From NCBI GenBank assembly GCA_012026655.1, contig JAAILG010000001.1, positions 62,001 through 126,000 on the forward strand: DNA of 64,000 nt, in the 5' to 3' direction. A program made the position numbers and the translations under genes. The DNA comes from Hydrolagus affinis (Eukaryota). This document shows, piece after piece, positions 1 to 64,000 of this stretch; the first letter of the stretch is position 1; the number at the start of each line of letters is the position of its first letter. The notes under the pieces were generated by a model. The model made no database searches and was not told the DNA's origin. It saw nothing but the letters and a program-made list of their open reading frames with translations.

Positions 1-899
1 TGAAATGCACCTGAGATTAAAAGACCGGATGAAAACAGAAGGACCTAAGTGCTTCCAGTATTACACAATAATAGAAAAAAATGTGTTTCATTGTTTTCTT
101 TTGTTGATGGCAACGGAGGTGTAAATAATAAGGCAGGGATATGTTCTGCATTCTAAAAAATGTAACATATTGACTGGAAGAACATGCTAAAAATCTACCA
201 AACCATAACCCCCTATTTAGAGCTCATTTATAGCAGCCATCTGTGTTTAAATTGGCACACAGAACCTGAGTAAACATAAACAAGGGATTTTTTTTTTGCC
301 AGTCTTTATTATTTGTTCAGAAATAATCAAGAGGCAAACATATTTTAAACAACTAAATTTAAGAATAAGCCCCCCAAAAAGTAAAGTGCAGACGAATAAC
401 GGACAGAAGGTGCTTAAATTTTAGGTTGATGAAAAATGTGATGTTTTACAAAGCTTAGTAGGCTAGCAATAGTATAATAAAGTGGGGAACATTGTGTGTT
501 TTATAGTACTTTTACATGAACATTTTTTTAGACGATTCACAATACAGTACATTCTTAAACTACACTAGAGCAATCCAGATTGCTGATTGTGAACAGTATG
601 GGAATACATGGTGGAGTTCCACGAGCTGACACATGGGTCATGCAATTATTAGACTCTATTAAAAATAATAGAGCAAGTAATTCTTCTAATCAACCCTCAT
701 GTTTCAGGAATGTAAGCCAAATGGAAAAATGCTTGTTTGAAAAATGTTGACGCGCTTTCAGGTTCACATCTCATGTGAAGGGTAAAATGCTGGGTATAAA
801 ATATTCTTGTAAAAGTACCAATCAAATGCTGAGTAAATGTACTGAATCTCTTACAGATAAAACACACCTTTGATAAAGAGATGCAACCTCACCATACCA

Positions 900-1290
900 T
901 GGTGTTGTTCAGGTATGTGCTCAGAAGGTGTACACAGGGAAAGATCTGTTGATGCAGGGGATAGGATCAGGATATTGAAAATCAATGTGGTGAGGATGTT
1001 AATTTCCGAAGAGCTTATTTAATATCATGTGTTTTCTCTGATTGCTGACCAGGTTTATCCAGAGTATAATTGAGCCATTCAGTCCAGGTTTGAGGCTGAT
1101 CTGTATTGAGATAGACAATTTCATGTACAGCAGGCATAGCAGCGCTAACACTATGTTGGGTAAGGGAGGAGGAAAATCGGTCAGGGTCTCCGGGCTGGGA
1201 TGGAACATATTGAGGATTAAATTCAGATTGTGATGTTCTCCATGTTTGAATACGGTGAAGACGATGAGTGCATTTGGAACCATAGCCCTA
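900..1290 (-). mobile_element. Highly decayed L2-clade LINE reverse-transcriptase fragment
   Basis: Minus-strand translation (..SPETLTDFPPPLP..; QISLKPG; ILILS..) loosely follows the L2 RT order DPxxLxNYRPISxLP ... QSGF ... LILLDLSAAFD; frameshifted. Confidence 0.35.
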
Positions 1291-2399
1291 GTGAAAAAGA
1301 AATAAAATCTAAACAACAGAAAACAGAATTACATTTGTATAGCACCATTCAGCACTGGGAGAAGCCTTCAGGAGAGGGCAAGAAGGGGGAAATTTACCAA
1401 ATATGATTAGCAAAAGGGGGATTTTACTTTTAACAAGAATGGTGTCTCATTTTGATTGGTGAGGAAGAGTAAATACATAACTGTGGGGAACATGTGTGTG
1501 TGTAAAAAAAAAAGAAACCCTGACTATTATTTGTTTTAAACTTTCGCTTGTATGTAGATTATTTTTAATATTTCAAAATGTTGACGGGAGTATTTCTTGC
1601 CATTTTGTCACTTGACCTCTGATATTGATGCTACCTGACAGGTTTATAGGTCGCCAGGGTGTTGTAAATAAAGCTATCCTACCTAACCTTCAATATATAA
1701 AGAAATATGCATGCAAATATACAAGCTGCCGGAAGCATCACCGAATAATACCAGTTGACCACTTAACACCAACAACATGTCACTGGATACTAAAGTTAAA
1801 TGCATGAATTTGTCAAGATGAAAAATAAACGAACATTATGAATGTACTTTTTTTAAGGCTGATTTACAGTATCTGCACATTTGGTATGAATTACTGCTGG
1901 AATGCTGTAATTCAGCTAATGAGATTAAAGCCAAAGTTTTTTTTTATAAATTTAAAGTGCACAGAACAATTCATCAAGAACACTGCCAATAATCTGATGC
2001 TATTATGAAATAATCAGTGGGAAGGAAGCACTGACACAGAAACCTGTCTAGAGCACTGAGGCGTACAGTGTTCAGACATGTATCATACAAGGAGTGCGAT
2101 AGTAGATCACTTTGGAATCAATAGCACTGCTGATCATCTCTTACAGCACCATAAAGCCCCTGATACTCTCACTCAGCTCATTGATTTTAGAGTTTTAATT
2201 GTCACATCTGTGTACCTCTGCATTAACATTCTGCCAACTGTTAGTGGAACTAATGGCGGTTCTGGGTTTAAACTCCAGAAGAACACTGTTTCTTAGGTAG
2301 AGCGAGGGTTTTAGGCTGTTTTCAATGTTTTCTTTTCCTTGCCTTTAACTTTTCGCTGCAGCTGACAGTGATTTATGTCAGGGAAAGGTTCCACAGATG

Positions 2400-2725
2400 C
2401 TGTCAGCCCTTTAGTACCTCGCCCAAGTGGTCATTTTTCATATGTGAATCTGGGCAGAGGCATTGGCAGGGATTCAAACATGGTGGGTGGTGGGGGGGGG
2501 GGTGTGGATGGTGGGAGGCGGGTGATGGCAATGCAGCCAAATGAGCCAATTCCCAACAGTTACCTGCACACATATAGCTTCTAACTGAGGTCACTGGATA
2601 GCGATCAGGAATTAGTATTCTGGCTGATCTATTTCCCCTTCCTATTCCAGTGACACTGAGGCCAAATGTGTGGCCTCACTACCTCCTTGACTGAAGTTGA
2701 TTAACTAAATCAGACTAGAAACCAA
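2400..2725 (-). mobile_element. Ancient dispersed SINE-like repeat, family X copy 1
   Basis: Reverse complement contains TTGGCCTCAGTGTCACTGGAATAGGAAGGGGAAATAGATCAGCCAGAATACTAATTCCTGATCGCTATCCAGTGACC, which aligns by eye with 11745-11822 (+) and partly with 49960-49985 (-). Confidence 0.6.
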
Positions 2726-3299
2726 CCCTTTACCATTTGCTCTCTGGCCATTGTCACTCAGTTCTGTTCATTTTAAAATAATATTTGATATTATTAATAA
2801 ATCAGGAGCAATAATGAACTAGTCATTATGCATGTAAACATAGATTTTACCAATACAGTGTTTTTTTTTGCTTCTTGTATCAATGAACACTTTTGACTGA
2901 CTCGCCATTCTTTAGAGAATGCTATGAATGTAGTCTAAGAGATACTACTAATGAATCCAGATACAATTGTGCAAACTAAATATTTAACTAAATATGTAAC
3001 CGTTGATTATAGCACTTTCTGCAGCTGCACTTTCACATTTGTTCCAAATTAGATAATTGGTTGGTCAACGTTAGGGTTCAAATTCCCTTGGAATCCTTGT
3101 AAATTTCGGAATAGATACATGGCTTCATTCAGCCTCAGAACCTCATACTACTCTGGGTCACAACTGCTGTTGTGAAGTCAGCAGGGTCACAGACAAGAGC
3201 AGAAACACATTCACAACTTTTTAGTTTTCTGAATAAATATACAATTGTACCCATTATTTCTGTAATTTACAAAGGGAACCAAACTGACAGCAAAAGGTT

Positions 3300-3700
3300 A
3301 CACATGCAGAAACATCAGTTGTCAATGGCGAGTAATTGTTGGACAGCACGCTGTTTAAAAGAGATCAGTCCAGTTGGGGAGCTGTCAACTACACTCTCGG
3401 CAGGCAGATTGTTCCATGGATGAATAACACGTGCCAAGAAAGAGTTCTGGTAATGTGGAGATCTTGACCTTGGGACAGTCTCGATGTGTGAGGGGAATGT
3501 TGCTGCTGCTCTAGTCATCTGTCTGCTGTCCAGTGGAGGTGGAATAGTCTCAGTAATCCAGGGGTGATGCCATCATCCGGTAAAACATGAACGGATCCCA
3601 AGCTTTGGGCTGATGTTGGAAAGACTGAGGGCCTGAGTTTATGAACGCTGATAAGCAAAAGCTTCAGCAAAAGGTGCAGCGTTAGTCATCAATGAATTCA
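3300..3700 (-). mobile_element. CR1/L2-group LINE ORF2 C-terminal (3') fragment
   Basis: ORF 3315-3518 gives VPRSRSPHYQNSFLARVIHPWNNLPAESVV..LISFKQR, matching the typical SFxPRxxxxWNxLP...FK LINE tail; upstream QSFQHQP..FYRMM segment. Confidence 0.7.
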
Positions 3701-5759
3701 GAAACAAACATTTCTCTGGGTTTAGCATTTGTCCTTTTTAGAAACTAACCTTTCTTTGCTCCAAAACAGTCCTTAGTGAGTTGAAAACTAATGATTAATG
3801 TACACCTTGTTTACTGTAGTATTGCCTAGCCATCAGCTGTTACAAATTAAAATGCACCGTCTTACTGATTCCCAACGTTAGCCGGTTCAAATTAAACTAC
3901 TGTAAACAGCCTGATGTGAATCTGCTTTCACCTCCTGGCCTTAAGTACACCGTAGCACATGGGTTGTTGGGCTATAATTAGAAATTGAACAGTGTTTGCT
4001 GCTGTGCAAACAAAATGACGAATAAAGAGTAAATAAATCATTAAAATCAAAATGAAATCCAATCCCTGATATCAAATTGATACAATACAATAACCACAAT
4101 GAACAAGGAGCACCATTTTCAAGAAATGAAGCACAAAAGAAGGAGGCAAATCTTACAAACACCAGATAGGTACCTTAGTCCATTACAGATTTAATTCAAA
4201 TCTTTGATATGGGTAAAGTTGCACCCATCATTTAGCAATCCCTATATCCTTCTTTGGGGATCTGATTTATATCCTTTGAGAAGATAGTCCCGATGTGTAA
4301 AGGTCACAGGTAAGTTACACCGTACTTTAATACTCAGTAGTTGTTGCACACTTTAGTACAGTACTCCATACCTATAACTCACTCATTCAACCTTCTGCAA
4401 CCAAAACAAAGATACCAGGTTGCTCCCTCGAATTTTCTAATATTAATTATTTTAAATAATTTAAAAATGTAAAAATATTTTTTGCATTCATCTGTATTTC
4501 TGAAATAATATTTAAAAGATTTCCATCAGTTCCGGAAGTTTACAGCTAACAAAACTGCAGTTCAATTCAAACACCCTGCACAAATATGCACCCTGTGGTG
4601 ACCACACAGAGCTGTTCTGTCTGATGTCCTGGATTCCTGTTGAATCTATTTCACCCTTTCATTTTGCAGTTCAATTACATTACCCTTTACACTTCTCTTT
4701 TGCTGTGATAAATTTCACACTGTCCAAGGGTTGAATGCACATGTAGAATTGACCTGCCTCGGTGGCCATCTTTTGTCTCATTCTGCTTCCTGTAGTAATG
4801 CTCGTTCTGGTGCTGTCTGTAGTGCAAAGTGCCCTCTATACCCCAGCCAAGTGGGGTAATCTTTGCATTGTGCTGACAACCATGTGGGATTTCATCGCAT
4901 TTCGGAGAAATCTCCGTCTTCATATTGATTAAATATTATACTATACAAATGTAATTTTGTTGTTGTTTGTTGTTGTCGCAACCTAAAGGTTCATGATGTT
5001 TAGAGTAGCTTGAATTACAAAATAGAAGTCGACATCCAATAATTGAAGGAACAATAACATAGTAATCTTTTCTTGTTGCCCATGGTTTCATCAGCATTCA
5101 CAGACTTTCCTTTATGGATACCTGAACTACAGAATCCCAAGAATCCATTGTGAAATGCGCATGCGTTATTATCAAGGTTAACACTTGTACGACTGACAAA
5201 AAATTCTTAGCCCTTGAAATCACTGAACTATTCCTTCTGAGATGACCAAACAGACATCAAAGAGGTTTACCCACATTTCACATGAAAATCTATGTCCAAG
5301 CTAACAACATAGAAAGGCAACGATCCATTTGCTAACCGTATCATCAAGCCAAGGTTTGCCACAGTTTACTAGATTCTGCTTCTCATTCATTTTAATAGGA
5401 AGCAAAGCTGATTCAAAGTTACATTCATAGGTATTTGCGGCTGCTGAAATTGCTTACATGGACTCTGGAGAGGTCATTTTGTAATAACCAAGGGAAAGGA
5501 TTAAAAACCAGTATGATCACATTAAACCCTCAGAGTGCCTGCATTTGTTGAGTTAAAATATAACCTGTTTCTTTTCTTATAAGTAGTCATGCAACTGTAG
5601 ACTATATATTTCATCATCAATTATGTTCAGAATTAATCACTTTTACAATGATATTTAAGGCCGCAACTTTGTTATGTAAGTCAGTGTAGTCATAGATCCA
5701 GTTTGTATTCCCTCTATGATTTTTCATTGCTGGGCAAAATGATAAATATCAGTGCATAC

Positions 5760-6375
5760 CAGCTGCTGCTACCCCTCTGAGTGGCATAGCTGCCGATTCC
5801 CTTGGAACAATCTCCTCCAAATCCCACAGCGAGCCTTGTAAGTCCCCTGGTTTCCTCTTCTCCTGGTCCCAAAGCACAGCTGCTGAGCCTCCCAGCAACA
5901 TCTGTGCAAAGAGCCACAGAGTGGCCCTGAGTCCCAAAGCATCCTTGAACATCAGTCCCAATGCAAGGCCTCGAGTCCTCCAGTGTCCTTTTCCTTACAC
6001 CCCATGGCATAGCTGCTGAGTCTTTGGGTCTTCTCTGCACTGAGGTCCACAGGATGACTGTTGATTCTCTGGCATTTTCATCCATCAACCGTGTGGCATG
6101 ACTGTTAAGTCCCCCGATGTCCTCAGCTTCAGGTTCAGCAAGATGGCTGCTGAGAGACTCAGTAGAGTCTTCTGTGTTGAGCCCTCCAGCATGTCTGTGA
6201 GGTCCCATGTTGCCTCCCTCTCAGAGTCCCAAAGGATGGCTGTTGACTTTCTCTTTCCCCTCCAGCAAGAGATGAGTGAGCTGGCCAAGGTTCAGATATT
6301 CAGATCAGCTCACTCTGACCACAGTCTGTTTTGTCCAAACTCAAGCTGAGCTTTATGTTTTTTTGAACGCAAACA
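5760..6375 (-). pseudogene. Exon-like segment with a degenerate 44/45-bp tandem array (15-aa LSSxAxGxxExDTGG-like repeat); disrupted reading frame
   Basis: Acceptor TTCCCTGTATTTTTTTAG ends at 6376 and donor CTG|GTATGC starts at 5759. Repeat units start at 6153, 6108, 6064, 6019, 5974, 5930, 5886, 5841, 5796. In-frame TGA at 6223-6221 and three 1-nt-short units. Confidence 0.45.
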
Positions 6376-6476
6376 CTAAAAAAATACAGGGAATATATAA
6401 CACTTCATGCATAAGCAGCTGCAATTCTGGAAAAACAATTTACTTCTACGCGTATAAAATTCTATATGTGATGGGC

Positions 6477-6534
6477 TATATGTATATATGTACATATGTA
6501 TATACATGGACATATCTATATATATATCTATATA
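6477..6534. repeat. Interrupted (TA)n microsatellite
   Basis: tatatgtatatatgtacatatgtatatacatggacatatctatatatatatctatatag. Confidence 0.85.
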
Positions 6535-6658
6535 GATTTGTTTCACAAAAAGGAAATGGATTAAAATAATCAATGATAACCTGTTTAGCCTTTGGATGAA
6601 TGGTGGACATGTTGTTAAACTGAAGGGATCAGATTCACCAAAATTCTTCCCCACTTGC

Positions 6659-6941
6659 CCAGGGCTTTCATTATACTGTGTCCTGTCTCATGGCATGAAT
6701 GAATGGTGAATCCCTTGGCATCCTTTATCACCAGTCCCGTAGTGGGTGTTTTGCGTTTTGCGGCATCCCTTTCCAAGTTGTGGCCCTGTGCTGCCAGCCT
6801 TTCTGTGTCCCCAGTGTGGCATTTCTCTTCAGTCCTTAACATCTCTGCTTCTTTCTTGGTCTCTTGTGCTGAGTCTTCCAGTGACTTTGCTTCTTCCTGG
6901 TCTCTCCTACTAAGTTCCCCAGTGTCTCCAATGCTCCTTTG
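6659..6941 (-). other. Candidate exon with an open 94-codon frame, Glu/Lys/Arg-rich (QRSIGDTGELSRRDQEEAKSLEDSAQETKKEAEMLRTEEK...MKAL)
   Basis: Acceptor TCTCTCTGTTTATTTACCAG ends at 6942; possible non-canonical GC donor TGG|GCAAGT at 6658; no stop in phase 0; shares CACTGGRRGACTCAG-type motifs with the downstream array. Confidence 0.4.
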
Positions 6942-7059
6942 CTGGTAAATAAACAGAGAGACGTTAGTATTGACACCAGGAACTGTGATTGCTCCGTGAT
7001 TCTGATTTCCCTCAAATCATAAAATAAGACAAGCGTCTTCATTTTTAAAATTATATATT

Positions 7060-7390
7060 TTGACCACATTCTATAGGGAAATTGTGCAATTCAGAAAGCT
7101 GTACACCAAGTTCTTTAGAAGTTTAGATAGTACCGTATTGCATCAGTTAGAATCTCTGGTAGAGTTATGGGTGGTTGGATGCCACTTTATAATGCAGATT
7201 AACAGAATTCAGATTGCTTGTTGGCTGAAACTGGAGACTGTAGTAACCTTTAAATGTGACTGGATGTATACTTAAAGGGATAGAATATAAATGGTCTGAG
7301 AAAAGAGCAAGGATTTAAAATTTGAGTAGTTAGCTGATGAGCTAATAGCACTTTTGGTCTGATGGGATGAAATATCTTGTATGATTTCAT
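7060..7390 (+). mobile_element. Decayed CR1 LINE 3' end
   Basis: ..GAGACTGTAGTAACCTTTAAATGTGACTGGATGTATACTTAAAGGGATAGAAT..GAGAAAAGAGCAAGGA..GATGGG resembles the FKxxLD end of CR1 ORF2 plus 3'UTR. Confidence 0.45.
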
Positions 7391-8359
7391 TTCTATGGTT
7401 TTGATGATTTAGCAGGTTATGGTACAATAAATGTAGGTATACCGTAAATCAACAGCAACTAAGTAATGTAATAAGAATATTCACTTTATATCTATGTCTT
7501 GTTACTTTGCTTAAAAGTTATTGGACAGAGATTAGTGCTTCAGCAATATATTGGTGATAGCTGGATCTACGCATCCTGTCAAGTGACTGTGTTTCATTGG
7601 CAACAGTGTGTTCAAACGTGAAGAGAGCTTCCCCTCTTGCCCAGTATTCAAATTGTTTTTATAGAAAATGAATGCAAGGCAGCCTTTGCAAAATTTCTCC
7701 ACTGATCACTGGTGTCGACAGTGAGATATAGCGGCAGCAAATATCCCGAAGATTGTCAGGTCAACTTACAAGAACTTTAATAACCGGAAGGAGACCCTGT
7801 TAAATCTGAGTTCCCATGGGTCAGCATGATGCTATTCCAGTTATCGACAGGAATCACATTACGGATCACTGCAAGTTAGATCTTACTGTTGACTAGGAGA
7901 CATATAGAATTTCAATCCCTTTCCTCAGCCAGAATAGCTTTGTTGGTAAACTCAGAAACAAGAGATAAAAGGGTGTCTTGTGCATCGATCCCCAATTAGT
8001 TGCATGCTTATTTGTTACAGGTTTTCTAATTACAAACACATAATAAAGGAATGGCTGATGTTAACGGTCAGCTCACCAGAGATACCCAACGATTATACCG
8101 CAGGTGCTTAGCTAGGCATAGCTCAATTCAACAGGAAAAGCGGAGTAGAGCAAGCACCTGCTGTCCAGCAGCCAGTGGCACTTTGGGTCCCACTATTGAT
8201 GCAGAATAGAAAATGGATGTGGGGTAGGGGTGGGAGGCATGGAAAGTTGTCACACACATAGATCAGTCAATGCCTTTTAGCTATTGACAAGGTGCAAACT
8301 TCAGTGATTTGTTAATACGTTTTGCCTACAAAATATCCAATCAATTCATTTTACAATAT

Positions 8360-8430
8360 ATTCTATGAAATGTTTTGAGATGTCTCGAAGACGCAATATC
8401 GAATGCAAAGCTTATTATTATTATTATTAT
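8360..8430 (+). mobile_element. SINE/L2-type 3' tail with (TTA)n
   Basis: TGAAATGTTTTGAGATGTCTCGAAGACGCAATATCGAATGCAAAGC(TTA)n; same tail as 11605-11665 and 42443-42510. Confidence 0.75.
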
Positions 8431-9049
8431 CACATGTTGCATTTTTTTCACCCATCATAACAGTTTTCACCAATAGGGGGAGGGTAAGTTCGTATAATTC
8501 TCAGTGTGAGCTTGTCTCTAAATTGTGTTATTAAATGGTTTATGTAACGTTCCCGAGTTAGCGAGAAGTTCCTGCTTTAGGCCAGCTGTTTTTCACAGCT
8601 ACCGTCGCCTTAATTTCTAGTTCTTTAAACATGTGCGTATGATTGAGCTTTATCTTTCCTCTATTAGGTTGATTCTCGATCCTCATGCAGGCACACCTCC
8701 TGCTAAATGATTCACTGAGCATCAGAGTTGACACGCTTGGAGACTTCCATGTCCTTGCTCGCGTTCACAATAGGACAAAGCACGTTGTCGTAGAGGTGAA
8801 TGCTTTACCAAAGGAATGAGGGGAGGGTTGGTGGGTGGGAAGCGGGGGGGGGAATGTGTGGGGGGGAAAGAATAGAAAAACGCAAAAATTCTAGACATCT
8901 TTGCTGAACACCGAATGGGAAAATCTGGAGTGCGCTAAGGGTCACGGGATACCCAGAATCCTTCAACACTTGGAAAGCCGCTGACTCATTCCCTCAGTAA
9001 TCAGTGTTGTGTGCAGTTACAAATGGGATGGTTAATAGGCCTGCATCCA

Positions 9050-9322
9050 TTATCATTAGTGCATCTCAGCACGCAGGTACATGATGGGCCCTGCCAGCAC
9101 GTTTGCTTCAGCTCACTGAGCCAGGGGCCATGCTCCATTGCAAATGAGGATGAGAAACACCTGCTCCAGGGTTTTCCAGCAGACCATCTCCATCGCTCAC
9201 ATCTCATGCAACACTTGTTCTGTCATAATGTAATCCTGGCTCCAGCCAAAAGAGGTTTACTGTATCCAACTAAAGATCACAAACTTCCCTGTTGTTTGCT
9301 GCATAAATTCAGTTCGGAAAAC
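9050..9322 (-). pseudogene. Possible pseudo-exon of unknown origin
   Basis: Acceptor-like CATTTTTTAATGCACCAG ends at 9323. One frame has coding-like codon use (VFRTEFMQQ..Q*TSFGWSQDYIMTEQVLHEM*AMEMVCWKTLEQVFLILICNGAWPLAQ*AEANVLAGPIMYLRAEMH*) but three internal stops; no family recognised. Confidence 0.2.
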
Positions 9323-11379
9323 CTGGTGCATTAAAAAATGTAACACAATTCTGTTGTGTTCAGCATTCTGTCGTCAGCAGATTTTTCTTCCGATAACTAA
9401 CGTCGATGCAAGGGTGGCTTGGCTAAGACACTGAAGCGTTACTCTGTAAGCTTTGACTCCACAAGCCAAGGTACTTTCGATTAGGGCTGATATATATTTA
9501 AAAAACACATTTAAAACAGCTACAAATAGTAAGTTGCCATCTTATTTCAGTTGTTACACTAAATAAATGTTTGAGCTAGAAATGTGAATTGATTGGAAGT
9601 TTGAGAGCTGTAGTATGGTTACATATCAAACGTATGCAAGGGCACCTGTGTGACCTACTCTGGGACCTCACTTTAACAATTAATTGACAGTGACATTTTT
9701 ACTATAGTAAACGAAAATCAGTATTAAAGATGTGATACATAGGCATACTTCCAGAAACAAAAATCTGGTTTCAATAAAACTATACTTCTGATTAGAACTG
9801 ATGTTACCTTCCGGTTGTGCCTTTGGCTATTATGTGTTCATATGTATAATGACTAGATGCCATATCCACTTTTCATATTCATGTTTTCTGTTTCTCTTCT
9901 GCACCAGACACATTGGAATGATTAGAACATCACTCTACACCATGCAGCATTTGATTTAATTTGAAACAGATTATGACCTGCAGGAAAAAATTATAGCAAT
10001 GCCTTTTCGTCTTTTTTTCTCGCGTTTGCTGCAAAAGCCATACAAAATGCTTGCAAAAAAACTTGCAATTTATTCTATCAGAGCAGGTAGAACTTCAGAA
10101 AAAGTTCTCATGTAATATTTCAATTAGCATGCACAAAAGAATTACATATATAACTGCAAAGATATGGGCCTTAATTTTGCTCCCCAGTTTATAGTTTTAT
10201 AAGCCAATAACCTGGCCACATTTGCTGGAGGCTATTTGCTTTTGATTCACATATCAAATTTAGATAGGAAATGATGCAAAGCTTCGAATTTTGAAAGAAC
10301 TGCAATAAGAAACGGCAAATGAAGAAGCCTGCCCTCAACATTAGGGTAAGAGTGACACAAGGTCAAAAAGTCAAACACTCACTGACTTAGGTGGTTCAAT
10401 TGGGCTAAATTCGAGTTTGAATTTCTTGTTATAAGAAAGCTATAAGAAATCCAAATTCAGCTAAAAGCTGAATAATACAAAGTTGAGCAAATATTTTGAA
10501 TGTTCCTTTGACTCTGGCAGTCCTATACGGTTTATATCAAACTGAACTGAATATTGAAAACAAAAGTTGTTTTATTCATCCCTCAAGATAAATCCAAGCA
10601 TCTGTGGCACCCAGCAACAGGGTAAAATAACTAAAAAGAAATCATCATGGTGTAGAACGAAATTGGGGCACTCTACAACATGACACAGAGATTTACTTTT
10701 CTTTAATTGTAATTTTATTTATAGAATGTTTAAGCGCAAATTCAAACCTAGTGAAATAAATGACACATAAAAATCAAGTGCAACAGTCAGTTAGCTAAGA
10801 AACATAAAGCCAAGAGGCAAAGCATAACAGTGTCCAACCTGCAATATTTCATAAAAGGTTCCCTTAATAAGGAATCCAAGTTAGGCAATGAGAAATTGAA
10901 AGTATGCAGAGAGCTAGGGAACTTTGCTCTGATATGATCTGCTTTGGGAGTAAAATTTCTGTGGATTGACAGGAATTCTAATGGGAATCTTTACTTTGGA
11001 ATCCTGTTATATATCACACATTAGAGCTCAATACAAAATCCGTCAACAATCTCACCAACCCATATTGTACTTTGGGGGCAAAATAGTCACTCCTCACTGA
11101 AGACAAGCTCACAAACTTCTTACATGTCTTACAAGCGACACTTCAAGGTGTGTGTGGGCCTTAATCTGGCCATAAACCAGGCAAAGGTAGAGGTCAAAAA
11201 TAAAATAGGAGAAAAAAAGAAAAGGGCGAAGGCAGGAAAAAGACTTTCTAAGGGCAGAGCCTATGTTAAGGACCAGCCCCAATCACAAAGCGCAAAGATT
11301 GTGGATTCAAATCCCACATCAGTAATCTGCATTTGACAATAATATACAAGTACTATATATTTGTATATAATACATTCAG

Positions 11380-11665
11380 CCCATTATGTCTGTGTTGATG
11401 CTACCTCTCCATTGGATGCTACCGATCATCCAATTTCTTTTTCCCCAGATGGTTTTTCCGGGATTAATAAGTCCTTCCAAAAATTTTAAAATAATAATAA
11501 ATTGGTACTCAATCCACGACTGTTTGTGTGACACTGTTGTGCCCAATAGACTGCTGCATTTTGGCCACAAATTATACAGTCAATTCACTTCACAGTATAT
11601 TCTGTGAAGCGCTTTGAGGCGTCTTGAAGAGCTGCTAAGGTGTTATATCAAATGCAAGGATCATT
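11380..11665 (+). mobile_element. SINE body with Deu-domain 3' segment and L2-type tail
   Basis: CAATCCACGACTGTTTGTGTGACACTGTTGTGCCCAAT..GCTGCATTTTGGCCACAAAT..CAGTCAATTCACTTCACAGT..GTGAAGCGCTTTGAG..TATATCAAATGCAAGGAT; reverse complement of the 44894-45100 copy. Confidence 0.85.
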
Positions 11666-11704
11666 TTAAAAAAAAATTATTTTAAAAATCAATGCAATAG
11701 TAAA

Positions 11705-11990
11705 AATTTACTGATCTCAGTTGTAACAGTACTGAGGCCACTGCAATTTGCCTCAGTGTCTCTGGGCTAGGGAAGGGAAAGAGCCAGCCAGAATTCCTGC
11801 TCCTTGTTGCTTTCCGATGACCCATGCTGGAAACTTCTGGTGTGCAGACATCAGCCGAGAATGGTATTGGACTTCCCCCTTTGTTGACTGGTCTGCCAAC
11901 ACTCACCGTTTAGTTTCACGCATGAAATATAGTCACTTAGGTAGCATATCAGAGAACTGCAGATATCCATGGAATCAAACAGGACCATTA
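11705..11990 (+). mobile_element. Ancient dispersed SINE-like repeat, family X copy 2
   Basis: CAATTTGCCTCAGTGTCTCTGGGCTAGGGAAGGGAAAGAGCCAGCCAGAATTCCTGCTCCTTG..GATGACCC..CATGAAATATAGTCACTTAGG; homologous to 2400-2725. Confidence 0.65.
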
Positions 11991-13659
11991 GTTGTCAATG
12001 TTAGCAAAGGAGGGGATAAAAGAGCACGTAATTCATAAAATGAAGATAAATAATCACTTCCCTGAGAATTTACCACAAGCTCAATGAGATATATGAGATA
12101 GGGATGAAAATGTCAACCCAATATATGAACTTGGTGATTCGATCAGGCTGCGTTTGGGTTCAGATTTCAAAGCCAAACTTACTTTCCCCTCTGGGGATAG
12201 CAATGTTTACACTGCTGTCAAGCAATGGCATGGTGGTACACGTCTTTGGCACTTCAGGAGATGCCTAAGTGTTTGTGAGTTCTGATCTTAGTTTTTGCAG
12301 CCAGTAGGAAGTGCAGGCATTTCCTCCAAGGGAGCAAGGGACGTCCACAGCACATTCGCGGAGGCCAGTCTACAAAGTAGATTGTCTGTACTCGCCTCTT
12401 AGGTGAAGTTATGTGACGTGCAGAGATAATAACAGAGAAAATTAGAAATGGTAGAATATTTCAATAAAATAAAACATTTTCCCGGGAAATCTTTTGTTTT
12501 GTTAGAACTACTGATTGTAATTCTGATTTTAGTGTCTATTCTTTCCCTGAACATGGGGTATAAAAAAACGCGTCAGTAGGATTTAATGTGTCTAAGTAGG
12601 ATGGTGACAAGGGCAACCTTTGCCTACATATTTTGACTTTTCTTGTCTTGCATTTTAGTGCAATATATTGATAAAGACTCAATAAAGGAGAACTAAAAAC
12701 TCTAAGTAAATTAAAGGAAATTAACTATTTTCTGTACTTTGTTGCACTTTGCACAAATGACGTTAATCTTTAACTAAAATCTTGCAGTGTTGTCAAATAA
12801 GGAGTGTGCAGGAATCATTCCACTTGTCAGAAATAATTTTTTCCCCAACAAAATCAGGATGCATGAATTCCAAAGAGCAGATTGAACAGGGAAAATGGAA
12901 TCCCAATCAGAAAGGCCTGGATGCTTGTGGCAGTTAGGCATATCACATCATTACCGCAAATGTATGTAACATGTGATAGTGTTCTACCCAGACGCTTGTG
13001 TTCATATGCACTTCTGGCATCAGTCCTCATCTAACACCTGCTTAAGCAGCGAAAACTATTAGGTGTTTTCCTATATAGTTAGAAATGAGCATTTAAGCTT
13101 AACCTAGTTTATAGGCACAGCTGATATCCCGACATCTGTTTTCCCTATTTAGCTCTTTTTGAATTCACCTTTTGTGCAAAATGATTTCCAGCGTAGCTAT
13201 CAACATGCGAACAAAATAAATCGTCTATTTCCAGCAGAATAACATTCTGTTCATTTGTAATGCTGAATGCAGCCTAATCTAGGGAATTTTGATTTAGCAG
13301 TGTGAATGGATGAAACAAAAACTGATAATTAAAATTCCAATCCTCACTTTTAAAATCAATTTACCACTATTTGTTGTAAGTGTTACTGTAGATTATTAGT
13401 ATCAAACCTAGTAGAAACAATAAACAAAGGCAATGGTTTGTAAATAAAGGTTCAAGCACCATAGTAAAATGGAATTAGAAAAACAAAATCACATACCTTG
13501 ATGGCAGTTTTCATTGAACAAACTGCACAATTGGACTTGTTTTTATTTTTACTTTATTGACACCAAGGCCTCCAAGCGATTGAAAAAATCTAACATAAAT
13601 ATTTTAAAATATTCAATGCAGAAGTTTTTTTTTGTAATATGTTTTTGAAACGCTGAAGG

Positions 13660-14290
13660 TTAATGACCTCTAATAAAACCGGCATTGCCTTTGAAAATCA
13701 TAATCATTACCAAGGACAAATTTCCCAACAGCAGAAGCTCATAAGCAATCTGTTTGTTTACAACCGCTTCATAAGTGGTAATTCAATGCAGTCTTCTTTT
13801 GTTGAAAAAAGCTTATCATTTTCAATTCAATAAGCCTCAATACACTGTAGACTCTCTTCTTTCCATCCGGCGATGATGTGAAGGGGTCGCAGGTTCACCT
13901 GTGATTTTGCATGACAGCCTCGCCACACACATCATGTGCTGCCAAATGCGCTGCCATTAATTTATGATTTAAAGTAATTAACTTTTGCTGATTAAAGTAA
14001 TTATTTCAAGTGCATTGCACTCAGGCCCAAATGATGCACACGCAGTCCTCCCCAGTTTTTGCTTGCAGTATGCCAAGTGCTTAAAAACTGCACCAGGGAA
14101 CTCACAGCGACTTCTGTCAGTCTAACAAATATGCCATGTTTATGCCTGATTTGTACTAACTGCTCATTTTAATGCTGTGTTCTGGCAGAACATAGACACA
14201 GTGTGAATCTTCTTACATGCAAACAAGATGAGCATCGGAAACATGTCACTTGGCTGACAGTGAAAACTAAATAAGCAGTTCTTGCCTTCA
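13660..14290. promoter_or_regulatory. Candidate conserved non-coding enhancer
   Basis: Repeat-free, retains CpG. DR2-like GGGTCG-ca-GGTTCA (13884-13897), TTTTGCAT directly overlapping TGACAG (MEIS/TGIF), TTTATGA and repeated TAATTA homeodomain sites. Conservation not tested. Confidence 0.45.
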
Positions 14291-15259
14291 ACCAACGAAA
14301 GGTATTTTAATAATTTTTATTTCATCTTGAACTCCTCATATGCAGGGAATGTGACTTTATGTTAAATATTTTTCACTGACTGTGAAAAAAAAAAGGCTTA
14401 GAAGGAAACAATACCTGGAATATTCTGAGCTGTCAAGTCTACTATTTTATGCATGTTGACCCCAGTCTATTTTTAATTAAGCAATAATGAATGGTAACAT
14501 TAGTGATGAATAATATACATCAGAATTCATTTGTGCATTGAAGCGATGCAGAGCATGCTATTTTATCAATAATACACACTTCTGAAATAATTATTGCTAT
14601 CATATCATGTCTCGATGTGCTCAATGTGATGTATAAAAATATGTTGCAACCTTAAATGCCGAGGTATGTTATGCTTTTGGTAATTAGCAATCCAGTAAAT
14701 GGTAATTAAAGCAACCATGACATTATAACCCAGGTAATATTCATCACTTAGCTAACTACCTCCTGTAAAGCTTAATGGGTGTATTAGTAAGCAGCACAGT
14801 GTTAGAGTAATAACACACCCTCATCTCTATGGGTGAGGCCAGGGCCACATTTAACCTGCACTCATGTGAGATGATTTTGTTGGAACTGTCAGACTAAACT
14901 GACAATTCCGGCTTTGACAGCCAAGCTGGCAGATCTAGGGTCCATGCTGTGGAGGCGCCAACGGTATAACTTGCCTCAACTCCAGCTGTTGGCAGTGGTG
15001 CATTCTGTTGCAGCGTGTGACACAACTGGTTGTATGGGCAAGCGCATTACGAGTCAACTCAAAAAAAAAATTGGCTGAACCACCTTTTTAGAAAAAAAAG
15101 ATGGAACAATCTTCTCAGAAAGTGGCGAGACTTCACTTCTGATTGACTTCAGCCCAAGAGACATTAGAGATATAAAACATTTTAAATGGGGTTGGAAAAG
15201 GTAAAGCCAGAAGAATGCTTTCACATGAATCGAGGCAGCAGAACAAGCGAACATGGGTT

Positions 15260-15420
15260 TAGAGTTGCAAAAGAAATTTCAGAACAGTCATTAGGAAGTA
15301 GTTCTGGTGGTTGGGGCCATGACAATGGATTCACTTTTTTTTTTTAAAAATGATCGGGTATTTTGGAAGGATGAGGTCAAATGGGATGAAGGCCCTTCTA
15401 CATCTGAACTGATCTCGTGA
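15260..15420 (+). mobile_element. CR1-type 3' terminus remnant
   Basis: ..GATGAAGGCCCTTCTACATCTGAACTGATCTCGTGA; the same terminus recurs at 27935-27990 and 42340-42387. Confidence 0.45.
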
Positions 15421-17705
15421 AGTTCCTGCAACATTGCATTTGAATACATTTTAATTACTTTTCACGATAGGCCACAGACTATGTAGAGGATAAAAAGGTG
15501 AAGGCATTATTGACTTTGACTATTGCATTTAAAGTGCAGTTCTGTGTTCGCTCCTTAAAAAGAATTGGAAGTAGAGCTTTGTAAATAATATATACTTGAA
15601 TGATGGTGGATTGATCACCACCATCAGTCATAACAGTCACAAGATACAGTCATAATCTGAGGGCATACAGGATAGAAGATTTCTTGTAAAATCTTCAAAT
15701 GCAAGTTTTGTTTCATTTTGGGGACATGCTAAAAGCCATACAAGACAGAAACCTATAAATATTTTTAAAGCCTTGAGCTCTGATCTTGATGTTTTATACT
15801 TTGGGTATGGAGGAGAATAGGTGAATTCTGCCATCTTTAAGGTATATAATGATTTTAAGGAAGATTTTCCTCCATTACCTCTAGTGTCAACATCAAACAT
15901 TCTGTGAACATCCATAACAGCATGAACTAAATGTATTTCAGAGCTCTTGATCAATCGCTCAAACAGTATTTCTTATTGCCAATGTGCATTGCCCCCTGCA
16001 CTATACGCACAACAACATTTCCTACATCAATCACAACCTTTCTGAATAAAACTTCTCAACACTGTCTGGGTTATATTTGAACTCAGGTCCAAGAGGCATT
16101 CTAATCCACTTCTTCACCTAGTACTGAACTTTAAGTGGGATTATCTGTTGAGGATACATAACAATGTACAGTTGATCTGGACCCAGTAGACATAGAATTA
16201 CTTTAATCCTGTTTACAGTTTTGGATTAACCTTTCAAAATAGGTGCTGATTTGGGTTCTCCAGCAGTGAGATATTTGACTCCTGAGTCCACTGAGGATGG
16301 TAGATGGAAATACCATACCATAGCATATAAATCTTTATAGCGTTAACTCTGCTTCTTTCACTAATCGTAGCGAATCTTTCAATGTGGGTTTATAATGAGA
16401 TTTCCCGTTATAAGAATACTTCAAAAGATTCACTGAACTTTGTGTATGGAGCAGAATAATCCTCTTTGAGTGGAACAAGGGCAATTGCCATGCTGCCTCA
16501 GTTCTGACAAAAAGCGACACAACGTATTGTGCTCACAGTCCGCAAAGATCTTGGACAACGCTTCTGAAAATGGACGTAGATTTGACTAGATGCTGAAGTG
16601 ATGTGGAATTAGCTATTGTAAATAAGAACTTCATCCTGACTTATTCGAACCCTAATTTTAAAAGCAGGGTCTTCATCACTCCCTTCAGGTATTACATACA
16701 ATTTGAGCTCTTCATGGCGCGTGGAGAGATGTGTTTCTACACCAGGGAAAACTGTGTGGGGGCATTTCTCTCCTTCGATGAGAGTATTTGATATTCCGCA
16801 ATCACTCTTAAAAATGCATGTTCCCTTCATCCCTGCTTTAGGGGTGTTAGTGAATCGATACTGTACTAGCTTCAGCAGAAAATCTCGGTGGGAGGCTGTC
16901 TCTGGTAATATTGTCCTCAGGAACTGAAAAAAATATTTCTTGTTGTTTTGCTTTGTGGGGTTTTGAACTTCTAGCATAAAGGTTCAGAAGTGAGGCAGAT
17001 CTATGCAACTGAACAGAATTTGAGGCTCATCTTCATGCAATTCTCTTCTGTTGCTAACTGCTTAAATTAAAGGCTAGGCTGCCCATCCATCTGGATTGCT
17101 CTCAACAACATATTTGTCCTTTATGTTTGATTCATTTTAACATTGAAATATTCACAGTGCATAAACAACCCGGAATATATTGGCTCCTTAGCTTCTCCTT
17201 TCCCTTCCCATAGGTGAATCCATCATACTTGATTTGCTTGGACTCTTTTTCTGATGACCACACATTTGTGATGCTTAAATGTTAATCTCCAGAAGTGTCT
17301 ACTTCATAATTTGTACTTGTAGGGATTTTCTCTCTCTGTGTATCACTACTTGTAAAAAAAAATTGCACTAAAATTTTATTAGTGGAAAACAAAGTAAAAA
17401 AATCTACTGGAACAGATTGTTTGTTTCTTATGGGCTGATTATGTCTGAGGTATAATTCGCAATGTAGTCCATACCCTGCACAGGGACTGAAGTTATTAAC
17501 TTTGAATCTTGACATTTATTATTTCAGAGGTTGCAATCAATATTTTGTGAAAAACCATTTTAATAAACGTAACATTTTCCATTGTGATATTTAGAATTGT
17601 TAAGCCCGTGAAACTGGCTTATTGGGCAATAAGATTGCATGTTTACTTGTCTCAGAGCAAGAACAAATTGTGTTAAATGGTCAGTATCTCTGCACTGCAT
17701 CTTAC

Positions 17706-17908
17706 CTTGGCTGGAGTTTAAGACTTCCGGTCTGGTCTTCAAGAAAAGGTTTACACTGTTTCTGTCAAAATTCAGTTTAACTAATTCAGTTTGATAATTT
17801 TTCCAGGTCTATGAATATGGATGCCATCTGCTTCTTGTACCAATACTGTCATTTGTTGGGACAGAACTGATTTTGAATACTTTGAGCTCCATGACAAGGC
17901 TCGGGTGC
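17706..17908 (-). other. Candidate 203-nt exon containing a 27-aa sORF (MELKVFKISSVPTNDSIGTRSRWHPYS)
   Basis: Acceptor CTCCCGTTTAG ends at 17909; strong donor CAAG|GTAAGA at 17705; ATG at 17892 in gtcATGG context, TAG at 17811-17809. All three frames close within the exon. Confidence 0.35.
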
Positions 17909-18239
17909 CTAAACGGGAGTTTGTAAGCTTCATTGTTCATCATATTAATATAAAATGACTGCTTAGGCCAACAAAGAGAACTTGTCTCTTTGATGAAGTA
18001 CCCCAGTTTGAGAAGGGTAAAATGGTTCTATTATCAGAGGGTGTTCATTCCAAGGATATACTCCAAGAATCTCAAAATCTATATTTAATAATTCCTCCAC
18101 TTAGCATCCAGTTGCAGAAATTAGCTATTGTTATTTTATTGTTGCCCACGGAAGTTTGAAAGGTGAAAATGACTAAAAGACAGCTGAGGGACCACAGCAC
18201 CTTATCGGTAAACTGTAAACAGTAAACTGATAAACTCTA

Positions 18240-18480
18240 CCATATAGTGCCAGGCTACGGGTTCTAACCCCAATTATTCTCCACATGGTGAGACATCAGC
18301 TGGGGCCATCTGATGAGGCACCGAGCAGAGACAAACTGCAGCCCCCAGGGAGGTGGAAGTCGGATGCTGAGTTAACCTGCATTGCTCTCACACCTCCTGC
18401 CAACTGGTTAAGAGTGGCATTGGCAGAGGAGTCAGAGCAGCCTGCTTCCTCATCTACACAGCAGAGGAGTGTTGCAGAGG
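18240..18480 (+). mobile_element. Old tRNA-headed SINE relic, possible LF-SINE affinity
   Basis: B-box-like GGGTTCTAACCCC near 18258-18272, then a GC-richer body ..GGTTAAGAGTGGCATTGGCAGAGGAGTCAGAGCAGCCTGC.. loosely like the recalled LF-SINE 3' half. Confidence 0.3.
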
Positions 18481-19476
18481 TGGGGCGGACGGAGGTGGTG
18501 GTGGTGGGGAGGTGGTTATCTTATTTGATGCTCGTAAAAAAATCAGGTGGACGATATATCAATAATACCTTGTAAAACTATGTAGTGATCAAAAAGTTGT
18601 GATACCATTACAATGTTTAATAGGTCTTTAGGAAATTATGTTTTTTTTAAGTTAATAGGGTATAGGGTAGCTGAAAAATAAGACTTTTTGGTCACCCTGT
18701 AAAACAAATGGCCATTTTATTGAAAGGTCTATTCACAATGGAAATAAGAGGTGGATTGTGATGTGCTCACAATACTTTGTGTAGTCGTTGTGTACTGTGC
18801 CCTTTGTTTTTTTTTTACATGCCTAATAATTGGACACTGAGTAACCTAGAAACTACCCTTAGAAATTTAGGTCTGTCAAATGTAGACCAAAATAGCACAT
18901 GCAAAATTAAGAGATGCAAATTAACCCTCTGGGTAGCTTTTTAGAAAGCAGGTAAAAAGGGTATAACAGCAAAATATGCATAATTACAGCACAGTCTGAA
19001 TATGCAAGATATTTAGTTGCTATCTCTGGTGAAGAATTTAAGTTTCTAAAACTAATGAATTCTAAGTGTCTTTTATACGGCCCTGGCCTACATTCTGTGA
19101 GTAATATTAGGTGCACTTTGTAGTCAACAAGCAGATCTGCTACATATAAAATATTATCAACGATCTTGTCAACCTGAGCCCTAACCTCCTTTGTTATTTT
19201 CATCTGTTCTCCCCTCAGATGTCTCTCCTAGTGCCCATACCCCCTGAAGACTAGCAACAGGATGTCATACACCTGTTTTGCTTAAGGCTGGGACTTCAAA
19301 CCCTTTGTGATAGTGTAGGCATTGGCTCACACGCTGCCTTGCTCAACGTATATGTCAAAATGTCAGATGATAGTTGTTGTATCTGCAGCTGTTGCATAAG
19401 AACAGTGCCAGGGGCACAACGTTCCTGTGGTGAGCTTTAATTTGCTTTCCCCTCCCAGAAGAGCTTCCTCCCTCAC

Positions 19477-19522
19477 CTTGCTGCTGTCTCTGCAGCTGTA
19501 GAGGAACGCAGTCTACAAGCAG
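19477..19522 (-). other. Candidate 46-nt exon
   Basis: Acceptor CACACCCCTATCCCAG; strong donor AAG|GTGAGG at 19476. Confidence 0.3.
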
Positions 19523-19737
19523 CTGGGATAGGGGTGTGTGCAGAACCTTTTACACAATACACACTTAAGGTAAGGGGATGGGGTGGGGGGGGGAACACAG
19601 CAATTCCTATTCACGAAACATAAACTGACATCTGCCACTTCTATTTTAATTCCTTTTTATGAAAACATTTGCTGCAAAAAAAACCAACAAATTGCTCACT
19701 TAGCTTAACAAGAAGTACAATTTCATCCATTTTGTAC

Positions 19738-19821
19738 CTTCCAGAAAGCCTGGAGTATAGCTGCATATTTGAAGTGCTGGCACACATGCCTCAATTCCTA
19801 GCTGCTGCCTCTCACACACAG
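19738..19821 (-). other. Candidate 84-nt exon (phase 1-1)
   Basis: Acceptor GCCTTTTATCAG; weak donor AAG|GTACAA; open frame VCERQQLGIEACVPALQICSYTPGFLE. Confidence 0.2.
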
Positions 19822-22800
19822 CTGATAAAAGGCTGGAATTATTCGCTGTGCTCCAAAATTAATTCATTCCAAGGTTTTCCCCCAACACCTAACAAAGCGA
19901 GCAGGTTTTTTTTTAGCATTAAGAAAACGTGATCTACGGGAAGTAGCAAAAATAAAATAAAAATAATGCAATGAGGCTTTTTTCCCTCTCTGGTTTATAT
20001 TAATTGCAAATGTATGTGCAAGGCACGAATAGGTAAAAAAAAAACCAATATGACCCAATACTTTGACTTTTGATGTTTGTAATGATTTTTAAAAAATTCT
20101 GTCGAGATCCACATTAAATTGTATGCTAACTACATCTCTTGAGTTTATATTTTGCAGCTTATCGTTTTGCTCCCTCTCCCATAGTTATTCCTTCAGTTAG
20201 GACAATTGGATGCTTCTCAATGCAGCCTGGTCATCAATGTCCAATACCTTATACCTTTTGTTAAAAAAAATACAAATTGTTGTTGTTGATCACTAAGAGG
20301 TATGCTTCTGTGGGACAATGTTGGATGCCACTATCCTTTCCCATTCCTTCCCAATGGAACATTACAGTGCTGCATAGTGCTGCACAGTGCTCCAGCTTGT
20401 GTCCAGTGAACACCTTGCAGATCTCATCCAGTAAGAGCAAGTGAGTTCAAATATCAGCACAGCTTGGGACTCCCAACCCTGGTTGGCGGTCTGACACACA
20501 TTCTCTTACGCAAAGTATTTTTGACACTCTAAATGGTAATAATATTTTATTAATATAGCTTTACAACTGGTGGTAGGCATGTATTCTTGAAGAGAACAGC
20601 TGGAAATCTGATTATTTGGGACATCTCTGTTCCACATTCAGTTTGTTCATTTTGAATTCAGAAACATGTTCTTGTCCTGCTTGATGCAGTTTATCAATCT
20701 TCAAAGATCAGGCGGGGCGTCACTATTACTATGGAGTGATTCAAAATAAGCACATCAGAAAATTCAGTAGTCTCCCTTTTAGTTTAAACTATGACACGTT
20801 TTATGATAGGATTGTGTTAACTACTGCTGATACAAAGAGCACTTACATTCTTCCTTTCCTCCTCCTCCTACCTACTTCTTCCGAGTCTCTGCACAATACA
20901 TGGTCCTCAGCCAAGAGGACAGGATGTTCCTCTGGCCCTGAGCTCCACCAATGGCACTTTATTACTGTCCAATGTTCAGGGGGTTGCCAGCTCTCAGCAT
21001 GACTCTAGATGGAACACTGCGTGCGTTTTGTCTCCATCCCTGTGAAGAAACCAATGGCCTATGCTCACTATCCTCTCCATCCCCCCACACCTCGACCCAT
21101 CTCTCCACTCTCCTGATAGTATGGCTAGGATCTTGAAATGCATTGTAAGTAAACCCTACAGATGTAAACCCATGTTCCAGCAATCCATAGCACAGTCAGT
21201 TGATGCTTCAACTTGTCATACCACTGAGCTACCTAAATGGAACTTTCATTCTTCAACAAAATAGCACTTCAAGCTCTGTAGTGAGTTACATCAAGAGAAA
21301 TTAAATGGTTTAATGAAACATATTCTGTTCCTAACATATAATCACAGGATCATTCTAATGGTATATACTGTACATTTACTCTAAGTTATTTGCAATCGCT
21401 TCATTCTTTATTGTTTTCAGCTTTGCAACTGTAAATGAAATGTTTCCTTCCAACTCCACTTCTTGGTTAGATATTTTAAATAAGTACATAAATAAGAAAA
21501 AACAAAAATTCCTCCAAAAGCATTTACAGCTGCTGGAATTAACATTTAGCATACCGTTTATTTTGCATTTGAATTGTGAGTCTTGCTTTGCTGCTTTACA
21601 ATATAACGCAATAAAATACAAAATTAACATTTATATACTGCCTTTCACATCGGAAGGACTTCCCAAGGCGCCTAACTTAAAAATAGTCACCAAACCCCTA
21701 TATAAATAGCTGTAGGATAATTTCCCTCACAAATCCACTATTCTGTTTTATCAGTTTAGAACTGATTCATTCGAATTTGTATTATAGCATTTCAGTTAAA
21801 ACATGAATGTTCACTCTGCATCCCATCGAACTGCTCCCTGTACAACAGAGTATTTCTTTAATAATTTAGAATTGGCTGAACCCTCCACTAACTGGAGGTG
21901 AGAGAGGGTAATGTACCATGAACAAAGTACTCCCCTTCCCAGCTTGCATGAGGCACAAGGAAATATACACTATTTACTTATTATCATTGCAGTTTGGATT
22001 AGAAACGCAGCTGAACTTTCACTGGAGCGGATGTCAATAGACAATAGATGTAGAAAATGAATATTATTGTAAAATACGGTATATTATTTTCAATAAAGCT
22101 GCCCCTTTGTGCCATGTAGACTGCGTGTCTAATGTGCCTTTACATTTAATAAAAAAAATTCACCTGACCTGAAGCCACACATCAAAAATCAGTGACTGTA
22201 ATAGTGGTGGCTAGTAATGCAAACATTGAGAGGCAATTAAGCTAACTACCTCATAGTCTCTTCTTTAAAGACTATTAAAGTCAATTTTTATTCACAAAAT
22301 AAAAACTTGAATATTTATGAACGGGATGGGGCGGGGGGGAGGGGAGGGAAATTGGGGGCGGTGGGTGGGGGGAGAGTGGAATTCACACACATCTCATCCC
22401 TACAGGTAAATTGGGTCAAATCAGGATTTATTTCAAACTGTTCCTGAAAGTGGCTAACCTTACATTGAGGTCACAGTGCAGTGCGGCCAGTCTTGGGATG
22501 TGTGTATGCCACTGTAGTTGCTGAAAAAGAACATAGCAATTTTTCGAAAGAAAAATGAAATTCAAGTGAAAATAATATTTGTTTAACCGAATTGACTGGC
22601 ATTCTAAAAATGTGTGTACATTTGAAGATAAAAAGAAAAGATTTGATTGGTGCTTATCCATGTTGTGTTTTAATTGCTCAAGTTGGAAAGGTCAACAATG
22701 AAAAAGAATGGAGATTTATAATTATTATAAATATGAAATTGAAGTGTATTAGGGGCTTCAATTCAATAGTCAGGATCGCATGGCTGCATAAGCCACACAG

Positions 22801-23384
22801 CTTATGGTTTTCCAGTTTATAATGTCATCAGAACTCAGACGAGTTGCAGCTCAGTTCCACATTCTCCAAATAATTAAACACGTAATCTCGTCTATTGTTT
22901 CCATGTAATTACTTCAGTGCAACGTGTATACTCATTCTATTTATTCTGGGATGTCTTCCTTTAATTTAATGTTTGTTCAGTTTTTTTTAAAAAAAAATTA
23001 CTTTTTTCCTCCACCCACCGAAAATGCTTTTAAAAGTACTGCTACACTTACAAAGCTGCTTGAATTGTCATGCAACCCATTATTTGAGATTGATCAAATT
23101 TCATTTGATATCAAAGATTGCTGCATTTATCACCTCAAAAGACTGGGAATCTTCCAGCTTTGAAAACACCTAAAATGTTGTTCATCCCATTGCAGAAGCA
23201 GAATTTTTATTTATTTATGTGTTGTGGAATCATGATATCAAATAGAAAAATGCAGACATAGCAACACAAATAAGCACTGGATTCACAAAAATAGTCATGA
23301 AGGTTCTGAAATACCTTTGCTAGATGCTAATGCTAAAAAGGGCCAAAAATTGTTTTTAAATTGTTTTTGAATTAATAAAAATAT

Positions 23385-23510
23385 ATTTACAGTGAATTGA
23401 CAGTATATTTGTGGGAGAAACGCGGCAGCCAATTGTGCACAGCAATGTTCCACAAACAGTTGTGGATTGAAATAATTATTGTTTATTTATGAGGAGTTAT
23501 TATTAGGCAT
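23385..23510 (-). mobile_element. SINE internal fragment (Deu 3' segment)
   Basis: GTGAATTGACAGTATATTTGTGGGAGAAACGCGGCAGCCAATTGTGCACAGCAATGTTCCACAAACAGTTGTGGATTGAAAT; close match to 44978-45060. Confidence 0.85.
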
Positions 23511-23959
23511 GTATATTTGTGAGTGAAAAAAAATCCTTTCACCAAAATAATCTGTGGATACAATTCTCAGAGTGGTATAAGGACATATGATATACTTTCT
23601 TTTTTTTTATTAAAGTACACTGTGGGGAAGATTTACTCTATTTCCCTTGTGTAGATTTACTCATTTTCTTAAGATTCAGAGCATCTGGAATTTGAAAACA
23701 GATTCACTTCAGCATTATCTCTAACTTGGTTTTCTATAGTTCTTTAAAAGAATTTAGAGAAAACTACATCGGTAGCAATAGCACAATTCTAGGTCCAGAA
23801 AGAGAAAGTGGCTGTTTCATCCTTTGCTGTAATATAGAAAATGGGGGCGAGAACAAAATAAAATGCTATTGAATATTTTGCCCCTTTGTTTTCCAGTTTG
23901 ACCCTTGCTCACTTGGTATTTTTTTAAAAAAAATTCTCTCTCCTGGATTTTCTTTGTGA

Positions 23960-24025
23960 GTTTTAAAACATTCCGGGATGCTAGCCTGTTTGAAGGGCAC
24001 TATATAAATGCAAGTTGTTGTTCTT
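23960..24025 (+). mobile_element. L2-type 3' tail with (TTG)n
   Basis: GGGATGCTAGCCTGTTTGAAGGGCACTATATAAATGCAAGTTGTTGTT; same tail as the one ending the L2 at 41130-41185. Confidence 0.7.
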
Positions 24026-25269
24026 TATCTTTCTGTTGTGAAAGCAATGACTCCCTAGCTAGGGTACAGCTCTTTGAGTGTCAGATGTAGGTCTGAATAC
24101 AATATCAGCAGAGAAGATTCTGAACAAAAAAAAAGCCTGCTGGAAACTGTCGCTTGTAGCAGCTTTTGTATTTTTAACCGTCTCATTATAATTCCTGTTA
24201 GGGGTGATCAAATCACCCCCAACTGCATCAAGCATTCATATCAGGAACAAATAGTTACTGAGCAGTTTTCAGGAGAAGGTCAGATTACAAATAGTCTTTG
24301 TTGACAATAGTTATTTCCAAATGCAGCCAAAATGTACGAGCATATATGACAATCCAGGGGACCATTAATCTACATTATCACTTTCTTTTTCCTGTGTACA
24401 AATACTATTGTTATACGCAAGTAGTGATTTAGACGATTCACGTGAACATAACCTGAGTTATATTTACTAATTAACCGAGTAGTGAGCTAAGGATAGCCAC
24501 AAAACATATTTGTAGCAGTCAGTGCTGGAATAAAAGCTTTTCAGCAAATGAAGGGTCTCAACAAATTGGTTAATATTGCTCCTTTACTAATATTCAGCAG
24601 TAATTTGTGTGCAGTGGTTTCTATTTCTATTTGTTAAATTGGAAAGATGTGGATTTCAATAGCTCACAGCATTAATTTTACATTTGTAGTATTGATTATA
24701 AGTCAACGCATCAGCGTCTCCCTATTGCAGTGCTCCTTTTCATATCACATGATCCATTCCAAAGCATTGGAGAGCACTCAGTCTTTGACTATTCTCAGGA
24801 GTCTGCTTGTGATGGGGCAAGAACAAGCCACTGCTACCAATTTCTCAAAACAATCTGATATTGTAACATACTAGTGGGAATGGTTCTGCATTTCTGTGTC
24901 AGTTTTCAACCAACGTTTGGCGTTCGCACTTTGATGCAAAACCAAACAACGTAAATGCTTTAAGAATCCAGGAAAGGGTGTCCTTTCTGCTGAGATTACC
25001 AGAACTCTTGACTCTAAACTCAATCATGTTAAGTACAGGTAAATAACAGAGATGAAGGTTCATATATGACAGATCCCTCAAAGGGATATCACAGGCAGAG
25101 ATTACAAAGTGTCTCCTGCTGATTTCCCTGTTATACATTAATACCTGCACTAAAACTGCAAATCTATCACCGTTTATCAATAACAATGCATTTGGTGAAT
25201 GTTAAAATGGTTGCTCACAGATCTTTTTATTAGTTTTAATTTCCATATCATCTCTGTACTGATGACACA

Positions 25270-25283
25270 GTTGCTATGGTAAC
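25270..25283. promoter_or_regulatory. RFX X-box motif
   Basis: GTTGCTATGGTAAC fits the X-box consensus GTNRCY-AT-RGYAAC; a further GTTGCTA half-site follows at about 25292. Confidence 0.45.
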
Positions 25284-26704
25284 AATTCTAAGTTGCTACC
25301 ATAATCACACTGACTGCTTGCTGCTGAAAACACACTCTTTAATTCTGCCTTCAATTTAATTATTCTACACACACATACAGCGGTGGTCACAACAAATGCT
25401 TAAAGGCCTCTATTTTGCTGCTGTACATGTTACTGAAGATTTATTTGCGAATCATTAAAACTCAAATCTGTTTTACAGTGAAACTTGCTAAAATCACCAA
25501 ATCCTTTAGATGGGTCTTAAAAACAAAATATTTTATGTTGCAGGTTTTTTTTACAAACACACGCATATCAGAGAAACAATGAAAACATAGAACACGTTAA
25601 TGCTTTGCATTATTTAGGAGATAGACAAGAAAACAAACACTGATCCCATCCAAAGCTTGTTATAGGGTCCATCAGATTATTTTATAGCTCATTCCCCAGG
25701 TTTTGACATTGCAATATTTTACAAGGTTACACAGTCCCAGTAGTTGGTGATGTGATAAATGTTCATAGGTTATCGATGTTTAATGTTTTGCCACCTCCCA
25801 CGTATTTATTAACTGTCTCTTAAAATTCAAATACCGGATCATGATATTGGTGCTGACAGAAGGCAATGGTCAAATTGAAGCTGTCTGTTTTCCAACTTCT
25901 GGTATTGAATAGACTAAATTGAATATTTCTATTATTGCTCTTTTTCCCCCAAGATTATTTAATTCTTAAATTATATGCACCCATATTGAAAACTAAATTC
26001 TTGCAGGCTCTATGGCCTCGCTCCTCTATTCAGAGATAGATTTTTTTCTGTCTGTGTTTGGCGTGTTAGAAATTCTGAATTCGGGTCTTTATGTTATTGC
26101 TACAGTGACCCTGCTGAAAATTAGCCTTGAGCTAAGCCAGCTTCTCTTCTCAACTATATTGTGTAGTTGTGATTTACTCTACTGAAATAAAAATACAATA
26201 CAATACCTGGGGGACAAAGGATGTCTGCCAAGCACTGCAGTATTTTTAGCTGCTCCTGTTGTATTTTTCAAATGGCAACAAACCTGCCTATATCATTTAA
26301 GAAAGACTGCACTGAATTTGGGCAGTTCTACTAGAATATCATTGGAAGCTGTTGAAATTAAGAGTATGCAGGCCAACAAACCAATGGTTGGGGGCCCATC
26401 CACCGTAAGGCAAAATGATGTGTAACACAATTATTTTTGCTGATGTTTTAATGTCAGAAATTCCAAGAGGTTTCTTTATATTTTATCAGGTTAACATTAA
26501 CAAAGCAATGTGGTAACTATACAATAGGGTGTCATTTGCCCAAATTCATATTATGATCAATTTGTTAAGGAAATATATACTTGACCACAACATTCTGGAG
26601 GACTGAAGTGCAATTCTCTTTTGGACTGGAGTTACTATTTGTAGTTTTTGGACGCTTTAAACTCACTACATTCATTTAGAAATCTCAGAAGAGGCAGAAC
26701 CAAA

Positions 26705-26915
26705 TAATTTTTCCCGGATTCCATTGCTCTCTTCGACCAGGTGGTGGGAGGCTTATTTTTGTGTCATGGACAATAATACTCCAGTAAATTGGATATCCAC
26801 TTTATTCAGTGGCTGTGGGTGGGTACTGCTGTACACACTTTTGCCTCCAAATACTCGGTGGTAATTACTGTTGAAGCACTTTGAGACAGGTGCTATATGC
26901 AAGGATTATTATTTT
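26705..26915 (+). mobile_element. Decayed SINE 3' part with (TTA)n tail
   Basis: ..GGCTGTGGGTGGGTACTGCTGTACAC..TGAAGCACTTTGAGACAGGTGCTATATGCAAGGATTATTATT. Confidence 0.6.
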
Positions 26916-28333
26916 ATGACTTTGTTTATAGGAAAGCTCAACTAGTCACTTCAACTTTTAAGAATTGGATGGCTTAAGCCAAGATTCTGTTACTTTTTAA
27001 GAACCAGATGGGTCTTGTAATTCAGTGCAATGATTGAGTAAATGTAGAACAATTCCGTTTTTCTTTTACAGATTTTTATAGGAATATCAGGCCAGATTCA
27101 AAGTGGAAACATTTGAGTGTATGGATTTGTAAATTGTAAGGTCATGCATTTTTACTGGATTCCATTTGGCAGAGAGATTACAACAGGATATAGTCTGAGA
27201 AACATCTGGTACAGAATGTATAAAAACATTTTATGAATGCTTCCAATCCTTCAATCTGTCAGGACAGCGTATGGATGCTAAAAAAAAATCAATGAATCAA
27301 TGTAATCAATCGATCAGACAAATAGTGCAACTTGATCTGATGCTGTGATTTTACACCTGTACTGTATGTGTACAGTCAGCCATGGTTCTCATTAATCTGA
27401 CTTTCCTGTTTTACACACACTTTGACCCACGCAGTGTCTTCCTGTACCTTCGGTAATGTTAAGCACATTGCATAAGTTTAGATATGCCAAAACAGGTCGA
27501 AATATTTGACTCAGTGAAATTCAATATGATTGAAGCTGCACAATTTATGGAATATCATGGGAAGATATAACAGTAACCATATGAAATCCATTTGAATAAA
27601 ATCGTTTAACTGCTTAACGGAATCCTAATCCTGTCTCTGAGCCTACTTTCCATTTCTACCCTGGTTTTGGCACAGCAGAATGCAGAGGCAGTAACATTCC
27701 AGACAGCCAAGGTAATCAAATACACTTGAGTTCAGTGCTGACCCCTCACAGATCACTGGCTGATTCAGAGTCTTTCACATGAACCATATTCATATCATTA
27801 GGTGCAAATTGATTCAGGTGCTTCCTGAGGACACAGTCTTAATATTGCATAGCACTAATGTATCTACCTGTTTGCTGAGGCCAGGACACTGAACTCATTT
27901 TAAAAAACACAGCTTAATGCTGTAATGGCAGAATGAGATCAGATGAGCCAAAGGGCATTCTTCATCCAAACTAATCTCATGATCTTGTGAGTTAGTCACA
28001 TAAACTGGAGTTCATTACAAACGATGAATCAATGAGATGTTCAAATGACATTCCAAACTATGCCAACAAAACTCATGTGGTTATCAACATCATCTCAACC
28101 CCAAGACATACATATACATCCTTGAAACACACTCTGCAATATACATCCAGGTGGAATGGAAGACATTGTTTTTATTTGATTCTGGGTACATTATCTTTTC
28201 TGACAGCAGTGGAAGGCAAAGCTCCTGAGATCAGCTCATGCGATTTGAACTTAAGTACCATTGTATCATTGGATGCAGTGATATCAGACTACATTTCATT
28301 GCATGTTACAGAAGCATTAGCACACCAAGTTCA

Positions 28334-28383
28334 AATATATATATATATAACATATATAATATATATATACAATATATATATAA
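28334..28383. repeat. Interrupted (TA)n microsatellite
   Basis: aatatatatatatataacatatataatatatatatacaatatatatataa. Confidence 0.9.
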
Positions 28384-29303
28384 AAGCAGGATTGCAGTGA
28401 TAAACTGTTGCTTAAGTTTTTAGTTGTGGCCAAGGATGTGTTATAATGGACAAAAGTGAAGGCTACATTCATTATTGTGTACTTTTGCTTCGTTTTCTAT
28501 AACTCAAGGGGCCGTAGAACCTTAAAAATGCAATTAGTGTTTGTTTTGTTATATCCTCGTACCAAATGTACTTTAAAAACAGCAGACAGTCTCACTCTTT
28601 GGTGACCCTACACTATCTAACTAGCTTATTCTTTGTGATGCCTGTGGTGATTTTGCCCGCTGAAACTGATGCCTGGTGATGTCAATTAGTGTACAATAGG
28701 GAAGCTAATTTATAACATGTGATAGTTTGTTCGCTGATCATATTTAGTATTTCAGTCCGAGGGTGTAATAAAACAAAATATATAGACCATAGAGGTTAGA
28801 CTTGAAGTGGGACCAGCGAACTCTCGAAACCTTGGAGTGGATGTTCAACAAAGCAGCTGGTTTTCTATCATTTACATAGTTCCCTTGGCCCATGATAAAA
28901 ACAAAGATGTCACGTTTGCTTTTGGTGGCCTACCTTAGTTTGATTCAAAGCTGTGAACAAGTTTTATTTATATATTTATTTATATATACTTGCTGGATTG
29001 TTAGTGAGTTATTCGACTTCTCATGGGTTGTGAGAGAATGTCTGGATGTGTGTGGCTCTCAGTATGTCTGGCAGATACATATTTTTATTGCTATTTGCAA
29101 TCAGGGAAACTGAAACTATAAATTTATTTTGATTCGTCCACTCATGAAGGCACTGGGTGTAAATCTATGAACATTAGCAGTTGTCTGGTATCCTCAGCAC
29201 GTAGTTATTTTTCATGGGGTTATGCGTGCAGAAGAAGCCGTCCAGCTATTCAATAATAGGGGGATTTGTGCACTTTTCAATAAGAGTTATTTGGTAGCCA
29301 TGC

Positions 29304-29376
29304 AATAATAATAACAACAACAACTTCGATTTATATAGCGCCCTCCACGCCGGACGGCATCTCAGAGCGCTTTAAA
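29304..29376 (-). mobile_element. L2/SINE 3' tail, (TTG)n type
   Basis: AATAATAATAACAACAACAACTTCGATTTATATAGCGCCCTCCACGCCGGACGGCATCTCAGAGCGCTTT; CpGs retained. Confidence 0.8.
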
Positions 29377-29396
29377 AATACTACTATGCACTAGTA

Positions 29397-29472
29397 TTAA
29401 TAATAAATAATAATCCTTGCATTTGATATAGCGCTTTCCACATCTTCCAGACATCTCAAAGCGTTTCACAAA
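29397..29472 (-). mobile_element. SINE 3' tail, (TTA)n type
   Basis: TAATAATCCTTGCATTTGATATAGCGCTTTCCACATCTTCCAGACATCTCAAAGCGTTTCAC. Confidence 0.85.
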
Positions 29473-32144
29473 ACATAAAGGGTAAAGGGAAATAGATGGA
29501 AAGAGGACAGCTGAAGGGAAAACATGATAGAGAGAGGAAATAGCGAAAGCATGACATTGGAAAATTAAGTTTTATTTTTACAAATGTTTGTATATGGAGA
29601 AATAGAAACAGTGGAAAATAATGATAGCTGCAGAGAGAGATCTCATACTGAACTGGCATGAGTTCAGTTTGTTACTTTTTTATGACATCCCAGATACCTA
29701 AGGTGCTCAGCACTTTGCGTTACTCTCACTCGATAGAGGACAAGGACATTGATTGACATGCCATCTGGCCACACAGAAGTTACAACGCAATTGCCGACTT
29801 AATGACTGCACCAACCAAATCAGATTAATGGTAGCGTGGGGGTTTCTGTAATCATGGTAAATTGACTAGCAGTTTTTAATGTCACTCCCCAAAATAAATC
29901 TCTCACCTGTAGAGCTATTTTAATGTTTAGTGTGCATTTTAAATCCGAAGCATCAAGCACCAAAAACCAATTAGAGAATTTATTTGCTTGTGTGAATTCT
30001 TTAATGCTATGTCAATAACCTTATACTGCTATGCAATATGGCCTAAAATGCAGCCTTTATTGACTGTCATAAAGTAGCATTAAAAGCAGTGTTACAAACG
30101 AGAGATAACATACTACACAGGCTTTCTTTGCAACAGAAGCAATGTGCTATATACTGTAGAAATCCTCACAGATCAGTTAGCGTATTTACTCTATTTTCAT
30201 ACAAGTGCATTTCAACAGACTTTCCCCACAAGCACAACTGCAAGTATTCCACAGCCACAGCTTTCTGGACAGGTTTTGGCCATTAGCTGGAGTATTTGTT
30301 TCACTCCACTACATAATAAGTCTCTTTAGGTGCCCTTCACCCTTTATGTTAATCCGAGCCTGAATAGGGCTGAGTTTACTGCATCCCAGGCTGCCAATAT
30401 AATAGCAACTGCCAAGAAATAAACTGAACAGGGTTTCAGTGAAAGGCACAGGTGTGTCACACTGTGGGTGTCGGAAATGGACCAGAAGAAATAGTCTGAC
30501 TGGCATCACTTGGTTTCATTATCTTCTCCATAATTAGGCCACAGCTTAGATAGAACTTAACTTGTGCCATATGGGCTGATACTCCAGTGAAACCGACCCC
30601 CCGTGCTGGTGGCAGTCTGTCACAGTGAAGGCTGTCAGTGCTATACTAAGCACAACACATACATTAGCAAAAAAAGGTTCTGCGTCTCCAAGAAATATGT
30701 GATTAAGCTTGAGGTTGCTGTAGAATCTGTAGAATTCAATATAGGCAAAAAAAACCAGCAGTTGTCATTGTTTTTTTTTCAGTTATAACCTTTGAAGAAC
30801 TGAATGGTTACTTTTGAATAACTTTTTCTATCGATTTCTATACAATTCATTTTTAGATATTGAGAGTAAATGAGGAGTAGAAAGGAATTTGTCATTTTCG
30901 GCAGAATTATGCTATTTATTTAGTGTGGGAGTCTTGCAGACAGTGATCCACATTCCTACACTGGTAATCGAATAGTCTATGCAATGGAGAGCACTACTTG
31001 TATGTATTAAAAGCCCCACAGATTCCTGATTAATTAGCTATGTTCATTGGTATATTTTAAAATGAGGTCACAGCTCCGATAGAACAAAATTTAGCATAAT
31101 TTTTTAGTTTAACGCACAATTGGCTAAGACTAGGTGGAATTTCAGACCTACGATTTTGTTCACTCTTTGGTTGAAAACAAGAGCTCACAACTTAGCTGTC
31201 GTTTTGTTCCAAGCTCCAGCGATGTTATTACCACCATGCTGGGAGCCACTAACTATCTACAATAACAGAGCATGATTAGTCTGTTTATTTGACTTTAGTT
31301 CTGTACATACAGAATGGGAAGTCTCAATAGAAGATATATTAATGTTCTCATTACACACATAAATCTAGGTCTTTGAACCGCAGGCCTTCAGGAAATTGGG
31401 ACATTATTCACATAGTTAAATAAGAAAGCGAAAACATTGAATTCCTTTGCTTAAAGGACATCTTATTCCTTTCAATAAATAGTGGAATGGATGGACCCAT
31501 ATCACAAATCAATTTATGTATCAAAGGAGGAAAAATTAGATAAAAATAGTGCACAGTGAGGAGAAACAAAACTCAAACCTGTCTGTCAGCTGCTGTGCAG
31601 AACAAGCCCTTGCCCTTTATAAACCTGTATATAGTTTACATTACTGTCTCCTTGTGGAATTTCAATTGGAAATCATTAAATAAAAGTACTGAAAAAAAGG
31701 TTCCACCTCCTTGTGGAAGCTAAGTTGTAAACTACTGTATTAAATTGAGGACCAGGCAAGTGTAGGTCATTACAAATAGTGCTTAAATTTGGTTTGAGAG
31801 CTCTGTGCTTGTATAACATGAGCTCACACGACTGAACTCCCATAGGCTGAATGCAGGTGCTTATGATGTGGTAAATCATGAACAGAAGTCCAGATCCAAC
31901 AACAATGTGAAAAGTGACTCAGTGACTAGCTGATAGTAGGTTTGCCAGAACAGATTAAAGGATTTGATGAGTTGCTAGTTTGCGGTGGCAAAATAACTAT
32001 GAATAAATGAACTGGAAATTAATTTTGGGGATAAATGTTTTGCAAAATTGGAGGTAATATTGGGAGAGGAGGAATCCTTTAAATAACTCCAGAACCTTAA
32101 CATGAAATTGGTTTGATATAAACGAGGGTAACAATAAGATCCCC

Positions 32145-32200
32145 AGAACCATAGACATTTACAGCACAGGAGAAAGCCGGTTATCCCATGTGTCTGGCCT
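32145..32200 (-). mobile_element. CR1-type 3' tail remnant
   Basis: CATAGACATTTACAGCACAGGAGAAAGCCGGTTATCCCATGTGTCTGG resembles the reverse complement of recalled chondrichthyan CR1 tails. Confidence 0.4.
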
Positions 32201-35200
32201 ATAACAGAACAATAACCGCAATATAATATTTGACCACTTGTAGGCGCAATTGCCCAACTTGGGGAAAATCAGGTGCTAAGTATTTTGTGAGTGAGAGCTC
32301 AATGGCTTAAAATTCGAACAGTAGAGAATGACCCCTCCACCTGTCACTGTAAGTGGGCGGCAATGTACAGTATATGTAATATCACTGTTATTCCATTTAG
32401 TTATATAGCAGGTGAATTGGAACACTAAAGTTCTTTTCTGTACAAGTGGAGTTTCATTCTCTGAATCCACTGTAAGTGAGTTATTTCTGTACCTCTGCTG
32501 CACATTGAAGTGACCGCCACAACAATTTAGCTGGCTGCATGGAGTGAATTGATGGCTTATCAAAATAAATGTGAGCTTTTTTTTATTATTTCTACCGGAA
32601 AGGTTCTGAGTTTACATTTTCCTTTTTTTAAACAAAAATAGCAGAGCCAAATGAAGATCTATCTTTTGACAGTGAAAGCAATAGGGAAACACATTTCCGA
32701 ATTTGTCAGTTCAATCAGGCTGGCACTCTTTATCTTCAAAACAACAGTCAGATTTTGCAACCATCTTGGTTCACATTTTTATCCAAGATTTAAGACATTT
32801 CTGCATGTAGACCTCACTAAACCTGAATGATTGCCTACGTACTCAAATATTTACTATGATCAATAGCGAAAAGGTCAAATAATTATCATGTATGTTTGGA
32901 CCGTGTGTGGTATTTAAGACAATTTATGCAATAGACTGACACACATTCCAATTAAACAGCCATCTGTTTGTATAAGTTACTTTTTATGGTTTTAATGATG
33001 GTTCTGTGCATTTTAATTATGTAGCCACTTTTAATCAGTCTGAAAAGTGACTCCTTGATAACAGGTTTGCCAAAATATATTAGAGGATTGGGATACAATG
33101 GTTAGTTTGCTGCGTCTAAATGACTAATAATTGACTGAAAAGTAATTTCGTAATCAACTTGTTGCAATCTTATTCCCCAGATTTCATTAACGTTCATTTT
33201 GAAAGATGCAAATAATGTTATCTACTGGGTGAGTAAGGGGGGGTACAATTATTATTTTCTAATTAATTGATCAGTTAATGAATCACAAAAGTGTGTAATT
33301 ATTTCATCCTTCATGGGACAATGGACACTTAGTTGCACATGATTTAAAAAGCAGAAGATCATTCGAGAGCTGTGGTGATGCAGTTCCCAAAAATTTAGGT
33401 TCTGTATAGTCAAAGTACATCCCAGGAATTATTTGCGTTTCAATTGAACTGTGCTATTAGAATTGATTCTTCAAAAGGGCTGGAAAATTGTTTGCTCAGC
33501 AGTTTGTGCTTTCAAAGGCATGATAGTTAATGATATTACACATTTTGTTTTATTTGCATATTGTACTGACCACGTATGTGAACTATGCAGAAGTGGCAAT
33601 GAGGGAAGAATTCAGACATAAATGGCAGGATAATTGAAAAAGAAGAAAATAATTCCCCTAACTAAACTAATCTTGAGTCTATGGGGGAAAATATGCAATA
33701 TCTGATGTAATCACATAATCAGATCAAGTACTGCAGATTTTCCCACTATATAGAGCATGTCTAACATAAATAATAGATTCCCTTCAAAATACTGATATAC
33801 CACAACCTTTAGCATAGTATGCATTTTTATGACTGCCTTACTCCTGCACTATTGAACCAATCCACCTTCATAATACTATATATATATCTCCCTTAGCTTG
33901 TTTGTTTATTTTGGTTGATCTCTCCACCTAGAACATTGTTGCGAAGACAAGACCTATCTACTGAGTCAAGTTTCAAACCTTTACACATTTGGTGCAGCAT
34001 TCTCTGGCTGAATTTCACCAAAATTACACCTTCGTGCTGCAAGGTTCTGGCATGATATACTGTACAGCAACAACTAGCGTTTATACCAACGTTAGCATCT
34101 AGCCAGACTTGTGTAAACTACTGGCTGCTAAAAAAAAATATTTTTCCAGAGGTTCACTTTGATTTGCATGAAGAATAGTTCATCGTATTTTTCTATTTGC
34201 AGATGTTGCCCCAATGTTCTGTTTGAATTGACTTTTAAATGAAGCGTGTTACCATACTACATATGGGTGTAAATTACAGTGATTCATAACCAGATCTGTT
34301 AAAAAGTACATTGTGGGGGCAATTAGGGACTCCCCATAAGTGGAAATAAGTAATTGACACAATTTAGACCTCCACAAAGGAGATAGAATATATTTCCCAA
34401 ATTGTACAGTATATGGTGTAATCAATGATCTCCAAGTATGTTGTGCTGACTGTGTTTCGAGTTTACCGGTCCATAGATAACCAAGGTTTTAACCCTGATC
34501 AATCACATGAGATTAGTTACAGGACACAATGTACTCATCCAATTGTAGCATTCCATTGTGTTAAATTACCAAAAACCTACCTGTAAATGAAACATTCTGC
34601 ATACTTTAAACATTGTGTGAAAATGTAAATAAAACTAAAAAGATGTAAAATGGCGGTTAGCACACTGAAGATTCAAGAACCATAATGTGGGGAACATTTA
34701 TTGTATGTTATCATTATCAAATCAAACAATCCGCATTTCCCTCCTTTGTTTCTTTGTGATACAACTCCATTGGAACAGGTTAGTATCAGTGGAGAGAGGC
34801 AGTAAAACTGCGGGAGAAAATGCGCACCTATTGCAATTCTAGGTGGTTTCTACAGTCACTTAAGGGCTGCCTCATAGCATTGGTACGCCAGTCACAGGGT
34901 AATATCCTCTGATTCTATCTACATGACACATTGCTTATCTATATGTACATCTTGGATCTCTGTACTTTTTGAGTTGCTCAACAAACACTTGTATTTTATT
35001 TGAAAAAAATCACAAAATAAATCATTGTAATTCAAGACAGTGAAGAGATCCCTCCTTAACATTAGCAGTACCACACTAGTGCACTTGACATACTTCCCCA
35101 CGTTTGTGCTGATTGTAGATTGAAGGAAAATGTAAAATTGTTCTTCAGATGCCGTGTTGAGACACAGAAAGAAATAGCTTTAATGAAGAGCTCCCCTTGA

Positions 35201-36231
35201 TCAGTAATATGTCAGGTAACTTTTAGCTCTGCTTCATTACAACACTGCCTCAACACAATTTTCTGCTCATTTATGTGATTTGCATGTACTTGTGCTAGCT
35301 TATTGACATTAAATAGAGAATCCCTCTGAGGTGGAACATCTAGCAGCTGAGCACCATTATTATCACTCAGAAATGTAGTGTAATTGAAAATAATCGGGAG
35401 GGGGAAGGGATTAAATATTCCAGATTTAATGAGGGTTATATTTGTGTGGGATTATAGGTGAATGCTTCTTTTCAGAATGTGGCACCAATTCTGAGATTCT
35501 TATGGTTTACTGGTAATTAATTGTGAGAGAATGAATAGTTGAGACCACTTCTATTTCTTTCTTGGTATCTGTATGTATGTATTCTATATCTGTAGTTGTG
35601 AACAGGGTTATGAGTTTATATACGTGAAAAAAATTGGGCAACTACAATGTGTGTGTAAATCATGTAGCCTGGGCCAATGCAGTAAGTCAAAAGCTATATT
35701 TATATTCAAGGCACATTTAGAAATCTTTCATACAAATGAATGAAAACCAAAGACACCTTTTTATTTTTTTTTAAAGCGTGTATATATTTTCATTATATAA
35801 TTCTTCAAAATGACCTTTATTATTTTACTCGTCAGTGTCAAGTGATTTATCATTTTACCAAGGAAAGGGACAGTTAGGTCACAGATGGGAAACTTTCAAG
35901 CTTTCAAACACTGCAATGCATTTGTAATATAATTTAGATTGTTTCTGATACATGGAAATTAATATACACAAAGCTCTATGCAAGGATAGTACCCTTGTAA
36001 TGATATAGAAAATTACAGGTTTCTTGAGTGTATAACGTTAAAAGCTAATATTTATTAATATTGGCAAATATTCTATAAAATAGAAATTAAATATTAATTT
36101 TTTTTATTAAATACTGTTTTATTTGGCTTTTAGGTGTTGGCAAATTAGGTTTAATGTAGGAAAATGCAAAGTAATTCAATAAGGCAGAAAAAGTAAAGAA
36201 ATTGTATATAGCTACACAGAGATAAAGCTAT

Positions 36232-36428
36232 AACAAAGGCCAATGGGGTCTTGACTTTTATCCACAGATGAATCAAATATAAAAGCAAGGAAGTGATGTT
36301 CAATTTATATAAAGCCTTGGTTAGACTACATTTGGAGTACTGTGTCTAATTCTGGTCTATATAAGAATGATATAGTGACAATGCAAAGACTACAACATAG
36401 TTTAACAAGGATGATATCGGGCCTGACG
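36232..36428 (+). mobile_element. CR1 LINE ORF2 C-terminal fragment
   Basis: Translates as KANGVLTFIHR*IKYKSKEVMFNLYKALVRLHLEYCV*FW..NDIVTMQRLQHSLTRMISGL, the canonical CR1 LYKxLVRPHLEYCVQFW..RxTRMI motif. Confidence 0.9.
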
Positions 36429-38769
36429 TGATAGACTGAATAGGTGTGCATTATTAATAAAGGTAGAGACTGGTGAAAATAATCTTGCTGATCTATAATG
36501 TTTAATGTTACCGGTTGGTTACAGGAAGACACATTTCGGCTCATTACATTTACATAATCTATTATATTTTCACGTAACCAACAATATTGTTTGCTCAAGG
36601 AAGACTAATTGCACAAATAAAGGCAACTAAGTATATCGAGCTGTGCTGTGCTACTCTGAGTAAATAATATTAAATCATCAAGGAATATCAGGGAACACCA
36701 TGAAATAAATCCTGAAAATATGTATTTATGTAGAATGATAACTAGTTCTACTGAACAACAGTTATTGGGTTCACAACATCATAAAGTAACAATGAATAGG
36801 GAGTATTGTACATAGAACATATTGTCTTAGGCGCCAGAAAAAAAGTATTTCACTGAACTGTTTAGAAATCACTTTGAAATATGAGCAGAAAAAGATAGGG
36901 TAAGCAAAGGTGGTGCAGCTTAAATTATGTCAATACAACCGTACTAATTAAATAAGCAAGTGTGTTATTGAGGATTACAAAGGAAAGCTTCCTGCATGTT
37001 TTAAAGAGGAAGGATTTTAAGCAGTTAGTCATGATGAGACACATTAAGATAACTCAGAAAAATACCAAAATACTGTGGCCAAATCTGAAAGACAAGCATC
37101 AAAACACATCACCAGCAAAGTGTTACTTAATTTGCGAGATGGTATTTACGATAGTTATTTGCCAACATGGAATGGAACATAGCAGTGGCTAGTAACATAA
37201 AAAAATGTTTAAGTATATCAATAAGGCAGCAAACTTGGAATCATATATTGTAATGTGCCTGAGCTGAACAGGAAGGGAGGGTTGCCAAATGAATGTGTCA
37301 AAAGCATTTAAGATGTCAGGAGAATCAGCATGAGTTTCAACATTTTGATTTAAACCATTGGCCCCATGCTAATAGAGAAACAGTTTGAGATCAAGGGTAG
37401 AGTAACCTGGGAAGGAGCCAAACTCTTGATTGAAGATCAGGGACTTGGAAAAACATTTCTCAGCTATAGTACATCACATTGCTGTGCTCATAATGGAGAA
37501 AAAGACCAGTCAGGTCAGCTCATGGATTAAAGCCTTTCAAATGTTTACGACTGCTGATATCTATACAATGGATTATACAATAACGCAAATATGTACAACT
37601 GCCTATTTAAGAATACAGACCTTGAGGTATGGGATTAATTTCATCAGGTCTTCTGTTGTGGTGTGTAGACTAACATCTGGGTTTCATCCTCTTTGTTATT
37701 TTAGCCAGTGTTACAACCATCTTGGCATGTCCACATTGGGAAAGCATCAACATTATGTTCAGATTTGGCCTTCAATTAGTGAAGTCAATCTAAAACCAAG
37801 GTCTCACGTTAACTAGCCAAGCGGCACTTCCTGCAGTTCTCATAAGCCAGTTGCTAGGCAGTCCGGTAATTTATCAGTGAGTAGAAGAAATTACAAGCAC
37901 AATCCTTACATTTATCTATCACTTATTTACTAAAGGAATAAACAGAGCAAATTTCTGTAAGCAAAACATCTATTTCTTAGCACAACTTAAAGTCCTCACC
38001 TATTCCAGAAATTGTAGGATAAATAATTGTGATTTTGGATTTCATATTAAGCAAATAAATAGAATTATGTAAAAAGCAATAAGCTAACTCAATTGTGTTT
38101 TTTATTAACTGAGGCACTAAATTGCTTTACCTGGTAAAGCTGAACTGTTTGTTGAATGAACTGGAAAAGAGTTTAGAGGAACTGCCCATGGTGAGACTGG
38201 AGAAGGGATCAGGCCCAAATATTAAATGCAAATGCAGAAGTGCAAATATAATAATATTTGGGTTATATCCTGTGTTGATGTGAAATAATGAAAATCTAAA
38301 CAAGTACAGGAAATATTTAGGTGATTAATGTGATGATTCATAACAGATTTGGGTGCATCACATTTTTCTTTTTGATAGGGGGAGGGGGTGTGAGGGTGGT
38401 CAGACCTGGTGTCTGGCATATGCAGTAACCCATCACCATGCTTAAAATCCAAACCAAACTGAGAGTTCCCTGCATCCCACCTATACATGGAGATTTGAGA
38501 GATGTTTATGGGAATGGTGTGTACATACTTTCCCTGGAGGGTTGCATCTTGCTTACCTAATTTTGGCAATATTAGATGCAGGTTGGCAAGTGCCAAGGCC
38601 TACTTAGCTGATCCCACAGTGTGCATTGGGGTACTGCTAGAGTCTAACCATATAAAGCCACATAGTTTCCCATTGAAAGCACTGCTGGCAAGCTTTCCCA
38701 ATGCTTGTCCAGCTAGACCCATATTACCCATTAGAATGTTTTGGCTTGCATGGTTAACAGAAGCTTAGT

Positions 38770-38970
38770 GTGAAGTGTCCCTGCTCCCAGTGACTGGTCA
38801 GCCTTCCAAATCCTGTCTAAGAGCCTGGCTGTATTAGCAGTACCATGGGACACTACGGACACACCTGGCTCAGGAACTGGATTACTGAGACCACCACAGA
38901 GGGTGGGCTAGGTTCCGACATTCTGTTGCCAAACATGTCACCTTAGAGCCAGTTCAGCCAAGGAGGATGG
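38770..38970 (-). mobile_element. SINE relic with LF-SINE-like central segment
   Basis: Reverse complement of 38857-38897, TGGTGGTCTCAGTAATCCAGTTCCTGAGCCAGGTGTGTCC, resembles the recalled LF-SINE segment TGGTGGTCTCAGTCCAGTTCCTAGTGGACAGGTGTCC. Confidence 0.35.
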
Positions 38971-39319
38971 TCAATAGTTTTCTCACTTGACATCTTAAAT
39001 TCAGTCTTAATTTGGAAATCAGTTTTTTTATTTAAGAAATGCAAAAAATGGGCTTCCAAATTAAGACTGAAAGTAAGAATTTTCTATTATTCTGAAGAAT
39101 TTTAAATTTTAAGACAAATTGGTCTTTCAGGCTAAGACTCAGGTGGAATTTGTGGCTAAGTCTTAGAAATCCACCAGGAACATTTAAGGGATGATCGATG
39201 ATATAATGATGAAGTTCAACAATACAGTGAGCCTTATTCATTACTTTATTTTACAGAACGCTTCCACTATAAATATAAGCATTGTTTAGAAGCTCGTAAC
39301 TGAAAAGGAAGGAAACATA

Positions 39320-39787
39320 TTTCAGTTAATGGAGATAATAGTAGACAGAAATTAAATGATTGTTAAGAAACTGGAGTACTTGAATATTCATGGAGTACCG
39401 GTGGCAGATGGAAAGCATCTCAGAGTAATAAAACAAATTAAGGCAGAGGTAAGGAATGCTCTGGCAGAAACTGTGCAAAGCTCATTGGATACAAGGGTGA
39501 TACCTAAAGACTGGAAAATAACTAAAGTGATTCCAATCTTTTAAAAAAGGTCAGAACCATGATACTGGGAATTAAAGACCTGTTAGCTTGTCATCTATAG
39601 TGGGAAAATATTGGAGTCTATTATAAAGGAAGCAATTCAAGTGCATTAAGCAAGAGTAAAAGCAATAAAGGTAATAAATCCAAGCCAACATGGGTTTATG
39701 AAAGGCAGGTCATGCCTAACAAATCTATTGGAATTTTTTTGCAAATTTAACAGAGTTGTAGATGAAGGTAATATAGTTGACATAGTG
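39320..39787 (+). mobile_element. CR1 LINE reverse-transcriptase fragment (frameshifted)
   Basis: ..DGKHLRVIKQI..QSSLDTRVIPKDWKITKVIPIF(KKG)..RPVSLSSIVGKILESIIKE..QHGFMKGRSCLTNLLEFF..VDEGNIVDIV. Confidence 0.95.
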
Positions 39788-40386
39788 GGCTAGGTATTGC
39801 TCAGGTCACTAATCTTAGCGATGCTGTCGAGGTGTGGAAGCAGGGCCGCAAATTTGAGCGATTGTTCGAACAAAAGATTTGTTGCTTCCCTCAGCATTCC
39901 TACCTCCACAAAATTGGCATATAAAAAGTAATGACAATGGGGAAAATGGGCCAATTTACCTTGTTAAGATCTTGTTAAAGGCCATTAAGGAAGCACTCAT
40001 CCAGCATTGTGCAGTTGAGAAAACATATCAACAGGGGAGTTGGTAACACCAGGTCAGAGCGGGTGTAAGTTTATTGATAGGGACCAGTTGTAAAGTAGAA
40101 ATAGAAATGCTGGAAGTCTATTGCACATGGCATTTGCTGCCTGACAGCATTTTAGTGGCATCACTGCAATGGCTGGTACTGTAAACCATTGCAGGCCATT
40201 CGTTTTTTATATTGTGGCACTGGGCCTGGAGAACACCAAATTTATTTTCCTGAAACAATTTACTCATTTGCTTTAAGATTAGCTCTAATAAAAATAATGG
40301 GGAGGAATTCCACCTAGGTCAAGATTTACTCCACGCTCTAACCATTTGAGAGCATTCAGAATTTTGGCAAACTATTAAATTCTTGA

Positions 40387-40409
40387 ATTAAATTAAATTA
40401 AATTAAATT
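40387..40409. repeat. (TAAAT)n pentanucleotide repeat between direct AAATTCTTGAAT copies
   Basis: aaattcttgaattaaattaaattaaattaaattcttgaat. Confidence 0.75.
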
Positions 40410-40739
40410 CTTGAATGAAGTTTGTTAAATTATCTTTGAAGATGCCTGTCTAAGTTCTTGAAATAAGATCTGTGTAAAATATTGAAAAAAAATTAAGGCA
40501 CTATATATGAATTTCTCAAATTCTGAAAGCTTCGAAATATTAAATAAATAAAATAAATCTGAACCCCATTGGAATTTCTTCCCGCATAAATCAGGATTAG
40601 AACCTTTAGAGACAGAAAAAACCTTGTGGTAAATGCAGTAGAAACCATCATTCATACTTTCAGTAACTTCTGTCTCAATTATTCCAACACCCTCCTTGCT
40701 GGTCTCCTCAGCTCCACTTCCCACAAAATACAAATAATC

Positions 40740-41186
40740 TCCAACTCTACCACTTGAAAACTCACCCATTCTAAACTCCATAGCCCATTCACACCAGTCC
40801 TCGCCAGGCTACATTGGCTCTCTATTCCAGAATAGATCGACTCCACAATCCTTACACAAATCCCATCATGCCCTGGTACCTCCCTACCTCTCTGCCACCC
40901 ACCAATCCGGCGTCCTGCTTGTCCCTTGCCCCATCCGCTCTATTATTGGTGTTCGTGCTTTCAGCTGCCATACCACACATCTTTAGAACTCTCTACCTGA
41001 ATCACTTCGCCTTGTCCCCTCCTTCCCCTTCATTAGATCATGTCTGAAGACTCTCTGCTTCGACTGTGCTTAGGATCACCTCTTCCCTCCCCCCCAGGTC
41101 AGTGTCATGCTCTGCTACTGCTAAACTGCAAACTCCGAGACCCTAGCCTGAGTGAAGGATGCTGTATAGATGCAAGTTGTTGTTCT
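40740..41186 (+). mobile_element. L2 LINE 3' end (ORF2 C-terminus, 3'UTR, (TTG)n tail)
   Basis: FTPVLARLHWLSIPE*IDSTIL..LVPPYL..GVRAFSCHTTHL*NSLPESLRL..LKTLCF matches L2 TPVLxxLHWLP..RAFSxxAPxLWNSLP..LKTHLF; tail GATGCTGTATAGATGCAAGTTGTTGTT. Confidence 0.9.
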
Positions 41187-41789
41187 ATTACATTGTATTT
41201 GCAACCTGTGAAATGTTAATTACGATCAGTGACAATTATTACAACACCAATAAATGCAGCCAAAGAGGCCATTTCATAACTACAGAATGTCCCTTTGTCT
41301 AGCTCATTTCTAATGACCCCTTTCCCCCAACTCACACCCGTTTCCTTAGGGATATCTGCATTTCACATGAAGCACTTTCAGAAATCCTGCTGACATGAAA
41401 CATGATGTATCAAATGCAAAGATAATTATTTATTAAGTTACCTTCACATGTGTATGTATTAGGCAGGGGAGTACATATTGTAGACTCTGCATTCCCTGCA
41501 TATGTGACAGTTCTTTTGAACAAAAGAGCAGTGATGATTGAGACAGGATGATTTGGCCCATGATAAACCTTACTGTCGTACATTAACTCATGAGCATATT
41601 CATTGTAATTTGCATAACCGTGCTATTTTCACATTTATTACTTTCCATTGTAAATTATTGCTCACTTTCCTCTCTCAGTAGAGCTTTTTTGATCACATCA
41701 TTTACACCTTTCCCTTTTATTCATGTCATGTATTTTCTGCAGTTCTACTGTGATTCTCTTCAAGCTTTCCAATTTCTCCAAACACTCGC

Positions 41790-41890
41790 CTACCCCCACC
41801 TGCTCAACTCCACCACTGTCAGTTGTGTAAAGCGCTTTGGGACACCCTTCCAACATGAAAGTTGCTATATAATTATCAATTGTTGTTCTC
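41790..41890 (+). mobile_element. L2-type 3' tail
   Basis: TGTGTAAAGCGCTTTGGGACACCCTTCCAACATGAAAGTTGCTATATAATTATCAATTGTTGTT. Confidence 0.7.
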
Positions 41891-42442
41891 GCACATTTCT
41901 CTGATGGTCCACCCAAGCTCATCATGAGACAGCACAGTCAAATGGTTACCTCCTGACGTGCCTACTGCCTACTTTGGAATATAGGGGACTGACATCTTCT
42001 GGTTTCAGGACAGTACAAGTGGAGCATGTCTTCTGAACGTTGTTTTTTGACTTTGTTGTTTTATTACAGCCTCTTACAGTGCTATACTCCACAGCTGGAT
42101 TATACTTTTTTTTATAGGCCTAAATGGGATCATTAAGGTAGTTAAACAGTGTGAAATGCTCATCATCAAAGTGCCCTTGATTAGCTGCAATGCTATCATT
42201 AGTTAACAATATCACATTTTTCACACTTACCATGTTGGAATGCTGTGCACTCCTGCAAGGTTGTTAACTTTAGCCTGTTCCCAATTGTTTAACATTAGAA
42301 TATATTTCTCCTACCCGATAGACTCTGTATTTTGCTTCTTTGATCAAACGGCCTTCTTCATCCGCACTTATTTAGTGATCTTGTGAATTCTGTGATGTTA
42401 AATATACTAATGCGCGTCAACTTCTCATTCTGAACTTATTTA

Positions 42443-42510
42443 ACTTTGAGACATCTCAGAGACGTGATAAGGCACTATATCAAATGCAAGGATTATTATT
42501 ATTATTATTT
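42443..42510 (+). mobile_element. SINE 3' tail, (TTA)n type
   Basis: CTTTGAGACATCTCAGAGACGTGATAAGGCACTATATCAAATGCAAGGA(TTA)n. Confidence 0.85.
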
Positions 42511-43637
42511 ACTGCTCCATAGGGTCTTAAAATTAGCAAACCTTAATGCAAGGTAGTTCTAAGAATTCTCGTGATACTTCTCACTGGGATTAGTTGGGCC
42601 AATTTAAGACCTGATTTCAAGGTTAATGCTCATTTTTACCAATGGGAGTAAAACTGTCCACTCTATGCATTGTGTTCAAATTTGATCATCATTCTTGCAA
42701 GTAAACATTGATTCTTTGGAAAAGATCCAAAGGATAACCTTGATATTCATGGATCATGTAACACTGTGAGGTTAAAAGAGCTCAACCTACTCTTATTGGA
42801 AAACTGAATATGGAGTGTGGACATAATCCAATTTTTTCAATTATAGACACAATTCATACTGTGACTCTGGAGCCATTCTTTGTGTCACCCAATTGTTCGT
42901 GACAATTGAGGAAGCTATGAGCTGTAGACACCTTGAGTTGTAACTTCTTCACACTTACAAAATGTTAACTTATGGAATGCATTTCTACCTGACACAATAA
43001 TCACTATTTAATTGAAACATTCTGAGAGAAAATAGTTGATTCTTGATTCAATATAGCAACAAGCATGACAAGCTTGACTTGTTAACTTAAATGAGGCAAT
43101 ACACAATTAAAAATGAGCTGTGTGGGTTTTGAATAAGACCAGCTCTGGCCAAATTATTCTCTCATGTTTCAACATTCTTATGCTTTCTAAAATATAATTT
43201 ATTTCCCTTCTTGAAAACCAATCAGACAATGGATCCTTGCGTATATATATATAAATGCTTTAGTTAGTTATACTTTAAATGCACTCTTGTAATTTGCCAT
43301 GGCTTTGAACTGTAGAATTCCCTTTTTGATGATATACTCTATTGCTACAGCATACAAATAACAGAACCTGTCAAGACAGAGCTTTTCACACCTGAGTGAG
43401 CAATCTTGTTCCTAGTAACTTGATACTTAGATGAAGATACTTGTTTATAGTAAACCTTCACACATCCTATATTTGCAGTTTGACAGTATCTTTGTGTCAT
43501 TACTCTATTGACTTCAAATTTTAGTGATTCAGAAAAATTTATCATTAAAAAAAATGTAAAAGTATCAATTAATTGAGTTAAACTTAAAAGTACTACCCAA
43601 TAAAACTAAAAAAAGTAAGTATTCATTTGAAAATCAG

Positions 43638-43712
43638 AAACAATAACAACTAGCAACAACTTGCATTTATACTGCACCCTTTACACGGGTAGCGTCTCAG
43701 AGTGCTTAAAGC
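43638..43712 (-). mobile_element. L2/SINE 3' tail, (TTG)n type
   Basis: AACAATAACAAC..CAACAACTTGCATTTATACTGCACCCTTTACACGGGTAGCGTCTCAGAGTGCTT. Confidence 0.75.
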
Positions 43713-44379
43713 AAACTGTTCCATTATCTAAAAAGTGCTAAATGTTTACTGTCACCCAAAATAGAATTGAAATGTTCTTAATATTTGAATGCAAATTGTA
43801 CAAAGGAGTGTGAACGTGGGGCTGAGGGAGTTTCATCTACAAGACCAGGATCATGGTGTGATTTGCATCAAGCTAAACTTAGAAGAAATTGTAACATTAA
43901 AACAGAACTGTGTATTAAAAAATATGGAAGAATACTATTTCCGTAATCTTAATAGCTATGTAGTTAATAATGGGTTGCAAGAAATAGGGAAAGTGAATAC
44001 CAGTTGTGGGATTCTGGGGGAAATCTTTGGTTTGCTTTATAATACAATAAAGTGATTTAGAAGATTCAAAATCATAAGGTACTATAGAGGCAGCGATCAA
44101 GAACAAGAAAAATGTGGGTAGTGAAAGAGAAAGTGATTAATAAGTGACTTTAGCAGAATCAACACCACTTGACAGCAAGTAATTGATTCTGTGTTTATAC
44201 TCCTGGAAGTGAAGTGTCTTTCCTTCCAGCAGTGTTGTAATGTAGAGAGGGAAACCTGATTTATACTTCACACTCCACTCCACATCAGATGCTGGCTGTT
44301 AAAAAACCAACACCAGTTATCAGTCAAGTCTGAAATTGGGCGTTAGTTTTTTTAATGTTATTAAAGAGTTGCGCAATTG

Positions 44380-44790
44380 ACTCTTTGGTAACATTCGAAA
44401 ACAGTTTGTTGAAAGTTCTAGGCCATTCATTCAACCGCTCAAAAGTTTTCAACGGATCATGGAGAGCAAGAGCAGTGCAACCCACACCCGCTGTGTTTAT
44501 ATGCCGCAGCAGATGTGAATTGCATTGCTCCTCAAACTACTTCCTCCATGTGGTCTCAGGAAGGAGCTCCAGCACGATTCATGCTGGTTCGACTCAGCTT
44601 CTCTTGCACGTTTGGATGAGAATTACTGGCACAATCACCACAAATATGAAATATAAGCTCCGCATAAAAATCCATGATTGGTTTGTGATGATAGTCACAA
44701 ATGGGTTGCTGCAAACAATAAGAGGAACAAATGACACAAAGTACTTTTGCACATGTGTAGGCAGTTGATATAAGCTGAATGAAAGCCAAC
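44380..44790. promoter_or_regulatory. Candidate conserved non-coding element
   Basis: Repeat-free, several CpGs kept; TGTTTAT (FOX-like), CATAAAA (posterior HOX-like), ATGATTGG and E-boxes. Conservation not tested. Confidence 0.3.
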
Positions 44791-44893
44791 TATTACATAA
44801 TACAGGATAAACTTCAATATTGGGGTGAGATTTGTGATACATTAAATGTAGTATGCAAGGCTGAAAATCTCTCTCTCTAAATCCATTATGCAA

Positions 44894-45183
44894 AATAATA
44901 ATAATAATCCTTACATCTGATATAGCGCTTTTCACATCTTATCGATGTTTCAAAACGCTTCACAGAATCTACTGTAAAGTGAATTGACTATATTTGTGGG
45001 CGAAATGCGGCTGCCAATTGCGCACAGCAGTGTCCCACAAACAGTCATGGATTGAAATGACCAATTTTATTATTGTTTGTTTTTTTGGAGGGATTATTAT
45101 TAGGCGTTTGGAGTAAGGAAACTTGCCCAATGTTTCGCCCTGACCTGCCTGGAATCGAGTGCTCTACCCACTGAGTTACAGGG
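44894..45183 (-). mobile_element. tRNA-headed SINE (internally deleted) with Deu 3' segment and (TTA)n tail
   Basis: 5' CCCTGTAACTCAGTGGGTAGAGCAC..CGATTCC head, GGGCAAGTTTCCTTACTCC, GACTGTTTGTGGGACACTGCTGTGCGCAATTGGCAGCCGCATTT, L2-type tail. Confidence 0.9.
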
Positions 45184-45185
45184 TT

Positions 45186-45527
45186 CGCATTTGATACAGC
45201 ATCTTATCATGCCATCGAGACACCTCAAAGCGCTTCACTGGATATACTCTAAAGTGTAGTGGCTGCTATTTTGTGTGTGAAATGCGGCATTACAATTGTG
45301 CACAGAAGTGTCTCACAAACAGTCATGGATTGAGTGACTAAATTATAATTTTAAAAGTATATTTTGGAAGGAAATATTTCCCCTGGAAAGCAATCCAACG
45401 GGTTTCTACTTACTGCTGGGATAAACAGAGACATGTGTGTGTGGAGTAAGGAAACTTGCCTAAGGTTTTGCCCTGACCCACCCAAATCAAACCCAAGTCC
45501 TCTCGTTTGTAAGGCTGTGCTACAGGG
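45186..45527 (-). mobile_element. Second tandem copy of the same SINE family
   Basis: Starts CCCTGTAGC; contains GGCAAGTTTCCTTACTCCACACACAC..CTCTGTTTATCCCAGCAGTAAGTAG, the Deu 3' segment and the GTGAAGCGCTTTGAG..ATCAAATGC tail abutting the previous copy. Confidence 0.9.
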
Positions 45528-45620
45528 AGCATGCTAAATTTAATGGCATTACTCTCCCCCACCCCATTCTCTTTGTCTCCAGAAATATTTAAAGATAACA
45601 AAATAGATGTATATAAAAAT

Positions 45621-45660
45621 AAACTTTCCTGTAGTAAACTTTCCTGTAGTTTCCTGTAGT
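45621..45660. repeat. Short tandem duplication (AAACTTTCCTGTAGT x2 plus partial)
   Basis: aaactttcctgtagt aaactttcctgtagt ttcctgtagt. Confidence 0.85.
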
Positions 45661-46303
45661 AGCGAAGAGTGGCGCACATGCTCACACCCACACAATCATT
45701 ATGAAATTCAACTAATACAAAGGTACAATAAACTCAATCCTGATCAAAACTCACAGAATCCTTTTTGTTTAACAAACGTAAGCAGTGCAAGAGATGATGC
45801 GATTACAAATGTAGACTTTATTATAGCAGATTGGAAATAATTTTGCACATGGAAATTGATTGGTAATCAAAACAGAAATTGATTGTCCTTCATATTGCTT
45901 TAACTTGTGATATTTACAATGCTACCATTCTTGCTTCACTGATCTGATCAGAAAAGATATGGTATGGCATTAAACCCTGACTCAGTAAATATTATAGGTT
46001 GATTTGATAGTTTTGAGGAATATTTTACAGGTGACAATTGTCATTCACTATAATGACAGTCTCTGCTGTGAGATTTAAATATGAAACAAATTATTGCATG
46101 TACGATAGTGTAAATTGAGAGAGACCAGCCCTACTGTATGAATATATTATTACCATTAAAAGTACCTTTATAGGAGCACTGGATTCACTTTAGAGAGTCA
46201 AAGCATGGTACACAGTCACAAAGCTTTTTCCAATGCTGGAGTTCTCCTGTTCAAGCATGTTTTCATCCCCACTAACATTATCAGCGCTGTTTCTATGTAG
46301 TAA

Positions 46304-46665
46304 AATAATCTCCGCATTTAATAAAGCATCTTAACACATCATCCAAATGTTTCAATTCACTTTACAGGATTTACTGTAAAGCGTAGTGGCTATGTATTTG
46401 TATATACACAGCAATATCCCACAAGCAAAGTGAATAACTCATTTTATCAGGGGAAATATTGGTCAGGATACTGGGAAAAACTCCCCTTGTTTTGTGAATA
46501 AGGTCATGGGATCTTTTATGTCCACTTAAACACCCTGACAGGACCTTAGTTAAACATCTCATCAAAAGGCCTGGAGTTTTAGCATAGACTATGAGCTCAT
46601 AGTCCTAAAATAGGACTTGAACCCACAACCTTCTGACTCAGGTGCTACCCACTGAGCCAGGCTGA
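46304..46665 (-). mobile_element. Full-length Deu-SINE (AmnSINE1/SacSINE1 superfamily-like)
   Basis: Plus strand GGTCAGGATACTGGGAAAAACTCCCC..GTCATGGGATCTTTTATGTCCACTTAAA..GACAGGACCTTAGTTAAACATCTCATCAAAAG is the reverse Deu domain; head with A/B boxes (GGCTCAGTGGGTAGCAC..GGGTTCAAGTCC). Confidence 0.85.
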
Positions 46666-46939
46666 TATTGAACCTAATATAAACATAAGAAAACATGAAA
46701 TGAGAAAAGATAACTTATTTACAAGCCTCTTCTATTCACATAACAAGTGAAATCTATTATGCTGTAAACTTTGCTGCATACATTCTATCTCCTAGGGTTC
46801 ACTCCTCAGATATTCCCTGATCCCAAAAGATAATAAAACAAAAACTATTCATCCATATTCATCCATACTGACATTTCTACTGTTCACTCCTGAACTGCTT
46901 CCCACAAGATTTCTTCCCTTCCCCTTACAGGGTTTCAGT

Positions 46940-47400
46940 AGCACAAGATCAGTGCGCCCCTTGGAGTATTTATTTTCTCAGTCTACACCTATCCTGATAA
47001 CCTCCAATACTCTTCCCTACTAAATAGTTATTGATGTATTTTTTGAAGGAGTTAATTGACACAGCATCAACTGCTTTTCTTGGAAATCTGTTCTATGTAT
47101 CTGTTTCTCTGTAGGGGAAAAAAAAACCTTCTAATCTCTAACCTTGCTTGAGGCTTGTTAATTTTTCAACCTATGTCCTCTAGTTTTGTGCCTACGGTCT
47201 AAGTGAAATAGCCTGTTCACATCTACATTATCTATGGCTCTTGGCATTTTAAAGATCTAGTTCATGTTTCCAATCAATCCTTTTTTTCTCCAATAAAGAC
47301 AAATTCAGTTCTGTGAGGCTCTCATCACAGTTTAGAAACCTCGCCTTACAATCATATTTGCTACTCTTCTCTGCGCCCTCTCCAATGCAATCACTTGCTT
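46940..47400 (-). mobile_element. CR1 LINE 3' fragment
   Basis: Reverse strand shows LERAQR.., RLF..TRGHRLK.., NRFPRKAVDAVSINSFKKYIN, typical of the CR1 C-terminus. Confidence 0.85.
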
Positions 47401-48439
47401 TTGAGGGTATTTCTGGAACTCAGTTGTTTTGCACAACTGTATACTTCTCGAGTCCACCTCCTAACTCTGGTGTAGTGCAATTTATTTTATCGACTTGCCA
47501 TTAGAAACTCCAGTAGGTCCACAATATTCAGGTGCCTTCTGTTTGTCTTATATCTCTGGTTATGGTGAAACACTGACTACAACTGGTCACCTCCATGCTA
47601 TTGTTATGGAGGTGAACAGTACTTCTTGAAAGTTTGGAGATCTGCAATAAAAATTGTACAATATTGAAGAGTATACTCTCCAAATAATATATCAGTGAAA
47701 TAATTCTCACTGACCGTAAGAACAAATTAAACATTATGAATCCCTTGAGAGATGTTTTCTAACTGTATGATCAATTCTTTGATGCACTACATGTACTAAC
47801 ATTTTTGACTATCTTTACAAATCAGAAATATATACAGGGGTCCTGCCTAATACAACCTCAACAAATGCCCATGTATAGTATAGAGGTAAAAACATTTAAA
47901 ATGTGCAATATTACTCAATGGTAATAATACTCACATAAAACAACTGATTCTACATAGTTGTGTGCTGGTGGCAATGCCGTCCAAATTAAGAATCCCAATC
48001 CACCTGCGCTTCTTCCATTGCTCTTCTGATTTCTTGTTGCTTTATGGACAGCTACAGCTGATGTACAAAAGAGGTGAAGAGGTTATAAAATGCAGGGGCC
48101 ACTAATGTATATGGAGGTGCAAAGTGTATTTGACAATCTGCTTCCCATCTGCTCCCACTTGACCATCACTTCCATCCTACATGGTCATTCTTTGAATTCC
48201 TAAGGTGATGCCTGCACCTGTTTTCAGGATGTTCCTGGCATTTTTGTTGTCCTGTTTTTGTGCAGCCCGGGATTATAATGTCAATTTAGCTTTAGTTTTA
48301 TATGGAGTCCTCGATCTATACCACAAATCAAAATTCAGAACCTAAATTGTACACCCAAAGCGACTGAGTATTTCAAAGGAAAATGCTGATGAAGATCTAT
48401 ACAGAGACTGGCTTAGAATCCTCACACCAGTGTCTGTCA

Positions 48440-48690
48440 GCAGGAACAAGCCTTCTGGGCTCTCAGAAAGTTATTTGGTTGTGGGTGATATGGACGGAAA
48501 CAACAGCCACAGTGCTTGTTTCAGAACTGCTTGCGTGAGGATAAAAGATATTCTCACTGCAAGTCCAATTGCAACCTTCAAATTTAATATAACCACAATT
48601 AAAAAGATGGTGGGCTGTGGCCGAGGGCATCTTAAGTAAATCCCAGAGGCTTATCCCTTAATGGACTGGAATGCAAGAAGCATAGGGTAG
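48440..48690 (+). mobile_element. Possible CR1 ORF1(esterase)/ORF2(endonuclease) junction relic
   Basis: YLVVGD...CVRIKDI resembles CR1 ORF1 VVGDS..GARVKD, followed at about 48670-48684 by NARSI, the CR1 endonuclease domain-I motif. Confidence 0.4.
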
Positions 48691-49789
48691 CTTATGCTAC
48701 CCAGGTGGCAGCCATAAACCTAACGGATGTCGTCCCACTTGCATTCCTCTGCAAGGTATTTTTACCACCACAGGGGATGGACTCTCACCTCAAGAAACGG
48801 GTTACAGCTGTACATTCAGGAACTTATCTTTACATACATATATATATAAAAATCCTACCACTGTTCCAATATAATTATGAGGCCAAGGTACAACCTCCAG
48901 GGAAGCTAAACCTGCTGGAGAGAACCATGTGCGGGCAACCCAGCCATATGTCATATTCTACCTCACATGACCTGAGCACTTACTTCTACCACAACACATT
49001 GCCAGATTGGTGTTAGTTTGAAAACAAAACTATAGACAGTCAGTGGGCATTTGCAGACATTGTTTTTAGAAAGACCAGGCTATTAATTGTGTTTTTGGTT
49101 TGGCACGATGGCAAGTGACCTGTCACTACTGGATGTGAAATGCCTGAATGTGGATAAATCAATAATAATAATAATATTAATAATCCTTGCATTTGAGTGA
49201 GGTAAAGAGGGATATCGCTACCAAATCCATGTTGCTCCTTCAGAAAATAATAGCTGACTGTCTTGGTTATATATTGCGGACGGATAATATGTACTTAACA
49301 CAAGTGTTCATGACCTTAGGAGAATCCACCTGATGAAGTACACTCTGTGTGTTTTTAATGTGTAAAAGTATAAAGATTGGAGCAGTTATCTGCAAAAGTA
49401 TCTGAGTGTAAAACTATACTGCCAGGATCTTGTGGACAATTAAAAGGAACTGCAAGGTAGTTGATTATAAAGGGATAACTGCAAACCTATTGGGAGCTCT
49501 CGGTCACCATTCCTTACCATGCTTTAACCTTTATAACTGCTGATTAGACGCACCCTAGAAGTAGATATTTCCTGCAGCACTCCCGAATGCGACATTTAAT
49601 AACTTTGATCAAGACATATCGCAAATGATAAAGCTGCCCAAAATATCCATACTGGTAATATTACTGGAAAAAAAAATCTACCTTTACGTCATATAAAATA
49701 GCTGCTTCCATGATGATTACAATTAGAACTACAGTGTATTTTGTTTCACTTTTCCTGCCCCTATTTGCTTTCGTCGTCCTCTTCTGAAG

Positions 49790-50030
49790 GCATTGGGTCT
49801 TACAGATGTTCAATTCCCCCTATGCTTTACTGTTCCTTAACCAAGTGTCGTTTATTCAGAAGTCTCAATCGGCAATAGGGGTACTATAGCTGGCCCTAAT
49901 CTTGCCTTGCCCAATGTACTCACATTCCAGCAGGACTCCCTCGATGGGTTCTGCAGTAAAGCAGGGCACTGAGGCCAATTGCTGATACCCTTGCTTTGAT
50001 AAAGCTAACTCAACCCACGATAGTAAGTAA
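49790..50030 (-). mobile_element. Ancient SINE-like family X copy 3, interrupted by the Penelope-type insert (head remnant at about 50240-50270)
   Basis: Reverse complement GAGTTAGC..CAATTGGCCTCAGTGCCCTGC matches family X; CTGTGTGGCTCAGT head-like remnant after the insert. Confidence 0.5.
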
Positions 50031-50049
50031 ACCAATACTGTACAATCTT

Positions 50050-50225
50050 AAACAAAAACAGAAGTTGCTGGGAAAACTCAGCAGTCAGGCAGCATCCATG
50101 GAGAAAGGAAAGTGAGTCAACATTTCAGGTCCACAATCCTTCATCAGAATTGGACCTGCTGAGTTTTCCCAGCAACTTCTGTTTTTGTTTCAGATTTCCG
50201 GCATCTATAGTATTTTGTGTTTTGT
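50050..50225 (-). mobile_element. Penelope-like retroelement-derived inverted-repeat remnant
   Basis: Perfect 35-bp inverted repeat 50050-50084 / 50156-50190. Sequence resembles the recalled shark Penelope terminal repeat (CAGAAAATGCTGGAAATACTCAGCAGGTCAGGCAGCATC...CAGATTTCCAGCATCTGCAG). Flanking direct repeat CCAATACT..ATCTTA. Confidence 0.75.
50115..50151 (-). ncRNA. Degenerate minimal hammerhead ribozyme motif
   Basis: Minus strand AATT-CTGATGA-AGG-ATTGTGGA-CCT-GAAA-T-GTT-GACT: core boxes CUGAUGA and GAAA, stem II AGG/CCU, GUU triplet, imperfect stem I. Confidence 0.6.
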
Positions 50226-51442
50226 CCAATACTATCTTACCCTGTGTGGCTCAGTTTCACAACCAGTTGTAAATTCATTCACCCAGACATCACAACGGCT
50301 AACTAACAATTCCAAAGCATAAAATGGAGACAAAATGATGAATAGACAATAAGTATAGATAGGACAAGTGATGTCCTTCTTTAGAATACGTAGCAACTTC
50401 AATATGAACAACAATCTAGTGACGCAGACTTCAAAGTACAATTTTAATCATTGTACTTTTTCTGCTATACTGCAATGTATGTATTTAATTCCAAGGGTAT
50501 AGTTTTCAAAATATGCATATATTATAATTCAGGAACAGCAGGAAGCCCAGGCTAAATATTCGCCTTCAAGTGTCCCATACACATTTCCTATCATGTACCT
50601 CAGATGTCCAGAGAACAATTATCTTTTAAGTGATAATCTCATAACACAATTTGAACACCTGTGTTATAACATGCGCGCTGCTGTATTTTTAATATTAAAC
50701 AGATCAGTTTGCCTCACTAATGTGGATAATGATGTTTTCAGTTTCAGTTTTTATGTTTTATAAATGCTCAGTAATGCATTTGAAATGTTTTGAAGTGAAT
50801 AAATAAGTTTCTGCTAATTTCCTGGTGTAATATTGCAGTCACATTATTGCACCATGTTGAGTACTTACCTCATAGGTAGATCTTCTGTAAAATGTTACAA
50901 AAGATCTAAGTGCTTTCAGCAGCACAAAGCACGGTAACATCAAAAAAAAACAAGCCATGATTGCAGGATTGGGACCTTAGTGTATCATTGCCTGGCCAGT
51001 GAGAAAGGGGATTTATTGAGGGAAAAACATCATTTATGACCTCTCCAGCTTTGCAAAACTGTTCTATAACTACTTCAGTGACACATGAACATCAACTTGT
51101 TGGTATGTGTGAGACCATCTTGGAAGAGATGGAGGTGCATGGCCGGTTCCATTTGTGGACAGCAAAAATCAACCATCTGTGCACAGTTTTGTGCCTTGTG
51201 TGGAAAGGACATGGGCTGGATGTTCTGTAGCCTATGGAGAAAGGAATTGGGGAGGACGACTAACGGCAAATCCCAAATCAGACTAATCAACAGAAACATA
51301 GGAATGCTTAGAACTGTGACTTGACCAAATTGAAGTGAGGAATTTGGAGCCATCAAAGGCCTACAGTGGGGTTCAGCAGAGCCCTGTTGAGGGGCTAGAG
51401 GTGAGGTTCTCAGTTGCTCATGGATTTCATTGTAACTGTGCA

Positions 51443-51635
51443 GTCCTGCATAGTGGTTAGCGCACTCGTCTCGCCAGCAAGCAAGAGCACCCAGGTTCGA
51501 TTCCCAGGTGAGGCAGGTGAAATCTTAGGCACGTTTCCTTACTCTAAACACACACACCTCTGTTTACCTAGCAGTAAGTAGGGAACCTGGTTCTTAGTCG
51601 TTTGGTGGATCACTTTCTGGGTGTAATAATTATTT
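51443..51635 (+). mobile_element. SINE 5' part: tRNA-derived Pol III head plus central domain
   Basis: A box TAGTGGTTAG (51451), B box GGTTCGATTCC (51494-51504), then AGGCACGTTTCCTTACTC..ACACACAC.CTCTGTTTACCTAGCAGTAAGTAGGGAACC as in 45410-45470. Confidence 0.85.
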
Positions 51636-54619
51636 TCCTTGCTTCAGGGATACTGTATTTCATCCAATGTTGCTTCATAAGGTTTTATTGAGAACCACGT
51701 CAATGACTTCACTGTTTTCCCATTTCATCTCAAAATGTTTGTATGTCAAAATAGAAAATGTGCGATTCACTGCATTGTCGAACGGGAATCTTTTCGAATT
51801 CTTTCTACCACTTTTCAATGCCTAATTTTATCCACTTTGCTCACTTTTACCAAATCAATCCTGTGCAAAATGTTTGCGTGGAGAGCAAATCATGGCCTCA
51901 CAATCTTTGTTAAATTCGTGTTGGCCTCTTTTTCTCTTGAGCCTGATTTGCTGGAATGTGTATGTACCAGTATTCAGGAAATAAGTTACTGGGAATTTGG
52001 GAAAAAAACAAATTTATACCCATTTTCACTAGTTTGTATTGGTTCTATTTTGCATAACGTATATCTCAGGGATGTATTGAATATGTCCATTTCTCTCATT
52101 TATAAATCTAACTAACCAATCATTTGTGATACCACCTGAAATTGTCTGACCCACGTAAGATTCAACACCTTAATTCCTGATGCCTCCTAGTACGCAGGCT
52201 ACTCACATCAGTTTTCACACTTTCATTTGTTTTCACGTTGAGTTTCACGATCAGCGTTGGGCTTTCGTGAAATAGCAAGAACATTTTCATCAGTCAATCC
52301 ATCATCCCGTTAACAATTGTGGCCGAAGCTTCTGTGGGACAATAAGAACCCCCTCTTGGAAAGAGTAATAATAATAATGGTAATAATCTTTTCATCCTGT
52401 AATCCGTATTAGAGAGTCCACATTCAGCATTGGAAATGTGAGAACGGGATTGGTTTTGGTGAGTTGTTCTTTCGTGGTCAAACAGCCTGAACACTGCACT
52501 TGGATGAGGTAACACTAATTGAGGAACTGCACTGCTCCATAGGTCAATAGCTTCAGAAACAGTGGGAAAAAAGATTGGAGAGATGGATGAAACTGGTACC
52601 GTTTAGGCCTGATCCAAGGTTGTATAATCTTCAGTACACTTACTTCTTCGCCAAACCCATATACACAAAACTGCAGAAGTTTTAAACTACACTATGTTAT
52701 TTTTAGTCTTGTTAAAAGTTGTCTGTCTGAAGGAACGTAACTACAGTGTATTTTTAATGGGAATTTCTGAAAACAAAATGCTTTGTTCTATCAGGTACTC
52801 AATCTTTTGAAGATACCTTTCTGCTTTTTAATTTTCTGCACTTTTTGCTCAGTGTTTGAAGGCTGACAGATTGACAGCAAATTAAGGGGCTTCGATTTTT
52901 CCTGTAATCCATTCCATCACAAATGGCATTAGGACAATCTAGAATTTGGGGAGTTTAACATTTCTGACAATAATGGATAATTTTTAATGCAATAGCTTCA
53001 TCCATCTTTTGAAAAATAAATTAGATTTACTATTGACACAATCCACATCAACAACACTTCTATTTACTAAAGACTTTTAGCATCACAATAAATTGAGTTG
53101 CAAAGGCTGAAATACACTGAACAGATTTATTGATTATACTCAGCAACATAGTTTTAATGTGTATAATTTATAGTGCATAGGTCATTTCCTGATAATACAC
53201 ATCTGAAAAACAATCGAAAAATAGTGTTTCCAGCCACATTGCACCAAGCATCTTCAAATCCTGTGCTACTGTTTTCTTTATTAGCATTTGCCACATCAAT
53301 CAAAAGTTGCTTTTTAATAAAAGCAATATTTAATATTCATCGGATGGGTTATAGAGCCTAACAAATAATTGGAGATGAATTTAAGGAAGTGTTTTGTGTT
53401 ACGTTAACATTCATGTGCCTTTTGAGCTTCATGTTTTTTAAATTAAAGTGATTGGTAATTGAATGAATGGCTTGTAAATACTGTCTTATCTCTACTGTCA
53501 ATAATGAACATTTGATAATTCTAGATAACTTCAAGGAGCTAAATCCTGAAAATTGAAACAAAGCTAAGACATAAAGGATGCCAGCTAAATAGTACTGAAA
53601 AGCAAAGAGGTGCCCAATATTGGTCTTGAAACATGTTTGGTGTTACCTTCGTTTTATTTTTTAAATAAGCACATTTCTATTTATTTTTCCTGGGCACAAA
53701 ATTGTAAAAACAATTAAAATATGTACTCTCTTTTAATCTGTTTTTTTTAACAATATGCAGCATCGCTGTAACCTCCAGTACTGAGGCCAGAGAACAATGC
53801 CACCTCCTGTGCATATCTGGTACTGATACAAGTGGCAAACTGTTCATTGAGACTGCAAGCTTTTTGCTTTGGTAATCCAGATAATAAAAGCAATAAAAAT
53901 ACATTTAGAGTCACATTTGCGTTACTCAAGATAATAAAAGGGCCTGAAATTGGCTTTGAGAATAGGCTGTGTACAAAGATGATACTGATTATAAGGAACG
54001 ATTTATTTGACATAATAATAGTGTTGTATTAGAAAATGCACGTAATCTTTGACCAAAAATCTGACATCATATTTAATCTCGCATTAGATAAGTGCTACTC
54101 CATTTCATTAGTAAATTTGCAAGATAATTTCAAAGAGTTTTATATCTTCGTATTTTTTAAAGGACTGAGGTCATCCTTTTTACCTTTTTGGAATATTTCA
54201 TCATTATTACTACTACTCCTACAATGGAACGATTTTGAATTATGACTTCAAACACATTGTGTAGCATTTAGTAGCTAAAGAAGAGGCAACCCCTATGTAT
54301 TTTGATGGGCTTTGACATATTTGTAATCATTCTAGAGTTTGATAAATAAACTGCAGCAGATAGGCCAGAGTGACAGCACTGGGATTCAGTTCAATCCTCG
54401 GTTATATTTCAATGTAATGAATATACAAGTCTTCAGTGTTAAGGACACCTTTGTGTTTTTAAGTGCCGGCAGTAATCTAAGTGTTAAATTTGTGAAATAT
54501 CACAGAAGAGAGATACTGCCAGAAATGTTGCACATTAGTGTCACAAACAGTTTATCCCATCAGCTATGTTACTTAATGCAGTTATCAATACAAGTAGCAA
54601 GAGTCTGTTGTAAGAACAA

Positions 54620-55380
54620 TTAGAGCAGTCCGCAGTGACACACATTAGAGACATCTGAGTCATGCAAATAAAGTGCTTGTAAATCTAGATGCACTACATG
54701 TACCAGCTCCTACATCACTGGGCGTGTGGACTGGACACAGCCCTACTGGGGGAATTCACACCTTATGGTACTTTTCTCCTCGTCCAATTCACGGGAGAGC
54801 GGTGACAGCCTGAGGGCGCATCCGTCAGAAAGCCAAAGCTTACATTTAAATGTCAAGCTTACTGCAAACCTCTTTACACAGTCACATTGCTAGTCACTCA
54901 GAATTAAGACTTCATTCAGATTAAATAGGCCTGTACAGTGCTTTCCTATTTATTTGAATCAAGGTAGGCCACAATGGGAAGCAAACCATCTCCGCCTTTC
55001 CTTCAAGTGTTTTTAATTAAAGGGGACTATGTCATCATTTAGGGAAATTGTGTCAGGCAGAAATTGATATGGGGTATCTGATGTGATTGTAGCAGAGGAG
55101 CCCCCAAAGCTTTTTCAATAACAATTGCTGACACTAAGTTAGCTGCATCTGAATCAGACCCATGTGTTTACAGTCATCGATTTCTCTATTGCTATTTTTT
55201 TTCTTAAACAATGACACAGGCCTTTTAAGTGCTGAAGCAGAATCTATCATTCTTCGCTGGCTGCAATAAATTGTAATTGGTGTGATTAGTAAATGGACAT
55301 TAAAATCTTGCTAAGAAGGGGAGCAATTTAATAACTTCACATAAGTCAGGAAGTTAGGTCAAGGTTTCATTGCAGTTTTT
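54620..55380. promoter_or_regulatory. Candidate enhancer block
   Basis: Overlapping AP-1 TGAGTCA (54656-54662) and octamer ATGCAAAT (54662-54669); TGACAG/TGTCA sites, ACAATG, TAATTA; CpG patch near 54780-54825; no repeat recognised. Confidence 0.35.
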
Positions 55381-58299
55381 GGACCTGTATAACAAGCTTA
55401 CTATTTTCTTACATAATGTAAAGTTATCCTCCATTTAAAGGAGATTTAAAAAAAAGTTCCAGATCCATAAAATATCTCTTCAATTGTCGTATCCTCGGAA
55501 TGAAGTAAATAAAACACACTAATCCATCTCATTGTTTTGTTGTTAAAATTTTAGTACTCAGAGGATTGTTTTCAGACACAATGGGTAATATTGCCAAGTG
55601 TTAATAACCTGACGCATGAGATGGGTGACTTTAGATTATCATATCTGTCAACCTTCAGTGCATCACCGGAAGAGATATTTGTGAAAGAAATTCATGAGAG
55701 AGCTACAGATCCAATTTGAGCACCCGTGAAATGATTCTAAAGTGCTCAAGTCTGATTAAAAGCATGCATTTGTTTTCCATTATTGATGTGTGAGTTTTAC
55801 TCAGTTTGTCGAGTTGCAGACTTTGACTGCCGATAAGCATAGCTTTCAAATAAAGGAATCCAATTCTGGAGCATTTTGTGGAGAAATTCTGGAGTTTTAC
55901 TTAGATGTAATGGAATCCAATATAGTCCTGCCTCCGCTGTGTTAATGATTACCTTTGCTCACACGCTTAAAGCAACTTAAATCGCAGTGCAGACACAGCT
56001 TATGTGACTGAAGGCTGTAGTCACCCAACTGTCAGGAAATTTATTTCGCATTGACTTGAGGTCTGTTCAAATGGAGGCTGGAGTCATTCTAACACAAATT
56101 AATCTAAATAAAGTTACTCTGTGGTAAATATAACCATCGTTTATTTTCTTATAGTATTCATTTGTCAGCTCACTTCCTGACCAATACTAATACTTTCTGT
56201 ATGTATGTATTGATAAGACACAATGTCAAATTATTCAGTTCCTACTTGTGGTTTAAAAACGGTGTATATATTGTACTGACTAGTTAAGACTATGCTCCAC
56301 TGTCAGTTTCTCAGTCAGTTACTTTCATTCAGCTCACATATTTTTTCAGCTGTGTATTTTCCATTACAGGTTTCAAAATATGTATTATAATATATTGTAT
56401 GGATTCTACCATTCAATAATAAGTTAAATCACAAATAAATTGTTTCTGTATTGACGGAATCATTCTCTTCCATTAACACAAAAAAATTAATAAGTAGACT
56501 ATGCATTCTCTTTGGCTTAAAAATAACTACTCAGGCTCATAAAGCTTAATCAAGATTCTATGTAATTTTTTACTTAAAGTGACTTTGATTGACATTCAGA
56601 ATAAATAACTGTTAATAATGAAGTAAAAATGTTCAATATTTTACATATACGGGCTTGTTGAAAATTCCCTTGTTTCAGGGGAGAGATAGTCTGTTGATCT
56701 TTGAAGACAGGAAGATCTGAATGTGTAAGACACAAGAGAAATGGAAAAAAAATACGCTGCGGTTTTGCTTTGGATCCCACATAGAAAAAAGATTCCCGCG
56801 GACCCAGCAGATTAAGTAGTAAATGACATTAGGTATCTATGTACCAGCAGGTATGGAGATTTCAACAACACTAAACCCTACTTCTCCACATCTACCAGCC
56901 ACTCACTCTGCTTACTGTTCTTTGCTTCCAAACATAACACAATCACACCAAGAAAATCTAGGCAGGCTACTACGTAAGTTATTGCGGACACCCTTTGAAA
57001 TCCTTCAAAAAAAATTGACTCAACTTGTAGGCAAAAAACAGGAGCAAAAACAAATGAGGTGAAAAATGCATTTTTCATATCATAGACAAGATAGCTGTTA
57101 GTGAGTTGTAAAACTGCAACTCGATTGAAATGTTCTGATAAATGCAGTTTATAAACATTATAGTGGGACTCTGAGCTCAAGGTATTTGTTTAAACTCAGC
57201 ACCATTTGCCACCCTGCGTAAGATATAAGCACACTTTTTTTTGTTAAAAAAAAAGGTTATTGTGGCAAGCTTTTATGGTTTCTAGCACCGGGAAGCATTG
57301 AGTATAGTTATGCAGTAGTACTGCAACACAGACAAAAGGGTCACACAGCTCATAATGACATCTGACCTGGGGGAAGATGCAAATCATGTGGCAGATAGCA
57401 CTGTATTTGCAAGTTAATTTTGAAGTGACACTCTACGAGAGAAAACGTCAACGATTATAAATATGGATTGACTATTGTCTAAATATTGTGCAGGAATTGA
57501 TCTACTTGTAGATTTCATTTATTTTCCAGCATTCGTTTTCTTTCAATTTGTTAAATTTGTATATATTTATAATATATATCTGTTAGAGTATATAATAATT
57601 CTATTCCTGCTTGCCGTTATCCTTTATTTAATTACTCAAAATTATTTTTGCAAACATTATTCAAATTTATTATGTGGTTGAAAAAATGCTACTGTGATAG
57701 TCTGCAGAAAATAAACTGCCCTGAGGGTTAATACAGTCAAGAAGTAAAGAAGTGTTTTGGACATGTACACAACATATGTTTTACTGCTATAATTAAATGA
57801 GGTGGACTGGGACTTAATACATATGGACTTTGAATTGCCTAAATTTAGATTAATACTATTTGAAAACTTTCTACCAAATTAGACACTGAAAGGTTAGATT
57901 TGTGAAAGACAATGCACAGACTTGCTACACAGTATAACCATCGACAGTGATCCCAGGAAAAATACCAAATCATTTTTTTTTATAAAAGAAAAATGACATC
58001 TTTAAAAAGAACAGCTGTTTTTTAAATAGCAAAAACATAACATCGAAAGTAGTTTTTGAATAATGGAAAAAGCTGTGACATACTGACCCTGGCTAACAAC
58101 AACATGTTCCAAAAGTCGAACTTTTCCCGTGGGCGCACTGCACCCCCTTTCCCCTCTCCCCCCCTCCCTCCCTCCCTCCCTATCCACCCCCTACCCACCA
58201 CGAGCACTACCACCACAGTAGCAACGAATTGCCTATTCTCCAAACAACAGTAAATATTTATCAAACATTAACTCACAATTGTGGACAAGCAGCCAGAAA

Positions 58300-58500
58300 A
58301 GAATTTTCACAAATTCAGGAAACACTTGAGAGGTAAAACCAACATCCTGAGACAGGAGACAGGCAAGCCTTTGACACCAGGTTGGTGCTGAAACGACTGG
58401 AGAACCTTTAGACAGGAAGAGCCTGTCGTTGGGTCAGGACAAGAGGGACACAGAAACAAGGCAAAGGCGAACAGAACTTTCCATGCTCCATCACTACCAA
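58300..58500 (-). mobile_element. LINE fragment related to the 3300-3700 element
   Basis: Minus translation LQSFQHQPGVKGLPVSCLRM parallels QSFQHQPKAWDPFMFYRMM near 3570-3630. Confidence 0.4.
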
Positions 58501-59913
58501 TGAGTTTTTTTTTCATGGGAAATTAGTCTTCAAGAGTTTAAATTTGCTGAACTATACGAAAATCGAAACTGGAATCAGCAGTAATTGTATTACTGTAGAT
58601 GCCTGCTAATGGGTACCCTGTTAATATGAATGTTCATTTAAAGGGAACATTTGCTCAGGCACCAATTAATTCCCCATACATTCTTCACTGTTTGCTTAAT
58701 CAAAATGATTGGATAAAGGAAATGTTTTCCTTGCCACAGGGGTGATCTTACTTTGAGGCCTTTATTGTTCTGAAAATTATTTGGAATCATTTGCGGAAAA
58801 TAAGAGATGCGAATTGCTGCAAATTGATAGATATTTTTTTAAAAACTTGCCTCTCGCAAATTCTATACCGTGTCAGCCTTCAAATTCTGAATGTGACGAA
58901 CACTCACGTTTTACTCCAGGTTTTGAAAAAGAATATTTTTTTTTAAAAAGGGAAAAACAACAAATATGTTGTTTTATATCTGCTGGGATTTGTTTCCCAC
59001 TTCAAAATTATCCCTGGTAGAAATTTCTCTTATTAGATGTTTTAAATAATTGTTACATCCCCCAATTTTTTTTAAAAAATTATATAAAATAATTGATGAT
59101 GCAATGTAAATGGTAACATTGTGAAAAAATAGCTATTCTGCTCTGTGAAGAAGAGAGTGACTCATACATATTATTGCACTGGTGTTAATAGTTTGTTGCT
59201 GGAAACTACATGGAACTACTAATGACTGGGGTCTGAAACAATGGAATAAAATTACAGGCAAGCTGCCATTAATAAACCAGAAAATAAATCCCGGTTCCTG
59301 CACATTTTTGAAAATGTGTGGCGCTCTCAGAGGTCCTTTCATTTTAACCAAATCAGGGAAACTTGTCCTCAATGCAGTGAGGCAGATGGAACAATAAATC
59401 ACGGAAGCCATCGACTGCCTGCAGTGTGCTCACCGCAGCTGTCACTTTTTTGTCTCTTTGGTTTTAGCTGACATGGTTTTAGGTCCACTGTGAACCAATC
59501 TGGACTTTTTTTACAGTCATATCCATCAAACTGGCTAGTAACCATCAACCTACTGCAGCGATCGATTCGTTCAGTTATTCTCACGCATAGCCAATGCTGT
59601 GCTCTCTAGGTGAGACATGGGAGACGCACCTCATTTTAGCTTTTGCCTGAAGCTACAGCTGTGATTTCAGAGCAATCTTTGCCAACGTTATTAAAGTTGC
59701 ATCATGATGAAGATCAAGCAACCCAGATTGCATGATTTCTGACAACCCTCGCTCGTCCTCCCTCCCCTACAAAACAAGCAGTGTTATATATCTCGCGCTG
59801 TAACTAAGACATTGTCTTCAAACTTTTACTCTTGTGGTGTAAAGAAGGATATTTTTGTGTATAACCTTAGCTGTCGTTATAAAGGTCAGTCCTTGACCAT
59901 CAGTTATTATTTC

Positions 59914-59932
59914 TGTCCAGTTGGTGGCGCTC
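59914..59932 (+). promoter_or_regulatory. CTCF-like binding site
   Basis: TGTCCAGTTGGTGGCGCTC; core CCAGTTGGTGGCGC has one mismatch to CCASYAGRKGGCRS and lies in a CpG-retaining region. Confidence 0.5.
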
Positions 59933-62419
59933 TCGTGTCAGCAATCCTTCAGTTTGGGTATAATGACATGCACTGTGCCAAACTAGCACAGGAAAAAGAT
60001 ATAACTCTCTAAATTAAAACCTGAATTAAAACCTGCTGTTTCCTCTGCAATAATGTGAAATGTGATTTCAGCCACCAAGAAGTCTGCAAAATATAAATGT
60101 CACCTGTTTTTAGTGATGTAAATCCCTGAAGTGGATTGTTACACATTTTATACAGTTTTCCTTCCACCTTGTAGCGGAAGTTGAAGTGTTTCCAATTTCA
60201 TAGTAATGACCTTTAAAACAGATTTTGAATATCATAGTAATTAAACTGTGTCATACAACTTTTTTGGGGGGTGGGGGGGGGGGGTAGGGGTGGGAGGTTG
60301 GGGGCGGGTAGCTCCCAAAGAAGGGATAAAATATCTTCGCAACCTATACCAACATACCGCACACTATTGAAACTGTTTGCACAGACTCTTCAAGAGATTT
60401 TCAAACAAATCCTATTGAATCATTTAAGGCATCTATTGTATCCTATGCAGATTAAACTTTGCTCCATTTGAGACGACGGGGCAGGCTTGGCGATTTGTAC
60501 TACAAATACGAGTGGACAATGGATTGCCGTCCGTTGCGTTTGTGTGTGTACGCTTACATATAACATTTTAATAACATTATCAGTAAATTGTTTCTGCCAA
60601 GAAAAAAGATAAAGGAAGGCCGGTTGCCCAGGTGTCATTTTCTATAAGTGAAGAAGTCACAGCTTTGGGAAGTGCTGTACTTTCTGGCAGCACTTATGTG
60701 ACACTTTTCTGTGTAAAATCCATGACACATTTCCAAATACCAGAAGATGCCTATGCAGCTCAGGGGAGTCCTTTGCTGTGAGTGAAATGTAAGGTCACAG
60801 ACATGCCTTGCTATTTCAAAAGTTGCAGAACTGTTGTGTTGTTGGAGGTTAGTAAACCGAGCACAAAAGCTTTCTGCAGCAAAGGGACAGGGGAAGAGAT
60901 TCTTCATAGAAAACATTCACTTCAGGGTCTCAAAGCTCTGCTCTTGGCAAAACGGAGGTCAAATTACCTATGTAGATGTGCAGCCACTGTTACTTTCAAT
61001 AGAAAAAGAAAAGGCAGTCTTGGTCACTCTTTCACCTGGAATCTCTTCATCTCTTTTTACGTCTCAGCTCAGAGGGCCATTAATTCCTCTTAAAGCTTCT
61101 TTTTAAGCTGGGGGGGGAAAAAAAAGTTGAAAGTAAGATATTAACTTTCAGGTTCTGAAAAGGGCCTCATCTCAGCCTTTAGATGCTCAAGTACCATCTA
61201 TCGCTAGTGTGAAATCCAATAGTATCAGAGAAAGGAAAGCCAGCTAATTAGTGGCAAACAGATGAGAGCACATTCATAACAGGCTATGGTCGAGATGATG
61301 AATGTCGCTATGCATCTTGTAACATTTACAAGGATACTGAGAAGGCAAGCAGGGTGTGATAACATGGCAGGAAGCAGAAGAATGATTCATTCCTTCATAG
61401 TCTGCCCCATGTTCCATGGATCACTGACCTGTCCTAAAGTCCCATAAACTGCTAGTCAAAGATGACATTGTTCAGCCTTCTCACTAAAGTCTCTGAAAGA
61501 GCAGTGCAGCGTGCAAACTGAGGTCCAGTTATTGTCTTTTAAACTAAACTGTAACCCGATGTATCCTGGGCTTCTCTTGTGATTGTACCTTAAAGTCTTC
61601 TTTCTTTAAAAATAAAGCCAATAAAGAACAGTAAGGAGTGGGGAGTGGGGAGTGGGGTGGGTGGGGGGGGGCCTTGAGATCTGTGCAGGTTCTGAAGGCA
61701 ATATCCCTAGTCAAACAAAAATGTAATAGATGCGTTATGACAAAAATTCTGTGCATTTACCTCCCAGCTTTAGCTTTCTGTTTTTAATGTGCCTGCTCTG
61801 TCATTCTGTCAAAACTTTTATTAGCAATTGCAGATGTCCCTGTGCTGTTATAATACATTGGTGTTCAATGTGCCCCATTATTGATATACTGTAAGGAAAT
61901 AAAAAAGAATAAAAATGGCCTTAAATTAAATGCCTGAATGTTTACAAAGGAACATGACGTCCTTAAAATGATTGTGGAAAATGGGATTGTAGATTCCTGC
62001 ACGCATTTCTTTAAATGTTTTACAATCAGTGAAAATGTGTGGTAAACAAAAGAGAAAATTAAATATTTTTGAAACAAACGAACAGCGGAGAGAAAGCCAT
62101 AGAAACCAGTGTCCCTCCTCGAAGTGGAATTGTTATAATCTCCTTTATTGCAGAATGCATGTGTATCAAGTTCTCTTCAAACGCAAACTTTTGTGAGTTT
62201 GAAATTAAATTTTGGCAGCAGAACACAGTGCGGTTAATCTACAAAACTGGCAAACAGCAGTGCATCATGAGTAAAGATTAAAGGAATGTAATCTCTGAAT
62301 TCTGCAGTTTGTACATTTTTTGTCCCAGGAATATCTTGTCTATTGGTAAGGATTTAGAATTTCAGTTATCTACAGGACTTCAGGAGCCCCGGTTTGGCTT
62401 TTAAAAGAAAGCCACCTCT

Positions 62420-62960
62420 TCGATCCTTTCCTCACGCATCTTCATGTGACAAACCGCGATGTCACATCAGCGTGTTTCCCTAACTTGTCTTATTTTGCGC
62501 TACCGAGCCGAGGCATTGTTTCAGGCAGGAGGTGACATGTTAATAGCTTAATAGTATAATCTCACAAATGATAATATGCTGTCACACCGTCTGAAGCAAA
62601 ATGTTTACAAGAAAAGTGGTAATATATGATGACAGTAATTTGAACAAAAATGAATTTACTGCTGTTGTCTCATTTGCAGTAAATTTTCACATCTTTCATG
62701 CACAACTTGCGCTCCGTGACCTCATCTCATTATTGTGTTCTGTGTGGCTGATGAATGCTTTAAAGTGAAAGGCAGGCAAATGAAACAGAAACCTGCAGCT
62801 TAATAACTGATTTCAGAAGTTCGCACTGTGGTTTGAATGAATCTCACTTAATTTGTTCGGCAGACAGATGTGGTGTCAACCTGACTGATTAATTAATACC
62901 AGCTAGAACTGCCCATTAAAATTCAGGCACTATCTGATATGATTATGTTTTGACAATTTA
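62420..62960. promoter_or_regulatory. Candidate conserved enhancer
   Basis: CpG-retaining; inverted ATGTGACA-N8-TGTCACAT (62444-62467), AGGTGACA, TGTCACACC (T-box/MEIS-like), TGATTAATTAAT. Confidence 0.4.
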
Positions 62961-63767
62961 CAAAATTATTTTCCATATTAAAATGTGTTAAAAAAAATCA
63001 GCTCTCTTGTGCAATGCTTAACGGAATTGAAAGACTCGGAATCTCAGCTTCCTTCCACTCCGATGAAATAGAGCTTCACAAAAAGAATGATGATGTTTTA
63101 CTTCAATGCTAAGCTAGTAACAATCACGAGTGCATCCTTTTAGCCACACTGGAGTATTTCATTGCAAGGAGAATACGGAGCCTCCCACAAGCACATTGTA
63201 CAAGTGCCATAGATATGATCTCTAGAGCAGGGTGACATCCTAACTAATACATGGATTAAATCCTCCCTGCTCAGAGGGTTAGAAGTTCAATAATTACAGT
63301 ACATTCATTTCATCTTCTGGGAAGTGCATGTTGACTCAATTCATTTTGGTTTAAGACTGCTGTACAATACCGTTCACCTTTTTTTAAAAAAAAGAACAGC
63401 AGACACCAAATCTGACTTTTGTCCCTGCTTTTGTGAGCAGCCGTTAGTTAAAACCCCAGGATGAGTTTTTAATGAGAGTTTTATTTATCAGAGAGTGAAA
63501 GTGAAAACAGCATTAATGCAATGTCTGAGGCCACACGATGAGGGAACATGCATCAATACACTCTAATGTATAGAGATTGTGGGCTCGATTTTTCACTCAA
63601 TTACAAAGCAATCTCCACTTCTGTCATAGGTACAAGTGGAGAGTGTGCATCTGCAGTAATATCATGGTAGAGTACTTAGCCCTGATCCATCTGTGTTGTT
63701 GCAATGGGATTGTGGAGCAACAACTGTGCAGAGGGATAGATGTTTTTCCTTTGGAAGAGGACAGCAC

Positions 63768-63838
63768 TAACAACAACAACAAATTGTATTTATGTAGTGT
63801 CTTTCACGTCGGGATGACATCCCAAAGTGCCTTTCACT
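63768..63838 (-). mobile_element. L2/SINE 3' tail, (TTG)n type
   Basis: AACAACAACAACAAATTGTATTTATGTAGTGTCTTTCACGTCGGGATGACATCCCAAAGTGCCTT. Confidence 0.7.
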
Positions 63839-64000
63839 AACAGCATGCGGCTTTTCCGCTTGCCACTATGACAGATTCAAACAATTGTAAACAAGCTTCA
63901 CTTTTTGTTTTCGATTGACTAAACTAAAAAGTACACCAGTAGTGGAATCCTATCCTCTCGTCTGTAAGAATTCCTGAAACAGACTCTAAACATTATTGCA

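Follow-up and report, generated by a model that had tools for sequence, protein, structure and literature searches.

The stretch of Hydrolagus affinis DNA analysed here (64,000 nucleotides; hereafter the window) contains two arms, 50050–50084 and 50156–50190, which are exact reverse complements over 35 bp and enclose a 71-nt loop. As the minus strand of this loop carries the letters of a hammerhead ribozyme, the locus raises the question of whether the hairpin is a unit that moves or functions as a whole, or is the product of some other event. A first-pass annotation had described the perfect hairpin and the minus-strand motif, both of which were verified, and had proposed a fold-back element of Penelope-like origin. 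We conclude with high confidence that the locus is a dead head-to-head insertion of an EN+ Penelope-like element (PLE), tailed on one arm only and flanked by a 14-bp TSD, likely made by two-ended priming, whose hammerhead is predicted to be inactive.

Structure of the insertion

The 35-bp inverted repeat was the longest perfect one at a spacing of <1 kb within the window, the runner-up having 18-bp arms. The element had been bounded at 50050–50190, but its right arm runs on into a tail of ~34 nt and the whole element occupies 50050–50225 (176 bp). It consists of two 5′-truncated pseudo-LTR (pLTR) pieces, head to head, with a 14-bp TSD. Pieces were placed by alignment to the family majority sequence and numbered with the hammerhead C3 as +1, which gave the following features:

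50032–50050, plus strand: left TSD copy, its 14-bp unit split by 5 extra bases at ~50040–50044 (from the sequence)
50050–50153, minus strand: arm 1, 5′-truncated pseudo-LTR piece without tail, family −5 to +99 (alignment)
50115–50151, minus strand: decayed minimal type I hammerhead (motif; numbering as in excerpts of PMC4209133)
50152–50153, no strand: head-to-head junction with a 1-nt overlap (gap −1), genome-unique (genome pattern search)
50153–50225, plus strand: arm 2, inverted 5′-truncated piece, family +62 to ~+134 (alignment)
50191–50225, plus strand: ~34-nt Penelope tail, on arm 2 only (family 3′-end groups)
50226–50239, plus strand: right TSD copy, 14 bp (from the sequence)

The two pieces join at their 5′ ends, where they have one base in common, and arm 1 starts at the 5′-end hot spot of the family. 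Positions −5 to +61 were present only in arm 1 and +100 to +134 only in arm 2, and the stretch held by both pieces, +65 to +99, is the 35-bp hairpin. The last A of the left TSD copy is common to the TSD and the element end. No PLE coding sequence was found within the window. There was no tandem array at the locus, which holds a single head-to-head insertion with one hammerhead; a non-LTR retrozyme, described in excerpts of bioRxiv 10.64898/2026.07.22.740005 as head-to-tail tandem units with a hammerhead in each, was rejected on this organisation.

The inverted repeat grows to 41 bp at 98% identity because target bases outside the tail-less arm (50044–50048) match the next bases of the template (50192–50196), over 5 nt after one mismatch. 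Either the match is fortuitous or primer and template paired there, at the inner start site.

Two other kinds of repeat were observed in the window. A second perfect inverted repeat at 39000–39071, with 18-bp arms and a 36-nt loop, was unrelated to the PLE family. Repeat pieces 76–86% alike were found in both orientations at 11455–11665, 23381–23508, 29384–29477, 42444–42522, 44894–45468 and 51520–51581; they belong to a family that looks like a SINE and abounds in the loci that were retrieved.

Family membership and coding sequence

The 191-base region gave 3,337 first-look candidates in the 1.1-Gb genome, 40 of which were scored, and a 29-nt arm pattern had 2,022 genome matches. The element at 50050–50225 is a single dead Penelope-type insertion, one of thousands of related copies in the genome.

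Twenty long family copies were retrieved for ORF comparison. Sense-extended copies showed an upstream pyrimidine-rich 3′ UTR and then the end of an ORF encoding a CxxxxCxxC linker and a GIY-YIG-type motif, with VYCI..FIGET at the C-terminus. Pfam GIY-YIG scored this C-terminus at 14.8 bits (E 0.036), under the cut-off, and the homolog P0009 at 21.8 against a cut-off of 22.6; the closest named homologs were ray and shark proteins of 58–62% identity. Long copies aligned to an RT-containing protein over most of its length and had a YIDD motif. One ORF piece matched Pfam RVT_1 at 30.5 bits (cut-off 29.6) and two pieces had no Pfam match. The Penelope-like origin suggested at first pass is borne out by these long copies, which lead into RT and GIY-YIG-type coding sequence. 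A motif search placed the repeat 3′ of the ORF in 16/19 long copies; in L220 the repeat, tail included, lay directly 5′ of the ORF start, as expected of a pLTR. The coding sequence and these two positions together identify the repeat as the pLTR of an EN+ PLE.

Excerpts of PMC8557442 give a CxxxxCxxC-type linker upstream of the nuclease as common to Neptune and Nematis. This Zn-finger-like linker is a mark of these two and not of Penelope/Poseidon. It was found upstream of the nuclease in the family ORF, and by this sequence motif the family is likely of Neptune type.

One ray protein, P0005, annotated as an isoform of 'divergent protein kinase domain 1C', shared 59% identity with the PLE C-terminus across 99% of the query. 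A PLE fragment was probably incorporated into this gene model.

Head-to-head copies across the genome

A sample was drawn from the 2,022 arm-pattern matches: 97 of the first 100 listed resolved into 86 loci, including 50050–50225. There were 44 head-to-head copies, 27 solo copies with a tail and 13 without, and two were set aside, each having one tail (L115, with an internal insertion, and L168, with a 61-nt gap). Large contigs and little-mutated copies are over-represented in the sample, and a two-armed copy had about twice the chance of being counted; the true head-to-head share is therefore ~35% to 52% and may be nearer the lower figure. The tail was on exactly one arm, on either side, in 44/44 sampled head-to-head copies (p ~1e-13 against 50:50). 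The 3′ ends of the sampled loci fell into two groups, at ~+98 to +102 and +131 to +133. TSDs of 9–17 bp (mode 14) were found in 50/84 sampled elements, compared with 0/84 mismatched-flank controls.

A search with the junction pattern of 50050–50225 returned one genome match, the locus itself, and 42 different junction coordinates were found among the 44 sampled head-to-head copies. Each copy is therefore a separate insertion event. This bears on the fold-back element of the first-pass annotation, a non-autonomous, ribozyme-bearing unit (MITE- or retrozyme-like) that would move as arm-loop-arm. The genome count of the arm-loop-arm layout that had been suggested did return 64 loci with exact 17-bp inverted arms 82–112 nt apart, and non-autonomous PLE derivatives are described (excerpts of bioRxiv 10.64898/2026.07.22.740005). 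Such a unit is nevertheless extremely unlikely given the unique junction, the distinct junctions of other copies, the asymmetric ends with a tail on one arm, the lack of a tandem array at the locus and TSDs that vary in length. A MITE or fold-back element with a shared internal junction and symmetric termini was rejected on the unique junction and the asymmetric ends.

A second alternative keeps the same element and the same decay but has the inverted arm arise by fold-back, with an antisense template or the first cDNA being self-primed. Self-priming was put forward for rotifer PLEs from junction palindromes, according to excerpts of PMC3846280, and some junctions of the present family were palindromic or had nested arms (e.g. 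L157, L166, L174). At 50050–50225, however, each arm holds a stretch missing from the other, so neither was copied from the other and a simple cDNA snap-back is excluded. Neither arm contained the other, by at least 10 nt, in 20/44 sampled head-to-head copies, and the one-arm tail on either side also weighs against this route, which we consider improbable.

Both arms belonged to the same subfamily in 40/41 scorable head-to-head copies, which could also reflect subfamilies active at different times. The sole copy that scored as mixed, L188 (2:1 against 1:4 diagnostic sites), is weak and is a candidate two-template insertion.

In L1 twin priming, each of two target ends primes a cDNA, the two cDNAs are joined to give an inversion with a TSD, and each part is copied from a different stretch of the RNA. 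The present family differs in that both arms covered the same stretch in 41/44 sampled head-to-head copies. In six loci (L156, L172, L136, L082, L087 and L088) the inverted arm barely exceeded the tail and the arms were non-overlapping, as in classic twin priming. Long head-to-head insertions with ORF sequence in one or both arms were also observed (L105:2550-5040, L206, L217 and L222), giving the architecture at kilobase scale.

Some matches were mirror-image duplicates: G000:C4288 (L098/L099), C626 (L039/L040) and C7797. Over 5.6 kb, L098 and L099 shared 99.86% identity, and they lie symmetrically around the middle of the contig; this contig is probably a whole palindrome produced by the assembly.

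Identity of the two arms

The perfection of the hairpin could in principle reflect gene conversion or selection for a host hairpin RNA, serving as a small-RNA source or an editing substrate. Either strand folds into a 35-bp stem of ~−72 to −75 kcal/mol, and Rfam gave weak miRNA-precursor matches at the region (25.5 and 23.7 bits), which are however far under their cut-offs (85 and 53.5). In the 43 other head-to-head copies, the arms of a copy differed from each other at 5.1% of non-CpG sites outside the selection pattern, while each arm was 3.7% off the majority and 1.0% of deviations were shared. From this pattern it follows that the arms drift independently, and that 35 identical bases are expected in ~17% of cases. 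Arm homogenisation was thereby ruled out as a candidate. Over the 35 bp both arms of 50050–50225 are the subfamily majority, which means that nothing needed homogenising; they stayed identical because they are without CpG. Arms identical over +64 to +96 were also found in 8/32 other copies, a figure inflated by the selection pattern. Upkeep of the hairpin by conversion or selection is therefore very unlikely.

The hammerhead of 50050–50225 and of the family

On the minus strand of the copy, CTGATGA was found at 50147–50141 and GAAA-TGTT-GACT at 50126–50115. The parts of the motif and its substitutions relative to subfamily B were as follows, all on the minus strand:

50151–50148 and 50118–50115: stem I
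50147–50141: core CTGATGA
50140: extra A
50139–50135 and 50131–50127: stem II
50126–50123: GAAA
50123–50120: dimer helix III
between 50119 and 50118: predicted cut site
50150: substitution in stem I
50143: substitution at free N7, CpG
50137: substitution in stem II
50135: substitution in stem II, CpG
50127: substitution in the G10.1-C11.1 pair, CpG
50122: substitution in helix III, CpG

Of the 37 positions of the motif, six are thus substituted in this copy. Four of the six are at CpG, and all 4/4 CpG cytosines of the motif are changed (N7, stem II, G10.1-C11.1 and helix III). The change of GAAAC to GAAAT had been read as CpG decay, and the substitution at 50122 is indeed at a CpG. Two G>A changes give A-C mismatches in stem I, where a mismatch had also been noted earlier, and in stem II. 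Position 10.1-11.1 is G-U, 15.2-16.2 is UG and helix III has two G-U pairs. The catalytic core (C3 U4 G5 A6 N7 G8 A9 / G12 A13 A14 A15.1 / U16.1 H17) is complete and the extra nucleotide after A9 is also present.

Folding gave the target hammerhead structure +1.8 kcal/mol in this copy, compared with −8.2 and −6.6 kcal/mol in two intact copies, and the helix III duplex +0.2 compared with −4.1 kcal/mol. When the entire minus-strand transcript was folded, the helices of the hammerhead had a probability of 0.0, and the 71-nt loop folded alone had a z of −0.87 and no hammerhead fold. On these models the mutated ribozyme is predicted to be inactive, as the first-pass suspicion of a crippled copy would have it.

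At the family level, the intact 33-nt core pattern had 1,273 exact genome matches and the reversed control had 0, so the motif is not due to chance. The majority sequence of subfamily B has the min-HHR fold, with stem I AGUU/GACU, an unpaired A after A9 and stem II GGGUC/GACCC. Its ACGU is self-complementary, and helix III can form only between two molecules; the minimal, dimer-type hammerhead that had been proposed thus holds for the family. Two details of that proposal were corrected. The stem II register AGG..CCT exists only because of the CpG change at 50127, and the stem I state given as repaired, AGUU/AACU, is not that of the family.

The core, stem II, G10.1-C11.1 and the palindrome were jointly intact in 20/70 sampled arms, and decay among these 70 arms was fastest at CpG positions. 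Stem covariation had been put forward as a check; no double-sided stem II change was found among the 70 arms, and there was one one-sided subfamily change, C-G to U-G. This is as expected of neutrally decaying copies of few masters. A search for divergent hammerhead cores returned almost only mutated copies of this family, and no other hammerhead family for covariation, among the matches listed (the first 100 of 269), which leaves the covariation test low in power.

Rfam, also named at first pass as a check, returned no hammerhead in the region, or at gathering level in the window. It likewise returned none for an intact family copy, so its blank at 50050–50225 is uninformative.

5′ ends and the template RNA

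Of the arms in the sampled loci that reach +3, 54/78 ended within −6 to +3, compared with 7.7% per 10-nt window elsewhere, and the 5′ ends of the family were scattered over ~10 nt. In a DNA contig run, which may be the source of the assembly, the main loose ends were at −4 to −2 (104, 139 and 151 contigs). No shared sequence upstream of −4 was present in 52 arms (3 more were not anchorable), and a spliced upstream exon behind the pile-up was rejected on this ground. No clear signal of a cap-derived extra G was found at the junctions, and poly(A) reads of another organism in which the family is present showed neither starts nor ends of molecules accumulating at any point of an intact copy.

The −5 to +1 sequence of the family fits the initiator consensus YYANWYY, and an acceptor-like pyrimidine tract with CAG lies at the 5′ edge of its hammerhead. 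In excerpts of PMC4209133 the hammerhead 5′ edge in D. virilis is an intron end and not a start site, and PMC2377424, also in excerpt, places the Drosophila Penelope promoter inside the pLTR. In the literature searched, neither this cartilaginous-fish family nor the 5′-end pile-up at the ribozyme edge was described; Fig. S2 of PMC11167929 (genomic coverage) could show the pile-up.

Arms ending at the predicted cut, +27 to +33, numbered 4/109 (0.005 per nt at risk), and those ending at +34 to +60 numbered 10/119 (0.003 per nt). Self-cleaved RNA as the template was rejected, these ends being too few to establish an excess. A stall at the ribozyme stem, which would give ends near +33, was also rejected as none such was seen. 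It appears reasonably probable that the template RNA begins where the hammerhead does, at its 5′ edge, and had not undergone self-cleavage.

Comparison with known elements

PLE insertions with an inverted 5′-truncated copy, a 30–40-bp tail at one end and a TSD are described in excerpts of PMC3846280 and PMC8557442; the architecture and ribozyme type of 50050–50225 are already published. Head-to-head 5′-truncated pLTRs, a ~34-nt tail at one end, a TSD, a pLTR hammerhead and, in long copies, an RT with a C-terminal GIY-YIG-type motif are shared with EN+ PLEs (Pen2a_Av of Adineta vaga, PMC3846280; PMC8557442; Penelope of D. virilis, PMC2377424; all in excerpt). Unlike the EN+ PLE insertions in those excerpts, 50050–50225 has no ORF between the arms and is a minimal case of 176 bp, and its 14-bp TSD compares with 8–10 bp in the rotifer examples of PMC3846280.

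The family resembles the metazoan PLE min-HHRs in excerpts of PMC4209133 in its conserved core, the extra nucleotide between 9 and 10.1, G10.1-C11.1, a palindromic 15.2-16.2 (CG), a short stem I and the lack of a monomer stem III, while its stem II is 5 bp compared with 7–8 bp in Schistosoma. The copy at 50050–50225 departs from these ribozymes at 10.1-11.1 and 15.2-16.2 and by an A-C mismatch in each stem. Cleavage by min-HHRs is poor or dependent on protein even when they are intact, according to excerpts of PMC11167929 and PMC4209133.

The family resembles PAc (Poseidon of Anolis carolinensis; PMC11167929, in excerpt) in having, downstream of the hammerhead, two internal RT start sites between which the tail lies. 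The PAc ORF begins inside the hammerhead, with the start sites 111–118 nt into it, whereas in the present family they immediately precede the apparent start of the ORF (L220). A further difference is the Zn-finger-like linker of the present family.

Proposed mechanism

In vitro, PAc cuts both target strands and extends both, its RT starts at two internal sites that mark the limits of the tail, and uncleaved RNA serves as the main template (excerpts of PMC11167929). A two-strand cut, priming at two sites and joining of the cDNAs is the order of events that we favour for 50050–50225, with fair confidence. Four results bear on it: the tail on exactly one arm, arms neither of which contains the other, the common subfamily of the two arms, and 5′ ends that cluster at the ribozyme edge with few at the predicted cut. 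The element protein would cut both target strands ~14 bp apart. One 3′ end would begin reverse transcription at the inner site (~+99) and run to the RNA 5′ end at ~−5, and the second would begin at the outer site (~+133) and halt at +62. The two cDNA ends would then be joined head to head, the 35-bp hairpin being the +65 to +99 stretch copied by both cDNAs, and neutral decay would have followed the insertion.

For the family we lean slightly towards a more general model, in which the RNA starts at the first base of the hammerhead and one protein dimer primes both ends on uncleaved RNA, always one per fixed site, so that the thousands of short copies may be fossil traces of how PLEs replicate. 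If true, strong-stop-like cDNAs of 100 and 135 nt would be expected, and a single step would account for the inverted pLTR, for a tail at one end only and for the scarcity of ends at the ribozyme cut.

Implications

The locus at 50050–50225 matters little in itself, being one decayed copy among thousands. The statistics of its family bear on how PLEs form inverted pLTRs and a tail, and on the role of the hammerhead. The strict restriction of the tail to one arm, the lack of nesting between arms and the sharp 5′ limit at the ribozyme edge yield predictions testable in the in vitro PLE system. For annotation, Rfam overlooks these minimal hammerheads even when they are intact, and head-to-head PLE insertions can pass for MITEs or miRNA hairpins.
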